From a bacterium (GTDB lineage: Bacteria > Actinomycetota > Acidimicrobiia > Acidimicrobiales > Bin134), in the NCBI GenBank assembly GCA_026708015.1, contig JAPOVT010000048.1, positions 132,112 to 196,111 of the forward strand: a DNA stretch of 64,000 nt, given 5' to 3'. The notes beneath the pieces are model-generated. The model worked only from the letters and a program-made list of their open reading frames with translations. It made no database searches and had not been told where the DNA came from. The translations under genes and the position numbers were made by a program. How positions within the stretch are numbered: position 1 is the stretch's first letter; every line of letters starts with the position of its first letter. Of the stretch, positions 1 through 64,000 are shown piece by piece.

Positions 1-1
1 G

Positions 2-2200
2 CTGGCCGATCGCATTTCCCGGACCCAAACCGAATGGCTGGTTCGCCGCCATCGGATTCGCACCTTGTTGTCGGTCTACGGAGCCTGGCATTCGGTCCGG
101 GTGATTCCCCAGGCGATGGCGCTGTCGGCTGTCGAACTGCTGGCCGCACTGGCAACCGGTCATCTGCGCCAAGCTCGCCAGATCGGGGCATCGTGGGGAC
201 ACAACCTGGTTCGACCGGGTTCGATACGGCGACGACGGCAGGCCGTGGGGCAATCCCGCCACGTTGGGGATTCCCACATCCGCCTCTCGCAGGCCCGGGG
301 CCTTGCCCCTCTGGCCACTCTCTTGGCGAACTGGAGGAGCAGCGGGGAAGACGGGACCTCGACGGGAAGCACCCTGGTGGCCCGGCTGAGCCGGTCTCGA
401 GTCTCGGTGCTCGTGAGGATCGCCACTCTGATCTTGGTTTTGCTCGGGGCTCGGGATTTGGTCGCCGGGAGCATTCCCGCGGTGGGCGATATGGCCCAAC
501 TGGGGTCGAGTTCTGATCTCTTGAGCGACTGGTGGAGCGACTCCAGGCCCATGGGATTGGGGCAGGAGGGCTTTGCTCCCACCGGCTTGGGAGTTCTGAC
601 CTTGTTGAGCTGGTTGTTCTTGGGGCAGACCGATCTGCTGCGCACAGTGTTGATCGTCGGCATGGTTCCACTGGGAGCGCTGGGGCTGTGGCGGCTCATG
701 CGCCCCTTCGACTCCTTGTGGATCCAAGGCGTGGCGCTGGCGGTGTACCTCGCCAATCCGGTCCCCTACAACGCACTGGCCAACGGGGCTTGGAGCGCCT
801 TGCTCATGTACGGGGCGGTGCCCTGGCTTATGCGCGCCGTGCTGGCCGGATCGTGCCTGGCCCCCTATGGGACCGTGGGGGGAAGCCCGGGGCCGGGCTT
901 GCGCCCCCCATCTTTCTTGCGGGAGGCCTTGGCGGTTGGGCTGCTGTTCGGCTTGGCCGGTGCGCTGGCCTCAGAGGCCCTCATCGTCATGGGCCTCTTG
1001 CTGGCCGGTCTGATTCTGGGGTCGCTCATTGCCGGGACCGTCAAGGGCATGGCTCGCATGGTGGCGGTGGCGGTGGCCGGAGCGGCGGTGGCCGCGGTTT
1101 TGAACCTTCCTTGGCTGGCCGACAGCCTGCCCACGCTGCTGGGCGACCGGCCGGGGGGAAACGGGGGGAATTCTTGGGCCGAGATCCTGCGCTTCGACAC
1201 CGGGCCATTCGGCGACAATCGCCTTGGTTGGGCCCTGCCGATGGCCGCGGCGCTCCCTCTCGCTTTGGCCCATGACTCCCGGCTGGCATGGGCGGTACGA
1301 GGGTGGACGCTGTACCTGGGCACCGCCGCGGTAGCCCTGGTGGCCGAGCAGGACTGGTTGCCGGTGCCCTTGCCCCGGCCCGAGGTGATACAGGTTCCCG
1401 GCGCAGTGGGCTTGGCCATCGCGGTGTCGATGGGGGTGGCCGCCTTCCTGGTGGACATTCGCCGTCATCGCTTCGGGTGGCGTCAGGTTGTGCCCTTCAC
1501 CGCCGTCGCCGCGTTGGTGGCCGGAATGCTGCCAGCCCTGGCTGTCGTTTCGGGTGGCGACTGGAACGCAACCCGCGACGACTACTCCGACGTTGCTCCG
1601 TTCTCCGACGATGACGAGGCCGCTGAGCATCGGGTTCTTTGGCTGGGCCATCCCGACGTGATGCCGCTGGCCAGTTGGAATCTGGACGGACACCTGTCGT
1701 TCGCGATCTCCGATGGAGTGGAGTTTCCCTCGGTGGCCCAGCGGTGGGTCGTCCGATTGGACAACCGCACCAGCCAAGTGGCCGATGCCGTGCTGCAAGC
1801 ACCCGAGTCGGGTACTAGCCGACTAGGGGCCGAGCTGTCCCGGTGGGGGATCGGAACCATATTGGTGCCCGAGCGCTTGGCCCCCCCGCCCTACGGTGAG
1901 CTGTCACAAAGCGCTCCCGATTGGTTATTCGACATGCTCGACAGCCAGCTCGACTTGGTGCCGGGGGGACTCACTGCGGGCATAGCCACCTATCACAACA
2001 CGGCGGCAAGTCCCGAGGATATCCGCGCCGCCATCGGCGCCCCGCCCGATGCCGGGAACTCGGATCTGAACCGGTTGCTGCTGTCGGTGCAGATCGCGCT
2101 GTGGGTAGTGGGCCTGGTGGGGATAGCCCGGCTCAGCACCGGCGACAAGCGTCGCCGACTGGATATCACCGATTTGGCTGATGAGAGGTCTGTTCGGTGA
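2..2200 (+). CDS. 5'-partial large integral membrane protein, probably the C-terminal multi-TM part of a glycosyltransferase-associated protein
   Basis: The frame of ORF 65..2200 stays open back to base 2, so the gene enters from upstream. It contains many hydrophobic helices. Its stop overlaps the next gene's start by 4 nt. Confidence 0.6.
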   Translation: MADRISRTQTEWLVRRHRIRTLLSVYGAWHSVRVIPQAMALSAVELLAALATGHLRQARQIGASWGHNLVRPGSIRRRRQAVGQSRHVGDSHIRLSQARGLAPLATLLANWRSSGEDGTSTGSTLVARLSRSRVSVLVRIATLILVLLGARDLVAGSIPAVGDMAQLGSSSDLLSDWWSDSRPMGLGQEGFAPTGLGVLTLLSWLFLGQTDLLRTVLIVGMVPLGALGLWRLMRPFDSLWIQGVALAVYLANPVPYNALANGAWSALLMYGAVPWLMRAVLAGSCLAPYGTVGGSPGPGLRPPSFLREALAVGLLFGLAGALASEALIVMGLLLAGLILGSLIAGTVKGMARMVAVAVAGAAVAAVLNLPWLADSLPTLLGDRPGGNGGNSWAEILRFDTGPFGDNRLGWALPMAAALPLALAHDSRLAWAVRGWTLYLGTAAVALVAEQDWLPVPLPRPEVIQVPGAVGLAIAVSMGVAAFLVDIRRHRFGWRQVVPFTAVAALVAGMLPALAVVSGGDWNATRDDYSDVAPFSDDDEAAEHRVLWLGHPDVMPLASWNLDGHLSFAISDGVEFPSVAQRWVVRLDNRTSQVADAVLQAPESGTSRLGAELSRWGIGTILVPERLAPPPYGELSQSAPDWLFDMLDSQLDLVPGGLTAGIATYHNTAASPEDIRAAIGAPPDAGNSDLNRLLLSVQIALWVVGLVGIARLSTGDKRRRLDITDLADERSVR

Positions 2201-3735
2201 GCGGCCGAGTGATGCGCTGGCCCTTGGTGGTGATTGCTCTGGCGACGGTGATTGGGCTGGCGGTGGCCGACCGTGGCGATGACGACTCTGACGGGGGATT
2301 GGTCCAGCCCACCCGGGATGCAATCAGCGCGGCGCCCGGCCCGGACGCTGAAGGGAGTGTCTGGTACTGCTCCGAGGGAACCTCGCTTCCGGGCGAGTTC
2401 GCCGACCACACAGTAGTCGTGGCCAATCCGACCGGGGCTGCGGTCGCCGCGGAGATATCGGTCTTTCCGACGACGCCGATCGGAGCGGTATCGCCGCGGG
2501 CAAATCCCGAAAAGGTGCTGTTGAACGTGCCAGCACAGTCACGGTCCTCCCTCCGGCTCGCCGAGATTGTGGAGTCGCAATACACCGCCGCACTGGTGGA
2601 GGTGGACTCCGGCTCGGTTGTGGTGGAACAACGGGTGCAGGGGCCAACCGGCATGGACGTCGTACCTTGCGCCTCCCGCTCCTCAAAGACCTGGTACTTC
2701 GCAGCCGGATCGACTCGGCGGGATGCCCGCCTGGTCTTCACCCTCTTCAACCCCTTCCCAGAGAGGGCAGTGGTGAAGTTCACCTTCTCCACCGATGAGG
2801 GGCTCCGGGAACCGCATGCCCTCCGCGGCGTACTGGTTCCGGCCCGGTCGCTGGTAGTTGTGAATGCCACCGACTTGGTGCCTCGTTTCTCGTCAGTCTC
2901 CACCACCGTGGAGACGCAGGTTGGGCGGATTGTCGCCGGGAGGCTCCAGCTATTCGATGGCAGCGAGGGGCTGGAAGGGCTGACCGCCGGGCCGGGGGTG
3001 CCGGCAACCCGGACACAATGGGTCTTTCCCACTGGGCCCGCCGACGAGGGGGCGGCCGAGCACATTGTCTTGTACAACCCGACCGATCGGGAGGCGGCCG
3101 CCGACGTCAGGATTCGATTGGATCCCTCCGAAATCGGCGACGCATTGCCACCGTTTGAGCTGAGGGTGCCAGCCCAGCAGAGAGTGGCCCTCGTATTCGG
3201 GAGCCAGGGGTCCTACCCCCTGCCTTCCGCGCCCTTTGCCTATGGCGCAGGGGAATCTCTGGCCGAGGGTGTTGGGTTCTGGGCTGCTGTGCAGGTGTAC
3301 AACGGGGTTCCGATTGTGGCCGAGCGGGTAGTGGCCGGGTCGGCCGCATCGTCTCCTGCGGGGGTGGCGGCGACCGTCGGGACTCCGGTGCATTCTAGGA
3401 GCCACCTGATTGCGTGGAACGGGGCCGGGGACGCTGACGTGGCGTTGGTGGTGGTCAACGCCTCGCCCGATTCCATTGCCCAGGTAACCGTGTCGAAGGT
3501 TGCCGACGGGAGACTTACTCCCATCGCCCAGCTCAATCCCCGAGAGGTGTCCCCGCATAGCCGCCTGGTCGTCCCGGTTGACCGATTGACCGAAGGTGGC
3601 TCTTTCGCGCTGCTGGTGGAGGCCAGCCAGCCGGTGGTTGTCTCCCGTTCGCTGCTGGCTCGGACCGGGACTGGGATTGCCTCTGGCTTGTCGATCCCCT
3701 TGGATCCTCTCCACCTCGACCCGTCTGCGTTTTAG
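2197..3735 (+). CDS. Secreted or membrane-anchored hypothetical protein (DUF5719-like by recollection)
   Basis: 512-aa ORF with an N-terminal signal/anchor (RWPLVVIALATVIGLAVA). The GTGA overlap with the upstream membrane protein suggests an operon. The family assignment is from memory only. Confidence 0.6.
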   Translation: MSGRVMRWPLVVIALATVIGLAVADRGDDDSDGGLVQPTRDAISAAPGPDAEGSVWYCSEGTSLPGEFADHTVVVANPTGAAVAAEISVFPTTPIGAVSPRANPEKVLLNVPAQSRSSLRLAEIVESQYTAALVEVDSGSVVVEQRVQGPTGMDVVPCASRSSKTWYFAAGSTRRDARLVFTLFNPFPERAVVKFTFSTDEGLREPHALRGVLVPARSLVVVNATDLVPRFSSVSTTVETQVGRIVAGRLQLFDGSEGLEGLTAGPGVPATRTQWVFPTGPADEGAAEHIVLYNPTDREAAADVRIRLDPSEIGDALPPFELRVPAQQRVALVFGSQGSYPLPSAPFAYGAGESLAEGVGFWAAVQVYNGVPIVAERVVAGSAASSPAGVAATVGTPVHSRSHLIAWNGAGDADVALVVVNASPDSIAQVTVSKVADGRLTPIAQLNPREVSPHSRLVVPVDRLTEGGSFALLVEASQPVVVSRSLLARTGTGIASGLSIPLDPLHLDPSAF

Positions 3736-3768
3736 AAGGCACTCTCGGCCTGTCTACGATCCCCGGTT

Positions 3769-5430
3769 GTGGACGCCCCTGCTGAAGCCCTCCCCACCGT
3801 TAGAGACTTGGTGCTGAGGCGGGCTGACGACGACAGCCTGGCCGTGTTGTTTGAGGAAAAGCAGCACACCTACCGCGAGTTCACCGCCGGATGCGTCGCC
3901 CGCGCCCATCTTCTGCTGGGCGGCCGGTCGGAAGGGCCGTTCCATGTCGGTGCGCTTCTGGACAACGGTCCTGAGTACTCCATGCTGCTTGGCGGTGCGG
4001 CGGCGGCCGGGGCGGCGGTGGTTGGAATCAACCCCACCCGGCAGGGGGCGGAGTTGGCCCGCGACATCACCCATGCCGACTGCGGCATCATCATCACCGA
4101 GAGCCGCCATCGTGGGCTGCTGGACGGGCTGGATCTGGGCGCAGCCACCGGCCGGGTGCTGGATGTGGATTCCCCGGAGTGGGCCGCGGCCTTGGCCCCC
4201 TACGCCGGTGTCGAGCCCCCCGATGCCGACATCGACCCGCTGGCCCCCTATCTGTTGCTGTTCACCTCGGGCACCACCGGCGACCCCAAGGCGGCCATTT
4301 GTTCTCAGGCCCGTCTGGCTCGGATCGGCGAGGTGATCACCGAGATGCGGAAGCTGACGTCCGAAGACGTGTTCTACCAGGCCATGCCCATGTTCCACTC
4401 AAATGCGCTGATGGCGGGTTGGATTCCGTGTCTGACTGCGGGGGGAATTGCTGCCTTCCGACGCCGGTTCTCGGCGTCGGGTTTTCTGCCTGACGTGCGC
4501 CGGTTCGGCGTCACCTACTTCAACTACGTGGGCAAGCCCCTCACCTACATCCTGGCCACCCCCGAACAGCCCGACGATGCCGACAACACCTTGCGCATCG
4601 TGTTCGGCAACGAGGGCGCGGTGCATGACCTGGAGCGGTTCTCCCGCCGATTCGGGGTGCCGGTGGAGGACTCCTACGGCTCCACCGAGGGGGGCGTATC
4701 AGTGAGCCGCACCCCCGACACGCCCCCCAACGCATTGGGCCGGGCCGACGAGACGGTGAAGATCCTCAACCCCGATACCGGGGAGGAGGCGCCATTGGCC
4801 GTTTTCGACGAAACCGGCAAGCTGCTCAACCCCGATGAGGCCATCGGCGAACTGGTGTCTATGGTGTCGGCACCGACGTTCGAGGGCTATTGGAACAACT
4901 CCGAGGCCGATGAGGAGCGCACCCACGGCGGCATCTACTGGTCGGGCGATCTGGCCTATCGGGATGCCGAAGGGTTCGTGTACTTCGCGGGGCGGAACTT
5001 CGACTGGCTGCGGGTGGACGGGGAGAACTTCGCGGCGGCCCCGGTGGAGCGCATTTTGGTACGCCACCTCGATATCGACTTGGCTGCGGTCTACGCCGTG
5101 CCCAGCCCTTCGGTGGGCGACGAGGTGATGGCCGCGGTGGTGCGCCGCCCGGGAGCGCTCTTCGACCCGGAGGAGTTCGTCGAATTCTTGGCTGGCCAAG
5201 ACGATCTGGGCACCAAGTGGACGCCCCGCTATGTGCGCTGGGCCGACTCCTTGCCCCAGACCGAGACCAACAAAATCCTCAAGCGCACCCTGCGCCGGGA
5301 GCGCTGGGAGTCAGACGACGAGACCTGGGTGCGCGACGGGGAAGGCTATCGCCGGCTGGCTTCGGACGACGCCGACGCGATCCGAGCCGAGTTCGAGGCC
5401 CGGGGCCGTCTGTCGGTTTTGGACGTCTAG
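3769..5430 (+). CDS. AMP-dependent acyl-CoA synthetase/ligase (FadD-like)
   Basis: AMP-binding motif FTSGTTGDPKA. Length of 553 aa is typical for the family. GTG start. Confidence 0.9.
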   Translation: MDAPAEALPTVRDLVLRRADDDSLAVLFEEKQHTYREFTAGCVARAHLLLGGRSEGPFHVGALLDNGPEYSMLLGGAAAAGAAVVGINPTRQGAELARDITHADCGIIITESRHRGLLDGLDLGAATGRVLDVDSPEWAAALAPYAGVEPPDADIDPLAPYLLLFTSGTTGDPKAAICSQARLARIGEVITEMRKLTSEDVFYQAMPMFHSNALMAGWIPCLTAGGIAAFRRRFSASGFLPDVRRFGVTYFNYVGKPLTYILATPEQPDDADNTLRIVFGNEGAVHDLERFSRRFGVPVEDSYGSTEGGVSVSRTPDTPPNALGRADETVKILNPDTGEEAPLAVFDETGKLLNPDEAIGELVSMVSAPTFEGYWNNSEADEERTHGGIYWSGDLAYRDAEGFVYFAGRNFDWLRVDGENFAAAPVERILVRHLDIDLAAVYAVPSPSVGDEVMAAVVRRPGALFDPEEFVEFLAGQDDLGTKWTPRYVRWADSLPQTETNKILKRTLRRERWESDDETWVRDGEGYRRLASDDADAIRAEFEARGRLSVLDV

Positions 5431-5446
5431 CGGTGCTTGATCTCGG

Positions 5447-6178
5447 TTACCCGAGTGCGATTTCGGCGATGGCCCCGACGGTGGCCGCCACATGGGCCCG
5501 TTGGCTGGCGTCAATGGCCTCGTAGACCTCATTCATCCGGGCCGAGGTGATTTCCTCGGCCTGCCGATGTACCGCCTTGAGGGACTCGGGGTCGGGAAAC
5601 GGCTCGCTCCAGCCAAACATCTGGGCCTGCTGGGGTCCGGCCTGGACTACGACGGCCTCTACCGGGGCCATGCCCACTGCGCTCAGCGCATGTACATGAA
5701 ACCCGAAGCGCAGTTCCCTCAGAATTTGGAGAGACAAGGCGGTGGCCGCCGCCGGATCACCGGGCACCGGCATGGCCCGCCACCCGGCGTACAGCGCCTG
5801 GCTCATCGGCGCCGCGGTGTCGAACACGGTGCGGGTGGCGGCAGCGAATTCATCCAGTCCGTCAAGGTGAGCGAAGGTGTCGGCGGCCCACCGGCCCAGG
5901 CCGACTGCGAAGGCCGCGGCGGCATCAGACGGCGACCCCTGTTCTTTGGTCTGGTTCCAACCCATCTCGACAATGGCCGGATTGAACAGGGCAAATGCCG
6001 ATACCACCACGTCGGAGTCCACATCCCCCAGCACACCGCCTCGGCCTCCCACATATCCGGGCATTCCGGTGAATCCAGACTCGGCCATCGTCTCCCGCAC
6101 AACATCGGCAAAGAAATAGCTGCGCCCCAGGGCGCCAACGGGGGTAGCGGTGGCCGCGGCCACTTCCTCTGGAGTCAT
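5447..6178 (-). CDS. Conserved hypothetical protein (possibly SCO6745/SalK-like helical protein)
   Basis: 243-aa ORF with normal amino acid composition, tightly packed between neighbouring genes. The family call is weak. Confidence 0.55.
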   Translation of the reverse strand: MTPEEVAAATATPVGALGRSYFFADVVRETMAESGFTGMPGYVGGRGGVLGDVDSDVVVSAFALFNPAIVEMGWNQTKEQGSPSDAAAAFAVGLGRWAADTFAHLDGLDEFAAATRTVFDTAAPMSQALYAGWRAMPVPGDPAAATALSLQILRELRFGFHVHALSAVGMAPVEAVVVQAGPQQAQMFGWSEPFPDPESLKAVHRQAEEITSARMNEVYEAIDASQRAHVAATVGAIAEIALG

Positions 6179-6230
6179 CGTCTACACCTTTCTGCGCCGG
6201 GCGCGTTTTGAGGGGGTGGGCGAAGAATAG

Positions 6231-7436
6231 TCAGACCAGCCCGTCAGCTTGGGCTTGGGCCAGACGGCCGTCGTCCCAGCCGAGCACCTCGGCGTAAACC
6301 TCGGCATTGTGGGCGCCGATGGGGGGGCCGGGGTGGTTGATGGTGCCGGGGGTTGAGCTCAGGATGGGTGCGGGCGCGGCCATGGGCACCGACCCCAGCA
6401 CGTCGTGGTCGACCAGGGTGATGCTGTTGCGGGCCTGCACCTGGGCGTCGGCCAGCAGGCCGGGCAAGTCGTGGACCGGGGCCACCGGGATGCGGGCCTC
6501 TACGAAGACGGCCACGGCCTCTTTCAGCGAGCGTTGGGCGATCCAGTCGGCTACCAGGGCGTCGAGTTCGTCGTTGTGGGCCAGCCGGTCGGCCATGCGG
6601 GCGAACTTGACTTGGTCCTCGGGTCCGTCCCGCCCGGTCAGGGCCAAGATGCGCTCCACCTGGCGGTCGGTGGTGCCCGACAGGCACAGATAGCGATTGT
6701 CAGCGGTGCGGTAGATGTTGCGGGGTACCCCGGTCTCGATGCGGGAGCCGAACCTCATTGGGGGAGGGTCGTCGCCGTCGGGATCCCAGGCCGCCAGGGT
6801 GCTGCCCATCAGGGTCAGAATGGGCTCGTACATCGACACGTCCACGTGTTGGCCGCCGAGGCCGTTCACGTCCCGCCCGTAGCAGGCCACCAGGGCGCCG
6901 ATGAGGCCGAATATCCCGGTGAGGGTGTCGCCTAACGGTATAGAGGTGAGCATGGGCGGGCCGTCGGCCTCCCCGGTCATGTGGGTGAGACCGGCGAAGG
7001 CCTCGGCCATGGTGCCCGCGCCTGGCCGATCGGCCATCGGGCCGGTGTGCCCGTAGGGGCTGACCGACACCATTACCAGATCGGAATTGAGAGCCCGAAG
7101 CTGCTCCCAGGTGCAGTCCCAGCGCTCTAGCATGGCCGGGGAGTAGTTGTGGACCAGCACATTGGCCTCCGCTACCAACTGGCGGAGGATGTCGCGTCCC
7201 TCGGGCCGGTTCAGATCGCAGGTGATGACCCGCTTGTTGCGCGACACCATGGCCCACACCAGCGACTCCCCGTTTCGGCTGGCCCCGATGCGGCGCAGGG
7301 CCTCGCCTGATGGCGGTTCGATCTTGATGACGTCGGCGCCGAAATCGCCCAGGAAGGTGGCCACCTGGGGTGCGGCCAAGAAAGACGAGATGTCCAGCAC
7401 CCGGAGTCCGTTGAGAGCGCCTCTTGGTTGGCTCAT
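6231..7436 (-). CDS. CoA-transferase family III (CaiB/BaiF-like)
   Basis: N-terminal signature LNGLRVLDISSFLAAPQVATFLGDFGADVIKIEPP. I chose the internal ATG at 7436 (MSQPRGALNG...), which overlaps the upstream gene's stop as ATGA. The 61 codons further upstream are Arg/Pro-rich and look non-coding. Confidence 0.85.
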   Translation of the reverse strand: MSQPRGALNGLRVLDISSFLAAPQVATFLGDFGADVIKIEPPSGEALRRIGASRNGESLVWAMVSRNKRVITCDLNRPEGRDILRQLVAEANVLVHNYSPAMLERWDCTWEQLRALNSDLVMVSVSPYGHTGPMADRPGAGTMAEAFAGLTHMTGEADGPPMLTSIPLGDTLTGIFGLIGALVACYGRDVNGLGGQHVDVSMYEPILTLMGSTLAAWDPDGDDPPPMRFGSRIETGVPRNIYRTADNRYLCLSGTTDRQVERILALTGRDGPEDQVKFARMADRLAHNDELDALVADWIAQRSLKEAVAVFVEARIPVAPVHDLPGLLADAQVQARNSITLVDHDVLGSVPMAAPAPILSSTPGTINHPGPPIGAHNAEVYAEVLGWDDGRLAQAQADGLV

Positions 7437-8440
7437 TGCTGGCCCAAGGCGAACGGAAGGTCGGTGGTGAGCAGCTCCATCGTGGTCACCTCGTTGACGA
7501 GGGGCTCGCCGGCCAGCAGCCGGCGAAGGTTGTCGCAGAACAGATCGGCACCCCGCTCCCACCGCCCGATGCCTCCGCCGGAGGAGTGGGGGGTGAGCAC
7601 CACCTTGGGGTGAGTCCAATACGGATGGTCTCGCTCCAGAGGCTCGGTGTTGAACACATCCAAGACCACAGCGGCCAGCCGGTCGCCGTCCAAGGCCCGC
7701 AGCAGGGCCTCGTCGTCGATCAGCTTGCCCCTGGCAATGTTCACCAGCACCGATTCCGGCTTCATGGCCGACAAGAAGGCGTCGTCAACCAGGTTCTCGG
7801 TGTCAGGGGTGGCGGGCACGGCCAGCACCACCACGTCGGCCTCCGGCAGGGCGCTGGGCACATCGGCGGGGGCGATCATGGCGTCAACTGGCTCGTCGCC
7901 GGTGGGGTGGCGGCGCACGCCGGTCACGTGGGCCTCAAACGCCCGGGCTCGCCGGGCCGTCTCTGCGCCGATGGCTCCCAGCCCAACAATCAGCCAACGG
8001 GATCGCCACACCTCGCGGAAGTTGTGGTGCTTCCAGCGGCCATCGGCTTGGGCCGCTCGCCACCGCCCGGCGTTTTGGAACACATCGAGCACAGCTCGCA
8101 GCACGTACTCAGCTATGGGGATTGCGGTGAGGTGGGCATTGCAGATTCGGGCACCCCGGTCCATCAACCGCTGGTACCCGTCCAGGTCCACCCCGGCGGC
8201 GGCCGACTGAAGCCAGCGGAAATCGGGGGATTGCTCCGCAATCTCGAAGAACCGCTCGACCAGCCCACCGAAGAACACATCACTCGACAGCCACCCCACC
8301 TCGGGATCGGCATCGGGCGGACCATCGACTTGGCCGTCGTCGGCCAGGCGAAGCCACTGGAGGCCGTGGCCCTCTTGGTCGAGGGCATCGAAATGGGACC
8401 GGTGCTGCCCGTAGGCCTTCTCGGTCACCAGTGCGAACAC
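7433..8440 (-). CDS. D-isomer-specific 2-hydroxyacid dehydrogenase, NAD-binding
   Basis: Rossmann motif IVGLGAIGAETARRA, plus ...NIARGKLIDDEALLRAL... and a TPHSSG tail, all typical of the family. Confidence 0.85.
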   Translation of the reverse strand: MFALVTEKAYGQHRSHFDALDQEGHGLQWLRLADDGQVDGPPDADPEVGWLSSDVFFGGLVERFFEIAEQSPDFRWLQSAAAGVDLDGYQRLMDRGARICNAHLTAIPIAEYVLRAVLDVFQNAGRWRAAQADGRWKHHNFREVWRSRWLIVGLGAIGAETARRARAFEAHVTGVRRHPTGDEPVDAMIAPADVPSALPEADVVVLAVPATPDTENLVDDAFLSAMKPESVLVNIARGKLIDDEALLRALDGDRLAAVVLDVFNTEPLERDHPYWTHPKVVLTPHSSGGGIGRWERGADLFCDNLRRLLAGEPLVNEVTTMELLTTDLPFALGQQ

Positions 8441-8522
8441 ATCGTGGATGCTATGGCATCGGTGTGCAGGCGAGCGGATGAGGGGGAGGAGATATGCCCA
8501 TTTCAGTCAATTTCATTTGCTA

Positions 8523-8551
8523 TTGACTCAGGCGAACCCCGTTGCAATACT
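8523..8551 (+). promoter_or_regulatory. Sigma70-like promoter candidate: TTGACT, 17-nt spacer, TGc-AATACT
   Basis: TTGACT lies at 8523-8528. AATACT at 8546-8551 is preceded by TGC (extended -10 like). The spacer is 17 nt. It points toward the hairpin cluster and ccmA. Confidence 0.3.
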
Positions 8552-8559
8552 GCGAACAG

Positions 8560-8641
8560 GGCTCGCCCCTGGCTAGGGCGAGCCTTAGGGCGGGGAGCTC
8601 CAACCTCCCCGCCCATCAGGGCTAGCCCCGAAAGCTAGCCC
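8560..8641 (+). ncRNA. Candidate structured RNA or 5' leader made of three consecutive perfect GC-rich hairpins
   Basis: H1: GGCTCGCCC-7nt-GGGCGAGCC (8560-8584). H2: GGGCGGGGAG-7nt-CTCCCCGCCC (8588-8614). H3: GGGCTAGC-7nt-GCTAGCCC (8619-8641). The cluster sits in a divergent intergenic region just downstream of the candidate promoter. I do not recognise the family. Confidence 0.3.
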
Positions 8642-8750
8642 GGCACCTGCGTAGGGGCAAGCAATTTTCTTGTCTTTCAAATTGTTTGAATCTCTGGACA
8701 GATTTCGGCTCGCTGGGGAGGCCGATGCTGCGAGTTCCTTGGTTTCGGGG

Positions 8751-9491
8751 ATGGAAGAGCACCCCTGTAGCCTGAATGGAGTTGTGGAATCTGCCGTCCG
8801 GCTCCGGGCCGCTGTGACGTTATTGGGGCGGTTTCCCGCCTTGGCCGGAGTTGATCTCGACATCTCGCCGGGGGAGATCGTCCTGCTCAAAGGGCCGAAC
8901 GGGGCGGGCAAGACCACCCTGTTGCGGTTGTGCGCCGGATTGTGCTCGCTGGCCTCGGGTCAAGGTTGGGTGCTGGGCCACGATCTCAGTGAAGAACGCC
9001 GCATGGTGCGGCGCCGGGTGGCGCTATTGGGCCATCGCACCGGGCTGTATGACGATCTCACCGTGGCCGAGAACGTGGACTTCTGGGCTCGGGCCGCCGG
9101 AGCCAGTCGCCAAGATGTCGACGAGGCCATGGAGCGACTCTCACTCACCGGGCGTCTAGCCGAAACTCGGGTGGGCCGGCTTTCGGCCGGGCAGCGCCGG
9201 CGGGCCTCCATCGCCTCGCTGGTGGTGCGCCGGCCCGAGCTGTGGTTGCTGGACGAGCCCCATGCCGGGCTGGACCAGCAGACCCGCGACACCGTGGACT
9301 CACTGGTGCGGGGCGCGGCGGCGGCCGGGGCCACCGTGGTGCTGGCCACCCACGAACTGGAGCGCATCGCAGTGCTGGAGCCCAGGGTGGTGAGCGTGGT
9401 GGGCGGGATGGTGCGCACCGGGGATGAGCCGGCTGATCCGCAGAGCCCGAACACCCCCTCTGGCTCGGAGGATGACCGCCGTGTTTCGTGA
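8751..9491 (+). CDS. ccmA: Heme exporter ATP-binding protein CcmA (ABC ATPase)
   Basis: Walker A GPNGAGKTTLL, ABC signature LSAGQRRR and Walker B LWLLDEP. It is the first gene of the ccm cluster. The start is uncertain: ATG at 8751 is preferred, but the ORF opens at TTG 8670. Confidence 0.85.
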   Translation: MEEHPCSLNGVVESAVRLRAAVTLLGRFPALAGVDLDISPGEIVLLKGPNGAGKTTLLRLCAGLCSLASGQGWVLGHDLSEERRMVRRRVALLGHRTGLYDDLTVAENVDFWARAAGASRQDVDEAMERLSLTGRLAETRVGRLSAGQRRRASIASLVVRRPELWLLDEPHAGLDQQTRDTVDSLVRGAAAAGATVVLATHELERIAVLEPRVVSVVGGMVRTGDEPADPQSPNTPSGSEDDRRVS

Positions 9492-10149
9492 CATATGGCT
9501 GATCGCGGGCAAAGACCTGCGGATCGAGTTGCGCTCTCGGGTCGGCCTCAACCAAATCGTGCCGTTTGCCGTCACGGTTTTGGTGCTGTTCGCCTTCGCG
9601 CTTGACACCGACCAGGAGGCCCTGCGCACCTATGCCCCCGGGCTGTTCTGGTTGACGGTGCTGTTGGCCTCGCTGCTGGCCATTGGCCGCTCGTTCGCAG
9701 TGGACTTGGCCGACGGAGCCGCCGACCGTCTGCTCTTGTCAGGCATCGACCCCATCGCGGTGTTCGGGGGCAAGGCCGCAGCTATCGCCGTGCAGCTGGT
9801 GGTGCTGGAGGTGCTGTTGGGAGCGGGGGTGGTGCTGCTGTTCGACGTGACCGTGCATAGGTATGGCCTTTTGGTGTGCGCCGGGCTGGCTGCGGCCGCC
9901 GGGGTGGCCACCGCCGGCACCCTCTATGGGGCGCTGGTTGCCGGACTTGGAGTGCGCGAGACCCTGCTGCCGGTGCTGTTATTGCCGGTGGTGGCCCCGG
10001 TGCTCATCGGTGCCACTCGGGCGTTTCAGGACGCGTTCGGCGTGGCCGGTGCCGAAGGTTGGGCCTGGTTGGGCCTCTTGGCCGGTTTCGCCGCAATCTA
10101 TGGGGTATTCGGGGCCCTGAGCTACGGGGCTCTCTTGGAGGAAGCGTGA
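9472..10149 (+). CDS. ccmB: Heme exporter membrane protein CcmB
   Basis: Multi-TM protein between ccmA and ccmC. The start at MTAVFRDIWLIAGKDLRIE overlaps the end of ccmA. Confidence 0.8.
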   Translation: MTAVFRDIWLIAGKDLRIELRSRVGLNQIVPFAVTVLVLFAFALDTDQEALRTYAPGLFWLTVLLASLLAIGRSFAVDLADGAADRLLLSGIDPIAVFGGKAAAIAVQLVVLEVLLGAGVVLLFDVTVHRYGLLVCAGLAAAAGVATAGTLYGALVAGLGVRETLLPVLLLPVVAPVLIGATRAFQDAFGVAGAEGWAWLGLLAGFAAIYGVFGALSYGALLEEA

Positions 10150-10958
10150 GCACTGCCACCACGTCGTCACCGGCGAACAGAACAGCCGTCCCGGCGACAA
10201 CGTCGTCGCGGGCGACCAAGGTTCTGGGCTGGCTGACGTTGGCCGGGTTCGCAGTGCTGGTGGCGCTGGCCTTCGCCTGGGTGCCCGAGGACACCCGTAT
10301 CACCGAACAGGGCGACGTGGTGGGCCAGTTTGACGCGGTGCGCCTCATGTTCGTTCATGTGCCATCGGCCATCTTGGCCTACACCGGGTTCGGGCTGACC
10401 TTTCTGGCCAGCCTGGCCTATCTGCGGTGGCGCACCGACTGGTGGGACATGATGGCCCACTCCTCAGCCGAGATCGGGGTGGTGTTCGGGGTGCTCACCC
10501 TGGTGACCGGTTCCATCTGGGGCCGCCCCACCTGGCAGACCTGGTGGGAGTGGGGCGATGTCCGGCTGGTGACCACCCTGGTTATGGTGCTGGTGTTCAT
10601 CGGCTATCTGGCCGTGCGGCGCATTCCCGCCGACGCCGCGGTCAAGGCCCGCCGGTCGGTGGTGATAGCCCTGGTGGGGGCGGTGAACATTGTGATCGTG
10701 AACCGGTCGGTGGACTGGTGGGAGAACCGCACCCTGCACCAGCAGTCCACGCTCATTGCCCGCAAGATCCGAGACGAGACGCTGTTCACCCTGTCGTTCT
10801 CGTTTGCGGTGGGCATGGTGCTGTTCGCCTGGCTGCTGCTGCATCGCTTCCGCATGGCCTACCTCGAGCAGCAGATCGAGCTGCTGGAGGTGGACGAGGC
10901 ATTGGCGGAGCGGCGGGCCGAAGCCAGCGGGGCTGCCCACGAAGGAGAGCAGCCATGA
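10146..10958 (+). CDS. ccmC: Heme exporter protein CcmC
   Basis: Trp-rich WWD-type motif WGRPTWQTWWEWGDVRLV. GTGA overlap with the ccmB stop. The ORF part upstream of 10146 overlaps ccmB and was rejected. Confidence 0.85.
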   Translation: MSTATTSSPANRTAVPATTSSRATKVLGWLTLAGFAVLVALAFAWVPEDTRITEQGDVVGQFDAVRLMFVHVPSAILAYTGFGLTFLASLAYLRWRTDWWDMMAHSSAEIGVVFGVLTLVTGSIWGRPTWQTWWEWGDVRLVTTLVMVLVFIGYLAVRRIPADAAVKARRSVVIALVGAVNIVIVNRSVDWWENRTLHQQSTLIARKIRDETLFTLSFSFAVGMVLFAWLLLHRFRMAYLEQQIELLEVDEALAERRAEASGAAHEGEQP

Positions 10959-11101
10959 CCCACATGGGCTACCTCGTAGCCGGCTGGAGCATTTCGGTGG
11001 GCGCGGTGCTGGCCTACGCCGGATGGGTGCTATTGCGAGGCCGGTCATTGAGCCGGCGGGTGCCCGAGGACCGTCGTCGCTGGATGATGCCCGATGACTG
11101 A
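10955..11101 (+). CDS. ccmD: Small single-TM protein, CcmD-like
   Basis: 48 aa: MTHMGYLVAGWSISVGAVLAYAGWVLLRGRSL... ATGA overlap with the ccmC stop and overlap with the ccmE start. Position and size match CcmD. Confidence 0.65.
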   Translation: MTHMGYLVAGWSISVGAVLAYAGWVLLRGRSLSRRVPEDRRRWMMPDD

Positions 11102-11648
11102 CACTCCCACTGAGGAAGTGGTCGACCCGGGCGAGCCCATGGACCTCAGTCCCCGTCCGGGCCGACCCGCCCGCCGGGGCATCCGTCGGTGGGGGCCGAT
11201 TCTGGTGGTGGCATTGGTGGTGGTGGTCATCGGCATCGTGTTGTGGCGAGTGCTGGCCGACGCCACCCTGGTGTTCCGAGAGGTGGACGACGCGGTGGAG
11301 CGCCGGGAGGAGCTGGGCGACGACCGATTCAGGATGATCGGCTCGCCGGTGAGCGGGTCGCCGCAGAACATCACATTGGACGACGGCCGCCCGGCGGTGG
11401 CCTTCTCGGTGACCCTCGATGGGGTGGTGGCCGACGTGGTCCACACCGGCGCGGTGTCCGACCAGTTCCAGCCCGAGGTGCCGGTGGTGATCGACGGCCA
11501 TTGGGTGCGAAGCAGCGTTTACGCCGGGGTCGCCGACGACGGCTGGTACTTTGTCAGCGACCGGATGCTGGTCAAGCACGACAACGACTACCGGGTGGAT
11601 AACCAAGACCGCATCGACGACGCCGAAGAGCGCGGGCAGTACGAGTGA
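11094..11648 (+). CDS. ccmE: Cytochrome c-type biogenesis heme chaperone CcmE
   Basis: N-terminal TM anchor, an OB-fold-like body, and a heme-binding His in LVKHDNDY (compare the canonical ..KHDExY). Confidence 0.85.
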   Translation: MTDTPTEEVVDPGEPMDLSPRPGRPARRGIRRWGPILVVALVVVVIGIVLWRVLADATLVFREVDDAVERREELGDDRFRMIGSPVSGSPQNITLDDGRPAVAFSVTLDGVVADVVHTGAVSDQFQPEVPVVIDGHWVRSSVYAGVADDGWYFVSDRMLVKHDNDYRVDNQDRIDDAEERGQYE

Positions 11649-11685
11649 CTGGCCACCGCTGCCTCGCAAAAGGTGAGCTGAGGCA

Positions 11686-13677
11686 GTGAACATAACCCTG
11701 GGGGTTCTGGGCATCTCGGTGGCAATGGCCTCCTCGGCCATTGGGGTGGTCATGGTGGCCGCCCGCCAACTTCAGCGGATCCAACTCTGCGCCTGGCTTG
11801 TGCTGGGCGGGGCCGCTTTGTCGGTGTTCGCCATGGAGCGAGCCCTCATCACCCGGGACTTCTCGGTGTCGTACGTGGCCGAGAACGGCAGCCACGCCAC
11901 CCCCGCCCTGTTCAACGTGGCCACCCTGTGGGCCGCGCTGGAGGGCTCTATCCTGCTGTGGGCCCTCATCCTGGCCGGGTACCTGGTGCTGGTGGCGGTG
12001 AAGTTTCGCCACCGCCTTCACGACCCGCTGGTGGGGTGGGCCATGGCGGTGCTGTTCATCGTGTGCCTGTTTTTCTTCGTGCTGATGTTCAACTGGCCCA
12101 ACCTCGATCTGGCCCAGCCCTTCCGGAAGGTAGACGTGCCGCCGGGCTACAACGGCCCCGGCCCCAACCCGCTGTTGCAGAACCACTGGCTGATGGCCGT
12201 GCATCCGCCGATGCTGTACCTGGGCTATGTGGGGTTCACCGTGCCCTTCGCCTTCGCCGTCGCCGCATTGGCCACCGGGAGGCTGGGGGAGGGGTGGCTG
12301 ATCGAGACCCGGCGCTGGACCCTTTTCGCCTGGGCCTTCCTCACCGCGGGGATCATCCTGGGGGCGTGGTGGTCGTGGGACGTTCTGGGCTGGGGCGGCT
12401 ACTGGGGCTGGGATCCGGTGGAGAACGCCTCGCTGCTGCCGTGGCTCACCGGCACCGCCTACCTGCACTCGGTGATGGTGCAGGAGCGCCGGGGGATGCT
12501 GCGGGTGTGGAACCTGTCGCTGGTGTGCGCCACTTTCGCCTTGACCATCCTGGGCACGTTCTTGACCCGCTCGGGACTGGTGGACTCGGTTCACGCCTTC
12601 TCGGCCGACGCAGTGGGCCCCGCGTTGCTGGTGTTCTTCGCCATCGTGGTGGTGGCGACCGTGGGGCTGATCGCCTGGCGGGGTGACCGGTTGCGCTCGC
12701 CGGGGCAGATCGACTCGGCAATGTCGCGGGAGGCCTCGTTTCTGGCCAACAACCTGTTGTTCGGGGTGTTCGCCTTCGTGGTGCTGCTGGGCACGGTGTT
12801 CCCGCTGATCGTGGAGGCCGTCAACGGCGATCGGATCAGCGTGGGCACCCCGTTCTTCGACCGGATGACCATGCCCGTCGGGTTGCTGCTGCTGTTCCTG
12901 ATGGCGGTGGCCCCGGTGCTGCCGTGGCGCAAGACCACCGCCGAGCGGCTGTCGGAGCGCTTGATGTGGCCGGGATGGGCCGCAGCGGTCGGGTTGTTGA
13001 TCGCCCTGTTGGTGGGGGCGAGGGGGCTGGTCCCGCTGTTGGCCTTCGGCCTGGCCGGGTTCGCAGGGGGAGCGGCGGTGCGCCAGCTGGCGCTGGCTGC
13101 TCGGCGCCAGGGATGGCGAGGTCTGGTGGGCCGGGCCAACGGCGGGATGGTGGTACACATCGGCGTGGTGGTGGTGGCGGTGGCGCTGGCCGCCAGCAAC
13201 AGCTACCTGCACCAGAGCGAGCTGACTGTCGCACCGGGGGAGGCGGCCTTCGTCAGCGGCCATGAGATCGTCTTTGTGGGCACCCAGGAGAAGGTGTTCG
13301 ACAACAAGACCAAAGTGGAGGCGGTGGTGCTGGTGGACGGCTCGGTGGTTCGGCCGGGGGTGAGCCGGTTTGCCAACGGCGGCATTGTGCGCACGCCCGG
13401 AACCAAGTCGTCCCCGGTTCGCGATATCCAAGTGGCGGTGCTGGATCTGCCCGACGGTCCCGGCGGTCCGGCCGGGTTGCGGGTGACCGTGCAGCCCCTG
13501 ACCCTTTGGCTGTGGATCGGCGGCGGGATCATGCTGTTGGGCGCAGTGTTCTCGGCCTTCCCTGGCCGCCGCCGCTCACCCACCCAGCCGGTGTCAGCGC
13601 CGGTGCCGGGAGTGCCCCTGCGAGGCGAATCCCTTCGAGAAGGCTCCCTTCGAGACGACGGAGTGCCGGTTGGTTGA
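11686..13677 (+). CDS. ccmF: Cytochrome c heme lyase subunit CcmF
   Basis: WWD motif WGGYWGWDPVENASLLPWL in a 663-aa polytopic membrane protein. Confidence 0.9.
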   Translation: MNITLGVLGISVAMASSAIGVVMVAARQLQRIQLCAWLVLGGAALSVFAMERALITRDFSVSYVAENGSHATPALFNVATLWAALEGSILLWALILAGYLVLVAVKFRHRLHDPLVGWAMAVLFIVCLFFFVLMFNWPNLDLAQPFRKVDVPPGYNGPGPNPLLQNHWLMAVHPPMLYLGYVGFTVPFAFAVAALATGRLGEGWLIETRRWTLFAWAFLTAGIILGAWWSWDVLGWGGYWGWDPVENASLLPWLTGTAYLHSVMVQERRGMLRVWNLSLVCATFALTILGTFLTRSGLVDSVHAFSADAVGPALLVFFAIVVVATVGLIAWRGDRLRSPGQIDSAMSREASFLANNLLFGVFAFVVLLGTVFPLIVEAVNGDRISVGTPFFDRMTMPVGLLLLFLMAVAPVLPWRKTTAERLSERLMWPGWAAAVGLLIALLVGARGLVPLLAFGLAGFAGGAAVRQLALAARRQGWRGLVGRANGGMVVHIGVVVVAVALAASNSYLHQSELTVAPGEAAFVSGHEIVFVGTQEKVFDNKTKVEAVVLVDGSVVRPGVSRFANGGIVRTPGTKSSPVRDIQVAVLDLPDGPGGPAGLRVTVQPLTLWLWIGGGIMLLGAVFSAFPGRRRSPTQPVSAPVPGVPLRGESLREGSLRDDGVPVG

Positions 13678-14257
13678 GCAGACGCCGCCCGCTGATCAGC
13701 CGGTCGATCCCGACCAGCCGGACCAGCCGCCGCGGCTGCGAACGGTTCGATGGGTGGTGCTGGTCGTTGGCGTGTTGGCAGTGGCCCTCGTTGTGGTGTT
13801 CGCGGTGTCTGAGCGCGACCGGAGAGGGCCGCCGGTGCCCGACTTCGCTCCCGAGTTCGCCGGAGAGACCCTGGATGGGGGCAGCTTCGACATGGCCGCA
13901 CAGCGAGGCCGATGGGTGGTCGTCAACTTCTTTTCCACTTGGTGCGTGCAGTGCGTGGTGGAGCATCCCGAGTTGGTGGCCTTCCAAAACCGCTACCGCG
14001 GCGATCCCAACATCCGGCTGGTGAGCGTGGTCTTCCAAGACGAGGTGGAGGTCATCGCCCAGTTCTTTGCCGAGCGGGGTGGCGACTGGCCGGTGGTGAT
14101 CACCAACACCGGTCGAATTTCCATTGATTTCGGGGTGACCGCGGTGCCCGAGACTTATCTGGTGGATCCCTTTGGACGGGTGGTGGCCAAGTTCACCGGC
14201 GGCGTCACCCTGGCCGGACTCGAGAACCAGTTGGTGCGGGCTGGAGCGGTCACATGA
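13670..14257 (+). CDS. ccmG: Thiol:disulfide interchange protein, CcmG/DsbE/TlpA family
   Basis: TM anchor plus a thioredoxin fold with the CxxC motif FFSTWCVQCVVEHPEL. Located in the ccm cluster. Confidence 0.85.
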   Translation: MVEQTPPADQPVDPDQPDQPPRLRTVRWVVLVVGVLAVALVVVFAVSERDRRGPPVPDFAPEFAGETLDGGSFDMAAQRGRWVVVNFFSTWCVQCVVEHPELVAFQNRYRGDPNIRLVSVVFQDEVEVIAQFFAERGGDWPVVITNTGRISIDFGVTAVPETYLVDPFGRVVAKFTGGVTLAGLENQLVRAGAVT

Positions 14258-14835
14258 TCTCCCGGCGGCGAAAAGTGCTCTTGTCGTGGCTGCTGGTGGG
14301 GGTGTCGCTGGCCACCATGCTGGCGTTCGGGGTGGTGGACGGGCGGGACGACCGCACCAACGCCGAACGAGCCCACGACATCGGCGCCACCATCGCCTGC
14401 CCCCAATGCGTGGGGCAGTCGGTGGTGGAGTCCGACGTGGCCATAGCCCGGGAGATCAGGGCCGAGATCGGCCGGCTTGTCGTGGCTGGCTACAGCGACG
14501 ACGACATCCGAACCCGGTTCGCCGAGCGCTACGGGGATTGGGTGGTCTTGACGCCGTCGACGTCGGGGGTGAGCGGGCTGATCTGGGTGATTCCGGTGGT
14601 GGGGCTGTTGGTCGGCGTCGGGCTGCTGGCGCTGACGCTGAGCCGATGGCGCCGGGCCAGCACGGCTGGTGAAGAGGTTTCGGAAGAAGACCAGGTGTTA
14701 GTAGAAGAGGCGCGCGACCGGGTATTGGGCAAGCGCGCCATTCGCTTTCGACCAAGTGCGGGAGGGGTTGAGTCGGAGCGCATCCGGCAGCTAGCTCAGC
14801 GGTCCAAACCTGAGTTGGATGAGATTGATGAGTGA
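14254..14835 (+). CDS. ccmH: Cytochrome c-type biogenesis protein CcmH
   Basis: IACPQCVGQSVVESDVAIAREIR matches the CcmH CxxC motif. ATGA overlap with ccmG. Confidence 0.85.
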   Translation: MISRRRKVLLSWLLVGVSLATMLAFGVVDGRDDRTNAERAHDIGATIACPQCVGQSVVESDVAIAREIRAEIGRLVVAGYSDDDIRTRFAERYGDWVVLTPSTSGVSGLIWVIPVVGLLVGVGLLALTLSRWRRASTAGEEVSEEDQVLVEEARDRVLGKRAIRFRPSAGGVESERIRQLAQRSKPELDEIDE

Positions 14836-15934
14836 TCCCCGTGACGATGAGCAGCGATTCTGGTTGGAGTCGCTGATTGATCTGGATGAGGAGTTGGCCG
14901 TCGGCGACCTGGAGCCTGAGGACCATCAGGTTCTGAGCCGTAGCTATACCCGCCAGGCGGCTCAGGCGATTCGGGGCGATCAGGAGAAAGCCGAGCAGGC
15001 AGATCGCGGGGGGCGGGGGAAGCTGATTGCAGTGATTGTTGGTCTGGTAGTGGTAGGGGCTGTGGCCGGGATCTTTCTGGCCCGGGCGGTGGGGTCGCGG
15101 CATTCGGGGGACACCATCACCGGCAACGACGCGGTGGCCAGCGTTCCCAGCCTCTTGAGGAACGCCGAGGAGTCGGCCGCGGCCGGAGAACTGAGTGAGG
15201 CCATCGCCATCTACGACCGGGTGTTGGAGCGCTCGCCGTCCAATCCCACCGCGCTGGCCTACAAGGGCTGGTTCTTGGCTCTACAAGGCCAGGAGGCTGA
15301 GGCTGCTGATGTTCTGGCCGATGCGGTGGTGGTGGCACCCGACTATCCCGATGCCCGGGCGTTTCGGGCCATCCTGCTGTATCGCACCGGTGACTGCTTT
15401 GGTGCGGCAGCCGAGCTTGTCGCCTTCGACGCATCCAATCCCCCCGAGTTCATCAGCCAGCTAGTGGAAACCCAGGGCCTGCGCACCGACATCGCTCTCT
15501 GCCAGATTGTCTTGCAGGACCAAGAACAATTCCGATCCCTGTCTGACCTCGGTGTTTCTGCCGACGACGCGGTGGCCGCGGCCCGTGCCTTGTGGAATCC
15601 GACCACACCCGCTCAGGGCGACCCGGCGCTGGCGCTGCGGGTGTATGAGGCTGTGCTGGCCGATGATCCCGACCACCCCGGAGCTCTGACCTACAGCGGG
15701 GTGATGCTCACGCAGACCGGCCTCGACGATCAGTTTGCCGAAGGCGCCCGCCGCATCAACCAGGCAGTAGAAGCCGCCCCCAACCACCCCGAAGCCCGAC
15801 TGTGGCGAGCCTGGCTGTTCGCCGGCCTCGGCCAAACCGACCAAGCCCGCGCCGACCTCGACCACCTCGACACCCTCAACCCCTCCACCGAGATCGCCCG
15901 CCTCGCCGCCGACCTTTGGTCCCGACTTGAGTAG
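14819..15934 (+). CDS. TPR-repeat protein, CcmI/CycH-like
   Basis: N-terminal acidic segment, one TM helix, then TPR-like repeats (AIAIYDRVLERSPSNPTALAYKGW...). It is the last gene of the ccm cluster and overlaps the end of ccmH. Confidence 0.7.
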   Translation: MRLMSDPRDDEQRFWLESLIDLDEELAVGDLEPEDHQVLSRSYTRQAAQAIRGDQEKAEQADRGGRGKLIAVIVGLVVVGAVAGIFLARAVGSRHSGDTITGNDAVASVPSLLRNAEESAAAGELSEAIAIYDRVLERSPSNPTALAYKGWFLALQGQEAEAADVLADAVVVAPDYPDARAFRAILLYRTGDCFGAAAELVAFDASNPPEFISQLVETQGLRTDIALCQIVLQDQEQFRSLSDLGVSADDAVAAARALWNPTTPAQGDPALALRVYEAVLADDPDHPGALTYSGVMLTQTGLDDQFAEGARRINQAVEAAPNHPEARLWRAWLFAGLGQTDQARADLDHLDTLNPSTEIARLAADLWSRLE

Positions 15935-15990
15935 TTGCCACAACAAGTCTCTTGTGACGCACCACTAGCGCGCTTGGACCCACTCGCTCA

Positions 15991-16566
15991 TCACCCATCG
16001 GTTTGCAGTGTCGCAGTGCCCGCGGCCTGTTCGGCGACCTCTGTTGGCATGCCCACGCCGAGAAACCCTTCAATCCTGGCCAGCCGCTGGCCGTTGGCGA
16101 CGATTTCGTCGTGGAGCCTGCCGTAGGACTGGGTGGATTCGGAGCGGAGTCTGTTGTTGGCCTGGGTGAAATCGTCGCGGAGTCTGTTGTTGGCTTGGGT
16201 GAAATCGTCGCGGAGTCTGTCGTGGGCTTGGGTGGATTCGGAGCGGAGGCTGTCGTGGGCTCGGGTGAAATCGTCGCGGAGTCTGTTGTTGGCTTGGGTG
16301 AAATCGTCGCGGAGTCTGTCGTGGGCTTGGGTGGATTCGGAGCGGAGGCTGTCGTGGGCTCGGGTGAAATCGTCGCGGAGTCTGTTGTTGGCTTGGGTGA
16401 AATCGTCGCGGAGTCTGTCGTGGGCTTGGGTGGATTCGGAGCGGAGGCTGTCGTGGGCTCGGGTGAAATCGTCGCGGAGCTTTTCGCTGGTTCGCTGCTG
16501 ATGCCAGATGATGGCTAGTACAGCCAATACCAGTGTGACAGCTTGAACAGCCACCTCAACGCTCAC
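15991..16566 (-). CDS. Membrane-anchored protein built from 11-residue repeats (LRDDFTQANNR / LRDDFTRAHDS / LRSESTQAHDR)
   Basis: N-terminal TM helix (VAVQAVTLVLAVLAIIW) followed by about 12 consecutive 11-mers. I do not recognise a family. Confidence 0.7.
   Translation of the reverse strand: MSVEVAVQAVTLVLAVLAIIWHQQRTSEKLRDDFTRAHDSLRSESTQAHDRLRDDFTQANNRLRDDFTRAHDSLRSESTQAHDRLRDDFTQANNRLRDDFTRAHDSLRSESTQAHDRLRDDFTQANNRLRDDFTQANNRLRSESTQSYGRLHDEIVANGQRLARIEGFLGVGMPTEVAEQAAGTATLQTDG
16132..16493 (-). repeat. Tandem repeat with a 33-nt unit and an exact 99-nt super-unit, about 11 units, inside the CDS
   Basis: Units start at 16132, 16165, 16198, 16231 and so on. The 99-nt blocks starting at 16231, 16330 and 16429 are identical where they overlap. 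Confidence 0.95.
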
Positions 16567-16669
16567 ACTCCAACCCTATCATCATTCAAGCGCCGTGCAA
16601 CCCAATAACCTAAAAATTATGGAAATATACGAAAAAGATCAACTTTCGGACTGGTTGGAGCTGAGTTGG

Positions 16670-17230
16670 TCAGTTATGGCTGGGGTGGGTGGGGTAGTTG
16701 GCGAACCAGGAGAGGGGGGAGGGCTGGCGGGCGAGGACGGTGGGCCAGAGGTCGCTGGGGCTGTCGGTGAGGAGGTCGGCGGTGTCGGCGTCGACCACGA
16801 ACCAGGCGGCTGATTCGATCTCGTCTTCGAGCTGGCCCGGGGACCAGCCGGCGTAGCCGGCGAACAGGCGGACGGCGTCGACTGCGCTAGCCACCCCTTC
16901 GGGGTCGGCTTCCAGGTCGAGGGTGCCCACCGGGCCGAGCACGGGGGTCCACCACCCCTGGTCGGGGTCTTGTCGTACTCGGGCCAGGGCCACTACCGAC
17001 TCGTTGGACACCGGGCCGCCGATGAACATGGTGGGTGGCGGGGCCAGATGCGGGGCCCATTGGGGGAGGGCATCGCTCACCAGCAGTCCCGAGGGGCGAT
17101 TCAACACCACACCGGCGGCGCCCTCCTCCTGATGGGCCAGCATCAGCACCACAGTCCGCTCGAAGTTCCCGTCGCCGATGAGCGGGGTGGCCACCAACAG
17201 CTTCCCGGTGGTGTCGCCCCCCGCGTCCAC
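16670..17230 (-). CDS. YqgE/AlgH family protein (UPF0301)
   Basis: GKLLVATPLIGDGNFERTVVLMLAHQEEGAAGVVLNRPS matches the family N-terminus. GTG 17230 is preferred because it avoids overlap with serC. The alternative GTG at 17269 cannot be excluded. Confidence 0.8.
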   Translation of the reverse strand: MDAGGDTTGKLLVATPLIGDGNFERTVVLMLAHQEEGAAGVVLNRPSGLLVSDALPQWAPHLAPPPTMFIGGPVSNESVVALARVRQDPDQGWWTPVLGPVGTLDLEADPEGVASAVDAVRLFAGYAGWSPGQLEDEIESAAWFVVDADTADLLTDSPSDLWPTVLARQPSPLSWFANYPTHPSHN

Positions 17231-17232
17231 CG

Positions 17233-18357
17233 CTACAGATTCTCCACCACGTAGTCGATGCAGCCGCACAGGGCGGCGATATCCGAGGGGGGAATAGCCG
17301 GGAACAGGGCCACCCGGAGTTGATTGCGGCCCAGCGCCCGGTACGACTCAACGTCGACCACACCGTTGGCCCTCAGCACAGCGGCAACCTCGTCGGCCGA
17401 GACTCCGTCGAAGTCGATGGTGGCCACAACGTGGCTGCGAATGGCGGTGTTAGACACAAACGGGGTGGTGAAGCCGCGGTTCTCGGCCCAGGTGTAGATG
17501 ATGTCGGCCGACTGGTCGCAGCGGGTGGCCGCCCACTCCAGCCCGCCGTTGTCGTTGATCCATTCCACCTGGTGTACGGCCAAAAACACGGTGGCCAGCG
17601 CCGGGGTGTTGTAGGTCTCGTCTTTGCGGGAGCTACCGAGCGCAATGGCCAGGTTCAAGAACGGGGGGATCCAGCGGTCGCTCGCCGCAATCCGCTCGAT
17701 GCGCTCCACGGCGGCGGGTGAGCAGCAGGCCAGCCACAGACCGCCGTCGGCAGCCAGGCACTTCTGGGGGGCGAAGTAATAGACGTCGGTCTCGGCGGGG
17801 TCGAATCGCAGCCCGCCGGCGCCCGAGGTGGCGTCCACCAGCACGAGGCCATCCTCGCTGGGACGGCGTAGCTCCATCGACACCCCGGTGGAGGTCTCAT
17901 TGTGGGTCAGGGCATAGGCGTCCACCGTGGGGTCGGCCACCGCCTCAGGATGGGTGCCCACCTCGGAGCTGATGATCACCGGCTCTTGCAGATGGGGGGC
18001 GGCGGCCACTCCGGCGGCGAACTTCGCCGAGAACGCCCCGAAGCTCAGATGCTGGCTGCGGGATTCGATCAGATTGAAGATGGCGGCGTCCCAGAACCCG
18101 GTGGTGCCCCCGTTGCCCAGCACCACCTCGTAGCCGTCGGGCAGCGAGAACAGCTCGGCCACCCCGGCCCGGAGCCGGTGGACCACATCTTTCACAGTGG
18201 CCTTGCGGTGGCTGGTGCCGAGGAAATCGTCGGCTACCTCGGCCAGGGCGATGGCGGCCTCCGGCCGCACCCGCGACGGCCCGCTGCCGAAGCGGCCGTC
18301 TTCGGGCAGCAGGTCGGGAGGGATGGTGATTGCGGGGGTTTGGGCAACACTGCTCAC
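17233..18357 (-). CDS. serC: Phosphoserine aminotransferase (actinobacterial type)
   Basis: 374 aa from GTG 18357 (VSSVAQTPAITIPPDLLPEDGRFGSGPS...). PLP-lysine context YYFAPQKCL. The remaining 5' part of the 616-aa ORF overlaps the opposite-strand aminotransferase gene and was rejected. Confidence 0.85.
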   Translation of the reverse strand: MSSVAQTPAITIPPDLLPEDGRFGSGPSRVRPEAAIALAEVADDFLGTSHRKATVKDVVHRLRAGVAELFSLPDGYEVVLGNGGTTGFWDAAIFNLIESRSQHLSFGAFSAKFAAGVAAAPHLQEPVIISSEVGTHPEAVADPTVDAYALTHNETSTGVSMELRRPSEDGLVLVDATSGAGGLRFDPAETDVYYFAPQKCLAADGGLWLACCSPAAVERIERIAASDRWIPPFLNLAIALGSSRKDETYNTPALATVFLAVHQVEWINDNGGLEWAATRCDQSADIIYTWAENRGFTTPFVSNTAIRSHVVATIDFDGVSADEVAAVLRANGVVDVESYRALGRNQLRVALFPAIPPSDIAALCGCIDYVVENL

Positions 18358-18456
18358 AAGGCCCCACGATACCGACGCCAAGGGCTCAATCGGCGTTGAT
18401 CGGCCCACAGGAAATTGAACGCCAACTTCCCAGCGGCGGTGTGAAAAGCTGCGCTC

Positions 18457-19638
18457 ATGGCTCGCATATCCCAGCGCATTTCCGCCATCGCCCCTTCGGC
18501 CACCCTGGCGGTGGACGCCAAGGCCAAGGCCCTGAAGGCCCAAGGGGCGCCGGTGATCAGCTTTGGCGCAGGCGAGCCCGATTTCCCCACCCCGGCGGCC
18601 ATCTTGGACGCAGCCCGAGCGGCGGTGGACGACCCTCGTAATCACCGCTATTCCCCGGCCGGGGGCCTGCCCGAGCTGAAGGAGGCCATCGCGGCCAAGA
18701 CCCGGCGCGATTCGGGCTTGGAGGTGGAGCCGTCGCAGGTGGTGGTGACCAACGGGGGCAAGCACGCGGTGTACAACGGCTTCGCCGTGCTGCTCGATCC
18801 CGGCGACGAGGTGCTTTTGCCCGCGCCCTACTGGACCACCTATCCCGAGGCCATCGCCTTGGCCGGCGGGGTGAGCGTGGAGGTGTCCACTTCCGCCATT
18901 GACGGGTTCATGGTGACCGTGGAGCAGCTCGAGGCGGCCCGCACCGACCGCACCAAAGCGCTGGTGTTCGTGTCGCCGTCCAACCCCACCGGTGCCGTGT
19001 ACCCCAGAGACCGTGTGGATGCCATCGGCCGCTGGGCCGCCGACAACGATGTGTGGGTGATCACCGACGAGATCTACGAGCACCTGACTTACGACGACAA
19101 CGAGTTCAGCTCCATGCCGGTGGTGGTGCCCGAGCTAGCCGATCGCTGCCTGGTACTCAACGGCGTGGCCAAGACCTACGCCATGACCGGCTGGCGGGTG
19201 GGCTGGCTGATCGGCCCTCCCGACGCAGCCTCCGCGGCGGTGAGCCTGCAATCGCACCAGACCTCGAATGTGTCCAACGTGGCCCAGCGGGCCGCACTGG
19301 CCGCGGTGAGCGGGCCCCTGGACGCGGTGGCCGAGATGAGGGCCGCCTTCGACCGACGGCGGCGGGCCATGCACAAGATGCTGAACGGGATCGACGGGGT
19401 GACCTGTTTAGAGCCCCAGGGTGCGTTCTACGCCTTCCCATCATTCGAGGGCGTGCTGGGCCGCGCGGGCATCCCCGGCACCACCGCCGAGCTGGCCGGG
19501 TGGATCCTGGACGAAGCCCAGGTGGCCATCGTGCCCGGTGAGGCGTTCGCCGGCCCCGGCTATGCCCGGCTGTCGTTTGCCCTCGGCGACGACGACTTGG
19601 GCGAGGGCATCGGCCGCATCGCTGATCTGTTGCAGTGA
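18457..19638 (+). CDS. Pyridoxal-phosphate-dependent aminotransferase, class I (aspartate aminotransferase-like)
   Basis: [10 protein letters not shown] and [16 protein letters not shown] (PLP lysine) motifs. 393 aa. Confidence 0.9.
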
Positions 19639-21533
19639 CGGACTCCGGAGCCTCGCCCTACGGTAGCTGGCCGTCGCCGATCACCGCGCGGTCGATGGTG
19701 GCCGACGCCGCGCTGCCGGTCAGCTTGTGGCACCAGCAGGGACGGATGTGGTGGACCGAGTCGCGACCGGCGGAATCGGGCCGCAATGCGCTGGTGTGCG
19801 ACGGCACCGATCTGTGGGGCTCGGTCTCGGTGCGGACCCGGGTACACAGCTACGGCGGGGGTGCGTGGTGGCCCGACGGTTACGACGGGGTGTACGCCAG
19901 CGACGACTCCGACGGCCGCCTCTGGCACATACCGGCGGAGGGCGAGCCTCGGCCGGTGTCGGCTGAGCCCGCCTTTGCCCATGGCCTGCGCTACGCCGAC
20001 GGCCGGCCCGACGGGGACGGCACCGTATGCGTGCGGGAGAACCACCTGGTTGCCCGCGAGAGCGGCGGCGAAGAGGCCAACGAGATAGTCCGGCTGAGCC
20101 GCAACGGAACTGGCGAGCCCGAGATTGTGGCCACCGGGGCCGACTTCTACGGCTGGCCCCGGCCCAGCCCCGATGGCCAGCGGCTGGCCTGGGTCCAGTG
20201 GAACCACCCCAACATGCCCTGGGACCAAACCGAGCTGTGGGTGGACGGCCAGTGCGCGGTGTCGGGCATCGGCTCGGTGGTGGAGCCCCAATGGGGGCAC
20301 GATGGCCGCCTCTATGTGGTGAGCGACCACAAGGGCTGGTGGAACCTGTATCGGCTCGACGGCACTGATCTGGTTCCCGTGTTCGAGCTCGACGCCGAGA
20401 CGCACCGCCCAGCCTGGGTGTTCGACGACCCCAGCTACGCGGTGTGCGACGACAACACCGTGGCGGTGGCGGCCATGCGGGGGTCGCTGGCCGAGCTGTG
20501 GGCGATTCCCCCCGACGGCTCGGAGCCTCGGCTGCTCGATCTGCCCTGGACGTCGTATGCCAGCGTCCGGGCCGCCGGACCCCACGCCATCTGCGCTATC
20601 GTCGCCTCGCCCACGCAGCAGCCCACCGCAGTGCTCATCGACGTGGCCGACGGATCGCACGAAGTCATCCGCCCACCCGCCCGGGCGGCGGTGCATCCCG
20701 GGTATCTGTCCAATCCCCGCCCCATCAGCTTTCCCACCACCGGGGGAGCGGAGGCCCACGGGCTGTACTACCCGCCGGCCCACCCCACCGCGAATGCCCC
20801 AGCCGGCGAGAAGCCGCCGCTGCTGGTGCTGGGCCACGGCGGGCCCACTGGTTCAGCCCGCAGCCAGCTCCAGCTCGGCATCCAGTACTGGACCAGCCGG
20901 GGTATTGCGGTGGTGGACGTGAACTACCGCGGCAGCACCGGCTACGGCACCGCCTACCGGGAGGCCCTCCAGGGGCTTTGGGGCGTCAGCGACGTGGACG
21001 ACTGCGTGGCCGCAGCCCGCCACCTGGTGCAAACCGGAGAGGTGGACGGCGACCGGCTCATCATCCGGGGCTCCAGCGCCGGCGGCTACACCACCCTGTG
21101 CGCGTTGGCCTTCCACAAGGTGTTCGCGGCGGGGGCCAGCCGCTACGGCATCGCCGATCTGGCTGCGCTGGCCACCGACACCCACAAGTTCGAGGCCCGC
21201 TACATGGACAGCCTGGTGGGGCTGTACCCCGAGGAAGCCGACATATATGAGGCTCGTTCGCCTATCCACTTCGTGGACGACTTCGACGCCCCCATGATCG
21301 TGCTCCAAGGCTCCGAAGACGTGGTGGTGCCCCCCAATCAGGCCGAGATGATCGTGGCCGCCCTGGAGCAGCGGTCGATCCCGGTGGCCTACCTCCTGTT
21401 CGAGGGTGAGCAGCACGGTTTCCGCCAGGCCGACAACATCGTGGCCGCCCTGGAAGCCGAGCTTTCCTTCTTCGCCCAGATCCTGGGATTCAACCTTGCC
21501 GATAACATCCCCCCGGTGGAGATACACCGGTAG
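19635..21533 (+). CDS. S9 family serine peptidase (prolyl oligopeptidase / acylaminoacyl peptidase-like)
   Basis: N-terminal beta-propeller-like region. C-terminal hydrolase with nucleophile elbow [15 protein letters not shown] overlap with the upstream gene. Confidence 0.85.
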
Positions 21534-21604
21534 GGCGGGAATTAGCACTGTCGCTGCCAATTGGTCCCCGGTGGGTCACTGAGCGCGGTTTATTCTGAGG
21601 GCCG

Positions 21605-23182
21605 ATGGCCAAGGTTCTGGTAGCTGAGAAGATCGCTGACATCGGGGTGGCCAAGCTCCGCCACGCCGGGCATGAGGTTGACGTCCGCACTGGGATGTCT
21701 CCCGACGAGCTGCTGGAAGCGGTGGCCGGAGTGCATGCGCTGATCATCCGGTCGGCCACCCAGGTGACTGCCGAAGTGTTCGACGCGGGCAGCGACTTAG
21801 TGATCGTGGGCCGGGCCGGAGTGGGTTTGGACAACGTGGACGTGGACGCCGCCACCGACCACGGCGTGCTGGTGGTGAACGACACCTTGTCCAACATCAT
21901 CTCGGCCGCCGAGCACACTATGGCGCTGGTCTTGGCCCAAGCCCGCAACATCCCCCAGGCCCACGCTGCGCTCACCGACGGCCGCTGGGAGCGCGGGCGC
22001 TGGGAGGGCATCGAGCTGAGCGACAAGACGCTGGGCATCATCGGGCTGGGCCGCATCGGCCGGCTGGTAGCCGAGCGGGCCATCGGGTTCGCCATGCGGG
22101 TCATCGCCAGCGACCCCTACGTGTCCGAAGAGATGGCTCTTCACAGCGTGATGGCGCTGGTGTCGCTGGAGGAGCTAGTGGCCCAGTCGGATTTCATCAC
22201 CATCCACGTGGCCCGCACGCCAGAGACCATCGGGCTTATCAACTCTGAGCTCTTGAAGCTGGCCAAGCCAAACCTGCGGGTCGTGAACGTGTCGCGCGGC
22301 GGCATTGTGGACGAGGCCGACTTGGCCGAAGCGGTGGCTTCGGGGCGCATCGCCGGGGCGGCCCTGGATGTGTTCGACGGCGAGCCCATCACTGAATCAC
22401 CGCTGTTCGACCTTGACTCGGTGGTGGTCACCCCCCATCTGGGGGCCAGCACCGAAGAGGCCCAGAGCAAAGCGGGCGACGCCATTGCCGAGCAGGTGAT
22501 GTTGGCACTGACCGGAGAATTCGTGCCCGCGGCGGTCAATGTCCCGGCCAAGAACGTTCCCGACGTGCTGCGACCCTATCTGCCGCTGGCGGAGCAGCTG
22601 GGTCGTTTGTTCGGAAACCTGTGCGATCGCCTGCCCGAGGTGCTGGAGGTGGAGCTCATCGGGGAGATCGGCAAGCCCGACAACACGGTGGCGGTGATGT
22701 CGGTGGTGAAGGGGTTGCTGAGCGCGGTGTCGGATATGCAGGTCAGCTATGTGAACGCGATGGACATGGCCAAGGAGAAGGGCATGGAGGTGCGGGCAAC
22801 AAGCACGCCCACCTCCAAAGAACACGTGAACCTGCTCACTCTGCGAGGCGCGGGCCACAGCCTGGGCGGGCGGCTGACCGGCGCTCGCCAAGAGCCGGTG
22901 TTGGTGCTCGCCGACGACCACGCCATCCACATGCCGCCCGCCGATCACATGATCTTGCTGTCCAACGACGACTATCCCGGAGTGATCGGCGCGGTGGGCA
23001 CACTGCTGGGGGACGCGGGGATCAATATCAACGACATGAACGTGGGTAGGGCACCAACCGGGGAAGGGGCTTCTATGGTGATCGCTACCTCCCAGCCGGT
23101 GCCCAAGGCAGTGGCCGAGGCGCTGGTGGCCATCGACGGAGTGCAGTCGGCCCGCTACTTGGGCCTGGCTCCAGCCGATTAG
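21605..23182 (+). CDS. serA: D-3-phosphoglycerate dehydrogenase (long form with C-terminal ACT region)
   Basis: NAD-binding motif GIIGLGRIGRLVAER, TPHLGAST, and a 525-aa length typical of the type I enzyme. Confidence 0.9.
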   Translation: MAKVLVAEKIADIGVAKLRHAGHEVDVRTGMSPDELLEAVAGVHALIIRSATQVTAEVFDAGSDLVIVGRAGVGLDNVDVDAATDHGVLVVNDTLSNIISAAEHTMALVLAQARNIPQAHAALTDGRWERGRWEGIELSDKTLGIIGLGRIGRLVAERAIGFAMRVIASDPYVSEEMALHSVMALVSLEELVAQSDFITIHVARTPETIGLINSELLKLAKPNLRVVNVSRGGIVDEADLAEAVASGRIAGAALDVFDGEPITESPLFDLDSVVVTPHLGASTEEAQSKAGDAIAEQVMLALTGEFVPAAVNVPAKNVPDVLRPYLPLAEQLGRLFGNLCDRLPEVLEVELIGEIGKPDNTVAVMSVVKGLLSAVSDMQVSYVNAMDMAKEKGMEVRATSTPTSKEHVNLLTLRGAGHSLGGRLTGARQEPVLVLADDHAIHMPPADHMILLSNDDYPGVIGAVGTLLGDAGININDMNVGRAPTGEGASMVIATSQPVPKAVAEALVAIDGVQSARYLGLAPAD

Positions 23183-23233
23183 CAGCCTCGGCATGTTTGG
23201 TAAACCCCCGTGCTTCAGCGTAGAGTTGTCCCG

Positions 23234-23269
23234 ATGAGCCGCATCCACACCCACCTGCTGCTCTTGTAG
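23234..23269 (+). CDS. Leucine-rich leader peptide MSRIHTHLLLL (11 aa) upstream of leuA
   Basis: ATG AGC CGC ATC CAC ACC CAC CTG CTG CTC TTG TAG. The four consecutive Leu codons come directly before the stop and are followed by two hairpins and a T6 tract. Confidence 0.6.
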   Translation: MSRIHTHLLLL

Positions 23270-23297
23270 GGCGAGCACCCAGAGGTGCTCGCCCCGA

Positions 23298-23330
23298 CCC
23301 CCCTGATCCCGCAAGGGCAGGGGGTTTTTT
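23298..23330 (+). terminator. Rho-independent terminator/attenuator hairpin with a T6 tail
   Basis: CCCCTG(23300-05)/CAGGGG(23318-23) stem with an inner CCC-GCAA-GGG, followed by TTTTTT (23325-30). It sits 27 nt upstream of the leuA start. It may also terminate serA. Confidence 0.65.
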
Positions 23331-23356
23331 CGTGAGTCAACTCCAATAGAGGCCAT

Positions 23357-25063
23357 GTGATGAAAACCGGATTACACCCCCAACAGCCGTCGGGAATGCC
23401 GATCCACAAGTACCAGGCGTTCGATCCGGTCAAGCTGATCGACCGGATCTGGCCCGACGCGGTGCTCACCGGCGCGCCCCGGTGGTGCTCGGTGGACTTG
23501 CGCGACGGCAATCAGGCCCTCATCGAGCCCATGAACCCCGAGCGGAAGTGGAAGATGTTCACCGCCCTGGTGGAGGCCGGGTTCAAGGAGATCGAGGTGG
23601 GCTTCCCCTCCGCGTCGGAGACCGACTTCCGGTTCGTGAGAGAGATCATCGAGCAGAAGGCCATCCCCTCCGACGTGCGCATCCAAGTGCTCACCCAGGC
23701 CCGCCAAGAGCTGATCGAGCGCACCTATGAGGCCATCGACGGCGCCGCCGATGCCATCGTCCACCTGTACAACTCCACCTCCACCGTCCAGCGCCGGGTG
23801 GTGTTCGGGTTGGACATGGACGGCATCACCAAAATCGCCACCCAGGCGGCGGAGTGGTGCCGTTCGCTGGAGCCGCAGGTGCCCAACACCGACGTGTTCT
23901 ACGAGTACTCGCCCGAGTCGTTCACCGGCACCGAGCTGCCCTTCGCCAAGCGGGTGTGCGATGAGGTGGTGGAGATTCTGGCCGACGGCCATGGCAAGCC
24001 GGTGATTATCAACCTGCCGGCCACCGTGGAGATGTCCACCGCCAACATCTACGGCGACATGATCGAGTGGATGCACCGCAACCTGGCCCGCCGTGACCGC
24101 ATCGTGCTGAGCCTGCACCCCCACAACGACCGGGGCACCGCGGTGGCCGCGGCCGAGTTCGGGCTCATGGCCGGCGCCGACCGGGTGGAGGGCACCCTGT
24201 TCGGCAACGGCGAGCGCACCGGCAACGTGGATGTGGTGAACCTGGCCATGAACCTGTTCAGCCAGGGGGTGGACCCCGAGCTGGACATCTCCGACATCAA
24301 CGGGCTGCGCCGGGTGGCCGAGGATTGCAACCAACTCCCCATCCATCCTCGCCACCCCTATGTGGGCGATCTGGTGTACACCGCCTTCTCGGGATCGCAC
24401 CAAGACGCCATCAAGAAGGGGTTCGAGGCCATGGAGGAGACCGGCCAGACCCTGTTCGAGGTGCCCTACATCCCTATTGACCCCAAAGACGTGGGCCGCA
24501 CCTACCAAGACGTGGTGCGAGTGAACAGCCAGTCGGGCAAGGGCGGGGTGTCGTACCTGCTCCAGGCCGAAGTGCAGCTTGACCTGCCCCGGCGGATGCA
24601 GATCGAGTTCAGCCGGGTCATCCAGCAGATCGCCGAGGACACCGGCGAGGAGATCACCGCCGACCAGATCCACAGCGAGTTCGCCACCGAGTACCTCGGT
24701 TTGGACGAGCCCTACCGGCTGAACGGCTATGAGTCGGCCCAGAATGCCCGGGGGGCCGACCGCACCGTGGTCACCGCCCGACTGACCGCCGGGGAAGACC
24801 AGGTGGTGGTCCACGGCGAGGGAGCCGGATCGTTAGACGCGTTCGTGACCGGGCTGAACGAGATCATCGACACGCCGATCAAGGTGGTGGACTACCACGA
24901 GCACGCCCGGGGCGGCGGGACCGACGCCGAAGCGGTGGCCTACATCGAGCTTTTAGTGGAGGGCCGCGAGCTGTGGGGCTGCGGCATCCACACCGACATC
25001 ACCACGGCCTCCATGCGGGCCATTGTGAGTGCGTTGAATCGGGCTTGTGCCGGGTTGGGATAG
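23357..25063 (+). CDS. leuA: 2-isopropylmalate synthase (long actinobacterial form)
   Basis: Matches LeuA throughout (PSGMPIHKYQAF..., DLRDGNQALIEPM, HPHNDRGTAVAAAE, C-terminal LeuA dimer/regulatory domain). Confidence 0.93.
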   Translation: MMKTGLHPQQPSGMPIHKYQAFDPVKLIDRIWPDAVLTGAPRWCSVDLRDGNQALIEPMNPERKWKMFTALVEAGFKEIEVGFPSASETDFRFVREIIEQKAIPSDVRIQVLTQARQELIERTYEAIDGAADAIVHLYNSTSTVQRRVVFGLDMDGITKIATQAAEWCRSLEPQVPNTDVFYEYSPESFTGTELPFAKRVCDEVVEILADGHGKPVIINLPATVEMSTANIYGDMIEWMHRNLARRDRIVLSLHPHNDRGTAVAAAEFGLMAGADRVEGTLFGNGERTGNVDVVNLAMNLFSQGVDPELDISDINGLRRVAEDCNQLPIHPRHPYVGDLVYTAFSGSHQDAIKKGFEAMEETGQTLFEVPYIPIDPKDVGRTYQDVVRVNSQSGKGGVSYLLQAEVQLDLPRRMQIEFSRVIQQIAEDTGEEITADQIHSEFATEYLGLDEPYRLNGYESAQNARGADRTVVTARLTAGEDQVVVHGEGAGSLDAFVTGLNEIIDTPIKVVDYHEHARGGGTDAEAVAYIELLVEGRELWGCGIHTDITTASMRAIVSALNRACAGLG

Positions 25064-25067
25064 CCCC

Positions 25068-27377
25068 TCAGTTTGACTTCAGCTCGAACTGATCCTGGTA
25101 GGCGAATGAGTTGAGGTCGTTGGCTTGAAGGGCGTACTCGGACATGGTCCAGAGGGTGTCGCCGATCACTAACAGTCGCTGGATGGGCGGGGTCCAGATC
25201 CAGCAGATGATCAGCTTCTCGTCGTCGGCGATGTCGATCGAGGGGAAATCTTCCCGGGCCCATTCAGGCTTGACGGGCTCGCAGTCCGTGTTGCCGTAGC
25301 GGTCGGGGGCGTCGAGGGGGCAGATTCGGGCGATGCTCTCGCCCCCGTAGTAACGCCCAACGTCCTCGTTGTTCACCGGATGGCAGCCTTCGAACACGAT
25401 CTGCTGCTCCTGGTGTGACACTCGGCCGAGTTCGGCCACGCCATCGCGGTTCACCCGCAGGGCCACTGCGCCGAAGAAATCGTCGTCGCCTTCGTAGTCG
25501 TATCGGGTGAGGGGGATGGCCACCATTTCCTCGGGGTCCCAGTACAAGAAGGCCCGGTGGTCCCACTCGGCCTCGCTGTGGGCGTCGGGGAACACGATCA
25601 CGTCCAACTCCGACGGGGCGACCGGGTTGCTCACGTCGAACAGCGAAACCTTGGTGCCGCGGGTGCGACCGGTGTCGTCGGCGTCTTGGCCCACGCCGAT
25701 GAGGAGGCCATCGCCGATGGGGTGCAAGTAAGTGGAGAAGCCGGGGATCTTCAGTTCGCCAGCCACCGAAGGGGCAGTGGGATCAGCCAGGTCGATCACA
25801 TAGAGCGGATCGACCTGGCGGAAGGTGACCACGTAGCCGATATCGCCCGCGAAGCGAACCGAGAAGATGCGCTCGCCCCGGCCCAGGTTGTCGACGCGGC
25901 CCATCTCGATGAGCCGTCGGCCTTGCTGTTCGAGCACCACAACTTGGCTCTCAGAGGTCTCAGTATCCCACGGTTCGCCGATGGTGGTGGCCACCCGGAA
26001 GTAGTCGTTGTGCTCGTCCATGGAGAACTGGTTGAGCAGATGGCCCTCCACCGTGCCCGACGCCTCGTAGCGGGCCGGGCCGTCGGTCGACACCGAGAAC
26101 TTGTGTACGACAGTGGTCCACTCCGTCGGCGCCGAGATGCTGACTGTGTCTCCGTCATTCACTGGCTCGGCCCACACCGGCGTACTGGAGGCCAGATAGA
26201 GCGACTGGCCCGAGCCGTACAGCGTGTGGCCGTCGGCCAGCACCGAGGCGGCATCGCCGGTGCCCAGCGGTTCGTCCAGATTGAAGCTCAGCACCGACAG
26301 CACGGTGAACCCGGAGAACTCAGCGGGGGTGTAGAGCTGTTCGCACGCGGGCAGCAGACCGGCCCGGGTGCCGCCGGGCCCGTCGAATCGATAGGCCGGA
26401 AGCCATGCCCCCAGCCCGGCAGTGGCGGCGATCTCCTTGTTGGCCCGCTCAGCGGCCTCTTCAGCGTCCGGGCCGCTGGGGTACACGAACTGGAACTGCG
26501 CCGGGTAGCTCGACATCGACATCCACACCACGTCGCCCACCGAGCGGGCGCTCAGGTAACTGCCCTCCACTCGGAGTTCGGACACCACCTCCATGGATCC
26601 CGGGTTGGACAGGTCGATCTCTTGGATGAGCGCCACCGGGTTGCCGCGGAAGATCACATCCTCAGCCATGACGTGATCGCCCTCGATGTCGTGGGCCGCA
26701 ACCGGCTCCAGCCCCTCGGAGTGGCTGGTGGAGAACACCATGGCCCGGTCGCCCCGGATGAAGATCTCCTGGCCCCAGCCCCAGGATGATTCCGATGTCA
26801 GGTTTACGCTGCCCAGGTACCGGGGCTGGTCGCTGGAGACGTCCACATAGTGCAGCCGGCCCTGGGTCACGGCCAGAATGCGGTTGCCGTCGGTCTTGAT
26901 GATGTCGGGCTCGTCCACCCCGGCCACCTGCACGTTGGTGGAGGAGAAGTCGCCGTCGCTGCTGCTGGCTGGCGCCGACTCGGCCGACTCGGCCGCCGGG
27001 GCGGCGGAGTCGTCGGCCATCATATCGGCTTCCTGGATAGCGAATGGCTCGGGAATCCCGAAACGGGGGCCGTCGTCGAGGCCGTAGGGACCTACCCGGG
27101 CGATGGTCTCGGTCCGCAGGTAATCGAGCAGCGTGGAGCAGTCGCCGAAGCTCCGCAGCGCCGACAGCAGCTCGATGTCGTCCAGTACCACCGTCGGCAC
27201 CGGCGTCCCGTCAGTCTCGCCCGTCACCTCTCCAGGGGTTTCGTCCGCGGCGGTGCCGCTGACTCCACCGGTGATCCCCGGCGTGTCAGCAGAATCAGAC
27301 GAACAGGCCGCGGCCAGCAAAGCCAGGGACACGACCATTGCAGACAGAACAAGTGCGGTTTTACGGATCTTCAGCAT
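25068..27377 (-). CDS. Secreted lipoprotein with a beta-propeller domain (PF09826-like)
   Basis: Lipobox LLAAAC. STNVQVAGVDEPDIIKTDG is the motif I associate with the 'beta propeller domain' family. 769 aa. Confidence 0.7.
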   Translation of the reverse strand: MLKIRKTALVLSAMVVSLALLAAACSSDSADTPGITGGVSGTAADETPGEVTGETDGTPVPTVVLDDIELLSALRSFGDCSTLLDYLRTETIARVGPYGLDDGPRFGIPEPFAIQEADMMADDSAAPAAESAESAPASSSDGDFSSTNVQVAGVDEPDIIKTDGNRILAVTQGRLHYVDVSSDQPRYLGSVNLTSESSWGWGQEIFIRGDRAMVFSTSHSEGLEPVAAHDIEGDHVMAEDVIFRGNPVALIQEIDLSNPGSMEVVSELRVEGSYLSARSVGDVVWMSMSSYPAQFQFVYPSGPDAEEAAERANKEIAATAGLGAWLPAYRFDGPGGTRAGLLPACEQLYTPAEFSGFTVLSVLSFNLDEPLGTGDAASVLADGHTLYGSGQSLYLASSTPVWAEPVNDGDTVSISAPTEWTTVVHKFSVSTDGPARYEASGTVEGHLLNQFSMDEHNDYFRVATTIGEPWDTETSESQVVVLEQQGRRLIEMGRVDNLGRGERIFSVRFAGDIGYVVTFRQVDPLYVIDLADPTAPSVAGELKIPGFSTYLHPIGDGLLIGVGQDADDTGRTRGTKVSLFDVSNPVAPSELDVIVFPDAHSEAEWDHRAFLYWDPEEMVAIPLTRYDYEGDDDFFGAVALRVNRDGVAELGRVSHQEQQIVFEGCHPVNNEDVGRYYGGESIARICPLDAPDRYGNTDCEPVKPEWAREDFPSIDIADDEKLIICWIWTPPIQRLLVIGDTLWTMSEYALQANDLNSFAYQDQFELKSN

Positions 27378-27446
27378 GCAACTAAGACGGCCTGATCCGA
27401 CAGGTTGGTTCCCAGCAATTCGAAAAAATTTTTCGATGGGATCAAT

Positions 27447-28040
27447 CTAGGCCAGCGACGGCATCCAGGTGGGGCGGGCGGCCTCGAAGGCGTCGATGGC
27501 GTCGGTGTGGGCCAGGGTTAGTCCGATGTCGTCGAGGCCCTCCAGCAGGCGGTGCTGAACGGCGCCGTCGAGGGGGAAGTCGGCGCTCACACCGGCGGCT
27601 GGGGCTGACACGGTGAGCTGTTCGACGTCAACAGTGATCTCGATAGAGGGGTTGTCGGCTACCGCGTCGAGCAGCGTGCGGGCCATGTCTTCGCTCGCCT
27701 GCACGGGGACCAGGCCGTTCTTGGTGGAGTTGTTGCGGAAGATGTCGCCGAATCGGGGGGAGATGACCGCCTCGAAGCCGTACTGCTGGATGGCCCACAC
27801 CGCGTGCTCCCGAGAGGAGCCGGTGCCGAAGTTGGGGCCGGCCACCAGGATGCGGGCATCGGCGAAGCGGGGATCGTTGAGCACGAAATCAGGGTCTTCG
27901 CGCCACTCCGAGAACAGCCCTTGCTCGAAGCCGGTGCGCTCCACCCGCTTGAGCCAGTCGCTGGGGATGATCTGGTCGGTGTCCACGTCGCTGCGGTCCA
28001 GCGGCAGCGCAGTGGCGGTGATCACTCGCACTGGCTTCAT
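27447..28040 (-). CDS. leuD: 3-isopropylmalate dehydratase small subunit
   Basis: [38 protein letters not shown]... The ATG at 28040 overlaps the leuC stop (ATGA). The upstream part of the 374-aa ORF was rejected. Confidence 0.92.
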
Positions 28041-29437
28041 GACAGATCTCCTGGGGTGGCGAAGGTGCCGGCCACCGCGCTGGCGGCGGCAACCGCGGGC
28101 GACACCAGATGAGTGCGCCCGCCTTTGCCCTGGCGGCCCTCGAAGTTGCGGTTGGATGTGCTGGCGCACCGCTCGCCGGGGGCCAGCTTGTCGGGGTTCA
28201 TGGCCAAACACATGGAGCAACCCGGCTCCCGCCAGTCGAACCCGGCGGCTTTGAACACCTCGTGCAGGCCCTCGGCCTCGGCTTGGGCCTTGACCGCACC
28301 CGAGCCGGGAACCACGAAGGTGCGCACGCCGGAACGCACCCGGCGGCCCTCCACCACCGAGGCGGCGATGCGCAGGTCTTCGATGCGGCTGTTGGTACAC
28401 GAGCCGATGAACACGGTGTCCACCGGGATCTCCTTCAGCAGGGTTCCGGGCTCGAGGCCCATGTAGTCGAGCGCCCGGGCGGCCGCATCCCGCCCGCTGG
28501 CCTCGGCAAAGCTGTCGGGGTGGGGCACGGTGCTGTTGATGGGGGCCACTTGGCCAGGATTGGTTCCCCACGACACATGGGGGACCAATTCCGATCCGTT
28601 GATATGGACTTCCTTGTCGAAAGCGGCGTCATCGTCGGTCGCCAGGCTGCGCCAATCGGCCAAAGCGGCCTCCCACGCTGGTCCCGCGGGTGCTCCCGGC
28701 CGCCCCTGGAGATATTCAAACGTGGTGTCGTCGGGGGCGATCAGCCCCGCTCGGGCGCCGGCCTCGATAGACATGTTGCACACCGTCATGCGCCCTTCCA
28801 TCGACAGCGAGCGGATGACCGACCCCCGGTATTCGATCACCGAGCCGATACCCCCGCCGGTGCCGATGCGCCCGATGATGGCCAAGATCACGTCCTTGGC
28901 CGTGCAGGTCATCGGCAGGGTGCCGTCCACCGTCACCGACATGGTGCCGGGGCGCTGCTGGGGGAGGGTCTGGGTGGCCAGCACGTGCTCCACCTCGCTG
29001 GTTCCGATGCCGAAGGCCAGCGCCCCGAACGCTCCGTGGGTGGAGGTGTGGCTGTCGCCGCACACGATGGTCATGCCCGGCTGGGTGAGGCCCATTTCCG
29101 GCCCGATCACATGCACGATTCCCTGGCCGGGGCTTCCCATCGGGTACAGGGTGATGCCGAATTCCTCACAGTTGGTCCGCAGCGTCTCCACTTGCTGGCG
29201 GGAGATGGGATCGGCAATGGGCCAGGCGATGTTGTCGGTGGGCACGTTGTGGTCTTCGGTGGCCACCGTGAGGTCGGGCCGCCGCACCGTCCGGCCGTTC
29301 ATGCGGAGGCCGTCGAATGCCTGCGGCGAGGTCACCTCGTGGATGAGGTGCAGGTCGATGAACAGCAGGTCGGGCTCGCCCTCGGCTTGGTGAACGACGT
29401 GTCGGTCCCAGACTTTTTCACTGAGGGTTCGGCCCAT
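28037..29437 (-). CDS. leuC: 3-isopropylmalate dehydratase large subunit
   Basis: Aconitase-family motifs ([40 protein letters not shown]). 466 aa. Confidence 0.95.
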
Positions 29438-29478
29438 GTGCGCTCCGGTTTCTCGCGGCTAGCGGGGTTGATCTGAGG

Positions 29479-30387
29479 CTATCGGCTGGTCTCAGAAGAC
29501 GATGGATCGAGGGCAACAGAGCTCCCAGTTTCTGAGCTGGCCGACACGCCCACAGAGTCCAGCGCCTTGCTCAGGCAGTCCCAGAAGCTGTCGAAGTCGG
29601 TGACCACCGACGCGTGGCCACCCCGATAGGAGAAGACGCTGATGTCGGCGATGGCGTCGCCCAGCTCTTGTTGGAGATAGTCGGGCACCACGTTGTCGCC
29701 CAGGGTGCGGACTTGGGCGATGGGCATGGGCAGCTCGGCGATCCAGTCCGAGGAATCGAAGTTGAACAGCTCGGTGCCGGCATCGAGCATCGCTTGGGGG
29801 TCGCCCTTGAGCACCTCGGTCTGGGCCCATCGGCTGATGTTGCTGCCGATGACGTTGAACACGGTCTGCTCCCAGCCCCAGTACCGCAGCTTCACGGGAG
29901 CCAGACGGGAGGCGGCGGCCACCACCGGAAGCAGCGAGAAGCGGATGGCCCGCAATCCCCGGCCTCGGAAGCTGGTGGAGGTGGCGCCCAGCACCAGCCC
30001 GGTGATCCGGTCGGGAGCAGATCGAGCGGCCAGTTGCGCGATGGCGCCGCCCATGGAGTAGCCCACGCACACGAAGCGGTCGATGCCCACAGCATCGGCC
30101 ACGGCCAAAACGTCGGAGGCGCAGTCGGCGAACCTGAAGCGCCGGGTGGAGAGGCCGTCGCCGTGGCCCCGGTGGTCATAAGCCACCACGGAGGCCCGCT
30201 GTGAAATGGGCTGGAAGGCCGGGTACCAGTTCAGGTCGGCGGTCACTGTCCAGCCGTGCAGCAGCATGACGGTGGGAGAGCCCGGCGGACCCTCGGCCCG
30301 TCGAACGAACACCTGCCCCCGACCGGGCAGGTCGATTGACTCGCCCGGCGGCAAGCTGGGGCCGATCGGCGCGCCGCTACTGCTCAT
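29479..30387 (-). CDS. Alpha/beta-fold hydrolase
   Basis: HGW oxyanion region (MLLHGWT) and nucleophile elbow GYSMGG. Confidence 0.8.
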   Translation of the reverse strand: MSSSGAPIGPSLPPGESIDLPGRGQVFVRRAEGPPGSPTVMLLHGWTVTADLNWYPAFQPISQRASVVAYDHRGHGDGLSTRRFRFADCASDVLAVADAVGIDRFVCVGYSMGGAIAQLAARSAPDRITGLVLGATSTSFRGRGLRAIRFSLLPVVAAASRLAPVKLRYWGWEQTVFNVIGSNISRWAQTEVLKGDPQAMLDAGTELFNFDSSDWIAELPMPIAQVRTLGDNVVPDYLQQELGDAIADISVFSYRGGHASVVTDFDSFWDCLSKALDSVGVSASSETGSSVALDPSSSETSR

Positions 30388-30441
30388 GGCAAATCCCCGA
30401 CCAACTCGTCGGGGTAGGGCGATGGCACTGCCGTTGCGCCG

Positions 30442-30915
30442 CTACTGCTCAAGGGACACGATTTGAACCGACAGAGTCCCGCCGGCGGGACTCTCAAACG
30501 ACACGGTGTCGCCGACGTCCGCCCCGATAATGGCCGCTCCCATCGGAGAGGCCGGGGAGATCACGTCGAGTCCGTCGTGGCGCTCCTCGATCGATCCCAC
30601 CAGATAGGTCTCCACGTCATCGGGATCGCCGTCGTAGGCCACGGTGACCACCGAGCCCACCGCCACCGTTGTTCCGTCGCCCGCTTCGACGATCTGGCAG
30701 TTGTTCAACAGCGCGCTGAGCTGGGCGATGCGGGTTTCCATCTTGCCCTGTTCGTCTTTGGCCGCGTGGTAGTCGCCGTTCTCGCTCAGGTCTCCCAACT
30801 CGCGGGCCGCTTCGATCTTCCGGGCGATGTCAACCCGTCCGACCGTGGTGAGCTGTTCGAACTCAGCCCGCAGGCGGTCGTATGCCGTCTGGGACAGCTC
30901 ATGGGTTTCCGGCAT
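30442..30915 (-). CDS. greA: Transcription elongation factor GreA
   Basis: ARELGDLSENGDYHAAKDEQ coiled-coil motif and a C-terminal FKBP-like domain. 157 aa. Confidence 0.92.
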   Translation of the reverse strand: MPETHELSQTAYDRLRAEFEQLTTVGRVDIARKIEAARELGDLSENGDYHAAKDEQGKMETRIAQLSALLNNCQIVEAGDGTTVAVGSVVTVAYDGDPDDVETYLVGSIEERHDGLDVISPASPMGAAIIGADVGDTVSFESPAGGTLSVQIVSLEQ

Positions 30916-30971
30916 AGCGGACCAGTTTAGTGTTCGCTTTGGGGGAGGCTGTATTCGTATTCTGATGGGCC

Positions 30972-31952
30972 ATGGCCCACGTGATCGGAGTACTAGGCGG
31001 CGACGGCATCGGCCCCGAGGTTGTAGCCGAGGGCCTGAAGGTGCTGGACGCGGCTGGCGTGGAACTCGACACGGTGCCCTACGACCTCGGCGGCGCCCGC
31101 TACTTGCGGGACGGCACTGTGCTGACCGACGAGATTATGGACGAGTGGCGGGGGTTGGACGCCCTGTATGTGGGGGCGGTGGGCACCCCCGACGTGCCCC
31201 CCGGGGTGATCGAGCGGGGGCTGCTGCTGCGGATGCGCTTCGAACTCGACCTCTACGTGAACCGCCGCCCGTTTCGGGCGCCCGACGGCTCCTTCGAGTT
31301 CGAGGTGATCCGGGAGAACACCGAGGGCACCTACGCCGGCGAGGGCGGGTTCCTGCGCCGCCACACCCCCCAGGAGGTGGCCACGCAGGGTTCGGTGAAC
31401 ACCCGGTTCGGTGTTGAGCGCTGTGTTCGCTACGCCTTCGAGCTGGCCCGCAGCCGCCCGGGGCGCCACCTCACCTTGGTACACAAGACCAACGTTTTGA
31501 CCTTTGCCGGAGACCTCTGGGAGCGGGCGTTCAACGAGGTGGCCGAGGAGTATCCCGACGTGGCCACCGCCTACAACCATGTGGACGCGGCCTGCATCTA
31601 CTTCGTGGAAGACCCCAAGAGCTACGACGTGATCGTGACCGACAACCTGTTCGGCGACATCCTCACCGACTTGGGCGGCGCGGTCTCCGGGGGTATCGGG
31701 CTGGCCGCCTCGGCCAACCTGAACCCCGATCGCACCGGGCCGTCGATGTTTGAGCCGGTGCATGGCTCAGCACCCGATATTGTGGGGACCGGCCGGGCCA
31801 ACCCCACCGCCGCGATTTTGTCGGCCGCAATGATGGTTGAGTTCTTGGGCGAGACCGACGCAGCCAACCGGATTCGGGCCGCCTGTGCCGACCCCACAAC
31901 TCAATACGGGACCACCACCGAGATCGGCGACGCCATTGCAGAGAGGGTGTGA
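30972..31952 (+). CDS. leuB: 3-isopropylmalate dehydrogenase
   Basis: Isocitrate/isopropylmalate dehydrogenase signature [12 protein letters not shown]. 326 aa. Sits in a leu gene context. Confidence 0.88.
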
Positions 31953-31997
31953 GCCCCGAATGATCGAGGCTATGCCCGCAGAAAGGAACTGAGCACG

Positions 31998-32918
31998 ATG
32001 CCAATCGAGACCACGGAGAAGGTGTGGATGGACGGCGAGCTGGTGGACTGGGCCGACGCCACTGTGCATGTGCTCACCCACACGCTCCACTACGGCAACG
32101 GCGTCTTCGAGGGCATCCGGGCCTATGAGACCGACGAGGGCGCGGCGGTGTTCCGGCTCACCCCCCACATCCGTCGCCTGTTCGCCAGTGCCAAGATCCT
32201 CCAAATCGACATCCCCTACACCGTGGACGAGCTGGTGGCCGCCACCAAAGAGACCGTGCGGGTCAACAACATGATGAGCTGCTACATCCGCCCTCTGGCC
32301 TATCTGGGATATGGCGAGATGGGGCTCAATCCGCTGCCCTGCCAGGTGAACGTGGCCATCGCCGTGTGGCCGTGGGGCGCATATCTCGGGGACGAGGGAA
32401 TTCGCAACGGGGTGCGGCTCATGGTCAGCTCCTGGCAGCGCCACGACCCCAACTCCATGCCCACCGCGGCCAAGGGCTGCGGGCACTACATCAACAGCCA
32501 GCTCGCCAAGGTGCAGGCGGTGAAGGCCGGCTACGACGAGGCGGTTCTGCTGTCGCCCCAGGGCTTTGTGAGCGAGTGTACCGGGGAGAATCTGTTCGTG
32601 GTACGCGATGGCACCATCGTCACCCCGCCCACCTCGGTGGGGGCGTTGGAGGGCATCACCCAAGACGCCATCCGCACCATGGCCTCCGACCTGGGCATTC
32701 CCTATGTGGCCGACAACCTGCTGCGCAGCGACCTGTATCTGGCCGACGAGGCCTTCTTGTCGGGCACCGCGGCCGAGGTGGTTCCCATCCGGTCGGTCGA
32801 CGACCGCGAGATCGGTGACCCCGGTCCGATAACCCGCAAGATCCAAGAGGTGTTCCAGGACGCGGTGCGGGGCCGACAAGCCCAGTACCGGCATTGGAAC
32901 GAGCATGTCGACCGCTGA
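31998..32918 (+). CDS. ilvE: Branched-chain amino acid aminotransferase (class IV)
   Basis: YGNGVFEGIRAY, EGITQD... and class IV fold motifs. 306 aa. Confidence 0.9.
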   Translation: MPIETTEKVWMDGELVDWADATVHVLTHTLHYGNGVFEGIRAYETDEGAAVFRLTPHIRRLFASAKILQIDIPYTVDELVAATKETVRVNNMMSCYIRPLAYLGYGEMGLNPLPCQVNVAIAVWPWGAYLGDEGIRNGVRLMVSSWQRHDPNSMPTAAKGCGHYINSQLAKVQAVKAGYDEAVLLSPQGFVSECTGENLFVVRDGTIVTPPTSVGALEGITQDAIRTMASDLGIPYVADNLLRSDLYLADEAFLSGTAAEVVPIRSVDDREIGDPGPITRKIQEVFQDAVRGRQAQYRHWNEHVDR

Positions 32919-34557
32919 GGCGGCCGGATCCCGGCCCCTGCCCGCCGCGGTAGAGATTTACGACACCACCCTTCGCGACGGGAGCCAGCTCGAGGGCATC
33001 TCCCTCACCGTGGAGGACAAGCTCCGCATTGCCCGCCAGCTCGACTATCTCGGTGTCCACTACATCGAGGGCGGCTGGCCCGGCTCCAATCCCAAAGACG
33101 ACGAGTTCTTCGCCCGGGCCCTCGACGAGTTGGACCTGAAGACCAGCACCCTGGTGGCCTTCGGCTCTACCCGAAAGGTGAAGGGGCGCACTGACGATGA
33201 TCTGACCTTGGCCAATCTGGTGGCCTCCGGCACCGAAGTGGCCTGCATTGTGGGAAAGTGCTGGGACTACCACGTACTCGAAGCTCTGCGGACCACCCTC
33301 GACGAAGGAGTGGCCATGGTGGCCGACTCGGTGCGGTTCTTGAGGGAGAACGGCATGCGGGTGTTCTTCGACGCCGAGCATTTCTTCGACGGCTACCAGA
33401 ACAACCAGGAGTACAGCTTGGCGGTGCTAGAGGCGGCCGCGGTGGCCGGCGCCGATCGGCTGGTGCTGTGCGATACCAATGGAGGCTCGCTGCCCGCTCG
33501 GGTGGAGGACATCGTGGGCGCAGTGGTCGACTATCTGGACACTCCGGTGGGGGTCCACCTCCACGACGACACCGGGTGCGGGGTGGCCAACGCCCTTGCT
33601 GGAGTGCGGGCCGGGGCCACCCAGGTGCAGGGAACCATCAACGGCTATGGCGAGCGCACCGGCAATTGCAACCTGGTGCCCATCATTGCCAACCTCAGCC
33701 TCAAGATGGGGGTGGAGACCGTTCCCCCCGATCGGCTGGAGCGGCTCACCGCGGTGTCGCACCACGTTGCTGAGCTGGTGAACTTCCCGCCCGACCCCCA
33801 GCAGGCTTATGTGGGGTCGTCGGCGTTCGCCCACAAGGCCGGCCTCCACACCAGTGCCATCGCCCGCCGTCCCGATGCCTATGAGCACATCGAACCGGCC
33901 GCGGTGGGCAACGGAACCCGTTTCGTGGTGTCGGAGATGGCCGGACGCTCGACGGTGGAGCTCAAGGCCGAGGAATTGGGACTCGACCTCGACGGCAAGG
34001 CCGTCGGCGAGATCGTGGACACCCTCAAGAAGCTGGAGCATGCCGGCTACCACTTCGAGGTGGCCGACGCCTCTTTGGAGCTGTTGATGCGGGCGGCGTC
34101 GGGATGGACGCAGCCGTACTTCGAGTTGGAGTCGTTCAGAGTTTCCACCGAGCACCGGTCGGGCACCGGCGCCCGGGCTTGGAACGAAGTGGCAGTGGAG
34201 ATGGACACCGAGGCCACGGTGAAGCTCCACGTAGGAGGCGAGCGCATCGTGGCCACCGGGGAGGGGAACGGACCGGTCAATGCCTTGCATGCTGGGCTAA
34301 TGCTGGCCCTGGGCGACCGCTACCCGGCGTTCCGATCAATTGCTCTCATCGACTACAAGGTGAGGGTGCTTGACACCGCGGCGGGGACCGCGGCGGTGAC
34401 CCGGGTGATCATCGACTCCACCAACGGCGACCGGGTTTGGACCACCATCGGCGTGTCCACCAACATCGTGGAAGCCAGTTGGCAGGCCCTGGTGGACAGC
34501 CTGGTGTTCGGGCTCTTGCACAGCGAAGACGGAGCCAACAATCAAAGCAAGGAGTAG
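32905..34557 (+). CDS. cimA: Citramalate synthase / LeuA-family HMGL-like enzyme
   Basis: YDTTLRDGSQ, HLHDDTGCGVANA, and a C-terminal LeuA-dimer-like domain. At 550 aa it is distinct from the long leuA at 23357. The cimA versus leuA2 assignment is inference. Confidence 0.75.
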   Translation: MSTAEAAGSRPLPAAVEIYDTTLRDGSQLEGISLTVEDKLRIARQLDYLGVHYIEGGWPGSNPKDDEFFARALDELDLKTSTLVAFGSTRKVKGRTDDDLTLANLVASGTEVACIVGKCWDYHVLEALRTTLDEGVAMVADSVRFLRENGMRVFFDAEHFFDGYQNNQEYSLAVLEAAAVAGADRLVLCDTNGGSLPARVEDIVGAVVDYLDTPVGVHLHDDTGCGVANALAGVRAGATQVQGTINGYGERTGNCNLVPIIANLSLKMGVETVPPDRLERLTAVSHHVAELVNFPPDPQQAYVGSSAFAHKAGLHTSAIARRPDAYEHIEPAAVGNGTRFVVSEMAGRSTVELKAEELGLDLDGKAVGEIVDTLKKLEHAGYHFEVADASLELLMRAASGWTQPYFELESFRVSTEHRSGTGARAWNEVAVEMDTEATVKLHVGGERIVATGEGNGPVNALHAGLMLALGDRYPAFRSIALIDYKVRVLDTAAGTAAVTRVIIDSTNGDRVWTTIGVSTNIVEASWQALVDSLVFGLLHSEDGANNQSKE

Positions 34558-34559
34558 CA

Positions 34560-35093
34560 ATGGCCGCGCCTGACTATGTCCCCAACGAGACCGCAGTGGC
34601 CGACCGGCACTATGTGTCGCCGCCTCGTCGACCCCAGCCCTGGTTGGCTGATCGGCCCGCTGAGCTGACCGACGGCCAGCCGATGGGCGCCGGATTGGGC
34701 GTGCCCGGACCCGATCAGGGCTACGCCCTGCGCCTGGCCCGTCGCTTCGAGAGCGATTTGCTGCTGGGCCCCGGAGAGCACGCCGCCGATGCCATCGCCG
34801 GCTGCGTGGGGGTGGCGTTGAAGCGGGCGGCCTGCTTTGGTCGGGCGCCAGTGGCTGCCGATCTGGAGGTTGCCTTTCGGGTGTTCGGTTTCCTGCCCCC
34901 CGTCCCCGATGAGGCGCTGGTGGCGTGGCGCAAGGAGCTGTTCGGCGGCATCAGCCATCCCCACCACTACGCCGAGGCCCGGCAGTTAGTGGACCTGGTT
35001 TCGGAGGCGGCTCTGCGGATGACGCCCGGCGAGGTGGAGGCCGCCTGCCTCAACAACAGAGACGAACTGCTCGCGGTCGGCATCAGCCGGTGA
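34560..35093 (+). CDS. Conserved hypothetical protein
   Basis: 177 aa from ATG 34560, 3 nt after the cimA stop. Its stop overlaps the gltX GTG (GTGA). I do not recognise a domain. Confidence 0.6.
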   Translation: MAAPDYVPNETAVADRHYVSPPRRPQPWLADRPAELTDGQPMGAGLGVPGPDQGYALRLARRFESDLLLGPGEHAADAIAGCVGVALKRAACFGRAPVAADLEVAFRVFGFLPPVPDEALVAWRKELFGGISHPHHYAEARQLVDLVSEAALRMTPGEVEAACLNNRDELLAVGISR

Positions 35094-36496
35094 GCCCGGC
35101 TGACCCTTCGACCGGTGGCTCGTCTGGCTCCCGGCCCGAAACCCCAGTGGGCGACAACCTGCCGCGAGTCCGGTTCGCCCCGTCGCCCACCGGATATCTC
35201 CATGTCGGCTCGGCTCGGACGGCGCTGTTCAACTGGCTGTACGCCCGCTCTGTCGGCGGGACCATGGTGTTGCGGATAGAGGACACCGACGAGAGCCGCA
35301 ATCGCCCCGAGTTGACCGACGCCATCTTCGAGTATCTGGAGTGGTTGGGCATCCACTACGACGAGGGGCCGTTCTACCAGTCGGAGCGTCGGGACCGTCA
35401 CCGGGAGGCAGTGCAGCAACTCCTGGACAACAGCCAGGCCTACCTGTGCGACGCCGACGACAACGAGCTGACTGGCACCGAGATGGCCGAGGGCCGGGCG
35501 GTGCGGTTCAGGACCCCCGAAGGCACCACGGTGATCGACGACGTGGTCCGGGGCGAGGTGGCCGTGGACCACGCCCAACTAGGCGATTTCGTGATCTGGC
35601 GCTCCGATGGCTCGCCCACGTTCGTGCTGGCCAACGCGGTGGACGATGCTGACATGGCCATCACCCACGCCATCCGGGGCGAGGATCTGCTGTCGAGCAC
35701 CCCTCGGGCCGTGCTGGTGGCCGAGGCGCTGGGAGCGACTCCGCCGATCTACGCCCACCTGCCCCTTCTGGTGAACGAGCAGCGCAAAAAGCTGTCCAAG
35801 CGCCGCGACGACGTGTCGCTGGAGAGCTACCGGCGGCGGGGCTTCTTGGCCTCGGCCATGGCGAACTACCTGGCGCTATTGGGATGGGGGCCGCGCGACG
35901 GGGTGGAGATCAGGCCCATGGCCGACATCATCGGGCAGTTCCGGCTGGAGGACGTGAACAAGGCGCCGGCGTTTTTTGACCTGGCCAAGCTGGAGCACTT
36001 CAACGGGGTGTACCTCAGAGAGCTTGACCTCGAAGAGTTGCTGGCCGCGCTGGCCCCCTATCTGGAATCCGGCCCGGTGCCGTGGCCCGCCGAGCGTTAT
36101 CGCCCCGACGTCGTGGTCGCCATGGCCCCGCTAGTACAAGAGAAGCTGCGCACGCTCGACGGAATCGTGCCCCAGGTGGACTGGCTGTTCTGCCCCGACC
36201 CACCCATGGACGAGGCGTCATGGGACAAGGCCGTAGTACGGGGCAAGGCCTCAGCCGAGATCCTCGACGGAACCATCGCCGCGCTGGCCGACTGCTCCTG
36301 GGATCCCGACACCGTCAAGGACGCGGTGTTCGCAGTAGGGGAGGCCCTTGGCGTCAACCGCTCCAAGTCCCAGGCCCCCGTCAGGGTCGCTGTCACCGGA
36401 CGCTCAGTAGGCCCCCCGCTCTTCGAGCCCATGGTCCACCACCTCACCCGCGAAGAAGTCCTCCGCCGCCTGCGAGCAGCCCGCACCCGCCTCTAG
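35090..36496 (+). CDS. gltX: Glutamate--tRNA ligase
   Basis: RFAPSPTGYLHVGSARTALFNW (HIGH region) and KLSKRR (KMSKS). The GTG at 35090 was chosen. The 55 codons upstream overlap the previous gene. Confidence 0.92.
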   Translation: MSPADPSTGGSSGSRPETPVGDNLPRVRFAPSPTGYLHVGSARTALFNWLYARSVGGTMVLRIEDTDESRNRPELTDAIFEYLEWLGIHYDEGPFYQSERRDRHREAVQQLLDNSQAYLCDADDNELTGTEMAEGRAVRFRTPEGTTVIDDVVRGEVAVDHAQLGDFVIWRSDGSPTFVLANAVDDADMAITHAIRGEDLLSSTPRAVLVAEALGATPPIYAHLPLLVNEQRKKLSKRRDDVSLESYRRRGFLASAMANYLALLGWGPRDGVEIRPMADIIGQFRLEDVNKAPAFFDLAKLEHFNGVYLRELDLEELLAALAPYLESGPVPWPAERYRPDVVVAMAPLVQEKLRTLDGIVPQVDWLFCPDPPMDEASWDKAVVRGKASAEILDGTIAALADCSWDPDTVKDAVFAVGEALGVNRSKSQAPVRVAVTGRSVGPPLFEPMVHHLTREEVLRRLRAARTRL

Positions 36497-36569
36497 AGCT
36501 GCAATACCCAGTCGGGCGCGCTGCGACCAATCAACAGAGTTCGGTTTGCCATGCTGGGCAACCGCGGGT

Positions 36570-37877
36570 TCAAGCCGCGCCGAGTAGCAGGGGTTCTCGT
36601 GACCCGAGCGTTCCGGGTGGGGGTTTGTTGTGGTATCCGGTTTGGCAGCAGCTATCGGGGTCGGGGCTGAAGGGGTCGGGATCGAGCATGGGTTGGAGTT
36701 CGTATTTCCCGGTGTAGGAGCACTTCACGACTGCCCAGTTTCGGTCGTGGATGTCGTGGTGGCAGGCGGTGCAGACCAAAACGAGGTTGTCCAGGTCGGT
36801 GGGGCCGCCTTGTTGCCAGGAGACGATGTGGTGGGCTTCGCACCACACGGCGGATTTGCCGCAGCCGACGCAGTGCTTATCGCGGATTATGAGGGCGGCC
36901 CGCTGAGCTTCGGTGGCCGAGCGGGCTTTGCGGCCCACATCGAGGGTCTGGAACTTCGTGTCGAACACGCTGGGAAGCAAGTCGGCGTCGCAGGCCAGCC
37001 TCAGCGTTTCTGCTTTCGTCAGCGGGGTTCCGTCGAGCAGGCGGGCATCGGCCATCTGCTGGCTGATCTGGTCCCAGCTGGCGGTCAGGATCAGCTTGGT
37101 GCCCTGCGGGCGCCGGTTCTCGGCCTCGGCGCAGACTAGGTGTTCGAGGGCATCGGCCATCCGCTGGCCGAATGTGGATTCTGTGGCGCCGTCTTGCTGG
37201 GTTCGGATTCTGCGCTCCTGAGCGGCTAGCGCGGCCTCGATCCTGTTGCCTGCCTCGGGGTCGAAACGTCCGTACACGTCGTACATGCCATCTTGCGGCG
37301 ACTTGCGGATGCCGAAGTTGCGCTTTTGGAGTTGCCGGTCTCTCAATGACCTGCCGCCGTCGGAGGCTTGTTCGGTTTGGTGGTCGCGCACCGTTCGGGT
37401 GAACTGCCCGAAGTCTTCGGTCTTGGCCGCCTCGACCAGCGCGGTTTCGTCCACCGGTCCTTCAGAGGCGGCTCGGGCGATCAGCTTGGCATGATCAGCG
37501 GGTATTTCACCGGCTTGCAGCGCCTCGGCCGTCTCGGCTGCTTTGGATAGCCGTTCCGCGTCCATTAGCTCTTTGCGGGCTTGGCTGTTGGATGCGCCCA
37601 GGGTCTCCACGGCGGCTTGGCGAGCCGCACCTTGGCCCGATCGCTCAGACAGCGCCAACAGCGTCTTGGCTTTCAAGGCCGAAATAGTCGACTCGGCCTG
37701 GCCCAAATCTACGAGGCGCTGAGACAAATCAGACTCAGACAGCGCCGCCAAATCCACCGCGGGAACGCACACCGCAGCCCCGCACCCAGCGTTCCCGCCG
37801 GCCGCAGCTCTACTGCTGTTGCCCCTGGTAGATGGCCCTAAATCCATGCATGTAATCTTACACCCCACCAGTGACAA
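36570..37877 (-). CDS. DUF222 domain HNH endonuclease (13E12-repeat-type protein), copy A
   Basis: C-terminal HNH motif CVGCGKSAVWCEAHHIVSWQQGGPTDLDNLVLVCTACHHDIH, with an N-terminal DUF222-like region. Paralog of 50433..51704. The start is uncertain, with an alternative ATG at 37847. Confidence 0.85.
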   Translation of the reverse strand: MSLVGCKITCMDLGPSTRGNSSRAAAGGNAGCGAAVCVPAVDLAALSESDLSQRLVDLGQAESTISALKAKTLLALSERSGQGAARQAAVETLGASNSQARKELMDAERLSKAAETAEALQAGEIPADHAKLIARAASEGPVDETALVEAAKTEDFGQFTRTVRDHQTEQASDGGRSLRDRQLQKRNFGIRKSPQDGMYDVYGRFDPEAGNRIEAALAAQERRIRTQQDGATESTFGQRMADALEHLVCAEAENRRPQGTKLILTASWDQISQQMADARLLDGTPLTKAETLRLACDADLLPSVFDTKFQTLDVGRKARSATEAQRAALIIRDKHCVGCGKSAVWCEAHHIVSWQQGGPTDLDNLVLVCTACHHDIHDRNWAVVKCSYTGKYELQPMLDPDPFSPDPDSCCQTGYHNKPPPGTLGSREPLLLGAA

Positions 37878-37956
37878 CTACCCCCTGATTAAGCCCATCC
37901 TGCCGCACTTTTCAAAGAAAATTTGGATATTTCCCTTGGAAGGCTGGCCAGCGGAA

Positions 37957-38649
37957 CTAGGTGGATGGGGGCAGTGAGGGTGGGAGGCTGTTGACGATTC
38001 GGGCGGTCTCGACGGAGAGGTGGATGAGGCGGCGGAGGTGTCGGATGAGGTTGAAGGGTTCGTCGGCCCAGGCGTGCCATCCGTTGGGATCGTCAGTGAT
38101 GCCGCTGGGCTTGTCGTGCTTGTGGCGGAGGCTGTCGATGGCCCAGTCGAGCGGTGTGCGGCCCGACACGGTGTATTCGTGAGCCTCCTCAGGAATGTCG
38201 ATGAGCAGGCAGCGAGGGTTGATCTCCAACGTTGAGCGGTCGGTCTCCTTGCCTTGTTTGGCCCACCGCATCTTCGTCTCGATGCGGTAGGCGGCGGGGT
38301 CGGCTTCGCCCTCGTCGGGCTGGCCGTCCACCAGGCAGACCACGGGGTGCTCGTCGACAGTCTCATAGTTGACGTGCAGGTCCATGAGCGCCCGTCCCGC
38401 GGCCCTAAACGCCTCGAAGTCGGGGGCGAGGGGCACCCTGGGCAGGTTGCGCTGGAGGTCGTGCTTGTACCGCTCCCGCCAGTCGGGTGCGTGCATCACC
38501 CCATAGAGGTACTCCCAGATGTCGTCTTTGGTGATGTGGCTGCCGTAGCGGGCATGGAACTGCTCCAGGCACCAGTCGGTGATGTTGTCAGTGTCGGCGG
38601 GTTCCGGGCTGGGCAGGCTGAGGCCAAGGGTGGGGGCGTTGTCGGTCAT
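37957..38649 (-). CDS. Type ISP restriction-modification enzyme, detached C-terminal (target-recognition) domain fragment
   Basis: NITDWCLEQFHARYG..DIWEYLYGVMHAPDWRERYKHDLQRNLPRVPLAPDFEAFRAAGRALMDLHVNYE resembles the Type ISP C-terminal domain (PF18135, from memory). It is in the same frame as the large ORF but separated from it by stops. Confidence 0.75.
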   Translation of the reverse strand: MTDNAPTLGLSLPSPEPADTDNITDWCLEQFHARYGSHITKDDIWEYLYGVMHAPDWRERYKHDLQRNLPRVPLAPDFEAFRAAGRALMDLHVNYETVDEHPVVCLVDGQPDEGEADPAAYRIETKMRWAKQGKETDRSTLEINPRCLLIDIPEEAHEYTVSGRTPLDWAIDSLRHKHDKPSGITDDPNGWHAWADEPFNLIRHLRRLIHLSVETARIVNSLPPSLPPST

Positions 38650-39255
38650 TTGCGTCGGGGGATGACTCGGTTTGCGGGATCAACAGCGTGCAGGTCGGAC
38701 AGCAGGCCTGTGGCCAATGCCGCGAACCTGGTGCGGTTCGACGGGCTGCTCAACAGGATCGCCTCTGTTTGGGCATTGCCCGGGTTTGCTGGCCCGGCCC
38801 CATCAAGTGCAGGTCGGGCAGCGATCCCGTCGCCAGCACCCCGAAGATCGCCATATTCGACGGCCCCGCTATCAAGACTGCATTCCATCTCTGGTCCGCC
38901 TTGGGATGATCCTGCATCCTCCATCGAGTGTGTTGAGGTCGCTGATTGGCTTGGCTGAGAGGACCGAGAATCTTGTCCGGCTGGACGGACTGCTGACCAT
39001 GATGGGGGGGTCATCGCACTCGGCGGGGGAGTGCCCTTGTCTGCCTCGACCCCGAGATCATGGCCAGATCGGGCAGCGTTGCTGTGGCCAGTGCTTGGAA
39101 GGTCATGTTGGAAGTTCCCGAGATCAAGATTGTCTCCGTCGGGGGACGGCTCGGGTGGGTTGGTTGGTTCCGTTGGCGCTGAGATCCATTGGGCAGTTGC
39201 TGGCGATTGCCCCGAAAATTGCCCTGTTGTTGGGTGAGGCGATGAGGATGGTGTT
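38646..39255 (-). repeat. Array of five tandem diverged copies of a ~40-codon coding module, each in a different frame from its neighbour
   Basis: Module starts lie at 39249, 39130, 39003, 38878 and 38759 (spacings 119/127/125/119 nt). Stops lie at 39124, 39011, 38872, 38750 and 38646. Consensus: ILIxSPSNxxxFxxLATxxLPDLxxxxxxxxRxxPRR. Confidence 0.85.
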
Positions 39256-42200
39256 CTCTCTCTCTCTCTCTCTCTCTCTCGGGAACATGGCGGAGACGGT
39301 CTTGACGGAGGAAAGGATGCGGGGGTCCTCATAGAGCCAGAGTTTGGTGAACGGGCGGTAGAGCACTTCGCGGATGCGGGACTCGTCGAAAACGATCTCC
39401 TCGTTCTTGCGGAGCGACTGCTTGAGGGTGTCGGTCCACTTGATCGAGTCGAGTTCAACGTTTTCGGTGACATCAGCCAGGGACTCGCCCAATTCGTAGA
39501 GCATTCGAGCCTCTTCGTAGGAGTCGATGAGTTGCTCCACGCGACGGATCAGCTCTTGTCTGCTGAACGAGTAGACGTAGACGTCGCAGTTCGTCGCTAG
39601 CCCCAAGGCATGGTCCTTGATTGCGGTGTCTTCTCTTCGGCCTCTGGAACCGATTGCACAAACCGACACCAGTTCGCTGAAGGTTCCGTCGGTGAGGTTT
39701 ACCCAGTCGTGGCCCTGGTTGATGGGGACGGTCTGGAACTGGTCGCTGGTCACATTGTCGAGGGTGGCGAGCCAGTCGAGCTTCTGAGGGAGCTTGCTGT
39801 ATTCGGGAACTGTTGCGTAGTGCAGGGTGGCTGGCTCGTTTGGGTCTTTTTCGGGGTTGCGGACGAGCACGGTGATCTGTACGCCGTTGCGGGAGCCAGC
39901 GCCAAAGATCTTGTCGCCCTCACGCCTGAACTCATCGCCCGATTTCATGGCGTCGCCCAGCAGGTTGACTACGTAGATGTCGGTGAATTCGTCGCGCAGT
40001 GAGGCCCTCATACCGGCGAGCGATGTGCCGTTGGACAGTGAGTTGGGGTGGATGAAGGCCAACACCTTGCCGGAGTCTTGCTGGCTGACTGCATTGGCCA
40101 ATCGGTCGGAGGCCCATCGGATGGCCTCCACGTAGAGATTGCCAGAGGACTTGCCGGCACCGCGCCCGGTGATCTGCTTGTGCCGCTTTCCGTAGGTGTC
40201 GCGTACGCGTTCTTCGATATGGCCGTATTCAAGGTTGGGGTTGTCGTCGCCAGCGGACTTTTGGCCGGCGGACCAAGGAGGATTGCCCACGATCACTTGG
40301 ATTGGCGCCTTGTTCTGGCGCTTGGCTCGGTCGGAGTTCTCGGCCATGTATTGGTCGAGGCCGAGCTGTTGGTGCATTTTCTCGTCGTCCATGAGAAACG
40401 TGTCGGTGAGCACGATGCCTTCGAACGGCGTGTAGCCGTGGACGCCATCGAACGCGCCTCTCTCGTCGGCAGCTTCTTCGATTTTCAGGGCGGCGATGTA
40501 GTAGGCGAGCAAGACGATCTCGTTGGCGTGCAGTTCGGTGGTGTATTTGCGGAGCAGATCATCGCTGCGGATCAGGTACTCGCCGTTGGCGCCCTTCAAG
40601 GTGAGCAAGCGGTTGATGAAGGTGCCGGTGCCGGTGAAGGGGTCGAGCACGTGAACATCTTCGGCGGTGAGGCCTTTTCCGAATTCTTGGCGGCACACCG
40701 CGTCTACAGAGCGCAGCACGAAGTCGACCAATTCCACGGGTGTGTACACGATGCCGAGCCGCTTCACGGTGGCGGCCATGGCCGCTTGGAAAAAGCCGTC
40801 GTACACCTCGCGAAGAACGTCGAGTTTCTGGGCGCCGGTAAGCGCGCCCTCGAAGGCATCGGCCATGCGGGCGTAAGCCCGAGTGAGGGGTCGTCGCTCG
40901 TGCTCAAAGGCGATGTTTTTGGCGGCGAATTCGTCCAGGAGCCGGTTGATCTGCTGCGAGACGGGGTTTTGGGTGGCGAATTGCGACCGCTCGAAGAAGG
41001 CGTCGAAGACCGGGATGGTCACAACGTGTTGAGCCACCATCTCTTGGGCATCGGCATCGGTGATCTGCGGACCTACCGTGCGCCGCATTGAGGTGGTGAA
41101 TCGGTCGAATGCGGTGGCGAGTTCGGGGAACTCCAGCAGCACTGCCTGCACTCGTCGCTGGACCTTCACACAAACGTCAGCGGCCATCTTTCCCCAGTGG
41201 GGCCACATCTGGCGGTCGCCGCAGACGTCTACCAGCTTGGAGGCGATCTTGTCGTCGAGGGCCATCTGAAGCTGGACGGCCTCGCCCACGCCTGTGCTGG
41301 TCTCGGTTTCGTCGTCGGCCTCCGGGGGGCTTGTGCTCTTGGTGCGATCGAGTACTCGTATGGGAGCCTTCTGCTTGGCCACCTCGACGTTGTTTACCCA
41401 AAAGTTGACTCGCTCGTCGTGCGACCGCAGCGCCCGGACTACGTCCCACACCACTTTGAAGTCGCTGCCGTTCAACACCGACTCAGAGGAAATGGTCTCG
41501 TCATCGGCCACGACCACCGGAATGACCACGTAGCCGCGTCTTTTGCCGGGCGCGGTTCGCATCGCTCGACCCACCGCCTGGGTGATGTCGATCTTGGAGG
41601 TGCGCCGGTCCAAGAAGATGACGGCATCGAGAGCGGGCACATCAACGCCTTCGGTGAGGACTCGGGCATTCGTCACCACTCGGCACAGGCGGGGGTCGGC
41701 GTTCGGGTCGCTGCGGTGGTCTCTGAGGGCGCTGATGTGCATGTGGCGGGTGACAGCCGCGGTGGAGCCGTCAACGTGCTGCACGTCGAGCTGGAGGTAC
41801 TCGCGGCCGCGGTCTTCCTCTCCCACGTTCTCGACCACCTTCGGCCACATCTCGGCGGTGAGCTGCGACGCCTTGACCCTGTTGGTGAAGGCGATGGCAG
41901 TGCGCGCGTGGGTGTCGTTGGCCATGTCGATCTGTCCGGTGTGGCGGTTGCCGCCCGCGCTGACCGTAAGCGGGTCGGCTAGGGCATCCCAGCAGCCGGC
42001 CAGTTTCACGTAGTCGTCGAAGGCGAGTCCCGTATCGGCGTGGCTTATCTCGGAGTCGGACTCGTAGGTGCGGCGCAGGTCGCGGTCGGAAACCGCGATG
42101 ACCACCACCTCGTAATCCGAAAGCCAGCCGCTGTCGACAGCCTCTGCGAACTCCATGTTGTAGAGCACGGGGCCGTACACCGTCTCGTCGTCCATCGAGA

Positions 42201-43401
42201 AGCTGTCGACTTCATTGGCCTCGGCCTTCTGCTTGGCCTTCTCGGTGAACACCCGTGGAGTGGCGGTCATATAGAGCCGGCGGTGCCCCCTCACATGGTT
42301 GTTGTCGTGAACCATACGGAAACCGGATTTGTCTTCGCCGGTGTTCTGTTCGAACTTGGCGGATTCGACGCCGGTTGTGCGATGGGCTTCATCGCAGATG
42401 ATGAGATCGAATTCAGCGGCGCCCTGCTCTTGGTTCTCTGCGACCTTGGGGAGGGATTGGTAGGTGCAGAACACCACGGCCATGACTTCGGGATCGGCAA
42501 GACGATCGAGTTCTGGGCGGAGCCTGGCGGAATCGGTGGTTACCGGCATGGCCAGCTCGGTGAGGTCGTCGGCAAGGTCGGCCTTCTTGGCGGAGCGGCG
42601 ACCAGAAGTGGGATCGGAGCAAACCCCGAGATAGCGGTGGCGGAGCGACTTCTGCGCGGCCCACTCGCGCATCGTCTGACCCATCAGGGCAATCGAGGGC
42701 ACCACACACAGCACCCGCCCGCCTTTGCCGGCCAGCTTCTCGGCGATCCACAGCGCCACCACTGACTTGCCGGTGCCACAGGGCAGGACCATCTGGCCCC
42801 GGCTGTCGGAATTGTTGAGGCCTTCTACAACCGCCCGCACAGCATCGTGTTGATAGGGGCGCGGCGCGTATCTTTTCGCATTGAATTCGAGGGCCCCAGG
42901 CCGGTCGAGGAAGTCCTCCCAGCGAACATCCCAACCGTTGATGGTGCTCCGGTCGAGCACTTCGCAGCGCGGCGTGGCCTTCTCGATCTTTCGCCAAGCG
43001 TTGTCGGTCAGTCCGCCGGTGGCCACCAGCAGACGGGCGGAAAAGTCGTCGGTGCCCGACTCCGCCAAGAACGAGTCCACCGCGCTGGTGGGAACCGTGG
43101 AGGTGTCCTCGTACGCCTTGCACTGGATAGCGCACAGCCCGCCGCCGAAGTCGTCGCTCTGCTCGGCAACCAGATCGATGCCGCAATCTGGGCCGAACCC
43201 CCTTTTGCGGCGATCGGGCCACTCCGACCAGCGCCAAACCTTCTCGAAGCGAGTCTCCCCGTACTCCCCAGGGTGCTTTTGCAGCGCCTCGGCTATCAGG
43301 CGCTCAAACAATTGACCCCGAAGCTGGGGCTTGTCTGGCCCCCGCTCCTTCAAAAGGGTGATTACATCCCGATGGCTACCTGGGGGGGGGGGGGGGGTCA
43401 T
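39124..43401 (-). CDS. Type ISP-like restriction-modification enzyme (Mrr-like nuclease, SF2 helicase-like ATPase, gamma-class N6-adenine methyltransferase), truncated before the C-terminal domain
   Basis: PD-(D/E)xK-like GIDLVAE..AIQCK. Helicase motifs PCGTGKS, DEAH (IICDEAHRTTG), TATP and QAVGRAMR. Methylase motifs DPFTGTGTF and NPPW (VGNPPWSAGQ). The start was chosen at ATG 43401 (MTPPPPPGSHRD). Confidence 0.88.
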   Translation of the reverse strand: MTPPPPPGSHRDVITLLKERGPDKPQLRGQLFERLIAEALQKHPGEYGETRFEKVWRWSEWPDRRKRGFGPDCGIDLVAEQSDDFGGGLCAIQCKAYEDTSTVPTSAVDSFLAESGTDDFSARLLVATGGLTDNAWRKIEKATPRCEVLDRSTINGWDVRWEDFLDRPGALEFNAKRYAPRPYQHDAVRAVVEGLNNSDSRGQMVLPCGTGKSVVALWIAEKLAGKGGRVLCVVPSIALMGQTMREWAAQKSLRHRYLGVCSDPTSGRRSAKKADLADDLTELAMPVTTDSARLRPELDRLADPEVMAVVFCTYQSLPKVAENQEQGAAEFDLIICDEAHRTTGVESAKFEQNTGEDKSGFRMVHDNNHVRGHRRLYMTATPRVFTEKAKQKAEANEVDSFSMDDETVYGPVLYNMEFAEAVDSGWLSDYEVVVIAVSDRDLRRTYESDSEISHADTGLAFDDYVKLAGCWDALADPLTVSAGGNRHTGQIDMANDTHARTAIAFTNRVKASQLTAEMWPKVVENVGEEDRGREYLQLDVQHVDGSTAAVTRHMHISALRDHRSDPNADPRLCRVVTNARVLTEGVDVPALDAVIFLDRRTSKIDITQAVGRAMRTAPGKRRGYVVIPVVVADDETISSESVLNGSDFKVVWDVVRALRSHDERVNFWVNNVEVAKQKAPIRVLDRTKSTSPPEADDETETSTGVGEAVQLQMALDDKIASKLVDVCGDRQMWPHWGKMAADVCVKVQRRVQAVLLEFPELATAFDRFTTSMRRTVGPQITDADAQEMVAQHVVTIPVFDAFFERSQFATQNPVSQQINRLLDEFAAKNIAFEHERRPLTRAYARMADAFEGALTGAQKLDVLREVYDGFFQAAMAATVKRLGIVYTPVELVDFVLRSVDAVCRQEFGKGLTAEDVHVLDPFTGTGTFINRLLTLKGANGEYLIRSDDLLRKYTTELHANEIVLLAYYIAALKIEEAADERGAFDGVHGYTPFEGIVLTDTFLMDDEKMHQQLGLDQYMAENSDRAKRQNKAPIQVIVGNPPWSAGQKSAGDDNPNLEYGHIEERVRDTYGKRHKQITGRGAGKSSGNLYVEAIRWASDRLANAVSQQDSGKVLAFIHPNSLSNGTSLAGMRASLRDEFTDIYVVNLLGDAMKSGDEFRREGDKIFGAGSRNGVQITVLVRNPEKDPNEPATLHYATVPEYSKLPQKLDWLATLDNVTSDQFQTVPINQGHDWVNLTDGTFSELVSVCAIGSRGRREDTAIKDHALGLATNCDVYVYSFSRQELIRRVEQLIDSYEEARMLYELGESLADVTENVELDSIKWTDTLKQSLRKNEEIVFDESRIREVLYRPFTKLWLYEDPRILSSVKTVSAMFPRERERERENTILIASPNNRAIFGAIASNCPMDLSANGTNQPTRAVPRRRQS
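39255..39280 (-). repeat. (GA)13 dinucleotide microsatellite inside the Type ISP CDS, encoding RERERERE
   Basis: Thirteen consecutive TC units counted on the plus strand from 39255 to 39280, immediately 5' of module 1. Confidence 0.95.
43382..43397 (-). repeat. C16 homopolymer (G16 on the plus strand) in codons 2-7 of the Type ISP gene
   Basis: Sixteen G counted from 43382 to 43397. The minus strand reads ATG ACC CCC CCC CCC CCC CCA. Confidence 0.9.
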
Positions 43402-43557
43402 TGCCGAGACATGGTAGTCAGAAGCGTCATATTGCTCTGAATTGCTAGCCGGGAGTTGGCACGAACCTGAACGAAGGCGCAAGGCGCAGGTCAACCCGCT
43501 ACCGCCTCTAAAGCGTTGCCCCTCCGCCGGGATAGGGGAGTACACTGGCCGCTGCTT

Positions 43558-43632
43558 TCGGGAGTGGTGTAATTGGCAACACACCGGGTTCTGGTCCCGA
43601 TATTGGGGGTTCGAGTCCTCCCTCCCGAGCCA
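43558..43632 (+). tRNA. tRNA-Gln (anticodon CUG)
   Basis: Manual cloverleaf. Acceptor TCGGGAG/CTCCCGA (U1:A72) with discriminator G73 and encoded CCA. D stem GTGT/ACAC. Anticodon stem CCGGG/CCCGA (one mismatch) with loop TTCTGGT. T arm GGGGG-TTCGAGT-CCTCC. Confidence 0.85.
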
Positions 43633-43659
43633 GCCGAATGTGATTGAAGTCGTCGACCT

Positions 43660-44799
43660 TCAAACGCCCCAGATGTGGAACAGGTCGGGGGTGGCGAACC
43701 AGTGGCGGGTGCGGCCGGGGGTGGAGGTCGGTACGTCGATGGGGGACAGGATGGCGCGGGAGGCGAGCGCAGACAGGGCGGTGCGGGCGCTGCGCTCGCT
43801 GGTGCCGAGCAGATCGGCGACGTCGCCTGCACTCAACAGCGGGTGGGCGGGCAGATAGGAGAGCAGCGCTCGTGCCGAGTGGTCGGCTCGCAGATCGGCG
43901 ACTGCCTCTTCCCATTGAGCTAGTAGCGCGCTGGTTTGATCGATGATCTGGTGGGTGGTGGAAGCAGCCCTTTGAGCGGTTTCGGCGAACCACTTGACCC
44001 ACGGTTCGAGGGTTCCCTGTTCGTAGAGTCGGAGGCCGGATAGGTAGCCGCCGGGGTCACGGACGATGGCCATGCTGACGGGGACGGTGGATCGAACGGT
44101 GGTCTCTCGCCGTCGCAGGGTTCGGCTGATCAGCGCCCGTCCGAGGCGACCGTTGCCGTCGCCGTAGGGGTGGATGGCCTCGAACTGGGCGTGGATCACC
44201 GCCGCGTGGGAGACCGGGTCGAGGTCTTCGGGGGTGGCGTTGGCGAAGGCGATCAGGTCGTCGATCAGCCGCGGTATCTCCGCGGGCGGCGGGGGGACGT
44301 AGGCCGCGTCGAGAGGGGAGCTGCCGCCCACCCAGCCCATCGCGGGGCGGAACACTCCGACCATGTCGGGGGGAAGATTCCCATGCTGCATGAGCTGTCG
44401 ATGCCATCGGTGCAGCGCGTCGACGGTCAGTGGCTCATGGGCGGTTTCCAAAGCCCGGTCGATCACTACCAGGTTGGCGGCCACCCAGCCCGCGGTGCCG
44501 CCCGCGCTGGTTCGCTCCGCAATCAGCACGGATTCGATGGGCTCGCGCAGCCCCTCGATGCCCGAGGATGCCACTCCCTCGTTGCGCAGTAGGAGCCTGG
44601 CCATAGCTTCCCAACGGTCGGGCAGCCGGGCGTCGGCGAGCCGCAAGGCAGCGCAGGCCCGCTCGCTGGCCCGTGCAGCAGAGGCGGACAGCTCCATGGG
44701 GCGCTCTCGAAGAAGAGCCGGGACCCACGCTTGGACCGGTCGGCCATTCCAGTCGATCTCAACCGAAAATCCCGAATAGCCTTCCGAATCTGCGGCCAT
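43660..44799 (-). CDS. Fic family protein (AMPylase-type) with an N-terminal inhibitory motif and a C-terminal wHTH-like tail
   Basis: Fic motif HPYGDGNGRLGR. SSGIEG matches the (S/T)xxxE(G/N) auto-inhibition motif. The stop lies 28 nt from the tRNA-Gln 3' end. Confidence 0.88.
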   Translation of the reverse strand: MAADSEGYSGFSVEIDWNGRPVQAWVPALLRERPMELSASAARASERACAALRLADARLPDRWEAMARLLLRNEGVASSGIEGLREPIESVLIAERTSAGGTAGWVAANLVVIDRALETAHEPLTVDALHRWHRQLMQHGNLPPDMVGVFRPAMGWVGGSSPLDAAYVPPPPAEIPRLIDDLIAFANATPEDLDPVSHAAVIHAQFEAIHPYGDGNGRLGRALISRTLRRRETTVRSTVPVSMAIVRDPGGYLSGLRLYEQGTLEPWVKWFAETAQRAASTTHQIIDQTSALLAQWEEAVADLRADHSARALLSYLPAHPLLSAGDVADLLGTSERSARTALSALASRAILSPIDVPTSTPGRTRHWFATPDLFHIWGV

Positions 44800-44872
44800 T
44801 TCGGAAGACTACCATTCTAACCTTCCGAAACAGAGTTGGTTTCGGAAGGTTTATTGCATATCTTTCCGAAAC
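44781..44872. promoter_or_regulatory. Cluster of TTCCGAAA inverted repeats over and upstream of the fic start (operator candidates)
   Basis: CTTCCGAA-11nt-TTCGGAAG (44781-44807) spans the ATG at 44799. CCTTCCGAAAC-7nt-GTTTCGGAAGG (44821-44849) is perfect. An extra half-site CTTTCCGAAAC lies at 44862-44872. The region is AT-rich. Confidence 0.5.
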
Positions 44873-44994
44873 TAGTTTCCCAAAAGGGCCGCACAGGCAT
44901 GCTGACTGCATTTCGTTCCGCATCTCATTCCGCTTGAGTCACCACAGCGCTTGTCGCGGCGATGTTCTCAATTGGAGTCCCGACTCAGTAACCT

Positions 44995-45366
44995 CTGTGC
45001 ATCCTGATCTCGTTTGATATCGACGGCACGTTGGAGTGCGGTGATCCGCCGGGGCCGATTTTGCTGGAGGCGATGCGGCAGGCCAAGGCCAGGGGATATG
45101 TGATCGGCAGCGGCTCCGACCGGGTGCGCTCCGACCAGCAGCGACTGTGGGACATCCACGGAATCGACGTGGACTTTGTGGGGGGCAAGCACCACTTGGA
45201 CGAGGTGCGGAGTCAGTTCGAGGCCAGCCGCTACATCCACATCGGCGATACCGATGTCGACCGGTACTACGCCGAGGCGGCCGGGTTCGAGTTCCTGCAT
45301 GTGGAGGAGCTGAATGGCGTATCCAACGCGCTGGCCGGCGCTGATTTCTTCGACTGGCTGGGTTAG
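44995..45366 (+). CDS. Small HAD-superfamily hydrolase-like protein
   Basis: HAD motif I FDIDGTL lies upstream of the listed TTG 45031. The frame is open from 44992. There is no canonical ATG/GTG, so the start is uncertain (CTG 44995/45004 or TTG 45031). Motif IGDTDVD near the C-terminus. Confidence 0.55.
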   Translation: MCILISFDIDGTLECGDPPGPILLEAMRQAKARGYVIGSGSDRVRSDQQRLWDIHGIDVDFVGGKHHLDEVRSQFEASRYIHIGDTDVDRYYAEAAGFEFLHVEELNGVSNALAGADFFDWLG

Positions 45367-46499
45367 CGCTTGAGCTGACGCAAGTCGGCTAAGGCCTCCT
45401 TGAGGGCGTCGGCCGCGGCGACCACGTCTTCGTCCACCGTTGACCAGCCCACCGACAGGCGCAGTGAGTGGTGGGCATCCACGCCCATGGCCTCGAGCAC
45501 AGGCGATGGCTCCAGCGACTCCGAAGCGCACGAGCTGCCGGAGTGAGCGGCCACCCCGGCCCGGTCCAGGGCGATCAGCACGGCCTGGGGCTCCACATCG
45601 GCGATGCCCAGACACACCAAGTGGGGCAGGCGCTGGGTTGCGTGGCCATACAGCGCGACACCTTCAATGCTCTGAGCCGAGTCGCGCAGCTTGTCCGATT
45701 GCGTTTGGGCCCGGCTGGCCTCCTGCTCCAAGCCGCCGTCCTGGAGCACCCCGCAGGCGGCGGCGAAACCGGCGATGGCCGCGCCGTTTTCCAGACCGGC
45801 CCGGCGGGCTCGCTCCTGGTCGCCGCCTTCCAAGAGCGGCACTAGGCGCAGGCCGCGGCGCACCAGCAAGGCTCCGATGCCCGGCGGGCCCCCAAACTTG
45901 TGGGCGCTGATCGACATCAAGTCGGCGCCGGTCTCGGCAAAGTCGATGGGAACCCGGCTCGCGGCTGCGGCGGCGTCCACATGGATGAGCACTTCCGGCG
46001 ACCGCTCACGGCAAGCCGCCGCTACCTCGGCCACCGGCTGCACCGTTCCCACCTCGTGGTTGGCCCACTGGCAGTGGACGGCGGCGGTGTCGGGCCCGAT
46101 GGCCGCGGCCATCTCGGCGGGGTCCACCCGCCCGGTGCTGTCCACTCCCACCACGGTGGCCCGGTGGTCGCTCGCTTCCAGCCGCTCGACCGACAGCCGC
46201 ACGGCAGAGTGCTCCACCGCGCTGAGCACCTGGTGGGTTCCCCGGTACGATGCCCCCCGCACCGCGGCGGCGATCGACTCGGTAGCTCCGCTGGTGAACA
46301 CCACTTCCCGCGATCGGGCGCCGAAGCAGTCGGCCACCTTCTGGCGGGCCTGCTCGATCTCATAGCGGGCTGCGATCGCCTCGGCATGCATCCGGGAGGG
46401 GTCGCCGTGGCTGGCGGCCCACCACTGGTTCATGGCCGACAGGGCCTCGGGCCGAATAGGCGACGTGGACGCGTGGTCGAGATAGTGGCGTCCGGTCAT
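45363..46499 (-). CDS. Cysteine desulfurase (class V aminotransferase, NifS/IscS-like)
   Basis: YLDHASTSP, PLP-lysine context ISAHKFGGPPGIG, and active-site region HSGSSCAS. Confidence 0.88.
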   Translation of the reverse strand: MTGRHYLDHASTSPIRPEALSAMNQWWAASHGDPSRMHAEAIAARYEIEQARQKVADCFGARSREVVFTSGATESIAAAVRGASYRGTHQVLSAVEHSAVRLSVERLEASDHRATVVGVDSTGRVDPAEMAAAIGPDTAAVHCQWANHEVGTVQPVAEVAAACRERSPEVLIHVDAAAAASRVPIDFAETGADLMSISAHKFGGPPGIGALLVRRGLRLVPLLEGGDQERARRAGLENGAAIAGFAAACGVLQDGGLEQEASRAQTQSDKLRDSAQSIEGVALYGHATQRLPHLVCLGIADVEPQAVLIALDRAGVAAHSGSSCASESLEPSPVLEAMGVDAHHSLRLSVGWSTVDEDVVAAADALKEALADLRQLKR

Positions 46500-46572
46500 G
46501 GCACTGAAAGGGTCATAGCGCTGGGTTGGTCACGGCACAGGGATTTCTGAGTCGATGCCGTAATCTACCGGC

Positions 46573-47415
46573 ATGGCTCCCGCAGGCGACACCCCCGCCC
46601 CGCCGCGCCGGACCATCCCGTTCGCCAACCCGGAGTCCACCACCAGAGTGTTGCTGATCGCCTCGGGCAAAGGCGGCGTGGGCAAGTCGTCGGTCACGGT
46701 CAACTTGGGGGTCGCCTTGGCCGCCGCCGGGCATCGCACTGCGGTGGTGGATGCCGACGTGTGGGGCTTCTCCGTTCCTCGGATGCTGGGCATCGACCAA
46801 GAACCGCAAATGGTGGGCGAGATGATCGTGCCGCCCGAGGCCCACGGCGTGCGGTGCATTTCCATGGGGTTCTTCGCCGAAGAAGACCAAGCGGTGATCT
46901 GGCGGGGGCCCATGCTGCACAAGGCGCTGGAGCAGTTTCTCACCGACGTGGCCTGGGACGATCCCGACTTCCTGCTGGTGGACCTGCCTCCGGGCACCGG
47001 GGACATATCCATCTCCCTGGCTCAGTTCCTGCCCCGCTCCGAGGTCTACGTGGTCACTACTCCCCAGCCGGCCGCCCAGCGGGTGGCTCAGCGGGCCGCG
47101 TTCATGGCCGAGAAGGTGAACCTCACCGTGCGAGGGGTGATCGAGAACATGAGCTGGTTCACCGGTGACGACGGCAAGCGGTACGAGCTGTTCGGCGCCG
47201 GAGGAGGCCAAGAGCTGGCCGACCGGCTCGAAGTGCCGCTGATCGGGCAGGTGCCGCTGATTCCCGCCCTTCGGGAGGGTGCTGATAGCGGCCGGCCCAT
47301 CGCCGCCGAGGCTCCAGATTCCGAAGCCGGCCAGTCCTTTGCCGCCATGGCCGCCCATCTGGTGGGCAACCCGCCGCCCCGGCGCATCTACAGCCCAGAG
47401 CTGAAGATCAATTAG
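46573..47415 (+). CDS. Mrp/NBP35 family iron-sulfur cluster carrier ATPase
   Basis: Deviant Walker A IASGKGGVGKSSVTVNL and the motif DLPPGTGD. Confidence 0.88.
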   Translation: MAPAGDTPAPPRRTIPFANPESTTRVLLIASGKGGVGKSSVTVNLGVALAAAGHRTAVVDADVWGFSVPRMLGIDQEPQMVGEMIVPPEAHGVRCISMGFFAEEDQAVIWRGPMLHKALEQFLTDVAWDDPDFLLVDLPPGTGDISISLAQFLPRSEVYVVTTPQPAAQRVAQRAAFMAEKVNLTVRGVIENMSWFTGDDGKRYELFGAGGGQELADRLEVPLIGQVPLIPALREGADSGRPIAAEAPDSEAGQSFAAMAAHLVGNPPPRRIYSPELKIN

Positions 47416-47438
47416 ATCCAATTCAAGGAGAGCAATCA

Positions 47439-47669
47439 ATGCATGTTCGAATCGGCGTCATCCGCAGCCAGAAGGAGATCGAGGTGGAGCTGGACCCCGA
47501 CTCCGAGATAGAGACAGTGAAGAAAGCCATCACCGCGGGCCTGGCGTCGGGCGAAATGCTGTGGCTCACCGACCACCGGGGCCGCGAGGTGGGCGTCCCG
47601 GCCTCAAGCGTGGCCTACGTGGAGCTCGACCCCTCAGCCTCCGGTCGATCCATCGGCTTCGGGAGCTAG
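47439..47669 (+). CDS. DUF3107 family protein
   Basis: 76 aa: MHVRIGVIRSQKEIEVELD...LWLTDHRGREVGVP..VAYVELD. This is a typical small actinobacterial protein. Confidence 0.75.
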   Translation: MHVRIGVIRSQKEIEVELDPDSEIETVKKAITAGLASGEMLWLTDHRGREVGVPASSVAYVELDPSASGRSIGFGS

Positions 47670-47695
47670 TCGATTCCCAGCCCTAAACTTGCCCA

Positions 47696-49186
47696 ATGGC
47701 GAGCCTGGAGGAATTGGCCCCCGGTCTGGCCAAGTCGCGCCTGAACCACCTCCAGCGGCTCATGCGGACGTGGGCGCCGCTGGCTGACATCTCCTTTGCC
47801 GATCTGCTCTTGTATGTGCCCGCCAGCCCTACCACCGAAATCCCGGCGAGCTACGCCATAGCGGGGCAGATCCGGCCCACCACAGCCCGCTCCATCCATC
47901 GCAACAACTTGGTGGGATCGGTCTTCACCCCGGAGCAGCGCCCGCTGGTGGACGTGGCCTATCGGGAGGGGCGGATCACCGACGGCGGGCGGATCGGCTA
48001 CACCGACCAGCCCCGCATTCGCACGCTGACTGTGCCGGTGAACTGCCATGGCGAGGTGGTGGCGGTGATGGCCCGGGAGTTCGATCCCGACACCCAGCGC
48101 AACCCCGGCGAGCTGGAGATGAGCTACTTCAAGCTGTTCCGGCGGCTGGCGACCATGATCGCCGAAGGGGAGTACCCCTTCCCGGTGGACGACATCGAGA
48201 CCGAGGAGTCTCCCCGGGTGGGCGACGGGCTGATGCTGCTTGACTCCTCAGGCCGGGTTCAGCTCACCTCGCCCAACGCCGCCTCGGCATTGCATCGCAT
48301 TGGCCTCCACAGCGACGTGGAGGGTCGCCGGTTGGTGGATATCGGCTTGGAGCAGCGGGCCATCCGGGCTGCGTTCGCCTCCCGTCTGCCCCAGACCGAG
48401 GAGATCCAGCACGGGGACCGGGGAACCGTGGTGTTGCGCTGCCTGCCGCTGATCGGCCGGAGAGAGGTGACCGGCGCATTGGTGCTGATGCGGGACATCT
48501 CCGAGCTGCGGCGCCGAGACCGGCTGTTGATGTCCAAAGACGCCACCATCGCCGAGATCCACCACCGGGTGAAGAACAACCTCCAGACGGTGTCGTCGCT
48601 ATTGCGCTTGCAGGGGCGCCGGGCCGTCGCCGCCGAGGCCCGGGATGCCATCGAGGAGTCGGTGAGGCGCATCCGGGCCATCGCCATCGTGCATGAGATT
48701 CTGTCGCGCGACGCCAGCAGCGACGTACCGTTCGTGGAGATCGTGCGGTCGCTGGTACGCATGGTGGAGGAGGGCTTGACCGGCCCGGACCGGCCGGTTG
48801 AGTTCAAAGTGAGCGGCGATGCTGGAGAGCTGGCGGCCGACGTGGCCACCCCGCTGGCGGTGGTGCTGAACGAGTGTTTGCAGAACGTGATGGATCACGC
48901 CTACCCCGAGCCCCCCGGCGGGCAGGTGCGCATCGAGTTGGACAACGACGGCGATCAGGTGAAGGTGCGGGTGACTGACGACGGTGTCGGGCTGCCGCCC
49001 GGATTCGATGTAAGCAGCGCCGACGGGTTGGGCATTGCCATCGTAAGGAATCTGGTGAGCGCCGACCTGCGGGGCAGCATAACCATGAGCAACGGAGAGG
49101 GGGATCAGCCCCGTCGCGGCACCATTGTGGAAGTGGCCATTCCCCTGTTGGGGGCCGCCCCCCGCCAGAGCGCTAAGCCAAGATGA
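47696..49186 (+). CDS. pdtaS: Sensor histidine kinase, PdtaS-like (GAF/PAS plus HisKA_2/HATPase)
   Basis: H-box EIHHRVKNNLQTVSSLLRLQ. The position next to a whiB1-like gene matches M. tuberculosis pdtaS/whiB1. Confidence 0.8.
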   Translation: MASLEELAPGLAKSRLNHLQRLMRTWAPLADISFADLLLYVPASPTTEIPASYAIAGQIRPTTARSIHRNNLVGSVFTPEQRPLVDVAYREGRITDGGRIGYTDQPRIRTLTVPVNCHGEVVAVMAREFDPDTQRNPGELEMSYFKLFRRLATMIAEGEYPFPVDDIETEESPRVGDGLMLLDSSGRVQLTSPNAASALHRIGLHSDVEGRRLVDIGLEQRAIRAAFASRLPQTEEIQHGDRGTVVLRCLPLIGRREVTGALVLMRDISELRRRDRLLMSKDATIAEIHHRVKNNLQTVSSLLRLQGRRAVAAEARDAIEESVRRIRAIAIVHEILSRDASSDVPFVEIVRSLVRMVEEGLTGPDRPVEFKVSGDAGELAADVATPLAVVLNECLQNVMDHAYPEPPGGQVRIELDNDGDQVKVRVTDDGVGLPPGFDVSSADGLGIAIVRNLVSADLRGSITMSNGEGDQPRRGTIVEVAIPLLGAAPRQSAKPR

Positions 49187-49478
49187 TGGCGGCCTCGCGC
49201 TGCTCGGCCACCCTGCGGCGACGGAGCAGGCGGCGCTCGTCCTCGGAGGTGCCGCCCCAGATTCCCGAGTCCTGGTTGGTGGCCAAAGCGAACTCCAAGC
49301 AGTCGCTCTTGGCGTCGCAGGCCTGGCACACCACTTTGGCCGACTCGATCTGCTCGAGCGCCAACCCGGTGCTGCCCACCGGGAAGAACAGGTCGGGGTC
49401 GGTATCACGGCAGGCCGCTTGGCATCGCCAATCGTCCGCGCCGTTTTCAAATTTTTCCAGCAAGGTCTTCGTAATCAC
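49173..49478 (-). CDS. whiB: WhiB family redox-sensing transcription factor (WhiB1-like)
   Basis: Four Cys (CQAACRD...CQACDAKSDC), the turn GIWGG, and a basic tail RRLLRRRR. Its 3' end overlaps the kinase 3' end by 14 nt. Confidence 0.88.
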   Translation of the reverse strand: MITKTLLEKFENGADDWRCQAACRDTDPDLFFPVGSTGLALEQIESAKVVCQACDAKSDCLEFALATNQDSGIWGGTSEDERRLLRRRRVAEQREAAIILA

Positions 49479-49578
49479 GCGGGCACAAGGATAGGGGTGG
49501 TCTACTGGTGTGGCAAGAGGGGCTTATGGTGAACATGTTTATTGCTGATAATCGTGTTGTAGTTGTGGGGATTTTCAA

Positions 49579-50289
49579 GTGCGGGTGATCGCCCATCGGG
49601 GAGCTTCAAAGGCTGAGCGGGAGAACACGCTGGAGGCGTTTCGCGAGGCGGTGCGGCAGCATGCCGACGGAATCGAACTCGACGTGAGGCGCACGGCCAA
49701 CGACGTGCTAGTTGTGCACCACGATGCCCACCTGCCTGACGGCAGGGCCATCATCGAACTCCATGACAATGAGCTGCCCGACTGGGTACCGACTCTGGCC
49801 GAGGTCATGGACGTATGCCGGGCCCCGGCCTCCGAGCGGGAGTTTGTGATCAACATCGAGATCAAGAGCGCGCCCAACGATCCCGACTACGACGCCGAGC
49901 ACCAGGTGTCGGCCGCGGTGGCCGGGCTGGTGCTCGGGTGGGGGATAGGAGAGCACCGCGGAGAGGTGATCGTCTCTTCGTTCGACATCGAGGCCCTCAA
50001 TCGGATCAGGGCCATCGACCCTGGCATTCCCACTGCCTATCTGACCTTCGAGGTGTTAGCCCCCGAGCTACTGGTGGGCCGAGTAGTGGCCGCCGGTCAC
50101 ACCGCTATCCACCCCTACTTCGCTTCCACCAGCAAGGACCTCATCGACGCCGCCCATGCGGCCGGCGTTGAAGTCAACGTGTGGACCGTGAACGACCCAG
50201 ACCAAATCGCCCAACTCACTGCCATCGGTGCCGACGCCGTAATTACCGACGTCCCCGATATCGCCCGCGAAGTTCTAGGTAGGGGCTAA
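49579..50289 (+). CDS. Glycerophosphodiester phosphodiesterase
   Basis: VIAHRGASKAERENTLEAF and IELDVRRT motifs of the GDPD family. Confidence 0.85.
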   Translation: MRVIAHRGASKAERENTLEAFREAVRQHADGIELDVRRTANDVLVVHHDAHLPDGRAIIELHDNELPDWVPTLAEVMDVCRAPASEREFVINIEIKSAPNDPDYDAEHQVSAAVAGLVLGWGIGEHRGEVIVSSFDIEALNRIRAIDPGIPTAYLTFEVLAPELLVGRVVAAGHTAIHPYFASTSKDLIDAAHAAGVEVNVWTVNDPDQIAQLTAIGADAVITDVPDIAREVLGRG

Positions 50290-50320
50290 GAGATAGCTCG
50301 CTAACCGAAGGTCCAGCCCA

Positions 50321-50362
50321 CCCGGTTCGGTCCTTCAACTGAAATCTCGGCACCGAACCGGG
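50321..50362. terminator. Hairpin between convergent genes (11-bp perfect stem, 20-nt loop, no U-tract)
   Basis: CCCGGTTCGGT (50321-31) pairs with ACCGAACCGGG (50352-62). Confidence 0.35.
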
Positions 50363-50432
50363 ATGAGGCCGAGTCCACCCTTACTCGCTGGACTATGACT
50401 TCTTCCCGGAATTGCCGAAACTGCTGTCGGCA

Positions 50433-51704
50433 TCAGTTGAGTAGCACCGGTTGGTGGTTGCCTGGTCGAGTGGTGCTGACTCCTGTTTCGGGGAACGGGT
50501 CAGAATCCTTGGAGCGCGTGGCGGGTTTGGCCTGCCATGGTCTCAGGTGGGCGTAGGGTTTGGGCGGGGGTCTGAGTTCGTGGGTGCCGTCGTTTCGCCG
50601 GATCACTTCCCAGCCGTCGTCGTGAATATTGTGGTGGCAGCTTGTGCATACCAGCACGAGGTTGTCGATGTCGGTGCGCCCGCCTTTGAACCATTCTTCG
50701 ATGTGGTGGGCCTCGCACCATACTGCTGACCGTCCGCAGCCGATGCAGTGCTTGTCTCGCGCGATGAGCGCGGCTCGCTGGGCCTCGGTGGCCGAGCGGT
50801 GTTTGCGTCCCACCCAGAGATCTTGGTTCTTGGTGTTGAACACGCAGGGCAGAACATCAGCGTCACAGGCCAGCCGCAGCGCCTCAGACATTGGCAGCTT
50901 GTCGCCGTCGGGCAAGCGCACATCGGCGATCTTGCCATCAACAGGGTTCCACTGTGCGGTCAAGATCAGTGTGGTGCCTTGCGGCCTACGGTCGCTGATG
51001 TCGGCACAGACCAGGTTCTCCAGCGCGTCGGCCAGGCGCTGGTCGAATGTGGCTTGATTGTCGGTTTTTTCATCGCTGCGCAGCCGGCGTTCTTCGGCAG
51101 CTAGCGCGGCCTCGATCCTGTTGCCGGCCTCAGGGTCGAACCGCCCGTTCAGATTGAACATGCCGTCCTCAGGAGACTTGAAGACGCGCAATATGCGGCG
51201 CTCCCGCTTTTTCTCGAAAAGAGACTTGCCGTCGTCGCCGGACTGCTCGTGCTGATGATCGCGCAGCGTCCGCGAGAAGGCACCGTAATCCTCGCGGCGG
51301 GCTGCCTCTACCAACACGGCCTCGTCGACCGGTCCCTGAGAGGCGGCCTTGGCAATCTGCTTGGCATGGCCCGCGGGAATCTCACCTGCCGCCAGTGCAT
51401 CGAGTGTCTCGGGAACCTGAGAGAACTGGGAGGCGGTTTCCACCTCTCGACGGGCCTGTTGCTTGGAGGCCTGAAGTTCGTCCAGAGCCACTCTGCGGGC
51501 CAAGCCCTCACCGGCTCTACTGGAGTACTCAGCCAGCGCGGCCGTCTTCATTGCCGCCAGCCGGGCCTCGGACTTCTTGATCAGCCCCAGCCGCGCCCGC
51601 AACTCAGACAACGACAAGTCGGCCACATCCACCACCTCCGGCCACACCGGTTTGCTGGCAGGCCCATCAGCCCATTCCCCCTGTTCAGAGGCCATAAACT
51701 CCAT
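50433..51704 (-). CDS. DUF222 domain HNH endonuclease, copy B
   Basis: HNH motif CIGCGRSAVWCEAHHIEEWFKGGRTDIDNLVLVCTSCHHNIH. By eye, it matches copy A at roughly half or more of its positions along its whole length. Confidence 0.85.
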   Translation of the reverse strand: MEFMASEQGEWADGPASKPVWPEVVDVADLSLSELRARLGLIKKSEARLAAMKTAALAEYSSRAGEGLARRVALDELQASKQQARREVETASQFSQVPETLDALAAGEIPAGHAKQIAKAASQGPVDEAVLVEAARREDYGAFSRTLRDHQHEQSGDDGKSLFEKKRERRILRVFKSPEDGMFNLNGRFDPEAGNRIEAALAAEERRLRSDEKTDNQATFDQRLADALENLVCADISDRRPQGTTLILTAQWNPVDGKIADVRLPDGDKLPMSEALRLACDADVLPCVFNTKNQDLWVGRKHRSATEAQRAALIARDKHCIGCGRSAVWCEAHHIEEWFKGGRTDIDNLVLVCTSCHHNIHDDGWEVIRRNDGTHELRPPPKPYAHLRPWQAKPATRSKDSDPFPETGVSTTRPGNHQPVLLN

Positions 51705-51735
51705 GCAACAAGTCTACCGACACCAGTGACAGCTT

Positions 51736-52293
51736 CTATCTCCCCTGCACCGAGGGCTCTCGGCATAGCTCGGAGCGGGCTTGGGCGATTGTGTCGGGAG
51801 GAACTCCGAGGGTTTCGGCCACGGCTTCGTCCAACCGAGAATGAAACATGGCCGCCGCCGTCACTGCCAAAAGCCCCCGCTTGGCTGCCGCTCTGGTGGT
51901 ATCCCTGGTCTTGCCCTTCACTGTTTGCTGGGCTGGCAGATCCAGTTCTTCCGCCAACTCCAGCATTTGGTTCGGCGTCATTTCCTCACAGGCTTGGGTA
52001 AGCGCATCGTCGAGAGATCGGGCCACGGCTTCGGGATCGCCCCGCTGCTCGGGTATCAGCCGGACGGCCCGAGCGAGGTCGGGAGGCTGTCCCGAAGCAA
52101 ACCGCTCTGATGGGAGCGCCGCCCACTCGAGCACTGTCTCGTTATTGAAGGATTCGACCTGTAGTCCACCCGGGTAGTTCACTGCCACCGCCTCATGGGC
52201 AACTGCCTTGCCGAGTTCGTGCTCTCTCAACCGCTTTCGAGCATCAGCCAGCGCCCCGCGCCGGCTATCAATCTCGGCCTCAATGGCGACCAC
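51736..52293 (-). CDS. Hypothetical protein (orphan)
   Basis: 185-aa ORF with plausible composition, immediately upstream of HNH copy B on the same strand. No motif recognised. Confidence 0.45.
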   Translation of the reverse strand: MVAIEAEIDSRRGALADARKRLREHELGKAVAHEAVAVNYPGGLQVESFNNETVLEWAALPSERFASGQPPDLARAVRLIPEQRGDPEAVARSLDDALTQACEEMTPNQMLELAEELDLPAQQTVKGKTRDTTRAAAKRGLLAVTAAAMFHSRLDEAVAETLGVPPDTIAQARSELCREPSVQGR

Positions 52294-52560
52294 CAGACCA
52301 CCGACTTTTGCTTATATATCGAACCTCTTCTGGGCCGAACCTGGCTGCTGCTTTTCCGACCGGACAACGTCGATTCCTTCCTCCTTCAGGAGTTGGGCCA
52401 AGCGAACGTTCAGCGCGGCCTCGAAATCTGCGCTTCCAGATTCAGTTGAAGGCGCTGTGTCAAAGTCCCCCATGCTGCCCCAATCCAACATCCCGACGAT
52501 GTAGCGGGGATGGTAGGGGGCTTCACAGGGTGCGGTCCGTCAAGCTGAGGCAATAGCCGG

Positions 52561-52872
52561 TTGAACCTAAGCGCAGGTAGCTTCTGCGGTGTGAAGCCTC
52601 CTGTGGTTTATTGCAGCCAAGAATTGCGCCATCAAGTTGAGATCTGGGTCAAAGCGGCGAGGCGACAGGCGTGCATCGAGCGACTTGAAGACTCCGGCGA
52701 GTTCTACGCCTCTGTACCAAGGGCCAGAGGAGCGTGGGCCCGCGGGCCAACACCTGAGGAAGCCGAAGCGGAACTGGAGTCGGCTCTGGTGGATTGGGTG
52801 CTGCTCAAGTTGGAGCTCGGGGCCGACGACATCCCCGAGATGGGCGGCATCAGACTCACTGCTGATCTATGA
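52561..52872 (+). CDS. HicB-like (UPF0150) antitoxin-fold protein
   Basis: ERLEDSGEFYASVPRARGAWARGPTPEEAEAELESALVDWV fits the HicB N-terminal pattern (..dg.y.a.vP...G....G.T.eEA......al..w). The true start is probably internal. No HicA partner was seen. Confidence 0.45.
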   Translation: MNLSAGSFCGVKPPVVYCSQELRHQVEIWVKAARRQACIERLEDSGEFYASVPRARGAWARGPTPEEAEAELESALVDWVLLKLELGADDIPEMGGIRLTADL

Positions 52873-52931
52873 GCATTGGGCGAGCAAACATTGCTGCCTT
52901 GGGTTGCCATTCATTGTGCTAAGTTCGCACA

Positions 52932-54041
52932 ATGGGCGCTGTGGCCGAGGAAGTCCAGTTAGGTGCTCGTATTGCTGAGGCCCGTGATCTGGCGGGGCTG
53001 ACGCAAGAGGACGTTGCCGATCGTACCGGTCTTGGTCGAACAGTGATAGCCAAGATTGAGCGAGGAACACGCAAGCTCGGTGCGACGGAGCTTGTCTCGC
53101 TGGCCGAGACGCTTGATCGACCCGTCGACTGGTTTTTCACCGACTCCCCGCCGGCAGTGGTCAGTCGACGATCCGATCCGTCGGTTGGTGGTAGGTCCAA
53201 GGTGCTTGACACACGGGTGGAGAGGATCGCCCGCGATGTCGACTTCCTAGCTCGAGAAGAGGAGCTTCCTCAGGTAACGCGGCTCGAGCTTGCTTCGCTG
53301 TCAACGACGGAGGATTCGGAGCGAGCCGCCGCAGAGTTGCGCAAGCATCTGGAGGTCCGGGACGGGCCGTTGACCAACCTGTTGGCGCATGCGGAGCAAG
53401 CAGGGCTATTCGCGTTTTCGCTCGACTTGGGTCGAGATGGGGGAGACGCGGCCTATGTCGAGGTCGGAGATGTCGGGGTTGCGGTGGTCAATGGGGCACT
53501 TGACCCCGGACGGCGCCGATTCAACTTAGCCCATGAGCTTGGCCACCATGTGTTCATGGATGCGTATGCACCGGAAGTAGGACTTTCACCTCAGGATGAG
53601 CGAGAGAAGCTGATCAACGCGTTCGCGATCCACCTCTTGTTGCCGCGCAGTGGGGTTCGTACCCTGATATCGGAGTTCGGGACGAACTATCGTCTGGCAG
53701 CGGTTGCTGCCGCGGCTCGCTACCGGGTGAGTTGGACGGCGGTTTGTGCGCAGTTCCGCAACATTGAGGTGATCGATGCTGGCGCTCACGAAAATCTCGT
53801 GAATGAACCACCATCTCAGGTTGATCGCGTCGAGCTAGGGGAATATTGGGTGCCCGAACTCAATCCACCTGCCGTGCCCCCCCAATACGGCAAGAAAGTT
53901 CTGGCGGCGTACCGAAGGGGAAAGCTCACCGCGGCACGCGCTACTGAGCTTCTGTGGGGGACCGTCGATCGTGTTGGACTGCCACCTCAAGACGACATAC
54001 CTCTTGAGGCTTATCGCAGAGCGTTCGAATTCGAAGCGTGA
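52932..54041 (+). CDS. XRE-family HTH fused to an ImmA/IrrE (M78) zinc metallopeptidase domain
   Basis: N-terminal HTH (LGARIAEARDLAGLTQEDVADRTGLGRTVIAKIERG). HEXXH motif in NLAHELGHHVF. Confidence 0.85.
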   Translation: MGAVAEEVQLGARIAEARDLAGLTQEDVADRTGLGRTVIAKIERGTRKLGATELVSLAETLDRPVDWFFTDSPPAVVSRRSDPSVGGRSKVLDTRVERIARDVDFLAREEELPQVTRLELASLSTTEDSERAAAELRKHLEVRDGPLTNLLAHAEQAGLFAFSLDLGRDGGDAAYVEVGDVGVAVVNGALDPGRRRFNLAHELGHHVFMDAYAPEVGLSPQDEREKLINAFAIHLLLPRSGVRTLISEFGTNYRLAAVAAAARYRVSWTAVCAQFRNIEVIDAGAHENLVNEPPSQVDRVELGEYWVPELNPPAVPPQYGKKVLAAYRRGKLTAARATELLWGTVDRVGLPPQDDIPLEAYRRAFEFEA

Positions 54042-54574
54042 CGCAGTTCTTGGTTTTTGACAACTCTCCACTCAGCCACTTCGCCCGTGCCGGAAGGCTG
54101 AATGCGCTGGAGGAATTGGTTCAGGGATATCAGTGCTTCGTTCCTGTAGAAGTTCGCCAGGAGATTGTCGCAGGCATGGCGGTGTTTCCAGACCTGGCCG
54201 AAGTACTAGCAGTGTCATGGCTTGAACCGACTGAGATTGTCGAAGTGCGCGAGCTGGCAGCGTTTGCTCGCTACAAGTCAGAACTTGGAGGAGGAATCCA
54301 GGAGAATACTGGCGAGGCTGCTGTATTGGCCCGAACAAGCATTCATGGTGGCGTGGCGATCATCGACGAGCGTGCTGGCAATCGTTTAGCCCAACGCGAC
54401 GGGATTTTGGTTCAAGATTCGATGTGGCTGGTTGCTCAGGGAGTTCAGACAGGAGTGCTTGATCGTTCCCAGGCGGAGAACTTGGTTGATGATCTGCGAG
54501 CAACAGACATGTGGCTGCCGGTAAACGGGAGAGAGTTTTTTGCCTGGGCGTATCAGGAAGGGCTTCTGTCCTAA
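54038..54574 (+). CDS. PIN-like domain protein (DUF3368-like predicted nuclease)
   Basis: FLVFDNSPLSHFARAGRLNALEEL...GEAAVLA...AIIDERAGNRLA pattern of PIN-like proteins. GTGA overlap with the XRE-ImmA gene. Confidence 0.65.
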   Translation: MTQFLVFDNSPLSHFARAGRLNALEELVQGYQCFVPVEVRQEIVAGMAVFPDLAEVLAVSWLEPTEIVEVRELAAFARYKSELGGGIQENTGEAAVLARTSIHGGVAIIDERAGNRLAQRDGILVQDSMWLVAQGVQTGVLDRSQAENLVDDLRATDMWLPVNGREFFAWAYQEGLLS

Positions 54575-54579
54575 CCGAG

Positions 54580-55605
54580 CTAGCCCAAAGGCAGGGCTAA
54601 GGCGAGGGCGTTGGGGGCGTGGTGGAACTCGAGGCGGGTGGTTTCGCCGAGGTAGTCGCCGTCAAGCTGGTAGGGGAAGGGGGTGTCGCTGGCTACGACG
54701 GCACTGGTCACGTCGGTGCGGGAGTGGACGTGGCGGTGGGCGGCCACGGCCGGCCCATAGCCCAGGGCGCTGGCCGCGGTTCGAAGAAGGCGGATGGCCC
54801 GCAGCGATCGCAGGGTCACCATCGACAGGGGCGCATCCAAGGTGGCGTTGGGCATCACGTTGAAGGGGCGCGACCCTAGATAGGTGTAGGGGTTGGTGTT
54901 GAGGCAGATGGCGAACTGGCCGGTTGCCGTCTCGCCGTCGGGGTGGTAGACGGTGAATCGGGGGCGCGACCGGTCATAGTGGCGCAGCCAGGTGTCCACT
55001 GCCGCGTAGGCGAACAGAGCGTGGTTGGCATACCGCTTGAGTCCGGCCTTGCGCTCCACTTGCTGCACCACGGCGGCGTCGTATCCCACCCCCGCGTGGA
55101 ACAGGAAATACCTCCCGTTCACCTGGCCGACGCCCACCCGTTTGATGTGGCCTGCGGCCAGCGTCTCCAGCAGCATGGCGGCTGCCTCAACCGGATCGTC
55201 GGGCAGGCCGATGGTGCGGGCGAAAACGTTGGTCGATCCCCCAGGCAGGGGGGCCAGGGCCACGTCGGATCCGGCAACTCCGTTGACCGCTTCATTGAGG
55301 GTGCCGTCGCCGCCCAGCACCGCCACCACGTCGTAGCCGTCGGACACGGCCTCATGGGCTAGGCGCGAAGCGTGACCCCGCCGGCGAGTGGCGGCCAGCG
55401 TCACCTCGTGGTCGGCAGCCAGCGCTTTCTGGATGACAACTTGGGTCCGAGCGGTGACCGACGAGGCGTGAGGGTTGACAAGAAGCAGAACTTTCAGGCT
55501 TTCAACGCTACCGCTTGCATCGGAAAAGCCCACAACACGCGACCGGGTGCGGCGACACCTCGAACACAAAGCGGCAGCCCGCTTGTTGGCCAGCAGTAGT
55601 ACCAC
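54580..55605 (-). CDS. Diacylglycerol kinase-family lipid kinase
   Basis: VLLLVNPHASS... and VVAVLGGDGTLNEAVNG (DAGK catalytic motif). The true start is probably downstream of 55605. Confidence 0.8.
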   Translation of the reverse strand: MVLLLANKRAAALCSRCRRTRSRVVGFSDASGSVESLKVLLLVNPHASSVTARTQVVIQKALAADHEVTLAATRRRGHASRLAHEAVSDGYDVVAVLGGDGTLNEAVNGVAGSDVALAPLPGGSTNVFARTIGLPDDPVEAAAMLLETLAAGHIKRVGVGQVNGRYFLFHAGVGYDAAVVQQVERKAGLKRYANHALFAYAAVDTWLRHYDRSRPRFTVYHPDGETATGQFAICLNTNPYTYLGSRPFNVMPNATLDAPLSMVTLRSLRAIRLLRTAASALGYGPAVAAHRHVHSRTDVTSAVVASDTPFPYQLDGDYLGETTRLEFHHAPNALALALPLG

Positions 55606-55681
55606 TGCCGGTCACCAGTCCACCGCTCTACCCCTCTGTTTGGTTTTGCACCGCTGAGGTCGGGTGGGAGACTTGCACGCT

Positions 55682-56461
55682 ATGGACATTGTCGTCTGCG
55701 TGAAACAAATCCCCGATCCGGCCGATCCCGGGGAGCTCGACCCGGAGACCAACACCCTCAAGCGGGACATGAAGCTCATCATGGACGAGTCGGACTCATA
55801 CGGCGTGGAGATGGCCCTCCAGCTTCGCGACGCCGTCGGTGAGGGCGAGGTGACCTTGGTGTCGATGGCCCCCAACGAAGAGGTGAACGGTCTGCGCTCT
55901 GCGCTGGCGATGGGGGCCGACAAGGCCATTCTGGTCAGCGACGAGTCGTTGGCCGGAACCGACGCCCTGGGCACCGCCCGGGTTCTAGCCGCGGCCATCG
56001 GCCGGGCTCAGGCCGATCTGATCTTGGCCGCCACCGAGTCGTCCGATGGTTATACCGGCACGGTTCCCGAGCAGGTGGCTGAGCTGCTGGGTCTGCCCTC
56101 GGTGACCTTCGCCAAGGAGATCCAAGCCGACGGCGGCGAGGTGGTAGTTAAGCGCCAGACCGAGGACGGCTACGACGAGGTGCGGTGTCCGCTGCCCGCG
56201 GTGGTCTCGGTGACCGCCGGGGTGGTGGAGCCCCGCTACCCGTCGTTCAAGGGCATCATGGCGGCCAAGTCCAAGCCGATGGACCAGGTGGGCGTGGCCG
56301 ATTTGGGCATCAGCGCCGACCAGGTGGGCTGGGCCGGCGGTGGCCAGGAGATCACCGACGTCAGCCCCGCACCCGAGCGGGAGGCCGGTGAGATCGTCAC
56401 CGACGAGGGCGAGGCCCACGAGGCCATCATCGCCCTGCTCGAAGAGCTTCGGATCGTCTAA
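55682..56461 (+). CDS. etfB: Electron transfer flavoprotein beta subunit
   Basis: MDIVVCVKQIPDP N-terminus. ATG 55682 is preferred over GTG 55664. Confidence 0.9.
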   Translation: MDIVVCVKQIPDPADPGELDPETNTLKRDMKLIMDESDSYGVEMALQLRDAVGEGEVTLVSMAPNEEVNGLRSALAMGADKAILVSDESLAGTDALGTARVLAAAIGRAQADLILAATESSDGYTGTVPEQVAELLGLPSVTFAKEIQADGGEVVVKRQTEDGYDEVRCPLPAVVSVTAGVVEPRYPSFKGIMAAKSKPMDQVGVADLGISADQVGWAGGGQEITDVSPAPEREAGEIVTDEGEAHEAIIALLEELRIV

Positions 56462-56484
56462 GAGCAAGGACGCTAGGAGACAGC

Positions 56485-57447
56485 ATGGGAACCATTTGGG
56501 TTTATGCAGAGGCCTCAGGCGGCAAGGTCGCCTCGATCAGCCTGGAGTTGTTGACCAGGGCCCGCCAGTTGGCTGACACCGTGGAAGCGGTGGTGGGCGG
56601 CGATGGCGAGCCGGTTGCCGCGGAGCTCGGTGCTCACGGGGCGACCACGGTCCACGCCACCGGCGATCTGGGCGACGGACTGGCCGGCCCGGCCGTGGCC
56701 TCGGCCATTGCTTCGGCCATCGAGGCCGGTTCCGCACCTGACGCAGTGTTGTTCGGCACCACCTACGACGGTCGGGACGTGGCCGGTCGGCTCTCGGTGA
56801 AGCTGAACGCCCCGGTCATCACCAACGTCGTGGAATTGGAGCAAGCCGACGGCGCTCTGGTCGGAACCGAGCCGGTTTTCGGCGGCACCGTCAACGTGAG
56901 CACCCGGTTCAACGGTTCGGGTGTCGGCTTGTTCTTGGTCCGCCCCAAGTCGTTCGCCGCCGAGGAGTCCGGCGGCGGTCCGGCGGCGGTTTCGGCCCTG
57001 TCGGTGCCGGAGCTGGGCGCCACCGGGGCGGCCCGGGTGGTGGACCGCTTCGCCGAGGAGTCCACCGGTCCCAAGCTGGACGAGGCCGGCGTGGTGGTCT
57101 CGGGCGGCCGGGGTCTGGGCGAGGCCGAGAAGTACTCCATGATCGAGGACCTGGCCAACCTCTTGGGCGGGGCGGCGGGCGCGTCGCGCGCCATTGTGGA
57201 CGCCGGCTGGGTTCCCTATTCCCACCAGGTGGGCCAGACCGGCAAAGTGGTCAAGCCCGACGTGTACGTGGCCTGCGGAATCTCCGGGGCCACCCAGCAC
57301 ATGGTGGGCATGAAGGGCTCCAAGAACATCATCGCCATTAACAAAGACGCCGAGGCGCCCATCTTCGGCATCGCCGACCTCGGCGTGGTCGGCGATGTTC
57401 ACAAGGTGCTGCCCAAGCTGATCGAAGCCCTGCAAGCCCGGGGCTGA
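56485..57447 (+). CDS. etfA: Electron transfer flavoprotein alpha subunit
   Basis: C-terminal FAD-binding motif [16 protein letters not shown]. Follows etfB. Confidence 0.92.
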
Positions 57448-57464
57448 GCCGAGCCCGGCTCAGC
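57443..57464. terminator. Hairpin overlapping the etfA stop codon, between convergent genes
   Basis: GCTGAGCCG-AGCC-CGGCTCAGC, a 9-bp perfect stem with no clear U-tract. Confidence 0.35.
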
Positions 57465-57501
57465 AGTGCCGCAGCGCTCCGGCCCAGCGCTTCAAGCGTC
57501 G

Positions 57502-58278
57502 CTAGACCAAGGGCCAGGGATGGCGGCGGCCACTGGGATCGACGGGGAATCGGCCCTCTTCGGCCAATGCGGTGGCTCGCGTTAGCAGAGCATCTTGTTC
57601 GAACAAGGTGAGCAGGCTGCGCACCTCGGGGGGCAGGCCCTCTTCCAGCAGGCGCCCGACGTCTTCGGCCAAATCTTCGGGCAGCGGCTCCCCGGCCCAT
57701 TCCCAGATCACCGTGCGCAATTTGAACTCGCAGTGGAACGACAGGCCGTTGTCGATGCCGTAGAGCCGCCCGTCGTGGCCGAGCAGGATGTGGCCACCCT
57801 TGCGGTCGGTGCTGTTGATGATGAAGTCGAACGCGCACAGCCGCTGGAACCACCGATGGTGGGCGGGTTCCTCCCGCAGGGTGAAGTAGTGCTCGTCGTA
57901 GTCGGTGGGCACATAGAGCTGCACCGAGCCCTCGCCCAGCGGCCCGTCTCGGAGCACGGTGGGCGGTATCAGATCCCACCCCAGGGCGCGGGACAGCTCG
58001 AAGGCGGCGGTCTCACGCTTGTGGAGTCCGGCGGGGAAGTCCCACAGGGGCCGCTCACCCTGCACCGGCTTGTACACCCCCTGGACGATGGGGGATTCAG
58101 GGGCGTGGACATCCACGAGGAACGTCATGTTGGAACTCCAGGGCATCCGCCCCAGCACGTCCAGCTCACCGGCGGTGAGGATTTCAAAGGCGTCGGCGTC
58201 GTCGAGCGCGGGCCGCTCGCGAAACGGCGATTCCGCATTCGACGGGGACTGGCTCATCAGTTGGAGCAGGGGCACCAA
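57502..58278 (-). CDS. SCO1664 family protein (PI3/4-kinase-like fold)
   Basis: GRMPWSSNMTFLV...KPVQGERPLWDFP...NSTDRKGGHIL matches my recollection of the family. Part of a conserved actinobacterial triad. Confidence 0.7.
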   Translation of the reverse strand: MVPLLQLMSQSPSNAESPFRERPALDDADAFEILTAGELDVLGRMPWSSNMTFLVDVHAPESPIVQGVYKPVQGERPLWDFPAGLHKRETAAFELSRALGWDLIPPTVLRDGPLGEGSVQLYVPTDYDEHYFTLREEPAHHRWFQRLCAFDFIINSTDRKGGHILLGHDGRLYGIDNGLSFHCEFKLRTVIWEWAGEPLPEDLAEDVGRLLEEGLPPEVRSLLTLFEQDALLTRATALAEEGRFPVDPSGRRHPWPLV

Positions 58279-58760
58279 GTGCCGTCGTCGTTAAGCGGAG
58301 CGCCGCAGTACCGGCAGGGCGGACGGCCCGCGGCCACCATCTGTCGGGCCCGGGCGACGAAGCCGGCCACCTGGCCCCGGGTGATCCGGAACCGGGCGGT
58401 GGCCAGGTCGTCTTCTGCTTCTTCTGCTTCTTCAGGGGTGGGCATCTCGGTGGCCATTATCAGCATCCGGTCGGCGTCGGCGTCATAGCCGATCCCGATG
58501 TCGCCCACCGTCCATTCGGATTCCAGGGGCTCGATCAGGCCGATATCGGCCTCGGGGACGATGGAGTCGGGGTCGTTGCTGATCTCCCTCAGCGCTCCGT
58601 CTAGATACTCCGCCAGCGCGGCCACCTGCTGTTTTTCCAGCTTGAGCGACACCAGCGTGCCGGTGACTCCGGCTTGGAGATAGAACACCCGCTGGCCGGG
58701 AGGGCCGATGGTGCCCACTGTGAAATGCTCGAGGTCGTTCAGGTCGAAAGAAGCGCTCAT
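58257..58760 (-). CDS. DUF3090 family protein
   Basis: FTVGTIGPPGQRVFYLQA N-terminus and a C-terminal Cys cluster CRYCGAPLNDDGTWCPCSN. Overlaps the downstream gene by 22 nt. Confidence 0.75.
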   Translation of the reverse strand: MSASFDLNDLEHFTVGTIGPPGQRVFYLQAGVTGTLVSLKLEKQQVAALAEYLDGALREISNDPDSIVPEADIGLIEPLESEWTVGDIGIGYDADADRMLIMATEMPTPEEAEEAEDDLATARFRITRGQVAGFVARARQMVAAGRPPCRYCGAPLNDDGTWCPCSN

Positions 58761-59401
58761 GACGGCACGAGCGCTTTCAGCTCAGACGTGCTGTTGACGG
58801 CCAGCACCAGCGGGCCGTCGTCGCTGTAGAGGATGGCGGTGATCGAGCAGGGCGAGACCACGATCCGCTGGAACATGTCCAAATGGGCGCCCGAGGCGTG
58901 GGAGACCGCCGCCTTGATGGTGTCGGCATGCGACACCGCCACCACCGTGGTGCCGGGGTGGCGGGCCACCAGGGATTGCACGGCGCCGTTCATCCGGGTC
59001 TGCATCTCGGCGAACGACTCTCCCCCCGGGAAGCGGAAGCTGCTGGGGCTGCGCTGCACTTGGCGCCAGTCGCGGCGGCGACGCAGATCGCTGAGCCGCC
59101 GACCGGTCCACCGGCCGAAGTCGCACTCGTTGAGGCTGTCAAGCACCCGAACCCGTCGTCCCGCCGCCCGGGCAATAGGCGCGGCGGTCTCCCGGGCCCG
59201 CTCCATGGGCGAGGCGTAGACCGCCCCGATGCGCTTGGAGCCCAATGCGGCGATGCGGGCCGCGGCTTGTTCCGCCTGTTCTCGGCCCCGGTCGCTGAGG
59301 TGCAGCCCGGGCGCCCGTCCGGGCAGCACCGTGCCGGTGGTGGGGGTTTGGCCATGGCGCACGAACAACACCAAGGTGGGTTTGCGGGATTTAGCGGCCA
59401 T
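58757..59401 (-). CDS. Histidine phosphatase family protein (MSMEG_4193-type putative phosphomutase)
   Basis: RHG catalytic motif (LVLFVRHGQT) and a later SHAD motif. ATGA overlap with the DUF3090 gene. Confidence 0.8.
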   Translation of the reverse strand: MAAKSRKPTLVLFVRHGQTPTTGTVLPGRAPGLHLSDRGREQAEQAAARIAALGSKRIGAVYASPMERARETAAPIARAAGRRVRVLDSLNECDFGRWTGRRLSDLRRRRDWRQVQRSPSSFRFPGGESFAEMQTRMNGAVQSLVARHPGTTVVAVSHADTIKAAVSHASGAHLDMFQRIVVSPCSITAILYSDDGPLVLAVNSTSELKALVPS

Positions 59402-59458
59402 TTGCTCTATGGAATCTGCCTCTGGGTGCGGCTGCCTCTGAACAATTCTTGACAGCCA

Positions 59459-60163
59459 TTGTCTTCTATCTTGGCGGTAGTGGGCTCAACAGACACATTT
59501 GACGAACTGTCCGCCGATGTTATCGCCTGTCGCGCCTGCCCTCGGCTGGTGGCTTGGCGCGAGGAGGTGGCTGCGGTGAAGCGGGCGGCCTATCGGGACT
59601 GGACCTATTGGGGCCGGCCGGTGCCGGGTTTCGGCGACCCCGACGCCCGCATCGTGGTGGTGGGTCTGGCGCCGGCGGCCCACGGCGCCAACCGCACCGG
59701 GCGAATGTTCACCGGCGACCGGTCGGGTGACTTCCTGTATGCCTCGCTGCACCGGATGGGGCTGGCCAACCAGCCCAACGCCACCGACCGCGACGACGGG
59801 CTGGTGCTGAGCGACGTTTACATCACCGCCCCGGTGCGCTGCGCGCCACCCCAGAACAAGCCCACCCCCGCCGAGCGGGACGCCTGTCGCCCCTTTCTGG
59901 TGAGGGAGCTGGAGTTGCTGAGTCGGGCCCGGGTGTTTGTGGCCTTGGGGGCCATCGGCTACGGGGCGGTGGCCGCCGAGTTGGGGGTGCGGCCCCGGCC
60001 CAAGTTCGCCCACGGGTTGGAGGCGCCCGCTCCCGGTGGGCAAACGGTGGTGGGCTGCTATCACGTGAGCCAGCAGAACACCTTCACCGGCCGGCTCACC
60101 ACCGACATGGTCGACCAGGTGTTCGCCCGGGCCTTGGCGCTGGCTGATGCAGTGCAGCCCTAG
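59459..60163 (+). CDS. Uracil-DNA glycosylase superfamily protein, family 5 (UdgB-like)
   Basis: CRACPRLVAWREEV and GLAPAAHGANRTGRMFTGDRSGDFL motifs. The start is uncertain. Confidence 0.8.
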   Translation: MSSILAVVGSTDTFDELSADVIACRACPRLVAWREEVAAVKRAAYRDWTYWGRPVPGFGDPDARIVVVGLAPAAHGANRTGRMFTGDRSGDFLYASLHRMGLANQPNATDRDDGLVLSDVYITAPVRCAPPQNKPTPAERDACRPFLVRELELLSRARVFVALGAIGYGAVAAELGVRPRPKFAHGLEAPAPGGQTVVGCYHVSQQNTFTGRLTTDMVDQVFARALALADAVQP

Positions 60164-60171
60164 ACCGCCCA

Positions 60172-60603
60172 ATGGTTCGCGACTTCAGCGGATCGGGCGA
60201 TACCGTTGGGCCCGTGACGAAGACCCGCTTGCTGGCGATTGCGGCTGCGCTGATTCTGGTTGCAGCCGCCTGCGGCAGCTCCGGCGCGCCCACCTCGTGG
60301 GACGACAATGCCGACGAGTACTGCCTCGGCGGCAGTGAGGAATGCGAGCCCAACGTGGGCCAGCCCGAGCGGAACTTCCGCGATGGATGCCGGGAGGCCG
60401 GCAAAGACGATCTGGACCAGCAGGTTCAAGCGAATTTGGACGATGTGTGCAAGTGCGGCTTCGACAGGATCAGGGACAGCTTGACCTTCGAGCAGTTCAA
60501 AGAGCTTGACGACGATCTGCGCAGCAACATCAATGCCGACTTGACCGAAGAGGTAAACCAGATCATGCGCCAGTGCATCCTGGAGGAATCGGGGCTGGGC
60601 TAG
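60172..60603 (+). CDS. Putative lipoprotein, unknown function
   Basis: Signal plus lipobox LILVAAACGSSG. The mature part has four Cys. The start may be GTG 60214. Confidence 0.6.
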   Translation: MVRDFSGSGDTVGPVTKTRLLAIAAALILVAAACGSSGAPTSWDDNADEYCLGGSEECEPNVGQPERNFRDGCREAGKDDLDQQVQANLDDVCKCGFDRIRDSLTFEQFKELDDDLRSNINADLTEEVNQIMRQCILEESGLG

Positions 60604-60645
60604 CAGCCCGCTGGGGGCAGATCCTCCCTCAAACCCCTACCCGGC

Positions 60646-61776
60646 TCAGACCCCTACCCGGACCGCGCTCTCGGCCCAGTCGGGCCAGCGCTGGCGGCTC
60701 TTGGCGGCCAGCTTGTGCATGAGGGCCACCGCGCCCGGGTCGTCGTCGCCTGGGCGGGCCTGGATCACCCCGTCGTCCAGCATGGCGTTGATGACAGCCC
60801 GGCCCAGTTCGGTGCGAACCACGGTGAGGGTCCAGTCGGTGGCGTCGCCGATGCCCCCGGTGGAGATGTCGGCGTGCTCGGCGGCGAAATCGGGGCAGAG
60901 GTTGCAGCCCTCCCGAGTCCAGGCGTGGCACTCCTTGAGGTTGATCTCGTGGTAGTCGCCGTTCTTCATCCACACCTGGAACACGCCCTTGATGTTCATC
61001 TTGGCGATCTGGTCGGTGGGCAGGCCGTACTTCACCCAGAACAGCTCTTCGAACATGGAGTCGTCGAAGCTCTTGGAGCACAGCAGCCCGATGTTCAGCT
61101 TGATGGGACGGCCCACCTTGCCCACCTTGCGGTTCCACATCACCGGTCCGATGGAGGTCTGACAGCTCATGCCCACCAGGGCCAGGCTTTCCAAACCCCG
61201 CTCCTTGGCCTCCCGGTAGGCCAGGGGATTGGCCGAGTAGGTGTAGCGGCTGCCCGCGCCCCGCAGTACCTCTTCTCGGTTGACGGCCAGGCCCGGCACC
61301 GCCTTCCAGCCGTCGGCGCCGCCGCCCTCCAGAAACGACGTGAGGGCGCCGTCGATGACGTCGTTCTCCAGGCACCAGATCAAGATGGCCGACACCAGCC
61401 CGCCGTCCTGGCCCACCTCGTACACATAGTCGTCGCTGGCTCGCACCAGCAGGATGTCGCTGTAGATGCCGGAAACCTCGTCCTCGGTGCGGATGCGCCC
61501 GAACAGGTGTTCGTCGGCCTCGGCCTCCCAGGTGCGGAACCGGGGACAGGCCCGGGTGCAGGAGGTACAGCCCTTCTGGCCGTGGATGCAGTCGGACAGG
61601 CCCAGCTCCTCCTCCAGGTGGAAGGGCTTGTACTGGCCGGGCTCGTGCTTGTAGCCGATCACGTCGTGGGGGCAGGCGATCACGCAGCCCGCGCACCCCG
61701 TACACAGCCCGGTGTCGATGACCTCCTCGTAGAGCTCCTTCCACTGGTGCTTCCAGCGAACCTTGGCCTCAGCCAC
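60646..61776 (-). CDS. Coenzyme F420 hydrogenase/dehydrogenase beta subunit-like protein (FrhB family) with an N-terminal 4Fe-4S ferredoxin motif
   Basis: CTGCAGCVIACPHDVI ferredoxin motif followed by an FrhB_N/FrhB_C-like body. GTG 61776 is preferred, but the ORF opens at 61896. Confidence 0.7.
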   Translation of the reverse strand: MAEAKVRWKHQWKELYEEVIDTGLCTGCAGCVIACPHDVIGYKHEPGQYKPFHLEEELGLSDCIHGQKGCTSCTRACPRFRTWEAEADEHLFGRIRTEDEVSGIYSDILLVRASDDYVYEVGQDGGLVSAILIWCLENDVIDGALTSFLEGGGADGWKAVPGLAVNREEVLRGAGSRYTYSANPLAYREAKERGLESLALVGMSCQTSIGPVMWNRKVGKVGRPIKLNIGLLCSKSFDDSMFEELFWVKYGLPTDQIAKMNIKGVFQVWMKNGDYHEINLKECHAWTREGCNLCPDFAAEHADISTGGIGDATDWTLTVVRTELGRAVINAMLDDGVIQARPGDDDPGAVALMHKLAAKSRQRWPDWAESAVRVGV

Positions 61777-61984
61777 CCTGAGACTCTGCCACGCCCAGCA
61801 TGTGATTTGGTCATTCAAAGCGCATTTGCCCAGCAAGGCGCTATGGCAGAGGGGCCGGGAGGAAATGGCCGGAAAAGCCGGTAGGATTGCCGTCAAGGAG
61901 GCCCAAACCGCAGGCCAGCGCCAGATTGAGCGCCAGACTGCGCTTCGGACTGCGAGATAACGAGATAGACGGGAGGAACAACAG

Positions 61985-62539
61985 ATGGGCGACTGGTGGG
62001 ATGGCCTGACCGGCGACCTACAGGTCTTCTATCTGATCGGCGTCATCGCCGGCGTCTTCCTCATTCTCCAGCTCCTGTTGTTGGGCTTCGGCGTCGGCTC
62101 CGACCTCGACATCGACCTCGAGGACGAAGGCGCGGGAACGGGATTCCTCTCCCTGCGCAGCCTGACGGCGTTTTTCTTCGCCTTCGGCTGGACCGGCGTG
62201 TTGATGAAGGAAGCGGACAGCTCCACCCCGGTTTCGGTGATCGTGGCCATTGCGGTGGGGTTGGCGGTGTTCTTCGCCGTGGCTTACATGTGGCGCAAGT
62301 TCTCCCAAATGGAGGAGAGCGGCTCAATCGACTACCAGAGCGCGGTGGGCGTCATCGGCACCGTGTACCTGCCGATTCCGGCCAACCGCTCCATGCCCGG
62401 CAAGGTTGAAATCCTCATCCAAGGACGGCTCCGTGTGATCGATGCCTACACCAACTCAGACAACGACCTCCCGGCTCAGACCCGCGTCACCGTGGTTTCT
62501 GTGGTGGACCAGTCCACCGTCCTCGTCAACCCCCTGTAA
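61985..62539 (+). CDS. NfeD/YqiJ-like membrane protein with a C-terminal OB-fold
   Basis: Several TM helices followed by GTVYLPIPANRSMPGKVEILIQGRLRVIDA (NfeD-like beta domain). Located upstream of a flotillin gene. Confidence 0.7.
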   Translation: MGDWWDGLTGDLQVFYLIGVIAGVFLILQLLLLGFGVGSDLDIDLEDEGAGTGFLSLRSLTAFFFAFGWTGVLMKEADSSTPVSVIVAIAVGLAVFFAVAYMWRKFSQMEESGSIDYQSAVGVIGTVYLPIPANRSMPGKVEILIQGRLRVIDAYTNSDNDLPAQTRVTVVSVVDQSTVLVNPL

Positions 62540-62568
62540 CTCATCTGATTTAGACCCGAAAGGACCTT

Positions 62569-63984
62569 TTGATGGCTGCCATAGCCCTTGTTGCCGGCCT
62601 AATTGTCATTCTTCTCATCGCGCTGTTGTGGGTTTCTTCCCGATACAAGCGCTGCCCCTCCGACCGCGTGCTGGTGATCTACGGCCGGGTGGGAGGACAG
62701 GGTCAGTCGGCCCGATGCCTCCACGGAGGCGGTGCCCTGGTGTGGCCCGTCATTCAGGGCTACGCCTTCTTGGACCTCACGCCGTTGCCCATCGAGATCA
62801 AGCTCCAAGGCGCCCTGTCGCAGCAGAACATCCGGGTCAACACCCCGGCCACGTTCACTGTGGGAATCTCCACCGAGCCCGGCGTCATGCAGAACGCTGC
62901 CGAGCGGCTGCTCGGTCTAAGCCTGGTAGAGATTGAGAACCTGGCCCGGGACATCATCTTCGGCCAGATGCGGGTGGTTATCGCCACCATGCCCATTGAG
63001 GAGATCAACGCCGACCGGGAGAAGCTGATCACCAACATCACCGAGTCGCTGGAAATCGAACTGCGCAAAGTGGGTCTGCGCCTTATCAACGTCAACATTC
63101 AGGATGTAACCGACGAGTCGGGCTACATCGACGCCCTGGGGCGCGAGGCCGCCGCCCGGGCCATCAACGAGGCCAAGATCAAGGTGGCCGAACAGGAGCG
63201 CGACGGCGACATCGGCGCCGCCGAAGCCCAGCGGGAGCGGCGCATCAGGGTGGCTGAGGCAAACGCCACCGCCACCGAGGGAGAGAACGAATCGCAGGTG
63301 GTGATCGCCAACTCCGACAGCACACGCCGCCAGCAGGAGGCCGAGGCCGAGCGGGCCGCGGTCACCGCTGAGCGGGTCACCCAGGCTCGTGCGGCCGAAG
63401 AGTCGTTTGCCGCTGAGGGGCAGGCCGAGCAGGCCCGGGCCTCTCGGGACAAGGCCTCGCAAGAAGCCGACATCGTGGTGCCCGCCGAGGTGGAGCGGGA
63501 GCGGGTGCGCACGCTGGCTGAGGCTGAGGCCGACCGGATCAGACTGGTCAAGGGAGGAGAGGCCGACGGCCAGCGTTTGCTCATGGAAGCCGAGGCGCTG
63601 GGCCTGCTGGCCCTGCTAACCCGCCGGGCCGAGGGCCTCGGGGCGCTGGTGAACAACGCCGGCGGCAATCCCCAGTTGGCCGCTCTGCTGTTGATCGCCG
63701 AGCAGATGCCCAATCTGGTGGCCGAGCAGGTCAAGGCCATCTCCAACCTCAAGATCGACCAGGTCACGGTGTGGGACTCCGGCGGCAGTGACGGCAAGAC
63801 CGGCAACAGCACCGCCAACTTCCTCTCTGGCCTGGCCAGATCCCTGCCCCCCATCCACGACCTGGCCGCCCAAGTCGGCATCAAGCTGCCGGCCTACCTC
63901 GGCGAGCTTGACGATGAGACCGCTCTAAAGCGTCTCCGCGAGATTGCCGACCAGCTTGAGCCTGAGGGTAGGTCAGACGAGTAG
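62569..63984 (+). CDS. Flotillin / SPFH (band 7) family protein, YqiK-like
   Basis: N-terminal TM helix, an SPFH domain, and a long Ala/Glu-rich coiled coil (EAEAERAAVTAERV...). Confidence 0.85.
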   Translation: MMAAIALVAGLIVILLIALLWVSSRYKRCPSDRVLVIYGRVGGQGQSARCLHGGGALVWPVIQGYAFLDLTPLPIEIKLQGALSQQNIRVNTPATFTVGISTEPGVMQNAAERLLGLSLVEIENLARDIIFGQMRVVIATMPIEEINADREKLITNITESLEIELRKVGLRLINVNIQDVTDESGYIDALGREAAARAINEAKIKVAEQERDGDIGAAEAQRERRIRVAEANATATEGENESQVVIANSDSTRRQQEAEAERAAVTAERVTQARAAEESFAAEGQAEQARASRDKASQEADIVVPAEVERERVRTLAEAEADRIRLVKGGEADGQRLLMEAEALGLLALLTRRAEGLGALVNNAGGNPQLAALLLIAEQMPNLVAEQVKAISNLKIDQVTVWDSGGSDGKTGNSTANFLSGLARSLPPIHDLAAQVGIKLPAYLGELDDETALKRLREIADQLEPEGRSDE

Positions 63985-64000
63985 AGGTCTTGATCGACGG

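What the first reader, a model, noticed from the sequence alone, without database searches (positions are those of the whole stretch)
38646..39255. Five tandem, diverged, mutually frame-shifted copies of one coding module split a Type ISP restriction-modification gene
This region lies on the minus strand between the 1425-aa nuclease-helicase-methylase ORF (stop at 39124) and the 230-aa C-terminal-domain ORF (start at 38649). The same ~40-codon module occurs there five times, head to tail.

Module starts are at 39249, 39130, 39003, 38878 and 38759. The spacings are 119, 127, 125 and 119 nt, none divisible by 3. Successive copies therefore sit in frames 0, +2, 0, +2 and +1:

- M1 NTILIASPNNRAIFGAIASNCPMDLSANGTNQPTRAVPRRRQS*
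- M2 ETILISGTSNMTFQALATATLPDLAMISGSRQTRALPRRVR*
- M3 PPIMVSSPSSRTRFSVLSAKPISDLNTLDGGCRIIPRRTRDGMQS*
- M4 NAVLIAGPSNMAIFGVLATGSLPDLHLMGPGQQTRAMPKQRRSC*
- M5 TEAILLSSPSNRTRFAALATGLLSDLHAVDPANRVIPRRK*

For M1, M3 and M4 the terminating TGA is formed by the first codons of the next module (TCTTGAT, CCTGTTGAG) read out of frame.

The copies share only about half their residues by eye, so this is not a recent or assembly-type duplication. Yet every copy keeps a full-length open module.

Characterised Type ISP enzymes (LlaGI, LlaBIII) are single polypeptides. Here the array sits exactly at the junction before the C-terminal specificity domain. I am not aware of any described RM gene carrying alternative out-of-frame junction modules.

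Possible meanings are a switchable activity/specificity device or an unusual decay product.
Basis: partly seen in the sequence, partly recalled or inferred. Interest (0 to 1): 0.86.

Follow-up and report, generated by a model that had tools for sequence, protein, structure and literature searches.

The report
Repeat-controlled five-way specificity switch in restriction enzyme
A bacterial restriction-modification gene carries five alternative versions of one DNA-reading loop in different reading frames, and slippage-prone simple repeats decide which version is made, a layout found in about 75 related genomes and apparently not yet described.

Summary
It is a conserved, selected device, not gene decay.

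**What the modules are.** The five roughly 40-codon modules (minus strand, 39255..38646) are alternative copies of one element of the Type ISP target-recognition domain. That element is the beta-hairpin plus Loop VI. In LlaGI and LlaBIII, Loop VI reads base +3 of the target.

Three slippage-prone repeats sit in the gene:
- (GA)13, directly before M1
- C7, between M2 and M3
- C16, two codons after the start codon

**How the frames work.** The frames form a decision tree.
- GA as found gives M1, the present state.
- GA one unit shorter gives M2.
- The third frame reads through to C7, which then selects M3, M4 or M5.
- All 9 simulated states end exactly at a module stop.

**Support from relatives.**
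- 76 of 79 related loci carry such arrays. They are mostly sponge-symbiont Acidimicrobiia, plus three other lineages. The commonest layouts hold 3, 5 or 7 modules.
- Frames that must stay open have 20-fold fewer stops than controls.
- All nine loop types have pN/pS of 0.3-0.4 in their own frame.
- Five contigs with no mismatch over 4 kb differ only in repeat lengths, and so in the module that is in frame.

**Still inferred.** That the modules change DNA specificity has not been tested.

**Closest precedent.** The two-state Helicobacter pylori Type IIG switch JHP1272.

The parts
43382..43397 (-). C16 homopolymer two codons after the ATG (43401) of the large gene. Probably an ON/OFF frame switch. 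It is in frame at present (MTPPPPPGSH...).
   Evidence: Close relatives have poly-Pro runs of different length at this spot (P0126, P0127, P0128). 13 related loci have a C9-C19 tract at the 5' end of the ORF.
39124..43401 (-). Large subunit gene as read in the present state (1425 aa). It encodes Mrr nuclease, SF2 helicase, coupler, N6-adenine methyltransferase and the N-terminal part of the recognition-domain core (Loops IV and V and the jaw), and ends in module M1.
   Evidence: Pfam. Identical to database protein P0001. Aligned to LlaGI and LlaBIII.
39255..39280 (-). Switch 1: (GA)13, translated as RERERERE, directly upstream of M1. Its length modulo 3 selects frame 0 (M1), frame 2 (M2) or frame 1 (read-through).
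   Evidence: The same position holds a repeat with a unit that is not a multiple of 3 in nearly all related loci.
39124..39255 (-). Module M1 (frame 0) with its TGA stop. Loop VI reads SANGTNQPT; the residue at the base-reading position is Ser. This is the module in frame at present.
   Evidence: (E = 6e-17).
39011..39136 (-). Module M2 (frame 2) with its TGA stop. Loop VI reads AMISGSRQT; base-reading residue Ala. It is reached with GA12 or GA15 (product 1462 or 1464 aa).
   Evidence: (E = 1e-18).
39004..39010 (-). Switch 2: C7 tract between M2 and M3. It is read only in the read-through frame and selects M5 (C7), M4 (C6) or M3 (C8 or C5). It is at the short end of the range seen in relatives (C7-C20).
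   Evidence: The sister strain has C12 or C15 here and L002 has C14.
38872..39006 (-). Module M3 (frame 0) with its TGA stop. Loop VI reads NTLD--GGC; base-reading residue Asn.
   Evidence: (E = 6.5e-14).
38750..38884 (-). Module M4 (frame 2) with its TGA stop. Loop VI reads HLMGPGQQT; base-reading residue His.
   Evidence: (E = 1e-22).
38646..38765 (-). Module M5 (frame 1) with its TGA stop, which overlaps the ATG of the small-subunit gene (ATGA). Loop VI reads HAVDP--AN; base-reading residue His.
   Evidence: (E = 3e-17).
38646..39473 (-). Open third frame (frame 1) across M1-M4. It is the read-through path that carries ribosomes from switch 1 to switch 2 and on to M5. It encodes a linker rich in Pro, Ser, Gly and Arg.
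   Evidence: Across loci, required out-of-frame codons have a stop density of 0.0015, against 0.031 and 0.029 in controls. Linker composition: 12% hydrophobic residues.
37957..38649 (-). Small subunit gene (230 aa). It encodes the end of the recognition-domain core plus the 'guide' subdomain (Type_ISP_C profile positions 166-341).
   Evidence: It is a free-standing gene in other positions in 24 related loci.

Best explanation
This is a two-subunit Type ISP restriction-modification enzyme. One DNA-reading element, the beta-hairpin plus Loop VI of the recognition-domain core, is encoded five times as alternative terminal cassettes placed in different reading frames. Simple-sequence repeats act as address switches.

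**Step 1 (inferred from the known behaviour of such repeats, and supported by natural polymorphism in a sister strain).** Replication slippage changes the length of (GA)13.

**Step 2 (shown by direct translation).**
- Frame 0 ends the large subunit in M1.
- Frame 2 reads M1 out of frame as a linker and ends in M2.
- Frame 1 reads through both modules to the C7 tract.
- The length of C7 then puts M5, M4 or M3 in frame.
- No state at these two switches gives a dead end. ON/OFF control would be supplied separately by the C16 tract at the 5' end.

**Step 3 (inferred).** The large subunit, ending just after Loop VI, assembles with the separately translated 230-aa small subunit to complete the recognition domain.

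**Step 4 (inferred from LlaGI/LlaBIII structures).** The five Loop VI versions carry Ser, Ala, Asn, His or His at the residue that reads base +3, and their loops differ in length. Each state should therefore methylate and restrict a different target sequence.

**Net effect.** The switch would be heritable, reversible and stochastic, with five states. It needs no recombinase. It would diversify defence, and possibly methylation-dependent gene regulation, within a clonal population.
For: **Anatomy and simulation in the window**
- All 9 combinations of GA and C tract lengths end at a module stop, and all 5 modules are reachable.

**Conservation of the layout**
- 76 of 79 loci recovered with a query from the constant region carry arrays. 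The layouts are [repeat][2 modules][repeat][3 modules] in 29 loci, [repeat][2][repeat][2][repeat][3] in 10, and [repeat][3] in 7.
- Across 73 loci, 333 of 352 modules are reachable and 767 of 837 repeat states end at a module stop.

**Selection for the read-through paths**
- 244 of 248 required out-of-frame stretches are open, against 65.5 expected.
- Stop density is 0.0015 in required out-of-frame codons. It is 0.031 in non-required out-of-frame codons of the same arrays and 0.029 in the gene bodies.

**Repeat types**
- In 49.5 kb of arrays there are 106 mono-, 38 di-, 24 tetra-, 1 penta- and 2 heptanucleotide repeats, but only 1 weak trinucleotide repeat.
- In 252 kb of gene body there are 34 mononucleotide and 7 trinucleotide repeats and one hexanucleotide repeat.

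**Each module is used as protein**
- pN/pS is 0.31-0.41 in its own frame for all nine loop types, against 0.94-2.1 in shifted frames.
- 99.8% of loops are distinct within a locus.

**Natural switching**
- Contigs L080-L084 come from separate assemblies. They have no mismatches over 4 kb and an identical array wherever they overlap.
- They differ only in (GA)n and C-tract length.
- Their products end in module 1 (P0124) or module 4 (P0002, P0128).
- The same pattern is seen for P0164 and P0171.

**Structural role of the module**
- The module aligns to LlaGI 1342-1380. This covers the hairpin at 1347-1358 and Loop VI at 1365-1374.
- The variable residue corresponds to H1368 in LlaGI (reads G) and N1360 in LlaBIII (reads A) (PMC4872093).
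- Across 352 modules the flanking Asp-Leu is invariant, while this residue is H, C, A, N, S or K.

**Present states across genomes**
- In the 5-module loci the module now in frame is M1 in 9, M2 in 9, M3 in 3, M4 in 2 and M5 in 5.
- This is close to the 1/3, 1/3, 1/9, 1/9, 1/9 split expected from random frames in such a tree.

**Precedent**
- Homopolymer-driven specificity switching by a duplicated recognition segment has been shown experimentally for the H. pylori Type IIG enzyme JHP1272 (PMC3936762).
Against: **Untested links**
- No experiment links any module to a DNA motif. The change of specificity rests on homology to two solved enzymes about 25-30% identical in this region.
- The module-only profile hits LlaGI only weakly (E = 0.078), although in the same register as the longer alignment.
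- Assembly of a large subunit ending after Loop VI with a separate small subunit is untested. An AlphaFold model of the large-subunit C-terminus was too poor to use (pLDDT 59.9, module region below 50).

**Limits specific to this window**
- C7 is short for a hypermutable tract.
- The 5 contigs of the window's own strain all show the same state. Switching is therefore documented in a sister strain, not in this strain.

**Structural and biological concerns**
- States M2-M5 insert 40-165 residues of out-of-frame linker into the recognition domain. Whether the fold tolerates this is unknown.
- A switch of specificity exposes the unmethylated host chromosome to its own nuclease. How this is avoided is unknown.

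**Data caveat**
- Repeat lengths in metagenome assemblies can carry errors.
Confidence: 0.68

Rival explanations
1. The repeats act mainly at the RNA level. RNA polymerase slips on the long homopolymers or on the GA run, so one cell makes a mixture of all module isoforms at once. This would be a multi-specificity enzyme pool rather than a heritable switch.
For: Tracts in relatives are long (median 12 nt for mononucleotide runs, up to 37). The all-frames-productive design would serve this purpose equally well.
Against: DNA-level length differences between otherwise identical contigs are seen directly, and they change the annotated product. Transcriptional slippage is best documented for A/T runs (own knowledge), whereas these tracts are G/C and GA/AC. 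The window's C7 is short for this. The two mechanisms are not exclusive.
Confidence: 0.12
2. The modules are real alternative C-termini but do not change sequence specificity. Instead they tune activity, for example the balance of methylation and restriction, binding of the small subunit, or enzyme stability.
For: Only homology links Loop VI to base reading. Three loop types share His at the contact residue. The last module is often translationally coupled to the small-subunit gene through an ATGA overlap, which could make small-subunit supply depend on the state.
Against: Variation is concentrated at the residue and loop that contact bases in LlaGI and LlaBIII, while the scaffold residues are invariant. 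Every locus keeps a non-redundant set of loops. The small-subunit gene is elsewhere in 24 loci, so coupling cannot be general.
Confidence: 0.12
3. The locus is a decaying pseudogene. Tandem duplications and frameshifts accumulated in a dead Type ISP gene.
For: The gene is split relative to LlaGI/LlaBIII. Many cluster members on long contigs are fragments.
Against: The architecture is conserved across about 75 genomes in four lineages at 50-95% identity. All module types are under purifying selection. Stops are depleted 20-fold exactly where read-through is needed. 101 of the 120 top homologues end in a module.
Confidence: 0.02
4. Termination-reinitiation: ribosomes stopping at each overlapping stop restart at the NTG of the next module. 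This would produce separate 40-aa peptides and, finally, the small subunit.
For: In the window the junctions read TTGA, ATGA, TTGA, TTGA, ATGA.
Against: Across loci the commonest junction is CTGA (79 of 192). Only about half carry ATG, GTG or TTG. The overlap follows from the conserved Ile-Leu/Met-Ile codons of the next module. A free 40-residue hairpin-plus-loop has no obvious function.
Confidence: 0.03
5. Assembly or sequencing artefact at a repetitive region.
For: Contigs L080 and L081 break just before the C tract.
Against: The units are only 40-62% identical, so they cannot be collapsed or expanded by an assembler. The same layout is present in dozens of complete chromosome-level assemblies.
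Confidence: 0.01

Closest known systems
Helicobacter pylori Type IIG enzymes JHP1272 / HP1353-HP1354 (Hpy99XIV), with 'specificity switching' by homopolymers (Krebes et al. 2014, PMC3936762)
   Same: It is a combined restriction, methylation and recognition enzyme. A first homopolymer gives ON/OFF. A second homopolymer near the 3' end decides whether a duplicated copy of part of the recognition domain is translated, which changes the bases read next to the methylated adenine. This was shown experimentally (GGWTAA against GGWCNA).
   Different: It has two states, not five. There is one extra segment appended in frame, not a tandem array of mutually out-of-frame cassettes each ending in a stop. 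It has no nested read-through frame and no separate small subunit. It belongs to the MmeI-like Type IIG family and lacks a helicase.
Phase-variable Type III mod and Type I hsdM/hsdS genes ('phasevarions') driven by simple-sequence repeats (PMC5909438, PMC7383803)
   Same: Repeats with a unit that is not a multiple of 3 lie inside a restriction-modification gene. Tract length changes stochastically and reversibly, giving population heterogeneity in methylation.
   Different: Those switches are ON/OFF (or give a truncated HsdS). Different specificities come from different alleles in different strains, not from several cassettes addressed by frame within one gene.
Type I hsdS shufflons with multiple inverted or duplicated hsdS copies (for example pneumococcal SpnIII; PMC7394358, PMC7557576)
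   Same: One locus stores several alternative recognition modules and switches between up to six specificities within a clone.
   Different: Those switch by site-specific or homologous recombination between inverted repeats, usually with a recombinase. Here all cassettes are in direct orientation, no recombinase is adjacent, and selection is by reading frame.
Canonical Type ISP enzymes LlaGI and LlaBIII (PMC4872093, PMC3553950)
   Same: They have the same domain order (Mrr nuclease, SF2 helicase, coupler, gamma-class N6A methyltransferase, recognition domain) and the same hairpin plus Loop VI element.
   Different: They are single polypeptides with one Loop VI, no repeats, and the guide subdomain fused.
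C-terminal sequence switching by homopolymers in Helicobacter canadensis (PMC2823697)
   Same: A repeat near the 3' end changes the C-terminal sequence of a protein rather than switching it off.
   Different: As far as I read that paper (title and abstract only), the alternative tails are simple frame alternatives. They are not homologous, selected copies of a functional module, and there is no hierarchy.

Membership tests
Type ISP restriction-modification enzymes | Mrr-family nuclease, SF2 helicase-like ATPase, coupler, N6-adenine methyltransferase and recognition domain, in this order | tested here: met
   Pfam hits in order: Mrr_cat_2, ResIII/DEAD/Helicase_C, ISP_coupler, N6_Mtase (19.9 bits, just under its 20.4-bit cut-off), Type_ISP_C. 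Alignment to LlaGI and LlaBIII chains.
Type ISP restriction-modification enzymes | All functions in a single polypeptide (the 'SP' of ISP) | tested here: not met
   Type_ISP_C is divided. Profile positions 4-151 are in the large ORF and 166-341 in a separate 230-aa ORF. 101 of the 120 closest homologues stop after a module. The small gene is free-standing elsewhere in 24 loci. It is best described as a split, two-subunit relative.
Type ISP restriction-modification enzymes | ATP-dependent translocation with cleavage on collision, and one-strand m6A methylation of an asymmetric site | not testable with these tools
   Biochemistry is required.
Repeat-driven phase-variable (contingency) loci | A simple-sequence repeat with a unit that is not a multiple of 3, inside or just upstream of the coding sequence | tested here: met
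   (GA)13, C7 and C16 in the window. In related arrays, 171 of 172 repeats have frame-shifting units.
Repeat-driven phase-variable (contingency) loci | Tract-length polymorphism between otherwise identical sequences, changing the product | tested here: met
   Met for the sister strain: L080-L084 have no mismatches in 4 kb, differ in GA and C tract lengths, and have products ending in module 1 or module 4. Not seen in the window's own strain, where 5 contigs share one state.
Repeat-driven phase-variable (contingency) loci | High-frequency reversible switching within a clonal culture | not testable with these tools
   The organism is uncultured. Read-level data or reporter constructs are needed.
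Homopolymer-driven specificity switching (JHP1272 type) | A duplicated copy of a base-reading recognition segment lies downstream of a frame-shifting repeat, and each frame gives an active enzyme | tested here: inconclusive
   Duplicated base-reading segments downstream of repeats are present. The activity of each variant is untested. The enzyme is not a homologue of that Type IIG family.
Recombinational shufflons or invertons of specificity genes | Inverted repeats flanking alternative modules, and a nearby recombinase | tested here: not met
   All modules are in direct orientation. Only short, weak inverted repeats are present. The neighbours are Fic, tRNA-Gln, DUF222-HNH and a tRNA synthetase, with no recombinase.
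Programmed ribosomal frameshifting | A conserved slippery heptamer with a downstream stimulatory structure at each junction | tested here: not met
   The junction sequences are the Ile-Leu/Met-Ile codons of the next module (ATC CTG/TTG/ATG ATC) with an embedded TGA. There is no X XXY YYZ motif. RNA structure was not examined.

The most novel reading that the evidence does not exclude
This would be a recombinase-free way for one gene to store and address several alternative protein modules. Nested reading frames form a decision tree whose branch points are hypermutable repeats. At each branch point two frames end in a cassette and the third passes on to the next repeat. The commonest layouts give 3, 5 or 7 heritable, reversible DNA specificities, plus a separate ON/OFF repeat. 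The design has spread across at least four bacterial lineages that live in marine sponges. If the cassettes do set different target sequences, it would be the first multi-allelic specificity switch driven purely by repeat slippage, and a new coding principle (frame-multiplexed cassettes).
Probability: 0.6. Interest if true: 0.92.

Novelty: new variant of a known kind. Interest (0 to 1): 0.88.

Why it matters
**Coding principle.** Repeat-driven phase variation is normally an ON/OFF device. Multi-state switching of restriction-modification specificity has so far needed recombination between stored gene copies.

This locus points to a third route. All three reading frames are used as addresses, repeats act as selectors, and stops are purged from the paths that ribosomes must travel. 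The result is a compact coding scheme under clear selection. It turns 'out-of-frame' sequence into functional linker.

**Phage defence and epigenetics.**
- One clone could present several target specificities in turn, hedging against phages that have acquired the current methylation pattern.
- It could also drive several alternative methylomes (phasevarions).

**Annotation.**
- Current annotation labels these genes 'DEAD/DEAH box helicase', and many cluster members are fragments.
- Such loci are therefore likely to be dismissed as broken genes.

**Enzyme engineering.** The nine natural Loop VI cassettes on a common scaffold form a ready-made panel for studying how Type ISP enzymes read a base.

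Tried and rejected

- Tandem Repeats Finder and the exact-seed repeat finder. The units are too diverged, so only the (GA)13 run and partial 48-nt matches appeared.

**Attempts that gave nothing usable**
- NCBIfam gave no family at its curated cut-off for either ORF.
- The AlphaFold2 model of the last 500 residues of the large subunit, built with a 40-sequence alignment, had mean pLDDT 59.9 and below 50 in the module region. It was not used and no fold search was run.
- A scan of JGI metagenome contigs for the window's own GA-repeat flanks with a variable gap gave no hits.
- The five contigs carrying the window's exact protein (two read as DNA) gave no sign of repeat differences downstream: the small-subunit gene sits at the same distance as in the window.

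**Hypotheses considered and rejected**
- Recombination or shufflon: there are no inverted copies and no recombinase.
- Diversity-generating retroelement: Pfam scans of the four flanking ORFs show no reverse transcriptase, and five diverged direct copies do not fit a template/variable-repeat pair.
- Serial programmed ribosomal frameshifting through all five modules: there is no slippery site, and five copies of one structural element in one chain make no structural sense.
- Termination-reinitiation: CTGA is the commonest junction.

**Correction made during the work**
- About 27 loci at first seemed to lack the small-subunit gene. A six-frame search found it upstream or on the opposite strand in 24 of them.

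**Literature**
- Seven full-text searches found no description of this architecture.
- The library holds open-access papers and bioRxiv only, so absence is not proof.
Full report
**1. The observation**

On the minus strand, between the large Type ISP ORF and the 230-aa ORF, there are five head-to-tail units. Each encodes about 40 residues of the same pattern, x-I-L-I-x-x-P-S-N-x-x-x-F-x-x-L-A-T-x-x-L-P-D-L-x-(loop)-R-x-x-P-R-R.

- The units share only 40-62% of their nucleotides, so neither Tandem Repeats Finder nor an assembler would treat them as repeats.
- A profile built from 340 modules of other genomes finds exactly these five places in the six-frame translation of the whole window (E from 6.5e-14 to 1e-22; next hit 0.4).
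- Pfam places Type_ISP_C profile positions 4-151 in the large ORF, ending in M1, and positions 166-341 in the 230-aa ORF.

**2.

- Directly upstream of M1 lies (GA)13 (39255-39280), translated as RERERERE.
- Between M2 and M3 lies C7 (39004-39010).
- Two codons after the ATG of the large gene lies C16 (43382-43397).
- Tandem Repeats Finder reports only two mono- or dinucleotide runs in the 64-kb window, (GA)13 and C16; the shorter C7 was read directly from the sequence.
- The third frame is open through the whole array (ORF 39473..38646, 275 codons).

**3. The frame logic in the window**

Translating the gene with altered tract lengths gives the following products.

| GA tract | C tract | Product length (aa) | Ends in |
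|---|---|---|---|
| GA13 (present) | any | 1425 | M1 |
| GA12 or GA15 | any | 1462 or 1464 | M2, after M1 is read out of frame as a linker |
| GA11 or GA14 | C7 | 1583 or 1585 | M5 |
| GA11 or GA14 | C6 | 1548 or 1550 | M4 |
| GA11 or GA14 | C8 or C5 | 1507-1510 | M3 |

- All 9 combinations end at a module's own stop, and all five modules are reachable.
- Each within-group stop is a TGA formed by the conserved Ile-Leu/Met-Ile codons at the start of the next module. Across loci, 179 of 192 junction stops are TGA, and 135 of 192 sit at one fixed offset.

**4. The same layout elsewhere**

*Homologues and loci*
- The 120 closest homologues (48-100% identity) include MAGs named by their sources as Acidimicrobiia.
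- 101 of them end in a module. Many first read through long tracts rich in Pro, Ser and Gly, after RERERE, GGGGG, PPPP, THTHTH or PSPAQ-type peptides.
- A query from the constant region just upstream of the array recovered 79 genome loci.
- These come from Ca. Poriferisocius, Spongiisocius, Poriferisodalis and Aldehydirespirator. Some come from Thermodesulfobacteriota, Dehalococcoidia and Caldilineaceae MAGs. Many are complete chromosomes.
- 76 of the 79 carry arrays.

*Layouts*
- [repeat][2 modules][repeat][3 modules]: 29 loci
- [repeat][2][repeat][2][repeat][3]: 10 loci
- [repeat][3]: 7 loci

Within a group, successive modules step back one frame.

*Repeats*
- The repeat differs from genome to genome. 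Examples are (GA)5-25, (AC)10-19, C or G runs of 7-37, (GAAC)16, (CGAC)32, (ACCG)19-20, (GGTC)20, (GGAGC)12 and (CAGAGAT)10.
- Of 172 repeats in 49.5 kb of arrays, only one weak repeat has a unit divisible by 3.
- 252 kb of gene body holds 34 homopolymers, 7 trinucleotide repeats and one hexanucleotide repeat.

*Simulation*
- Over 73 loci, 333 of 352 modules are reachable, 767 of 837 repeat states are productive, and 46 loci are perfect.

**5. Selection**

- Frames that must be read out of frame to reach a later module or the next repeat are open in 244 of 248 cases. From the out-of-frame stop density of the same genes, 65.5 would be expected.
- Stop density is 0.0015 per codon in those required paths. 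It is 0.031 in the non-required out-of-frame codons of the same arrays and 0.029 in the gene bodies.
- The linkers so encoded are 78% P, S, G, T, R, Q, H, D, E, N or K and 12% hydrophobic, as expected for disordered spacers.
- The modules fall into about nine Loop VI types: GTNQP, AxIxGSxQT, NxLDGG, NxLGPNGG, HLMGPGQQ, HxxDPA, CATGRQT, HVTGRPT and KAAGIAAAC.
- Each type has pN/pS of 0.31-0.41 in its own frame and 0.94-2.1 in the other two, whether or not it is currently in frame with the gene.
- Caveat: modules were found by protein similarity, which biases pN downward. However, every unit of every array was captured, so no decayed class was left out.
- Within a locus, 99.8% of loops are distinct.

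**6. Natural switching**

- Five contigs from separate assemblies (L080-L084) have no mismatches over the 4 kb upstream and an identical array wherever they overlap.
- They differ only by one or three GA units and by C12 against C15.
- Their annotated products end in module 1 (P0124, 1407 aa) or, after read-through, in module 4 (P0002 at 1531 aa; P0128 at 1544 aa).
- P0164 and P0171, from one 90% cluster, differ in the same way at a G tract.
- Among 5-module genomes the module now in frame is M1 in 9, M2 in 9, M3 in 3, M4 in 2 and M5 in 5. The tree with random frames predicts 1/3, 1/3, 1/9, 1/9, 1/9. This is suggestive only.
- The five contigs carrying the window's exact protein necessarily share its GA and C16 state, and the two read as DNA also share its array spacing.

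**7. What a module is**

*Position in the solved structures*
- A virtual M5 plus small-subunit fusion aligns to LlaGI (5FFJ), LlaBIII (4XQK) and the Type IIL enzyme DrdV (7LO5). The DrdV name and class are from my own knowledge; the tool names 7LO5 only as an adenine-specific DNA methyltransferase.
- The module-only profile has LlaGI as its best PDB hit, in the same register but weakly (E = 0.078).
- With the offset of 164 between chain index and LlaGI numbering, a module equals LlaGI 1342-1380. The offset was checked on H1368, G1372 and Q1373.

*What Kulkarni et al. 2016 (PMC4872093) report*
- Residues 1347-1358 form a conserved beta-hairpin with an omega loop that supports Loop VI.
- Loop VI (1365-1374) is one of three base-reading loops of the recognition domain.
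- H1368 reads the G at target position +3 in LlaGI. The equivalent N1360 reads an A in LlaBIII. G1372 and Q1373 read the paired C.

*What the modules show*
- In the window this residue is Ser (M1), Ala (M2), Asn (M3), His (M4) and His (M5), and loop lengths differ.
- Across 352 modules the preceding Asp-Leu is invariant (348 and 345 of 352). The residue itself is H in 132, C in 77, A in 56, N in 38, S in 30 and K in 16.
- Loops IV and V and the jaw lie in the constant part of the large ORF.
- The 230-aa ORF corresponds to the end of the core plus the 'guide' subdomain, which does not read bases.

**8. The small subunit is a separate gene**

- It follows the array within 150 nt in 30 loci, often as an ATGA overlap with the last module's stop or after an AGGAG.
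- It lies 150-2000 nt away in 12 loci.
- In 24 of the remaining 27 loci it is free-standing. It sits either just upstream of the large gene or about 3 kb downstream on the other strand, with no array of its own.
- The split is therefore an ancestral, functional feature of this clade.

**9. Mechanism proposed**

- *Shown:* the anatomy, the frame logic, the selection, and the natural tract-length variants.
- *Inferred:*
  - that tract lengths change by replication slippage at a useful rate;
  - that the two subunits assemble;
  - that the fold tolerates the 40-165-residue linkers, which enter at the position equivalent to the short FPDKNSK segment before the hairpin strand in LlaGI;
  - that each Loop VI gives a different target sequence.
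- C16 would give ON/OFF. Related genes also carry G9-12 tracts inside the gene body at places where the ORF is currently broken.
- *Open problem:* how the host avoids cutting its own unmethylated DNA after a switch.

**10. Comparison with what is known**

- The nearest precedent is the H. pylori Type IIG enzyme JHP1272/HP1353-54 (PMC3936762). One homopolymer gives ON/OFF. A second one adds a duplicated recognition segment and changes the motif from GGWTAA to GGWCNA.
- That enzyme has two states and one appended segment. Here 3, 5 or 7 mutually out-of-frame cassettes are addressed through a nested read-through frame, in a helicase-containing enzyme with a separate small subunit.
- Type III and Type I phasevarions use repeats for ON/OFF (PMC5909438, PMC7383803).
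- Multi-state Type I switches use recombination (PMC7394358).
- No recombinase or reverse transcriptase lies near this locus. Its neighbours are Fic, tRNA-Gln, DUF222-HNH and a Glu/Gln-tRNA synthetase.
- Seven full-text searches found no description of this architecture. The library is limited to open-access papers and bioRxiv.

**11. Verdict**

- The 'switch' reading is supported and the 'decay' reading is rejected.
- The architecture itself is essentially certain.
- I put the claim that it switches DNA specificity at about 0.6-0.7.
- It is a new variant of repeat-driven phase variation of restriction-modification systems, with a coding logic that I could not find described.

Noticed in passing
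window 43558-43632 (+): A tRNA-Gln (CTG) gene lies 157 nt upstream of the ATG of the large gene, on the opposite strand. The mechanical ORF call (GTG at 43584) runs into it, so ATG 43401 is the likely start. A tRNA next to a defence gene may mark an island boundary.
   Followed up: partly
window 43660-44799 (-) and 36570-37877 (-): A Fic/DOC-family gene lies upstream of the system and a DUF222-HNH endonuclease gene downstream. The same order (aminotransferase, DUF7124, Fic, large gene, small gene, DUF222-HNH, tRNA synthetase) is kept in the sister contigs L082-L086.
   Followed up: partly
window 16106-16479: A strong tandem repeat is present: 3.8 copies of 99 nt (96% matches), themselves made of 33-nt subunits (11.3 copies, 83% matches). 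It is the highest-scoring repeat in the window and is unrelated to the finding.
   Followed up: no
L004, L006, L008, L012, L013, L022, L024, L026, L029, L030, L032, L041, L063, L066, L068 (gene bodies): G9-G16 tracts lie inside the large gene, exactly where the in-frame ORF is currently interrupted. They suggest extra ON/OFF or domain-splitting switches, for example separating the nuclease-helicase part from the methyltransferase-recognition part.
   Followed up: partly
L036 766-1342, L067 871-1748, L072 2054-2673, L079 345-1147, L017 1208-1485: A second module array lies upstream of the one used to fetch the locus. Some genomes therefore carry two such Type ISP genes in tandem. Several genomes also have two loci far apart (OZ244029, OZ242339, OZ242363, OY730440, OZ244918).
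   Followed up: no
window 39600-40200 and 38900-39250, compared with L084: The window and its sister strain are 97-100% identical in the gene body and the small-subunit gene. Identity falls to 43-73% over M1-M3 and is patchy (48-92%) in the N-terminal recognition-domain region. M1-M3 are of different loop types in the two strains. Cassettes and recognition loops have therefore been exchanged by recombination between close relatives.
   Followed up: partly
protein clusters of P0014, P0012, P0058, P0033: Within 90%-identity clusters, many members are fragments of 200-1200 aa on long contigs of up to 1.9 Mb. This fits frequent frame breaks at internal repeats and means gene callers routinely fragment these genes.
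   Followed up: no
L023, L026, L032 (about 1.7-1.9 kb) and L008, L012, L013, L022, L034, L044, L068 (about 0.55-0.8 kb): Extra DNA lies between the last module and the small-subunit gene. Its content was not examined.
   Followed up: no

What the first reader, a model, noticed from the sequence alone, without database searches (positions are those of the whole stretch)
39255..39280. (GA)13 tract placed so that its three possible reading frames end in three different modules
The 26-nt (GA)13 run is in frame (RERERERE) and lies directly 5' of module 1. I translated all three downstream frames.

- Frame 0, as sequenced: reads module 1 and stops at 39124.
- Frame +2, reached by losing one GA unit or gaining two: open through a linker (…HPSRPPT) into module 2, stopping at 39011.
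- Frame +1, reached by gaining one unit or losing two: open across the entire array. This is the listed 275-aa ORF 38646..39473. It reads module 5 in frame and stops at 38646, in an ATGA overlap with the C-terminal-domain ORF.

Dinucleotide slippage could therefore choose among three alternative C-terminal ends. Only one of them is positioned to couple to translation of the detached specificity domain.

Phase-variable RM genes controlled by simple-sequence repeats are known. A three-way frame selector feeding different modules is not something I know to have been described.
Basis: partly seen in the sequence, partly recalled or inferred. Interest (0 to 1): 0.78.

Follow-up and report, generated by a model that had tools for sequence, protein, structure and literature searches.

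The report
Repeat-driven selector of DNA-reading modules
A restriction-modification gene of a sponge-symbiont bacterium carries slippery DNA repeats placed so that a change in repeat length puts the gene in frame with one of five alternative copies of a DNA-reading loop, and the same layout recurs in dozens of related genomes.

Summary
(GA)13 lies at 39255-39280 on the minus strand, in frame as RERERERE.

It is one part of a larger, conserved device in a Type ISP restriction-modification gene. The gene has three tracts:
- C16 just after the start codon, which acts as an ON/OFF switch.
- (GA)13.
- C7 between modules 2 and 3.

In simulation, (GA)n and (C)n together reach all five modules.

About 56 arrays in related Acidimicrobiia genomes share the layout. 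Non-triplet repeats precede groups of two modules, or three for the last group, which gives 3, 5 or 7 modules. Path frames are open in 100/100, 42/44 and 47/48 cases, against 10-40% in controls.

Modules currently out of frame have dN/dS of 0.15 in their own frame. Each module aligns to the beta-hairpin plus Loop VI of LlaGI, which reads target base +3.

Sequences identical elsewhere differ only in tract length. In two of three such pairs the gene ends in a different module.

The rest of the recognition domain is a separate gene, sometimes placed upstream.

The closest precedent is a two-state switch in Helicobacter pylori Type IIG enzymes. I found no description of this multi-way version. Switching within a clone and altered specificity are inferred, not shown.

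The parts
43382..43397 (-). C16 homopolymer immediately after the start codon ATG 43401 (reads MTPPPPPG). It is the ON/OFF tract.
   Evidence: Found by the repeat scan. In silico, C16 gives a 1425-aa ORF, while C14, C15, C17 and C18 give 7-13 aa. A poly-C of 10-19 nt sits at the same position in L005, L007, L010-L014 and L018.
39124..43401 (-). Main ORF of 1425 aa: Mrr nuclease, SF2 helicase, coupler, N6-adenine methyltransferase, and the N-terminal part of the target recognition domain, ending in module 1.
   Evidence: Pfam hits: Mrr_cat_2, ResIII/DEAD, Helicase_C, ISP_coupler, and Type_ISP_C profile positions 4-151. PADLOC profile PDLC03597, positions 22-1393 of 1646. LlaGI 5FFJ matches with E=3.5e-73.
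39255..39280 (-). (GA)13, the first frame selector. It encodes RERERERE in the short loop between Loop V and the beta-hairpin of the recognition domain.
   Evidence: Non-triplet repeats occupy the same site in relatives: (GA)8-33, (AC)10-16, (CAGC)14, (ACCCG)6, (CCGA)9-21, and poly-C or poly-G of 9-27 nt.
39127..39255 (-). Module 1 (...TILIASPNNRAIFGAIASNCPMDLSANGTNQPTRAVPRRR). It is in frame now. Its stop is TGA 39126-39124.
   Evidence: Module HMM hit of 77 bits. It aligns to LlaGI residues about 1342-1372, which include H1368 and G1372 of Loop VI.
39014..39136 (-). Module 2 (TILISGTSNMTFQALATATLPDLAMISGSRQTRALPRR). It is reached with (GA)12 or (GA)15. Its stop is TGA 39013-39011.
39004..39010 (-). 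C7, the second frame selector, between modules 2 and 3. It is short here; the same site holds C9-C17 in relatives and C12-C15 in sister strains.
38887..39009 (-). Module 3 (PIMVSSPSSRTRFSVLSAKPISDLNTLDGGCRIIPRR). It is reached with (GA)11 or (GA)14 plus C5 or C8. Its stop is TGA 38874-38872.
38756..38884 (-). Module 4 (AVLIAGPSNMAIFGVLATGSLPDLHLMGPGQQTRAMPKQR). It is reached with (GA)11 or (GA)14 plus C6 or C9. Its stop is TGA 38752-38750.
   Evidence: This is the module in frame in sister strains L082-L086 and L094.
38649..38765 (-). Module 5 (AILLSSPSNRTRFAALATGLLSDLHAVDPANRVIPRRK). It is reached with (GA)11 or (GA)14 plus C7. Its stop, TGA 38648-38646, overlaps the ATG of the next ORF.
   Evidence: This is the module in frame in sister strain L093.
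38646..39473 (-). Pass-through reading frame: the 275-aa ORF that is open across the whole array.
   Evidence: The equivalent frame between consecutive tracts is open in 47 of 48 cases in relatives.
37957..38649 (-). Detached C-terminal ORF of 230 aa: the rest of the recognition-domain core plus the guide subdomain.
   Evidence: Pfam Type_ISP_C positions 166-341. PADLOC PDLC03597 positions 1428-1636. The AlphaFold2 model has pLDDT 83.9 and pTM 0.79, and it matches only the C-terminal parts of DrdV, LlaGI and LlaBIII (Foldseek E about 1e-10). It has 489 homologues, and the best 120 are all 205-336 aa long.

Best explanation

**Gene layout.**
- The main ORF encodes the nuclease, helicase, coupler, methyltransferase and first part of the target recognition domain, up to and including Loop V.
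- A repeat with a unit that is not a multiple of three follows.
- Behind it lie tandem, divergent copies of the next about 40 residues of the domain: the beta-hairpin plus base-reading Loop VI.
- Each copy sits in a different frame and is closed by a stop codon just after it.

**Selection logic.**
- Of the three frames that leave a tract, two run into a module and stop.
- The third frame passes on to the next tract.
- The last tract chooses among three modules.
- So k tracts give 2k+1 choices. In this window that is (GA)13 plus C7, giving five modules.
- Earlier modules crossed out of frame become an unconstrained linker of 48-173 aa in a surface loop.

**The split domain and the ON/OFF tract.**
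- The rest of the domain cannot be fused in frame to all modules at once. It is therefore a separate polypeptide (ORF 37957-38649) that presumably assembles with whichever N-terminal protein is made.
- A C16 tract after the start codon turns the whole gene on or off.

**Expected effect.** Switching the module should change the base read at about position +3 of the target. That would alter both methylation and restriction specificity.

**Shown here:** the anatomy, its conservation, the open and closed frames, purifying selection on silent modules, the structural identity of the module, and tract-only polymorphism between otherwise identical sequences.

**Inferred:** that slippage occurs at high rate within a clone, that proteins with long linkers are active, that the two polypeptides assemble, and that specificity changes.
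For: 1. **Window anatomy and simulation.** Every combination of (GA)10-16 and C5-9 yields a protein ending in exactly one of the five modules.
2. **Conservation.** Of 79 loci from species-representative genomes, the Acidimicrobiia ones carry arrays of mostly 3, 5 or 7 modules with a repeat 5' of the first module and further repeats inside.
3. **Grouping.** Internal tracts are followed by 2 modules in 48/59 cases, and terminal tracts by 3 modules in 42/53.
4. **Frames.**
   - The second module's frame is open from its tract in 100/100 cases.
   - The third module's frame is open in 42/44.
   - The pass-through frame is open in 47/48.
   - Off-frames of the same genes are open in 27-40% of 120-nt windows and 10-23% of 240-nt windows.
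   - A stop lies within 30 nt of the module end in 93%.
5. **Repeat type.** All long tracts in arrays have units of 1, 2, 4, 5 or 7 nt. Trinucleotide repeats are only 3-4 units long, at background density.
6. **Different states.** The main ORF is in frame with module 1, 2, 3, 4, 5 or 7 in different genomes.
7. **Selection on silent modules.**
   - Out-of-frame modules have dN/dS of 0.154 in their own frame, against 1.48 and 3.2 in the shifted frames (39 independent pairs, 1356 codons).
   - They score as well as in-frame modules against the module profile (59.5 vs 57 bits).
   - Loop signatures within an array are all different (157/157).
8. **Structural identity of the module.** It aligns to LlaGI so that the residue after the invariant D-L corresponds to H1368 and the following loop to G1372/Q1373, the residues that read target position +3. 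That column is H, C, A, N, S or K across modules and S, A, N, H, H in the window.
9. **Tract-only polymorphism.**
   - L082/L085 have (GA)12+C15. L083, L084 and L086 have (GA)9+C12, and the shorter contigs L087 and L088, which do not reach the GA tract, also have C12.
   - L082 and L083 have no other difference over 5.7 kb, and the rows look identical across the 1.1-kb array alignment.
   - L093 and L094 differ only by three CAGC units and by C13 vs C12, and end in module 5 vs module 4.
   - L101 and L102 differ only by G11 vs G12 over 4731 bp, and end in the third vs the first module.
10. **Independent C-terminal subunit.**
    - The C-terminal ORF is detached in all of the best 120 homologues.
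    - It has its own Shine-Dalgarno motif in at least 12 relatives.
    - It lies upstream of the main gene in 14 loci.
    - It is predicted to fold on its own.
11. **Experimental precedent.** In H. pylori Type IIG enzymes, a first homopolymer switches the gene on or off. A second brings in an extra copy of a recognition sub-module and changes specificity.
Against: - **No read-level data.** I could not show heterogeneity within one population.
- **Assembly caveats.** Some polymorphic pairs may be two assemblies of the same sample. L093 and L094 have contig lengths of 27101 and 27088. Homopolymer lengths in short-read assemblies are error-prone.
- **Short second tract.** It is only C7 in this window, so modules 3 and 4 should be reached rarely.
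- **C-terminal ORF translation.** In this window that ORF has no recognisable ribosome-binding site and overlaps only the module 5 stop. In the sequenced state (module 1) its translation is unexplained.
- **Untested protein activity.** Proteins ending in modules 2-5 would carry 48-173 residues of unselected sequence inside the recognition domain. Whether they fold is untested.
- **Self-restriction.** A change of specificity in an enzyme that also cuts DNA risks cutting the host chromosome. Nothing here shows how that is avoided.
- **No phenotype data.** There are no methylome or protein data for any of these genomes.
Confidence: 0.72

Rival explanations
1. The layout is the same, but the choice of frame is made mainly during gene expression. 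RNA polymerase or the ribosome slips on the long tracts. One genotype would then produce a mixture of enzymes with several modules at once, rather than heritable variants.
For: The tracts are long: poly-C or poly-G up to 27 nt and (GA) up to 33 units. Tracts of that kind can cause slippage during transcription (general knowledge, not tested here). This mechanism would explain why open path frames are maintained. It would also avoid sudden, complete changes of specificity.
Against: Otherwise identical sequences differ in tract length at the DNA level, and so differ in the module that is in frame. Different genomes sit in different states. The 5' C16 tract makes sense only as a DNA-level ON/OFF switch. 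The two modes do not exclude each other.
Confidence: 0.1
2. The repeats are only ON/OFF switches. The downstream modules are silent cassettes that reach the expressed position by recombination or gene conversion, as with pilS or vls cassettes.
For: - Modules 1-3 are strongly diverged between the window and sister strains, while the flanks, modules 4-5 and the C-terminal ORF are nearly identical. That points to exchange of modules.
- L090 and L091 differ by a 331-nt, two-module indel bounded by the repeat ATCCCGCGGCGG.
- The same module types recur in different orders in different genomes.
Against: Silent cassettes would not need any of the following:
- Open path frames (100/100, 42/44, 47/48).
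- A stop right after each module.
- The grouping of two modules per internal tract and three after the last tract.
- Internal tracts at all.

In addition:
- Modules within an array are only 65-72% identical at the DNA level, which is poor substrate for homologous recombination.
- No recombinase gene flanks the locus.
- L090 contains a run of N, so that indel may be an assembly artefact.

Recombination probably reshapes arrays over evolutionary time, but it does not explain the frame logic.
Confidence: 0.08
3. Module switching is real, but it does not change the recognised DNA sequence. It might instead vary a surface targeted by phage anti-restriction proteins, or simply give active and inactive forms.
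For: No specificity data exist for any of these enzymes. In this window only the module 5 frame is coupled to the C-terminal ORF. States ending in other modules might therefore lack the partner protein and be inactive.
Against: - The variable columns of the module coincide with Loop VI, whose residues contact the bases at position +3 in LlaGI and LlaBIII.
- H and N at the key column are the residues that read G and A in those two enzymes.
- Many relatives translate the C-terminal ORF independently of the module frame.
- Natural populations of the window's own clade are found in the module 1, module 4 and module 5 states.
Confidence: 0.07
4. The region is a decaying pseudogene, or an assembly artefact of a repeated region.
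For: In isolation the gene looks broken, with tandem partial duplications, stops and a detached 3' fragment. Public annotation calls the pieces hypothetical proteins.
Against: - The sequence is identical in an independent Logan assembly.
- The same layout occurs in dozens of species, including complete long chromosomes.
- Silent modules have dN/dS of 0.15.
- The frame statistics are far from control values.
- All catalytic domains are intact.
Confidence: 0.02

Closest known systems
Helicobacter pylori Type IIG enzymes JHP1272 (Hpy99XIV) and HP1353-HP1354 (HpyAXVI): frameshift-mediated specificity switching (Krebes et al. 2014, PMC3936762)
   Same: [quoted passage not shown]
- Two tracts in the gene. 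The first turns it on or off. The second brings in an alternative copy of a small recognition sub-module that resembles part of the resident domain, and changes specificity at one or two positions.
- This was shown experimentally by methylome sequencing.
   Different: - There are only two states.
- The extra module is appended to a complete domain and is thought to displace the resident part.
- There is no array of modules, no rotation of frames and no hierarchy of tracts.
- The recognition domain is not split into two genes.
- The enzyme is MmeI-like and has no helicase.
Phase-variable restriction-modification genes controlled by simple-sequence repeats: Type III mod, Type I hsdM/hsdS, and the Campylobacter Type IIG enzyme (the phasevarion literature listed)
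   Same: A hypermutable repeat with a non-triplet unit lies inside the coding sequence of a restriction-modification gene. Length changes shift the frame. The C16 tract here is a standard example.
   Different: Those switches are ON/OFF, or full-length versus truncated. Here the out-of-frame readings are themselves productive, and each ends in a different functional module.
Type I hsdS shufflons driven by site-specific recombinases, such as the pneumococcal SpnD39III/ivr locus and Mycoplasma pulmonis hsd
   Same: One locus encodes several alternative recognition elements, and a stochastic reversible switch gives several methylation and restriction specificities.
   Different: Those systems use inverted repeats and a recombinase to swap whole recognition domains. 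Here all modules are in direct orientation and no recombinase gene flanks the locus. The repeat search did return seven weak inverted-repeat pairs (71-87% complementary), which are not the long repeats a shufflon uses. The switch here is slippage plus reading frame, and only a 40-residue loop module is exchanged.
Canonical Type ISP enzymes LlaGI and LlaBIII (PDB 5FFJ, 4XQK; Kulkarni et al. 2016, PMC4872093)
   Same: The domain order is the same: Mrr nuclease, SF2 helicase, coupler, gamma-class adenine methyltransferase, recognition domain. The match to LlaGI has E=3.5e-73, and Loops V and VI can be identified.
   Different: The canonical enzymes are one polypeptide with a single hairpin plus Loop VI and no repeats. 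The Corynebacterium relatives in this dataset have that canonical form.
C-terminal sequence switching by homopolymeric tracts in Helicobacter canadensis (PMC2823697; title and abstract only)
   Same: Repeats near the 3' end of genes change the C-terminal sequence rather than switching the gene off.
   Different: From what I read, the alternative ends are not paralogous functional modules arranged as a selector.

Membership tests
Type ISP restriction-modification enzyme (LlaGI/LlaBIII type) | N-terminal Mrr-like nuclease domain | tested here: met
   Pfam Mrr_cat_2, E=1.2e-24, residues 51-165.
Type ISP restriction-modification enzyme (LlaGI/LlaBIII type) | SF2 helicase-like ATPase followed by the ISP coupler domain | tested here: met
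   Pfam ResIII 8e-24, DEAD 1e-9, Helicase_C 3.6e-7 and ISP_coupler 4.2e-24. The DEAH motif is visible in the translation.
Type ISP restriction-modification enzyme (LlaGI/LlaBIII type) | Gamma-class N6-adenine methyltransferase domain with an NPPW/Y motif | tested here: met
   GNPPW is present in the translation. The region aligns to the LlaGI and DrdV methyltransferase regions. The Pfam N6_Mtase hit is only marginal: 20.1 bits against a cut-off of 20.4.
Type ISP restriction-modification enzyme (LlaGI/LlaBIII type) | Complete target recognition domain in the same single polypeptide | tested here: not met
   Type_ISP_C profile positions 4-151 are in the main ORF and positions 166-341 are in a separate ORF. 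The same split appears in PADLOC profile PDLC03597. The C-terminal part is detached in all of the best 120 homologues.
Type ISP restriction-modification enzyme (LlaGI/LlaBIII type) | ATP-driven translocation, and cleavage on collision of two enzymes | not testable with these tools
   This needs biochemistry.
Repeat-driven contingency (phase-variable) locus | A long simple-sequence repeat with a non-triplet unit inside the coding sequence | tested here: met
   C16, (GA)13 and C7 are in the window. In relatives, only units of 1, 2, 4, 5 or 7 nt form long tracts.
Repeat-driven contingency (phase-variable) locus | Tract length differs between otherwise identical sequences | tested here: met
   Three pairs: L082 vs L083, L093 vs L094, and L101 vs L102. 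Some pairs may be re-assemblies of one sample.
Repeat-driven contingency (phase-variable) locus | High-frequency, reversible switching within a clone, with a change of phenotype | not testable with these tools
   No reads, cultures or methylomes were available.
Frameshift-mediated specificity switching as in H. pylori Hpy99XIV/HpyAXVI | Two tiers of tracts: one ON/OFF, and one that changes the recognition element | tested here: met
   C16 is the ON/OFF tract. (GA)13 and C7 select modules.
Frameshift-mediated specificity switching as in H. pylori Hpy99XIV/HpyAXVI | The alternative element is a paralogue of a base-reading part of the recognition domain | tested here: met
   The modules are homologous to each other and to the LlaGI hairpin plus Loop VI.
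Frameshift-mediated specificity switching as in H. pylori Hpy99XIV/HpyAXVI | The extra module is appended after a complete recognition domain and displaces the resident part, giving two states | tested here: not met
   Here one module at a time is read in frame, the earlier ones are read out of frame, there are 3, 5 or 7 states, and the rest of the domain is a separate gene.
Recombinase-driven specificity shufflon (Type I hsdS inversion systems) | Inverted repeats between alternative recognition genes, and an adjacent site-specific recombinase | tested here: not met
   All modules are in direct orientation. The repeat search returned only weak inverted-repeat pairs of 14-24 nt, 71-87% complementary. 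The neighbouring genes are a Fic protein and a DUF222/HNH protein, not a recombinase.

The most novel reading that the evidence does not exclude
Sponge-associated Acidimicrobiia, and at least one Chloroflexota genome, have a genetic decision tree written in reading frames. A chain of hypermutable repeats routes translation of a single restriction-modification gene into one of 3, 5 or 7 alternative base-reading loops. An extra ON/OFF tract and a recognition domain split into two genes make this possible. If so, one locus holds a heritable, reversible repertoire of DNA specificities without any recombinase, and the natural module set is a ready-made code relating Loop VI sequence to the base recognised.
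Probability: 0.62. Interest if true: 0.92.

Novelty: new variant of a known kind. Interest (0 to 1): 0.86.

Why it matters
**A new way to vary specificity.** It would show that bacteria can encode many alternative enzyme specificities in one gene using only repeat slippage and the three reading frames. Known repeat switches give ON/OFF or two states. Known multi-state switches need recombinases.

**An explanation for "broken" genes.** Hundreds of apparently fragmented restriction genes in symbiont genomes are annotated as hypothetical fragments. This layout explains them.

**A natural loop library.** About nine recurring Loop VI types sit on a constant scaffold. That could make the long-sought code between recognition-loop sequence and target base testable, and could help engineer restriction enzymes.

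**Host-phage ecology.** It points to rapid diversification of defence, or of epigenetic state, in sponge microbiomes.

Tried and rejected
1. **Relay of termination and reinitiation.** In the window, all four module stops overlap a possible start codon (TTGA three times, ATGA once). I therefore asked whether ribosomes are handed from module to module down to the C-terminal ORF.
   - Across relatives the four junction types are about equal: ATGA 41, TTGA 40, CTGA 37, GTGA 37.
   - Loci whose C-terminal ORF lacks its own ribosome-binding site do not avoid CTGA (Fisher p=0.14, in the wrong direction).
   - The idea is not supported.
2. **Ribosomal -1 frameshifting between modules.** Only 6 of 281 junctions have an X_XXY_YYZ heptamer before the stop, against 3 of 281 at a control position. 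Rejected.
3. **Pseudogene or assembly artefact.** Rejected.
4. **Recombinase shufflon.** The modules are all in direct orientation, the repeat search found only weak inverted repeats, and no recombinase gene is nearby.
5. **Modules as independent small proteins.** About a quarter of modules have no start codon at the junction. Rejected.
6. **Literature.** Seven full-text searches and targeted reading found no description of this layout. Only the H. pylori two-state case came close.
7. **Tandem Repeats Finder on the module array.** It found nothing, because the copies are too divergent. A protein profile of the modules was needed to find them.
8. **Some related loci have no array beside the C-terminal ORF.** L008, L015, L022, L089 and others show this. 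I did not work out whether they are remnants or have another gene order.

Full report
**The observation**

The gene is on the minus strand. Tandem Repeats Finder reports a perfect 13-copy dinucleotide array at 39255-39280. In the coding orientation it is (GA)13. It lies in frame in a long ORF, giving ...SAMFP-RERERERE-NTILIASPNN....

- The sequenced frame reads module 1 and stops at TGA 39126-39124.
- A second frame is open from the tract through ...HPSRPPT into module 2 and stops at TGA 39013-39011.
- The third frame is the 275-aa ORF 38646..39473. It is open over the whole array, reads module 5, and ends at TGA 38648-38646. That stop overlaps the ATG of the next ORF (ATGA).

The window has 65.5% GC. 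Its two longest simple repeats, C16 and (GA)13, both lie in this gene.

**The gene**

The ORF from ATG 43401 to 39124 (1425 aa) has these Pfam domains:
- Mrr nuclease
- ResIII/DEAD and Helicase_C
- Type ISP coupler
- positions 4-151 of the 342-position Type ISP C-terminal specificity profile

The 230-aa ORF 37957-38649 carries positions 166-341 of the same specificity profile. A defence-system profile gives the same picture. The main ORF covers positions 22-1393 and the small ORF covers positions 1428-1636 of one 1646-position model. The two ORFs plus one module therefore make up one canonical Type ISP enzyme. The closest solved structures are LlaGI (E=3.5e-73), DrdV and LlaBIII.

**What a module is**

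The alignment to the LlaGI construct (index + 164 = full-length numbering) places:
- the window's ILSSVKTV on Loop V (1324-1331);
- the RERERERE tract in the short loop 1337-1341;
- module 1 on residues from about 1342 onward.

I checked the numbering against residues named in the paper (N1327, R1329, H1368, G1372). The module therefore covers the beta-hairpin 1347-1358 and Loop VI 1365-1374.

In LlaGI, H1368, G1372 and Q1373 read the base pair at target position +3. In LlaBIII, N1360 does the same (Kulkarni et al. 2016, PMC4872093). The residue at the H1368 position is S, A, N, H and H in modules 1-5.

A profile built from 281 modules of related loci shows invariant D23, L24 and R34. The highest variability is at columns 19-20 and 25-30, which correspond to the loop.

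**Relatives**

The C-terminal ORF has 489 homologues at E<=1e-10. The best 120 are all 205-336 aa long, so the detached state is the rule in this clade.

A scan of one genome per species returned 79 loci, mostly from sponge-associated Acidimicrobiia. Many are complete chromosomes, and one is from a Caldilineaceae genome.

Searching their three forward frames with a module profile found arrays of mostly 3, 5 or 7 modules in rotating frames. In nearly every array a simple repeat lies just 5' of the first module. Further repeats lie inside the array:
- (GA)8-33 and (AC)10-16
- (CAGC)14, (ACCCG)6 and (CCGA)9-21
- heptamers
- poly-C or poly-G of 9-27 nt

No long tract has a unit of three. Trinucleotide repeats in arrays are only 3-4 units long and occur at background density.

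Corynebacterium relatives, at about 40% identity, have the canonical fused gene with one module and no repeats.

**The frame logic**

Internal tracts are followed by two modules in 48 of 59 cases. The last tract is followed by three modules in 42 of 53 cases. This explains the counts of 3, 5 and 7.

| Test | Arrays | Control: off-frames of the same genes |
|---|---|---|
| Second module's frame open from its tract | 100/100 | 27-40% (120-nt windows) |
| Third module's frame open from its tract | 42/44 | 10-23% (240-nt windows) |
| Remaining frame open from one tract to the next | 47/48 | 10-23% (240-nt windows) |

A stop follows within 30 nt of the module end in 93% of modules.

Each tract therefore offers two terminal choices and one pass-through, and the last tract offers three terminal choices. 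L012 shows this plainly when read directly.

The window fits the scheme. Between modules 2 and 3 lies C7 (39004-39010), at the place where relatives have C9-C17. Editing the two tracts in silico gives:

| (GA)n | (C)n | Terminal module | Protein length (aa) |
|---|---|---|---|
| 10, 13, 16 | any | 1 | 1423-1427 |
| 12, 15 | any | 2 | 1462-1464 |
| 11, 14 | 7 | 5 | 1583-1585 |
| 11, 14 | 6, 9 | 4 | 1548-1551 |
| 11, 14 | 5, 8 | 3 | 1507-1510 |

The linker between the FP motif and the module is 6-10 aa for module 1 and 48-173 aa for modules 2-5.

**Evidence that silent modules are used**

- Different genomes have the main ORF in frame with module 1, 2, 3, 4, 5 or 7.
- Modules currently out of frame score as well against the profile as in-frame ones (median 59.5 vs 57 bits).
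- Within arrays, all 157 loop signatures are distinct, while about nine module types recur between genomes.
- For 39 independent pairs of out-of-frame modules (1356 codons), dN/dS is 0.154 in the module's own frame. It is 1.48 and 3.2 in the two shifted frames.

The modules are therefore under protein-level selection. The pass-through readings are constrained only to lack stops.

**Tract polymorphism**

Proteins from the same 90% cluster as the window's C-terminal ORF led to syntenic loci from other samples.

- **L082/L085 vs L083/L084/L086.** The first group has (GA)12 and C15. The second has (GA)9 and C12, and the shorter contigs L087 and L088, which do not reach the GA tract, also have C12. 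L082 and L083 have no other difference over 5.7 kb, and the rows look identical across the 1.1-kb array alignment. Both versions read into module 4.
- **L093 vs L094.** They differ only by three CAGC units and one C (C13 vs C12). They end in module 5 and module 4 respectively.
- **L101 vs L102.** These two metagenome contigs are identical over 4731 bp except G11 vs G12. They end in the third and the first module respectively.

Several metagenome contigs end exactly at a tract.

Two caveats apply. Some pairs may be separate assemblies of one sample, and homopolymer lengths from short reads are error-prone. The (GA)9/C12 form, however, recurs in assemblies of several different runs.

**A third tract**

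C16 (43382-43397) follows the start codon directly. C16 gives the full ORF, while C14, C15, C17 and C18 give 7-13 aa. A poly-C of 10-19 nt is at the same place in eight close relatives. Other clades have a poly-G in mid-gene. This is a standard ON/OFF switch.

**The detached C-terminal ORF**

- In 14 of 36 relatives its start overlaps the stop of the last module, as in the window. In at least 12 it follows a stop and a GGAGG or AGGAG motif at normal spacing.
- In 14 loci the order is C-terminal ORF, then main ORF, then array, with nothing after the array. The C-terminal part is therefore an independent subunit.
- An AlphaFold2 model of the ORF is confident (pLDDT 83.9, pTM 0.79), with residues 1-18 disordered. 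It matches only the C-terminal parts of DrdV, LlaGI and LlaBIII.

My inference is that the split is the price of the selector. The rest of the domain cannot be in frame with every module, so it is supplied in trans. In the window the ORF has no visible ribosome-binding site. How it is translated in the module 1 state is open.

**Rejected ideas**

- A relay of termination and reinitiation through the modules is not supported.
- Ribosomal -1 frameshifting between modules is not supported.
- No recombinase gene or strong inverted repeats are present.
- Pseudogene and assembly-artefact readings are contradicted by conservation, selection and independent assemblies.
- Recombination does seem to reshape arrays over time. 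Modules 1-3 and even the repeat unit differ between the window and its sister strains, while the flanks are nearly identical.

**Comparison with what is known**

The nearest precedent is the pair of H. pylori Type IIG enzymes JHP1272 and HP1353-HP1354. A first homopolymer turns the gene on or off. A second adds a small domain similar to part of the recognition domain and changes specificity, for example GGWTAA to GGWCNA. This was shown by methylome sequencing (PMC3936762).

The present system shares that principle but differs in five ways:
- several mutually exclusive modules;
- a rule of rotating frames;
- a hierarchy of tracts;
- a recognition domain split into two genes;
- a Type ISP scaffold.

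Seven full-text searches found no description of it, nor did a recent review.

**Verdict**

I rate it a new variant of a known kind, of high interest. The unproven steps are switching within a clone, activity of the long-linker proteins, assembly of the two polypeptides, and the change of specificity.

Noticed in passing
window 43382-43397 (minus strand C16, directly after ATG 43401): A second long repeat in the same gene. C16 keeps the 1425-aa ORF open, while one C more or fewer leaves 7-13 aa. A poly-C of 10-19 nt is at the same place in eight close relatives, and other clades carry a poly-G in mid-gene.
   Followed up: yes
window 39004-39010 (minus strand C7, between modules 2 and 3): A short homopolymer at the site where relatives have C9-C17 and sister strains have C12-C15. 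It gives access to modules 3 and 4, but it is probably much less mutable here.
   Followed up: yes
L034, L036, L043, L044, L047, L049, L053, L057, L058, L060, L062, L064, L065, L077: A permuted gene order: the C-terminal ORF comes first, then the main ORF, then the repeat and module array, with no C-terminal ORF after the array. L057 has two such systems in tandem.
   Followed up: partly
window 38887-39255 compared with L082-L088 and L093/L094: Modules 1-3 are strongly diverged between the window and sister strains, although the flanks, modules 4-5 and the C-terminal ORF are nearly identical. The first tract is (CAGC)n in L093/L094 but (GA)n in the window and L082. Modules and repeat units therefore turn over quickly.
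   Followed up: partly
L090 compared with L091: A 331-nt difference of two modules, bounded by the direct repeat ATCCCGCGGCGG (the IPRR end of a module). This suggests arrays grow and shrink by recombination between module ends. L090 contains a run of N at this place, so it may be an assembly artefact.
   Followed up: no
L097, L098, L106, L110, L112 (metagenome contigs): These contigs begin exactly at the repeat tract. That is what assemblers produce when a tract is heterogeneous or hard to read.
   Followed up: no
L060 (Caldilineaceae chromosome OY729430.1): The same array and poly-G layout occurs in a Chloroflexota genome, with a C-terminal ORF 70% identical to the window's. This suggests transfer between phyla.
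   Followed up: no
L008, L015, L022, L026, L038, L054, L089: These loci have C-terminal ORF homologues, up to 95% identical, with no module array next to them. I did not determine whether they are remnants or belong to another arrangement. L028, L035 and L039 have a poly-G of 10-15 nt about 120 nt upstream of the ORF.
   Followed up: no
window 43660-44799 (-) and 36570-37877 (-): The locus is flanked by a Fic-domain gene upstream and a DUF222/HNH endonuclease gene downstream. The HNH gene and the following glutamyl/glutaminyl-tRNA synthetase-like gene are syntenic in the sister strains.
   Followed up: partly
OZ242356.1 (L003, L004), OZ242339.1 (L007, L059), OZ220687.1 (L021, L046), OY282367.1 (L044, L058): Several genomes carry two or more of these loci. 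If each switches independently, the number of combined states per cell would multiply.
   Followed up: no

What the first reader, a model, noticed from the sequence alone, without database searches (positions are those of the whole stretch)
43382..43397. C16 homopolymer in codons 2-7 of the Type ISP gene, a candidate ON/OFF contingency tract
The minus strand reads ATG ACC CCC CCC CCC CCC CCA GGT (MTPPPPPG), which contains 16 consecutive C. I counted them as G16 on the plus strand from 43382 to 43397.

A run of this length is highly prone to slipped-strand mispairing, and any change of plus or minus 1 nt abolishes the 1425-aa frame. Homopolymer-controlled RM genes (phasevarions) are established in other bacteria such as Neisseria, Haemophilus, Helicobacter and Campylobacter, which is why a second SSR in the same gene is notable.

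Together with the (GA)13 tract, the gene carries two independent SSR switches. The true length may also be mis-called by sequencing.
Basis: partly seen in the sequence, partly recalled or inferred. Interest (0 to 1): 0.7.

Follow-up and report, generated by a model that had tools for sequence, protein, structure and literature searches.

The report
Repeat-tract switches controlling a restriction enzyme
A run of 16 C's right after the start codon of a restriction-modification gene, apparently from a sponge-associated bacterium, is real, conserved and length-variable, so it probably acts as an on/off switch; it is the first of three slippery repeats that also seem to let the cell pick one of five alternative DNA-reading loops for the enzyme.

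Summary
G16 lies at 43382-43397 (+), which is C16 in codons 2-7 of a minus-strand Type ISP gene (ATG 43401, stop 39124). Chance predicts about 0.002 such runs, and the next longest run in the window is 7.

The on/off reading is supported by comparison with relatives. 'ATGA-Cn' starts this gene in about ten lineages (C10-C22), some only 51-54% identical. The ATG is in frame in six alleles and out of frame in five. Alleles from different samples with 0-1 substitutions over 4.4-5.6 kb differ by indels only at three repeats: the 5' poly-C (C15/C16), (GA)9/11/12 and an internal poly-C (C12/C15).

(GA)13 is not a second on/off switch. It sits in front of five diverged 40-aa cassettes, each in its own frame and each followed by a stop. 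They encode the part of the recognition domain that includes Loop VI, which reads target base +3 in LlaGI. The rest of the domain is a separate 230-aa ORF.

In 19 related arrays, k repeats go with 2k+1 cassettes, 96 of 97 cassettes can be reached by frame choice, and all are under purifying selection.

Closest precedent: the two-switch Type IIG genes of H. pylori. No reads or methylomes were available.

The parts
43382..43397 (-). C16 homopolymer (G16 on the + strand) in codons 2-7; proposed slipped-strand ON/OFF switch, in frame (ON) in this window.
   Evidence: Searches show the tract. Searches show it conserved and length-variable in relatives.
43399..43401 (-). ATG start codon of the head ORF. 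'ATGA' directly precedes the tract here and in most related lineages.
43411..43416 (-). TACCAT, a -10-like TANNNT hexamer 9 nt upstream of the ATG. It suggests a leaderless or near-leaderless transcript (inference only).
   Evidence: Sequence. Equivalent hexamers lie 6 or 9 nt upstream of the ATG in L002, L003 and L011 and in L091 and L092. The sigma-70 consensus scan found no promoter.
39124..43401 (-). Head ORF, 1425 aa. It contains the Mrr nuclease, SF2 helicase, ISP coupler, N6-adenine methyltransferase (NPPW motif), the first part of the recognition domain, and cassette A.
   Evidence: E = 8e-59 to LlaGI, PDB 5FFJ.
39255..39280 (-). (GA)13, the first frame selector. It lies just after the Loop V region and just before cassette A.
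   Evidence: Near-identical alleles carry (GA)9, 11 or 12.
39136..39255 (-). Cassette A (NTILIASPNNRAIFGAIASNCPMDLSANGTNQPTRAVPRR), in frame with the head in this window. The stop is at 39124-39126.
39020..39136 (-). Cassette B (ETILISGTSNMTFQALATATLPDLAMISGSRQTRALPRR), shifted by one frame relative to A. It would be read if the (GA) tract lost 2 nt or changed by an equivalent amount. Its stop is at 39011-39013.
39004..39010 (-). C7, the internal poly-C and second frame selector, directly after the stop of cassette B. It is C10-C19 in relatives, so it has probably decayed and become less mutable here.
38896..39006 (-). Cassette C (PIMVSSPSSRTRFSVLSAKPISDLNTLDGGCRIIPRR).
38765..38884 (-). Cassette D (NAVLIAGPSNMAIFGVLATGSLPDLHLMGPGQQTRAMPKQ).
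   Evidence: The orthologue in P0002, P0128 and P0129 is read in frame.
38652..38765 (-). Cassette E (EAILLSSPSNRTRFAALATGLLSDLHAVDPANRVIPRR). Its stop TGA (38646-38648) overlaps the ATG of the tail ORF (ATGA).
37957..38649 (-). Tail ORF, 230 aa. It matches Type_ISP_C profile positions 166-341, which correspond to LlaGI residues 1392-1564 (the conserved core helices plus the 'guide' subdomain). It is encoded as a separate polypeptide.
   Evidence: E = 1.4e-47; E = 2e-29 to LlaGI.

Best explanation
[quoted passage not shown] The genome is an uncultivated Acidimicrobiia bacterium, apparently sponge-associated. Three slippery repeats appear to control the gene.

**(1) The C16 tract: master ON/OFF switch.** The tract sits directly after the ATG, which is probably at or near the 5' end of a leaderless mRNA. 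Slipped-strand mispairing during replication changes its length. Lengths of 16 plus or minus 3n keep the ATG in frame (ON, as in this window). Any other length ends translation after 8-12 codons (OFF). Because one polypeptide carries both restriction and methylation, OFF removes both.

**(2) (GA)13 and the internal poly-C: reading-frame selectors.** After (GA)13 the three frames give three outcomes:
- cassette A, then a stop;
- cassette B, with A read out of frame as a stop-free, polar linker;
- pass-through to the internal poly-C, where the three frames again give cassette C, D or E.

Each cassette encodes the beta-hairpin and Loop VI of the recognition domain. In LlaGI this loop holds H1368, G1372 and Q1373, which read target base pair +3. 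Frame choice should therefore change the DNA sequence the enzyme recognises.

Every path ends with a stop right after its cassette. For that reason the rest of the recognition domain (core helices and guide) is made as a separate 230-aa protein that must assemble with the head.

**What is shown:**
- the repeat tracts and their variability;
- the cassette and frame layout;
- the open pass-through frames;
- purifying selection on the cassettes;
- homology to Loop VI.

**What is inferred:**
- actual switching within a population;
- the leaderless start;
- assembly of head and tail;
- a change in target specificity.
For: **5' tract**
- It is present and exceptional.
- 'ATGA-Cn' is conserved at the start of orthologues 85-95% identical:
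  - L001: C16 plus an extra A;
  - L002: C17;
  - L003: C17, behind ATGCT;
  - L088: C22;
  - L093: C10;
  - L094: C11.
- It is also conserved in lineages 51-54% identical: L011 C15, L091 C19, L092 C13.
- It is absent from more than 60 homologues in other phyla.
- The ATG is in frame in 6 alleles and out of frame in 5.
- Five assemblies carry the same allele:
  - they come from at least three samples, and L087 is a GenBank MAG identical to L086;
  - they have 0-1 substitutions over 4430-5560 nt;
  - their only indels are C15/C16, (GA)9/11/12 and internal C12/C15.
- In out-of-frame alleles the gene frame stays open back to the tract but contains no start codon, so only a change in tract length can join it to the ATG.
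- A TANNNT hexamer lies 6 or 9 nt upstream of the ATG in all six contexts, and there is no Shine-Dalgarno sequence.

**Cassette system**
- Five cassettes lie in different frames, each followed by a stop within 1-7 codons.
- In 19 non-redundant arrays the layout is repeat | 2 cassettes | repeat | 2 cassettes | repeat | 3 cassettes. That gives 2k+1 cassettes for k repeats, with two arrays one cassette short.
- Within each block the frames step by -1, and 96 of 97 cassettes are reachable.
- All repeat units are 1, 2, 4 or 5 nt, never a multiple of 3.
- The pass-through frame has 0.15 stops per 100 codons, against 2.3-2.9 in alternative frames of the head gene. It is also less hydrophobic, 0.13 against 0.20-0.22.
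- Orthologous cassettes differ mainly at their own third codon positions (130/43/259). pN/pS is 0.21 in the cassette's own frame and 1.0 and 3.7 in the other two.
- Cassettes within one array are only 41% identical at the median, but each has a counterpart about 79% identical in another genome.
- The alignment to LlaGI places the conserved 'DL' of every cassette at D1366-M1367, and the next residue at H1368, which reads a base.
- Near-identical genes end in different cassettes: P0124 in A', and P0002, P0128 and P0129 in D.
- Of the top 120 homologous proteins, 97 end within 12 aa after a cassette and none has a fused tail.
- In loci without arrays the head and tail are one ORF in 58 of 62 cases.
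- The tail has its own Shine-Dalgarno sequence and ATG in six lineages.
Against: - **No read-level data.** All tract lengths are assembly consensus calls. Homopolymers of 15-22 are error-prone on both short-read and long-read platforms, so single-allele ON/OFF states are uncertain. The window, L089 and L090 show the same C16 but probably derive from one sample.
- **No methylome or expression data.** A change in specificity is inferred only from homology to one structurally characterised loop.
- **Tail translation.** In this window and in L001 the tail ORF has no Shine-Dalgarno sequence, and its ATG overlaps only the stop of cassette E. How the tail is made in state A, the current state, is unexplained.
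- **The internal selector here is only C7.** It is therefore probably much less mutable.
- **Non-independence.** The cassette arrays share ancestry, so the 19 arrays are not independent observations.
- **OFF may not be silent.** Frameshift suppression at repeats has been reported (bioRxiv 10.64898/2026.04.01.715767).
Confidence: 0.7

Rival explanations
1. The tract acts mainly at the RNA or protein level rather than as a heritable DNA switch. Options are RNA polymerase slippage on the C16 and (GA)13 template, giving mixed-frame mRNAs in every cell, or EF-P-dependent ribosome stalling on the MTPPPPPG start. Either would tune expression or give a constant mixture of isoforms, not clonal ON/OFF states.
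For: - The tract starts at about +5 of a probably leaderless transcript.
- It encodes five consecutive prolines.
- Frameshift suppression at (AG)n in a mod gene has been reported.
- Long homopolymers are known sites of transcriptional slippage (general knowledge).
Against: - DNA-level length differences are the only indels among otherwise identical alleles. DNA slippage therefore occurs and is inherited at least up to the level of an assembly consensus.
- Slippage on G/C runs is generally weaker than on A/T runs (general knowledge).
- This mechanism could add to DNA phase variation rather than replace it.
Confidence: 0.12
2. The length differences are sequencing or assembly artefacts. In vivo the tract has one fixed, in-frame length and the gene is expressed constitutively.
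For: - Homopolymers of 15-22 nt are hard to call on every platform.
- Several relatives come from long-read assemblies, judging by their contig names.
- The three copies of the window allele all show C16.
Against: - Dinucleotide (GA)n tracts, which are much less error-prone, also differ (9, 11 and 12) among the same near-identical short-read assemblies.
- A long uninterrupted tract kept across lineages only 51% identical is hard to explain without selection for mutability.
- The cassette and frame architecture has no use without frameshifting.
Confidence: 0.08
3. Translation really starts downstream of the tract, for example at the TTG at codon 17 that gene callers chose. The tract then lies in the 5' untranslated region and at most modulates the level of expression.
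For: - Gene callers start at 'MKERG' (TTG) in the out-of-frame alleles.
- In one paralogue (L008, second gene) a G27 tract lies about 10 nt upstream of the start, in the untranslated leader.
Against: - No Shine-Dalgarno sequence precedes the TTG.
- A TTG start would truncate the helix 'DVITLL', which aligns with 'DFYLAL' in distant homologues.
- An ATG lies directly before the tract in every lineage, with a -10-like hexamer 6 or 9 nt upstream.
- The gene frame is open from the tract onward in every allele.
Confidence: 0.07
4. The locus is a decaying pseudogene: a Type ISP gene broken by tandem duplications and frameshifts, in which the repeats are neutral debris.
For: - The recognition domain is interrupted by stops and frame changes.
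- The internal poly-C is only C7 here.
- One lineage (L093) has lost two of the repeats.
Against: - pN/pS is 0.21 for the cassettes in their own frames.
- Stops are 15- to 20-fold depleted in the pass-through frames.
- The 2k+1 layout recurs in 19 arrays.
- The head ORF is intact over 1425 codons, with the catalytic motifs invariant.
- The tail ORF is intact and has its own Shine-Dalgarno sequence in relatives.
Confidence: 0.03

Closest known systems
Helicobacter pylori Type IIG enzymes JHP1272 (Hpy99XIV) and HP1353-HP1354 (Krebes et al. 2014, PMC3936762)
   Same: - One fused restriction-modification gene carries two homopolymer tracts.
[quoted passage not shown] - The first H. pylori tract also encodes a PPPP stretch.
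   Different: - The enzyme class differs: MmeI-like Type IIG, with no helicase.
- The H. pylori second switch has two states, with or without an extra C-terminal recognition domain.
- Here two selectors in series offer five cassettes (up to seven in relatives), all three frames are used, out-of-frame cassettes serve as linkers, and the recognition domain is split into two polypeptides.
- The H. pylori switch was shown by methylome sequencing. This one is inferred.
Phase-variable Type III mod and Type I hsdM/hsdS genes ('phasevarions') of Neisseria, Haemophilus, Helicobacter and others (Atack et al., PMC5909438 and PMC7383803, titles and abstracts listed; review PMC12707154)
   Same: A simple repeat inside the ORF, with a unit length not divisible by 3, changes by slipped-strand mispairing and toggles expression of a DNA methyltransferase or restriction system.
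   Different: - Those systems are in host-adapted pathogens and are Type I or III. I found no paper linking Type ISP enzymes with phase variation by repeats.
- Whether this enzyme also regulates host genes is unknown.
Type ISP enzymes LlaGI and LlaBIII (PDB 5FFJ, 4XQK; Kulkarni et al. 2016, PMC4872093)
   Same: - Same domain order and catalytic motifs.
- The head aligns to LlaGI with E = 8e-59 and the tail with E = 2e-29.
- The cassette corresponds to the beta-hairpin 1347-1358 plus Loop VI (1365-1374).
   Different: - LlaGI and LlaBIII are single polypeptides with one copy of this segment and no repeats.
- Here the segment is multiplied five-fold in different frames.
- The domain is split after it.
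Type I hsdS switching by site-specific inversion (for example the pneumococcal hsdS locus, up to six alleles; abstracts of PMC7557576 and PMC7394358 listed; the locus name SpnD39III/ivr is from my own knowledge)
   Same: One locus holds several alternative recognition modules and switches among more than two specificities at random.
   Different: - That mechanism is recombinase-driven DNA inversion between whole recognition-domain modules.
- Here it is a change of reading frame at repeats, with no recombinase or inverted repeats seen, and the unit swapped is a 40-aa loop cassette.

Membership tests
Type ISP restriction-modification enzymes | Domain set and order: Mrr-type nuclease, SF2 helicase, coupler, gamma-class N6-adenine methyltransferase, C-terminal recognition domain. 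| tested here: met
   - Pfam hits, in order: Mrr_cat_2, ResIII/DEAD, Helicase_C, ISP_coupler, N6_Mtase (weak), Type_ISP_C.
- phmmer gives E = 8e-59 to LlaGI.
Type ISP restriction-modification enzymes | Catalytic motifs present: nuclease D...QxK/ExK, helicase Walker A and DEAH, methyltransferase NPPW/Y. | tested here: met
   - GTGKS, DEAH and NPPW are read in the translation.
- D72, D76, Q93, K95, the GTGKS residues, DEAH and N1040-P-P-W1043 are invariant in a 30-sequence alignment.
Type ISP restriction-modification enzymes | All activities in a single polypeptide (the 'SP' in the name). | tested here: not met
   - The recognition domain is split: Type_ISP_C profile positions 4-151 are in the head and 166-341 in a separate 230-aa ORF.
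- None of the top 120 homologous proteins has a fused tail, whereas 58 of 62 loci without arrays are fused.
- It is best described as a split derivative of Type ISP.
Repeat-based contingency locus (phase-variable gene) | A long, uninterrupted repeat with a unit not divisible by 3, inside the ORF, such that a length change shifts the frame. | tested here: met
   - C16 lies in codons 2-7.
- C15 or C17 leads to a stop after 8-12 codons.
Repeat-based contingency locus (phase-variable gene) | Tract length is polymorphic among closely related genomes while the flanks are conserved. | tested here: met
   - C15 versus C16 in alleles with 0-1 substitutions over 4.4-5.6 kb.
- C10 to C22 across lineages.
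- Caveat: these are consensus assemblies.
Repeat-based contingency locus (phase-variable gene) | Length heterogeneity within a population, and reversible switching. | not testable with these tools
   No reads or cultures are available, and the scan of metagenome contigs for the flanks found nothing.
Phasevarion (a methyltransferase whose switching changes host gene expression) | Genome-wide methylation and expression change with the state of the switch. | not testable with these tools
   No methylome or transcriptome data.
Two-switch restriction-modification gene (H. pylori JHP1272 type): ON/OFF plus specificity switch | A second repeat changes which recognition sequence is translated. | tested here: met
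- Near-identical genes end in different cassettes.
- The cassette covers Loop VI.
Two-switch restriction-modification gene (H. pylori JHP1272 type): ON/OFF plus specificity switch | Recognition specificity shown to differ between the states. | not testable with these tools
   This would need methylome sequencing or in vitro assays.

The most novel reading that the evidence does not exclude
The locus is a genetic multiplexer. A master ON/OFF homopolymer sits at the start codon, and downstream a series of repeats each offers a three-way choice of reading frame. With k repeats this gives access to 2k+1 alternative Loop VI cassettes: 5 here, and 3 to 7 in relatives. Skipped cassettes are translated out of frame as stop-free, disordered linkers. 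The recognition domain is split so that every path can end after its cassette. A clonal population would then produce many restriction-modification specificities, differing at one position of the target, without any recombinase. Simpler two-cassette versions with tetranucleotide repeats occur in Acidobacteriota MAGs, and one with a C10 tract in a Dehalococcoidia MAG.
Probability: 0.55. Interest if true: 0.85.

Novelty: new variant of a known kind. Interest (0 to 1): 0.75.

Why it matters
**What is new.** Homopolymer ON/OFF switches in restriction-modification genes are well known in a few pathogens. Finding one in Type ISP enzymes of uncultivated Acidimicrobiia, apparently sponge-associated, extends the idea to a different enzyme class and ecology. 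The downstream cassette system matters more. If it works as the sequence logic implies, it is a compact, recombinase-free way to switch a defence enzyme among 3 to 7 target specificities, using all three reading frames on purpose.

**Practical consequences.**
- Gene callers mis-annotate these loci as truncated or fragmented 'helicases'.
- Methylation-motif-based binning of such MAGs could be confounded by mixed methylomes.
- The natural cassettes are a ready-made set of Loop VI variants for working out, or engineering, the recognition code of Type ISP enzymes.

Tried and rejected
- **Tandem Repeats Finder** did not see the cassette array because the copies are too diverged. My repeat finder failed because it only accepts + strand regions. 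The array was found by three-frame translation and then with a custom HMM.
- **Upstream ORF.** I considered that the short upstream ORF (ATG 43430 to TGA 43398, overlapping the main ATG) couples translation to the main start. I dropped this because it is absent from other lineages, and the likely -10 hexamer lies inside it.
- **Internal start codon.** I considered that the 'ATGA-Cn' at the junction of cassettes B and C is an internal start. I rejected it because in other arrays the internal repeats simply follow the stop of the previous cassette, and the ATG is not conserved.
- **Promoter and terminator scans** gave nothing useful.
- **Metagenome scan.** An exact-pattern scan of JGI metagenome contigs for the tract flanks found nothing.
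- **Literature searches.** I found no description of repeat-controlled Type ISP genes or of this cassette layout. The library is limited to open-access papers.
- **Structure prediction was not run.** The sequence alignment to LlaGI already placed the cassette, and a head-tail fusion might not have been accepted, because jobs are limited to window sequences and retrieved proteins.
- **Minus strands** of the related loci were not searched for tail ORFs.
Full report
**1. The observation**

The + strand of the window has exactly 16 G at 43382-43397. On the minus strand this reads caATG ACC CCC CCC CCC CCC CCA GGT. The tract therefore fills codons 2-7 of an ORF that starts at 43401 and ends at 39124, 1425 codons later.

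It is the only homopolymer of 8 or more in the window; the next longest are four runs of 7. With this base composition about 0.002 runs of 16 or more are expected. About 12 runs of 8 or more are also expected, but only this one is seen. Homopolymers are generally avoided here, which makes the tract a strong outlier.

One base more or less ends the frame after 8-12 codons.

**2. The gene**

Pfam finds, in order, an Mrr nuclease, ResIII/DEAD and Helicase_C, the Type ISP coupler, a weak N6_Mtase match, and Type_ISP_C. The C-terminal 458 aa align to LlaGI (PDB 5FFJ) with E = 8e-59.

The closest proteins are from Acidimicrobiia MAGs. The closest genome records are named Candidatus Poriferisocius and Candidatus Spongiisociaceae, names that suggest sponge-associated lineages.

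The 1425-aa ORF holds only profile positions 4-151 of Type_ISP_C. Positions 166-341 are in a separate 230-aa ORF, 37957-38649, about 475 nt downstream and in the same frame.

**3. Is the 5' tract a switch?**

I fetched the DNA of relatives. Every close lineage has an ATG followed at once by a long C run:

| Locus | Start context | ATG relative to gene frame |
|---|---|---|
| window | ATGA-C16-AGG | in frame |
| L001, L084, L085 | ATGA-C16-AAGG | out of frame |
| L086, L087 | ATGA-C15-AAGG | in frame |
| L002 | ATGA-C17 | out of frame |
| L003 | ATGCT-C17, 78 nt further upstream | out of frame |
| L088 | ATGA-C22 | in frame |
| L093 | ATGA-C10 | in frame |
| L094 | ATGA-C11 | out of frame |

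Three lineages only 51-54% identical in protein have the same start: L011 with C15 (out of frame), L091 with C19 (in frame) and L092 with C13 (in frame). More than 60 homologues from other phyla have no such tract.

The most telling result comes from L001, L084, L085, L086 and L087. These are assemblies from at least three samples; L087 is a GenBank MAG identical to L086. They have 0-1 substitutions over 4430-5560 aligned bases. Their only indels lie at three repeats: the 5' poly-C (C16 versus C15), (GA)12/11/9, and an internal poly-C (C15 versus C12). The dinucleotide differences are unlikely to be sequencing errors.

**4. Where translation starts**

- In out-of-frame alleles the gene frame stays open back to the tract but has no start codon, so only a change in tract length can link it to the ATG.
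- A TANNNT hexamer lies 6 or 9 nt upstream of the ATG in all six different upstream contexts: TACCAT at 43416-43411 here, and TAAAAT, TATAAT, TAATGT, TAGTGT and TAGAGT elsewhere. There is no Shine-Dalgarno sequence. I read this as a leaderless or near-leaderless mRNA. This is inference, and the sigma-70 consensus scan found nothing.
- The TTG at codon 17 that gene callers use has no ribosome-binding site I could see. It would also cut the helix 'DVITLL', which aligns with 'DFYLAL' in distant homologues.

I therefore accept the ATG at 43401 as the start and the tract as an ON/OFF switch. It is ON in this window.

**5. The (GA)13 tract is not a second ON/OFF switch**

Three-frame translation downstream of (GA)13 shows five diverged copies of a 40-aa segment. 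The pattern is ILI-SPSN--F--LA----DL------R-IPRR. Each copy is followed by a stop within 1-7 codons, and the copies lie in frames 1, 3, 1, 3, 2. A C7 run sits between copies B and C; in relatives it is C10-C19.

Reading the frames gives a simple logic.
- After (GA)n, one frame gives cassette A.
- The second frame gives cassette B, with A read out of frame.
- The third frame passes through both to the poly-C, where the three frames give C, D or E.

**6. Tests of the frame-choice model**

- **Layout.** In 19 non-redundant arrays the layout is repeat | 2 cassettes | repeat | 2 cassettes | repeat | 3 cassettes, which gives 2k+1 cassettes for k repeats. Two arrays have k=1 and 3 cassettes, twelve have k=2 and 5, and three have k=3 and 7. 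Two arrays are one cassette short. Frames step by -1 within each block, and 96 of 97 cassettes are reachable by frame choice at the repeats.
- **Repeat units.** The units are mono-, di-, tetra- or pentanucleotides and never a multiple of 3. The internal repeats begin right after the stop of the preceding cassette.
- **Open pass-through frames.** The pass-through frame is stop-free in 92 of 97 cassettes, against 51% of equal-length windows in an alternative frame of the head gene. That is 0.15 stops per 100 codons against 2.3-2.9. It also encodes polar sequence of low hydrophobicity.
- **Selection.** Orthologous cassettes differ mostly at their own third codon positions (130/43/259). pN/pS is 0.21 in the cassette's own frame and 1.0 and 3.7 in the other two.
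- **Distinct cassette types.** Cassettes within an array are distinct types (median identity 41%) that recur across genomes (median best match 79%).
- **Different states in near-identical genes.** P0124 ends in the first cassette, while P0002, P0128 and P0129 end in the fourth.

**7. What the cassette does**

LlaGI-deltaN lacks residues 2-165, so chain position i in 5FFJ equals full-length residue i+164. The alignment then places the following:

| Feature in this gene | LlaGI position |
|---|---|
| 'YRPFTKLWLYEDPRILSSV' | 1310-1328, which reaches Loop V |
| (GA)13 | about 1338-1342 |
| the cassette | about 1343-1385 |

The cassette therefore covers the beta-hairpin 1347-1358 and Loop VI (1365-1374).

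The 'DL' conserved in every cassette matches D1366-M1367. The next residue matches H1368, which reads the G at target position +3. LlaBIII uses N1360 at the equivalent place to read A, and G1372 and Q1373 of LlaGI read the partner C (PMC4872093). At that position the five cassettes here have S, A, N, H and H. Across all arrays the counts are H 37, C 20, A 15, S 7, N 6, K 4 and L 3.

The tail ORF matches LlaGI 1392-1564. This region comprises the conserved helices that stack on the core sheet and the 'guide' subdomain, which makes no base contacts.

The likely effect of frame choice is therefore a change in the base read at +3. This is inferred, not shown.

**8. Why the domain is split**

- If each of three frames must end after its cassette, the rest of the domain cannot be fused.
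- None of the top 120 homologous proteins has a fused tail, and 97 of them end within 12 aa after a cassette. Loci without arrays have one fused ORF in 58 of 62 cases.
- In six lineages the tail has its own GGAGG-like Shine-Dalgarno sequence and ATG.
- In several genomes a tail ORF lies just upstream of the head, with none found downstream on the searched strand.
- The four exceptions, plus L034, are Acidobacteriota and Dehalococcoidia MAGs. They carry a repeat ((GACA)20, (GGAC)8 or 15, or C10) and two alternative cassettes.

**9. Weak points**

- All lengths are consensus calls. No reads, methylomes or expression data were available. The three copies of the window allele probably come from one sample.
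- In this window and in L001 the tail has no Shine-Dalgarno sequence, and its ATG overlaps only the stop of cassette E. How the tail is made in the current state (cassette A) is unexplained.
- The internal selector here is only C7.
- One lineage (L093) has lost two repeats and is fixed on cassette D, which shows that these switches can decay.
- The arrays share ancestry, so the counts are not independent.

**10. Comparison with known systems**

The closest precedent is the pair of H. pylori Type IIG genes JHP1272 and HP1353-54. [quoted passage not shown]

Repeat-driven ON/OFF of Type I and III systems is well known. I found no report of repeat-controlled Type ISP enzymes or of a multi-cassette, three-frame layout, within the limits of an open-access library.

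**11. Verdict**

- The 5' tract on its own is a new member of a known kind.
- The whole locus is a new variant of a known kind: a split Type ISP enzyme with a master switch and serial frame selectors.
- Confidence is about 0.7 that the C16 tract is a real heritable ON/OFF switch.
- Confidence is about 0.55 that the full multiplexer model holds in vivo.

Noticed in passing
window 37957-39280 (minus strand): Five alternative 40-aa cassettes in three reading frames lie behind (GA)13 and an internal C7. Each is followed by a stop. The rest of the recognition domain is a separate ORF. This goes well beyond the finding as given and became the main result.
   Followed up: yes
window 38646-38652; L001 7694-7700: The tail ORF has no Shine-Dalgarno sequence in this lineage, and its ATG overlaps the stop of cassette E (ATGA). 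Six other lineages have a GGAGG-like site about 7 nt upstream, so a deletion of roughly 30 nt may have removed it here. How the tail is translated when cassette A is in frame is unexplained.
   Followed up: partly
L008 about 9440-9516 (second Type ISP gene of that locus): A G27 tract lies about 10 nt upstream of a TTG start (MPHLEETL...), with stops on both sides in the gene frame. This tract is in the untranslated leader, not in the ORF, so it may be a different kind of switch.
   Followed up: no
L029 7987, L034 7894, L041 7900, L053 8145: Bryobacterales, Vicinamibacterales and Dehalococcoidia MAGs carry (GACA)20, (GGAC)15, (GGAC)8 or C10 in front of two alternative cassettes of a different sequence type (VICVPGVGA.KPFS...DL...). 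In L029 and L034 the frame of cassette 1 runs on, through cassette 2 read out of frame, into a fused tail.
   Followed up: partly
L005, L008, L009, L015, L083 (tail hits at about 3100-4020, just before the head start); L006: In several genomes a tail ORF sits immediately upstream of the head, and none was found downstream on the strand searched. L006 and L008 hold two Type ISP genes in tandem. Minus strands were not searched.
   Followed up: partly
whole window: Homopolymers are strongly depleted. About 12 runs of 8 or more G or C are expected from composition, and only the G16 is present.
   Followed up: partly
window 43558-43632 (+), 43660-44799 (-); L001, L084, L086, L089: A tRNA-Gln(CTG) gene lies on the + strand, 156 nt upstream of the ATG at 43401, followed by a Fic/DOC gene. 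In relatives a DUF222/HNH endonuclease gene and a class-I tRNA synthetase gene (Pfam tRNA-synt_1c) follow the tail. The Fic gene is missing at the same site in L088, so the neighbourhood varies.
   Followed up: no
L093 1501-6117: One lineage has C10 at the start, only about (GA)3, and no internal poly-C. It reads straight through to cassette D. This looks like a decayed, locked version of the switch system.
   Followed up: partly
window 43398-43430 (minus strand): A 10-codon upstream ORF (ATGACGCTTCTGACTACCATGTCTCGGCAATGA) has a stop that overlaps the main ATG. It is not conserved outside the closest lineages and probably lies upstream of the transcription start.
   Followed up: partly
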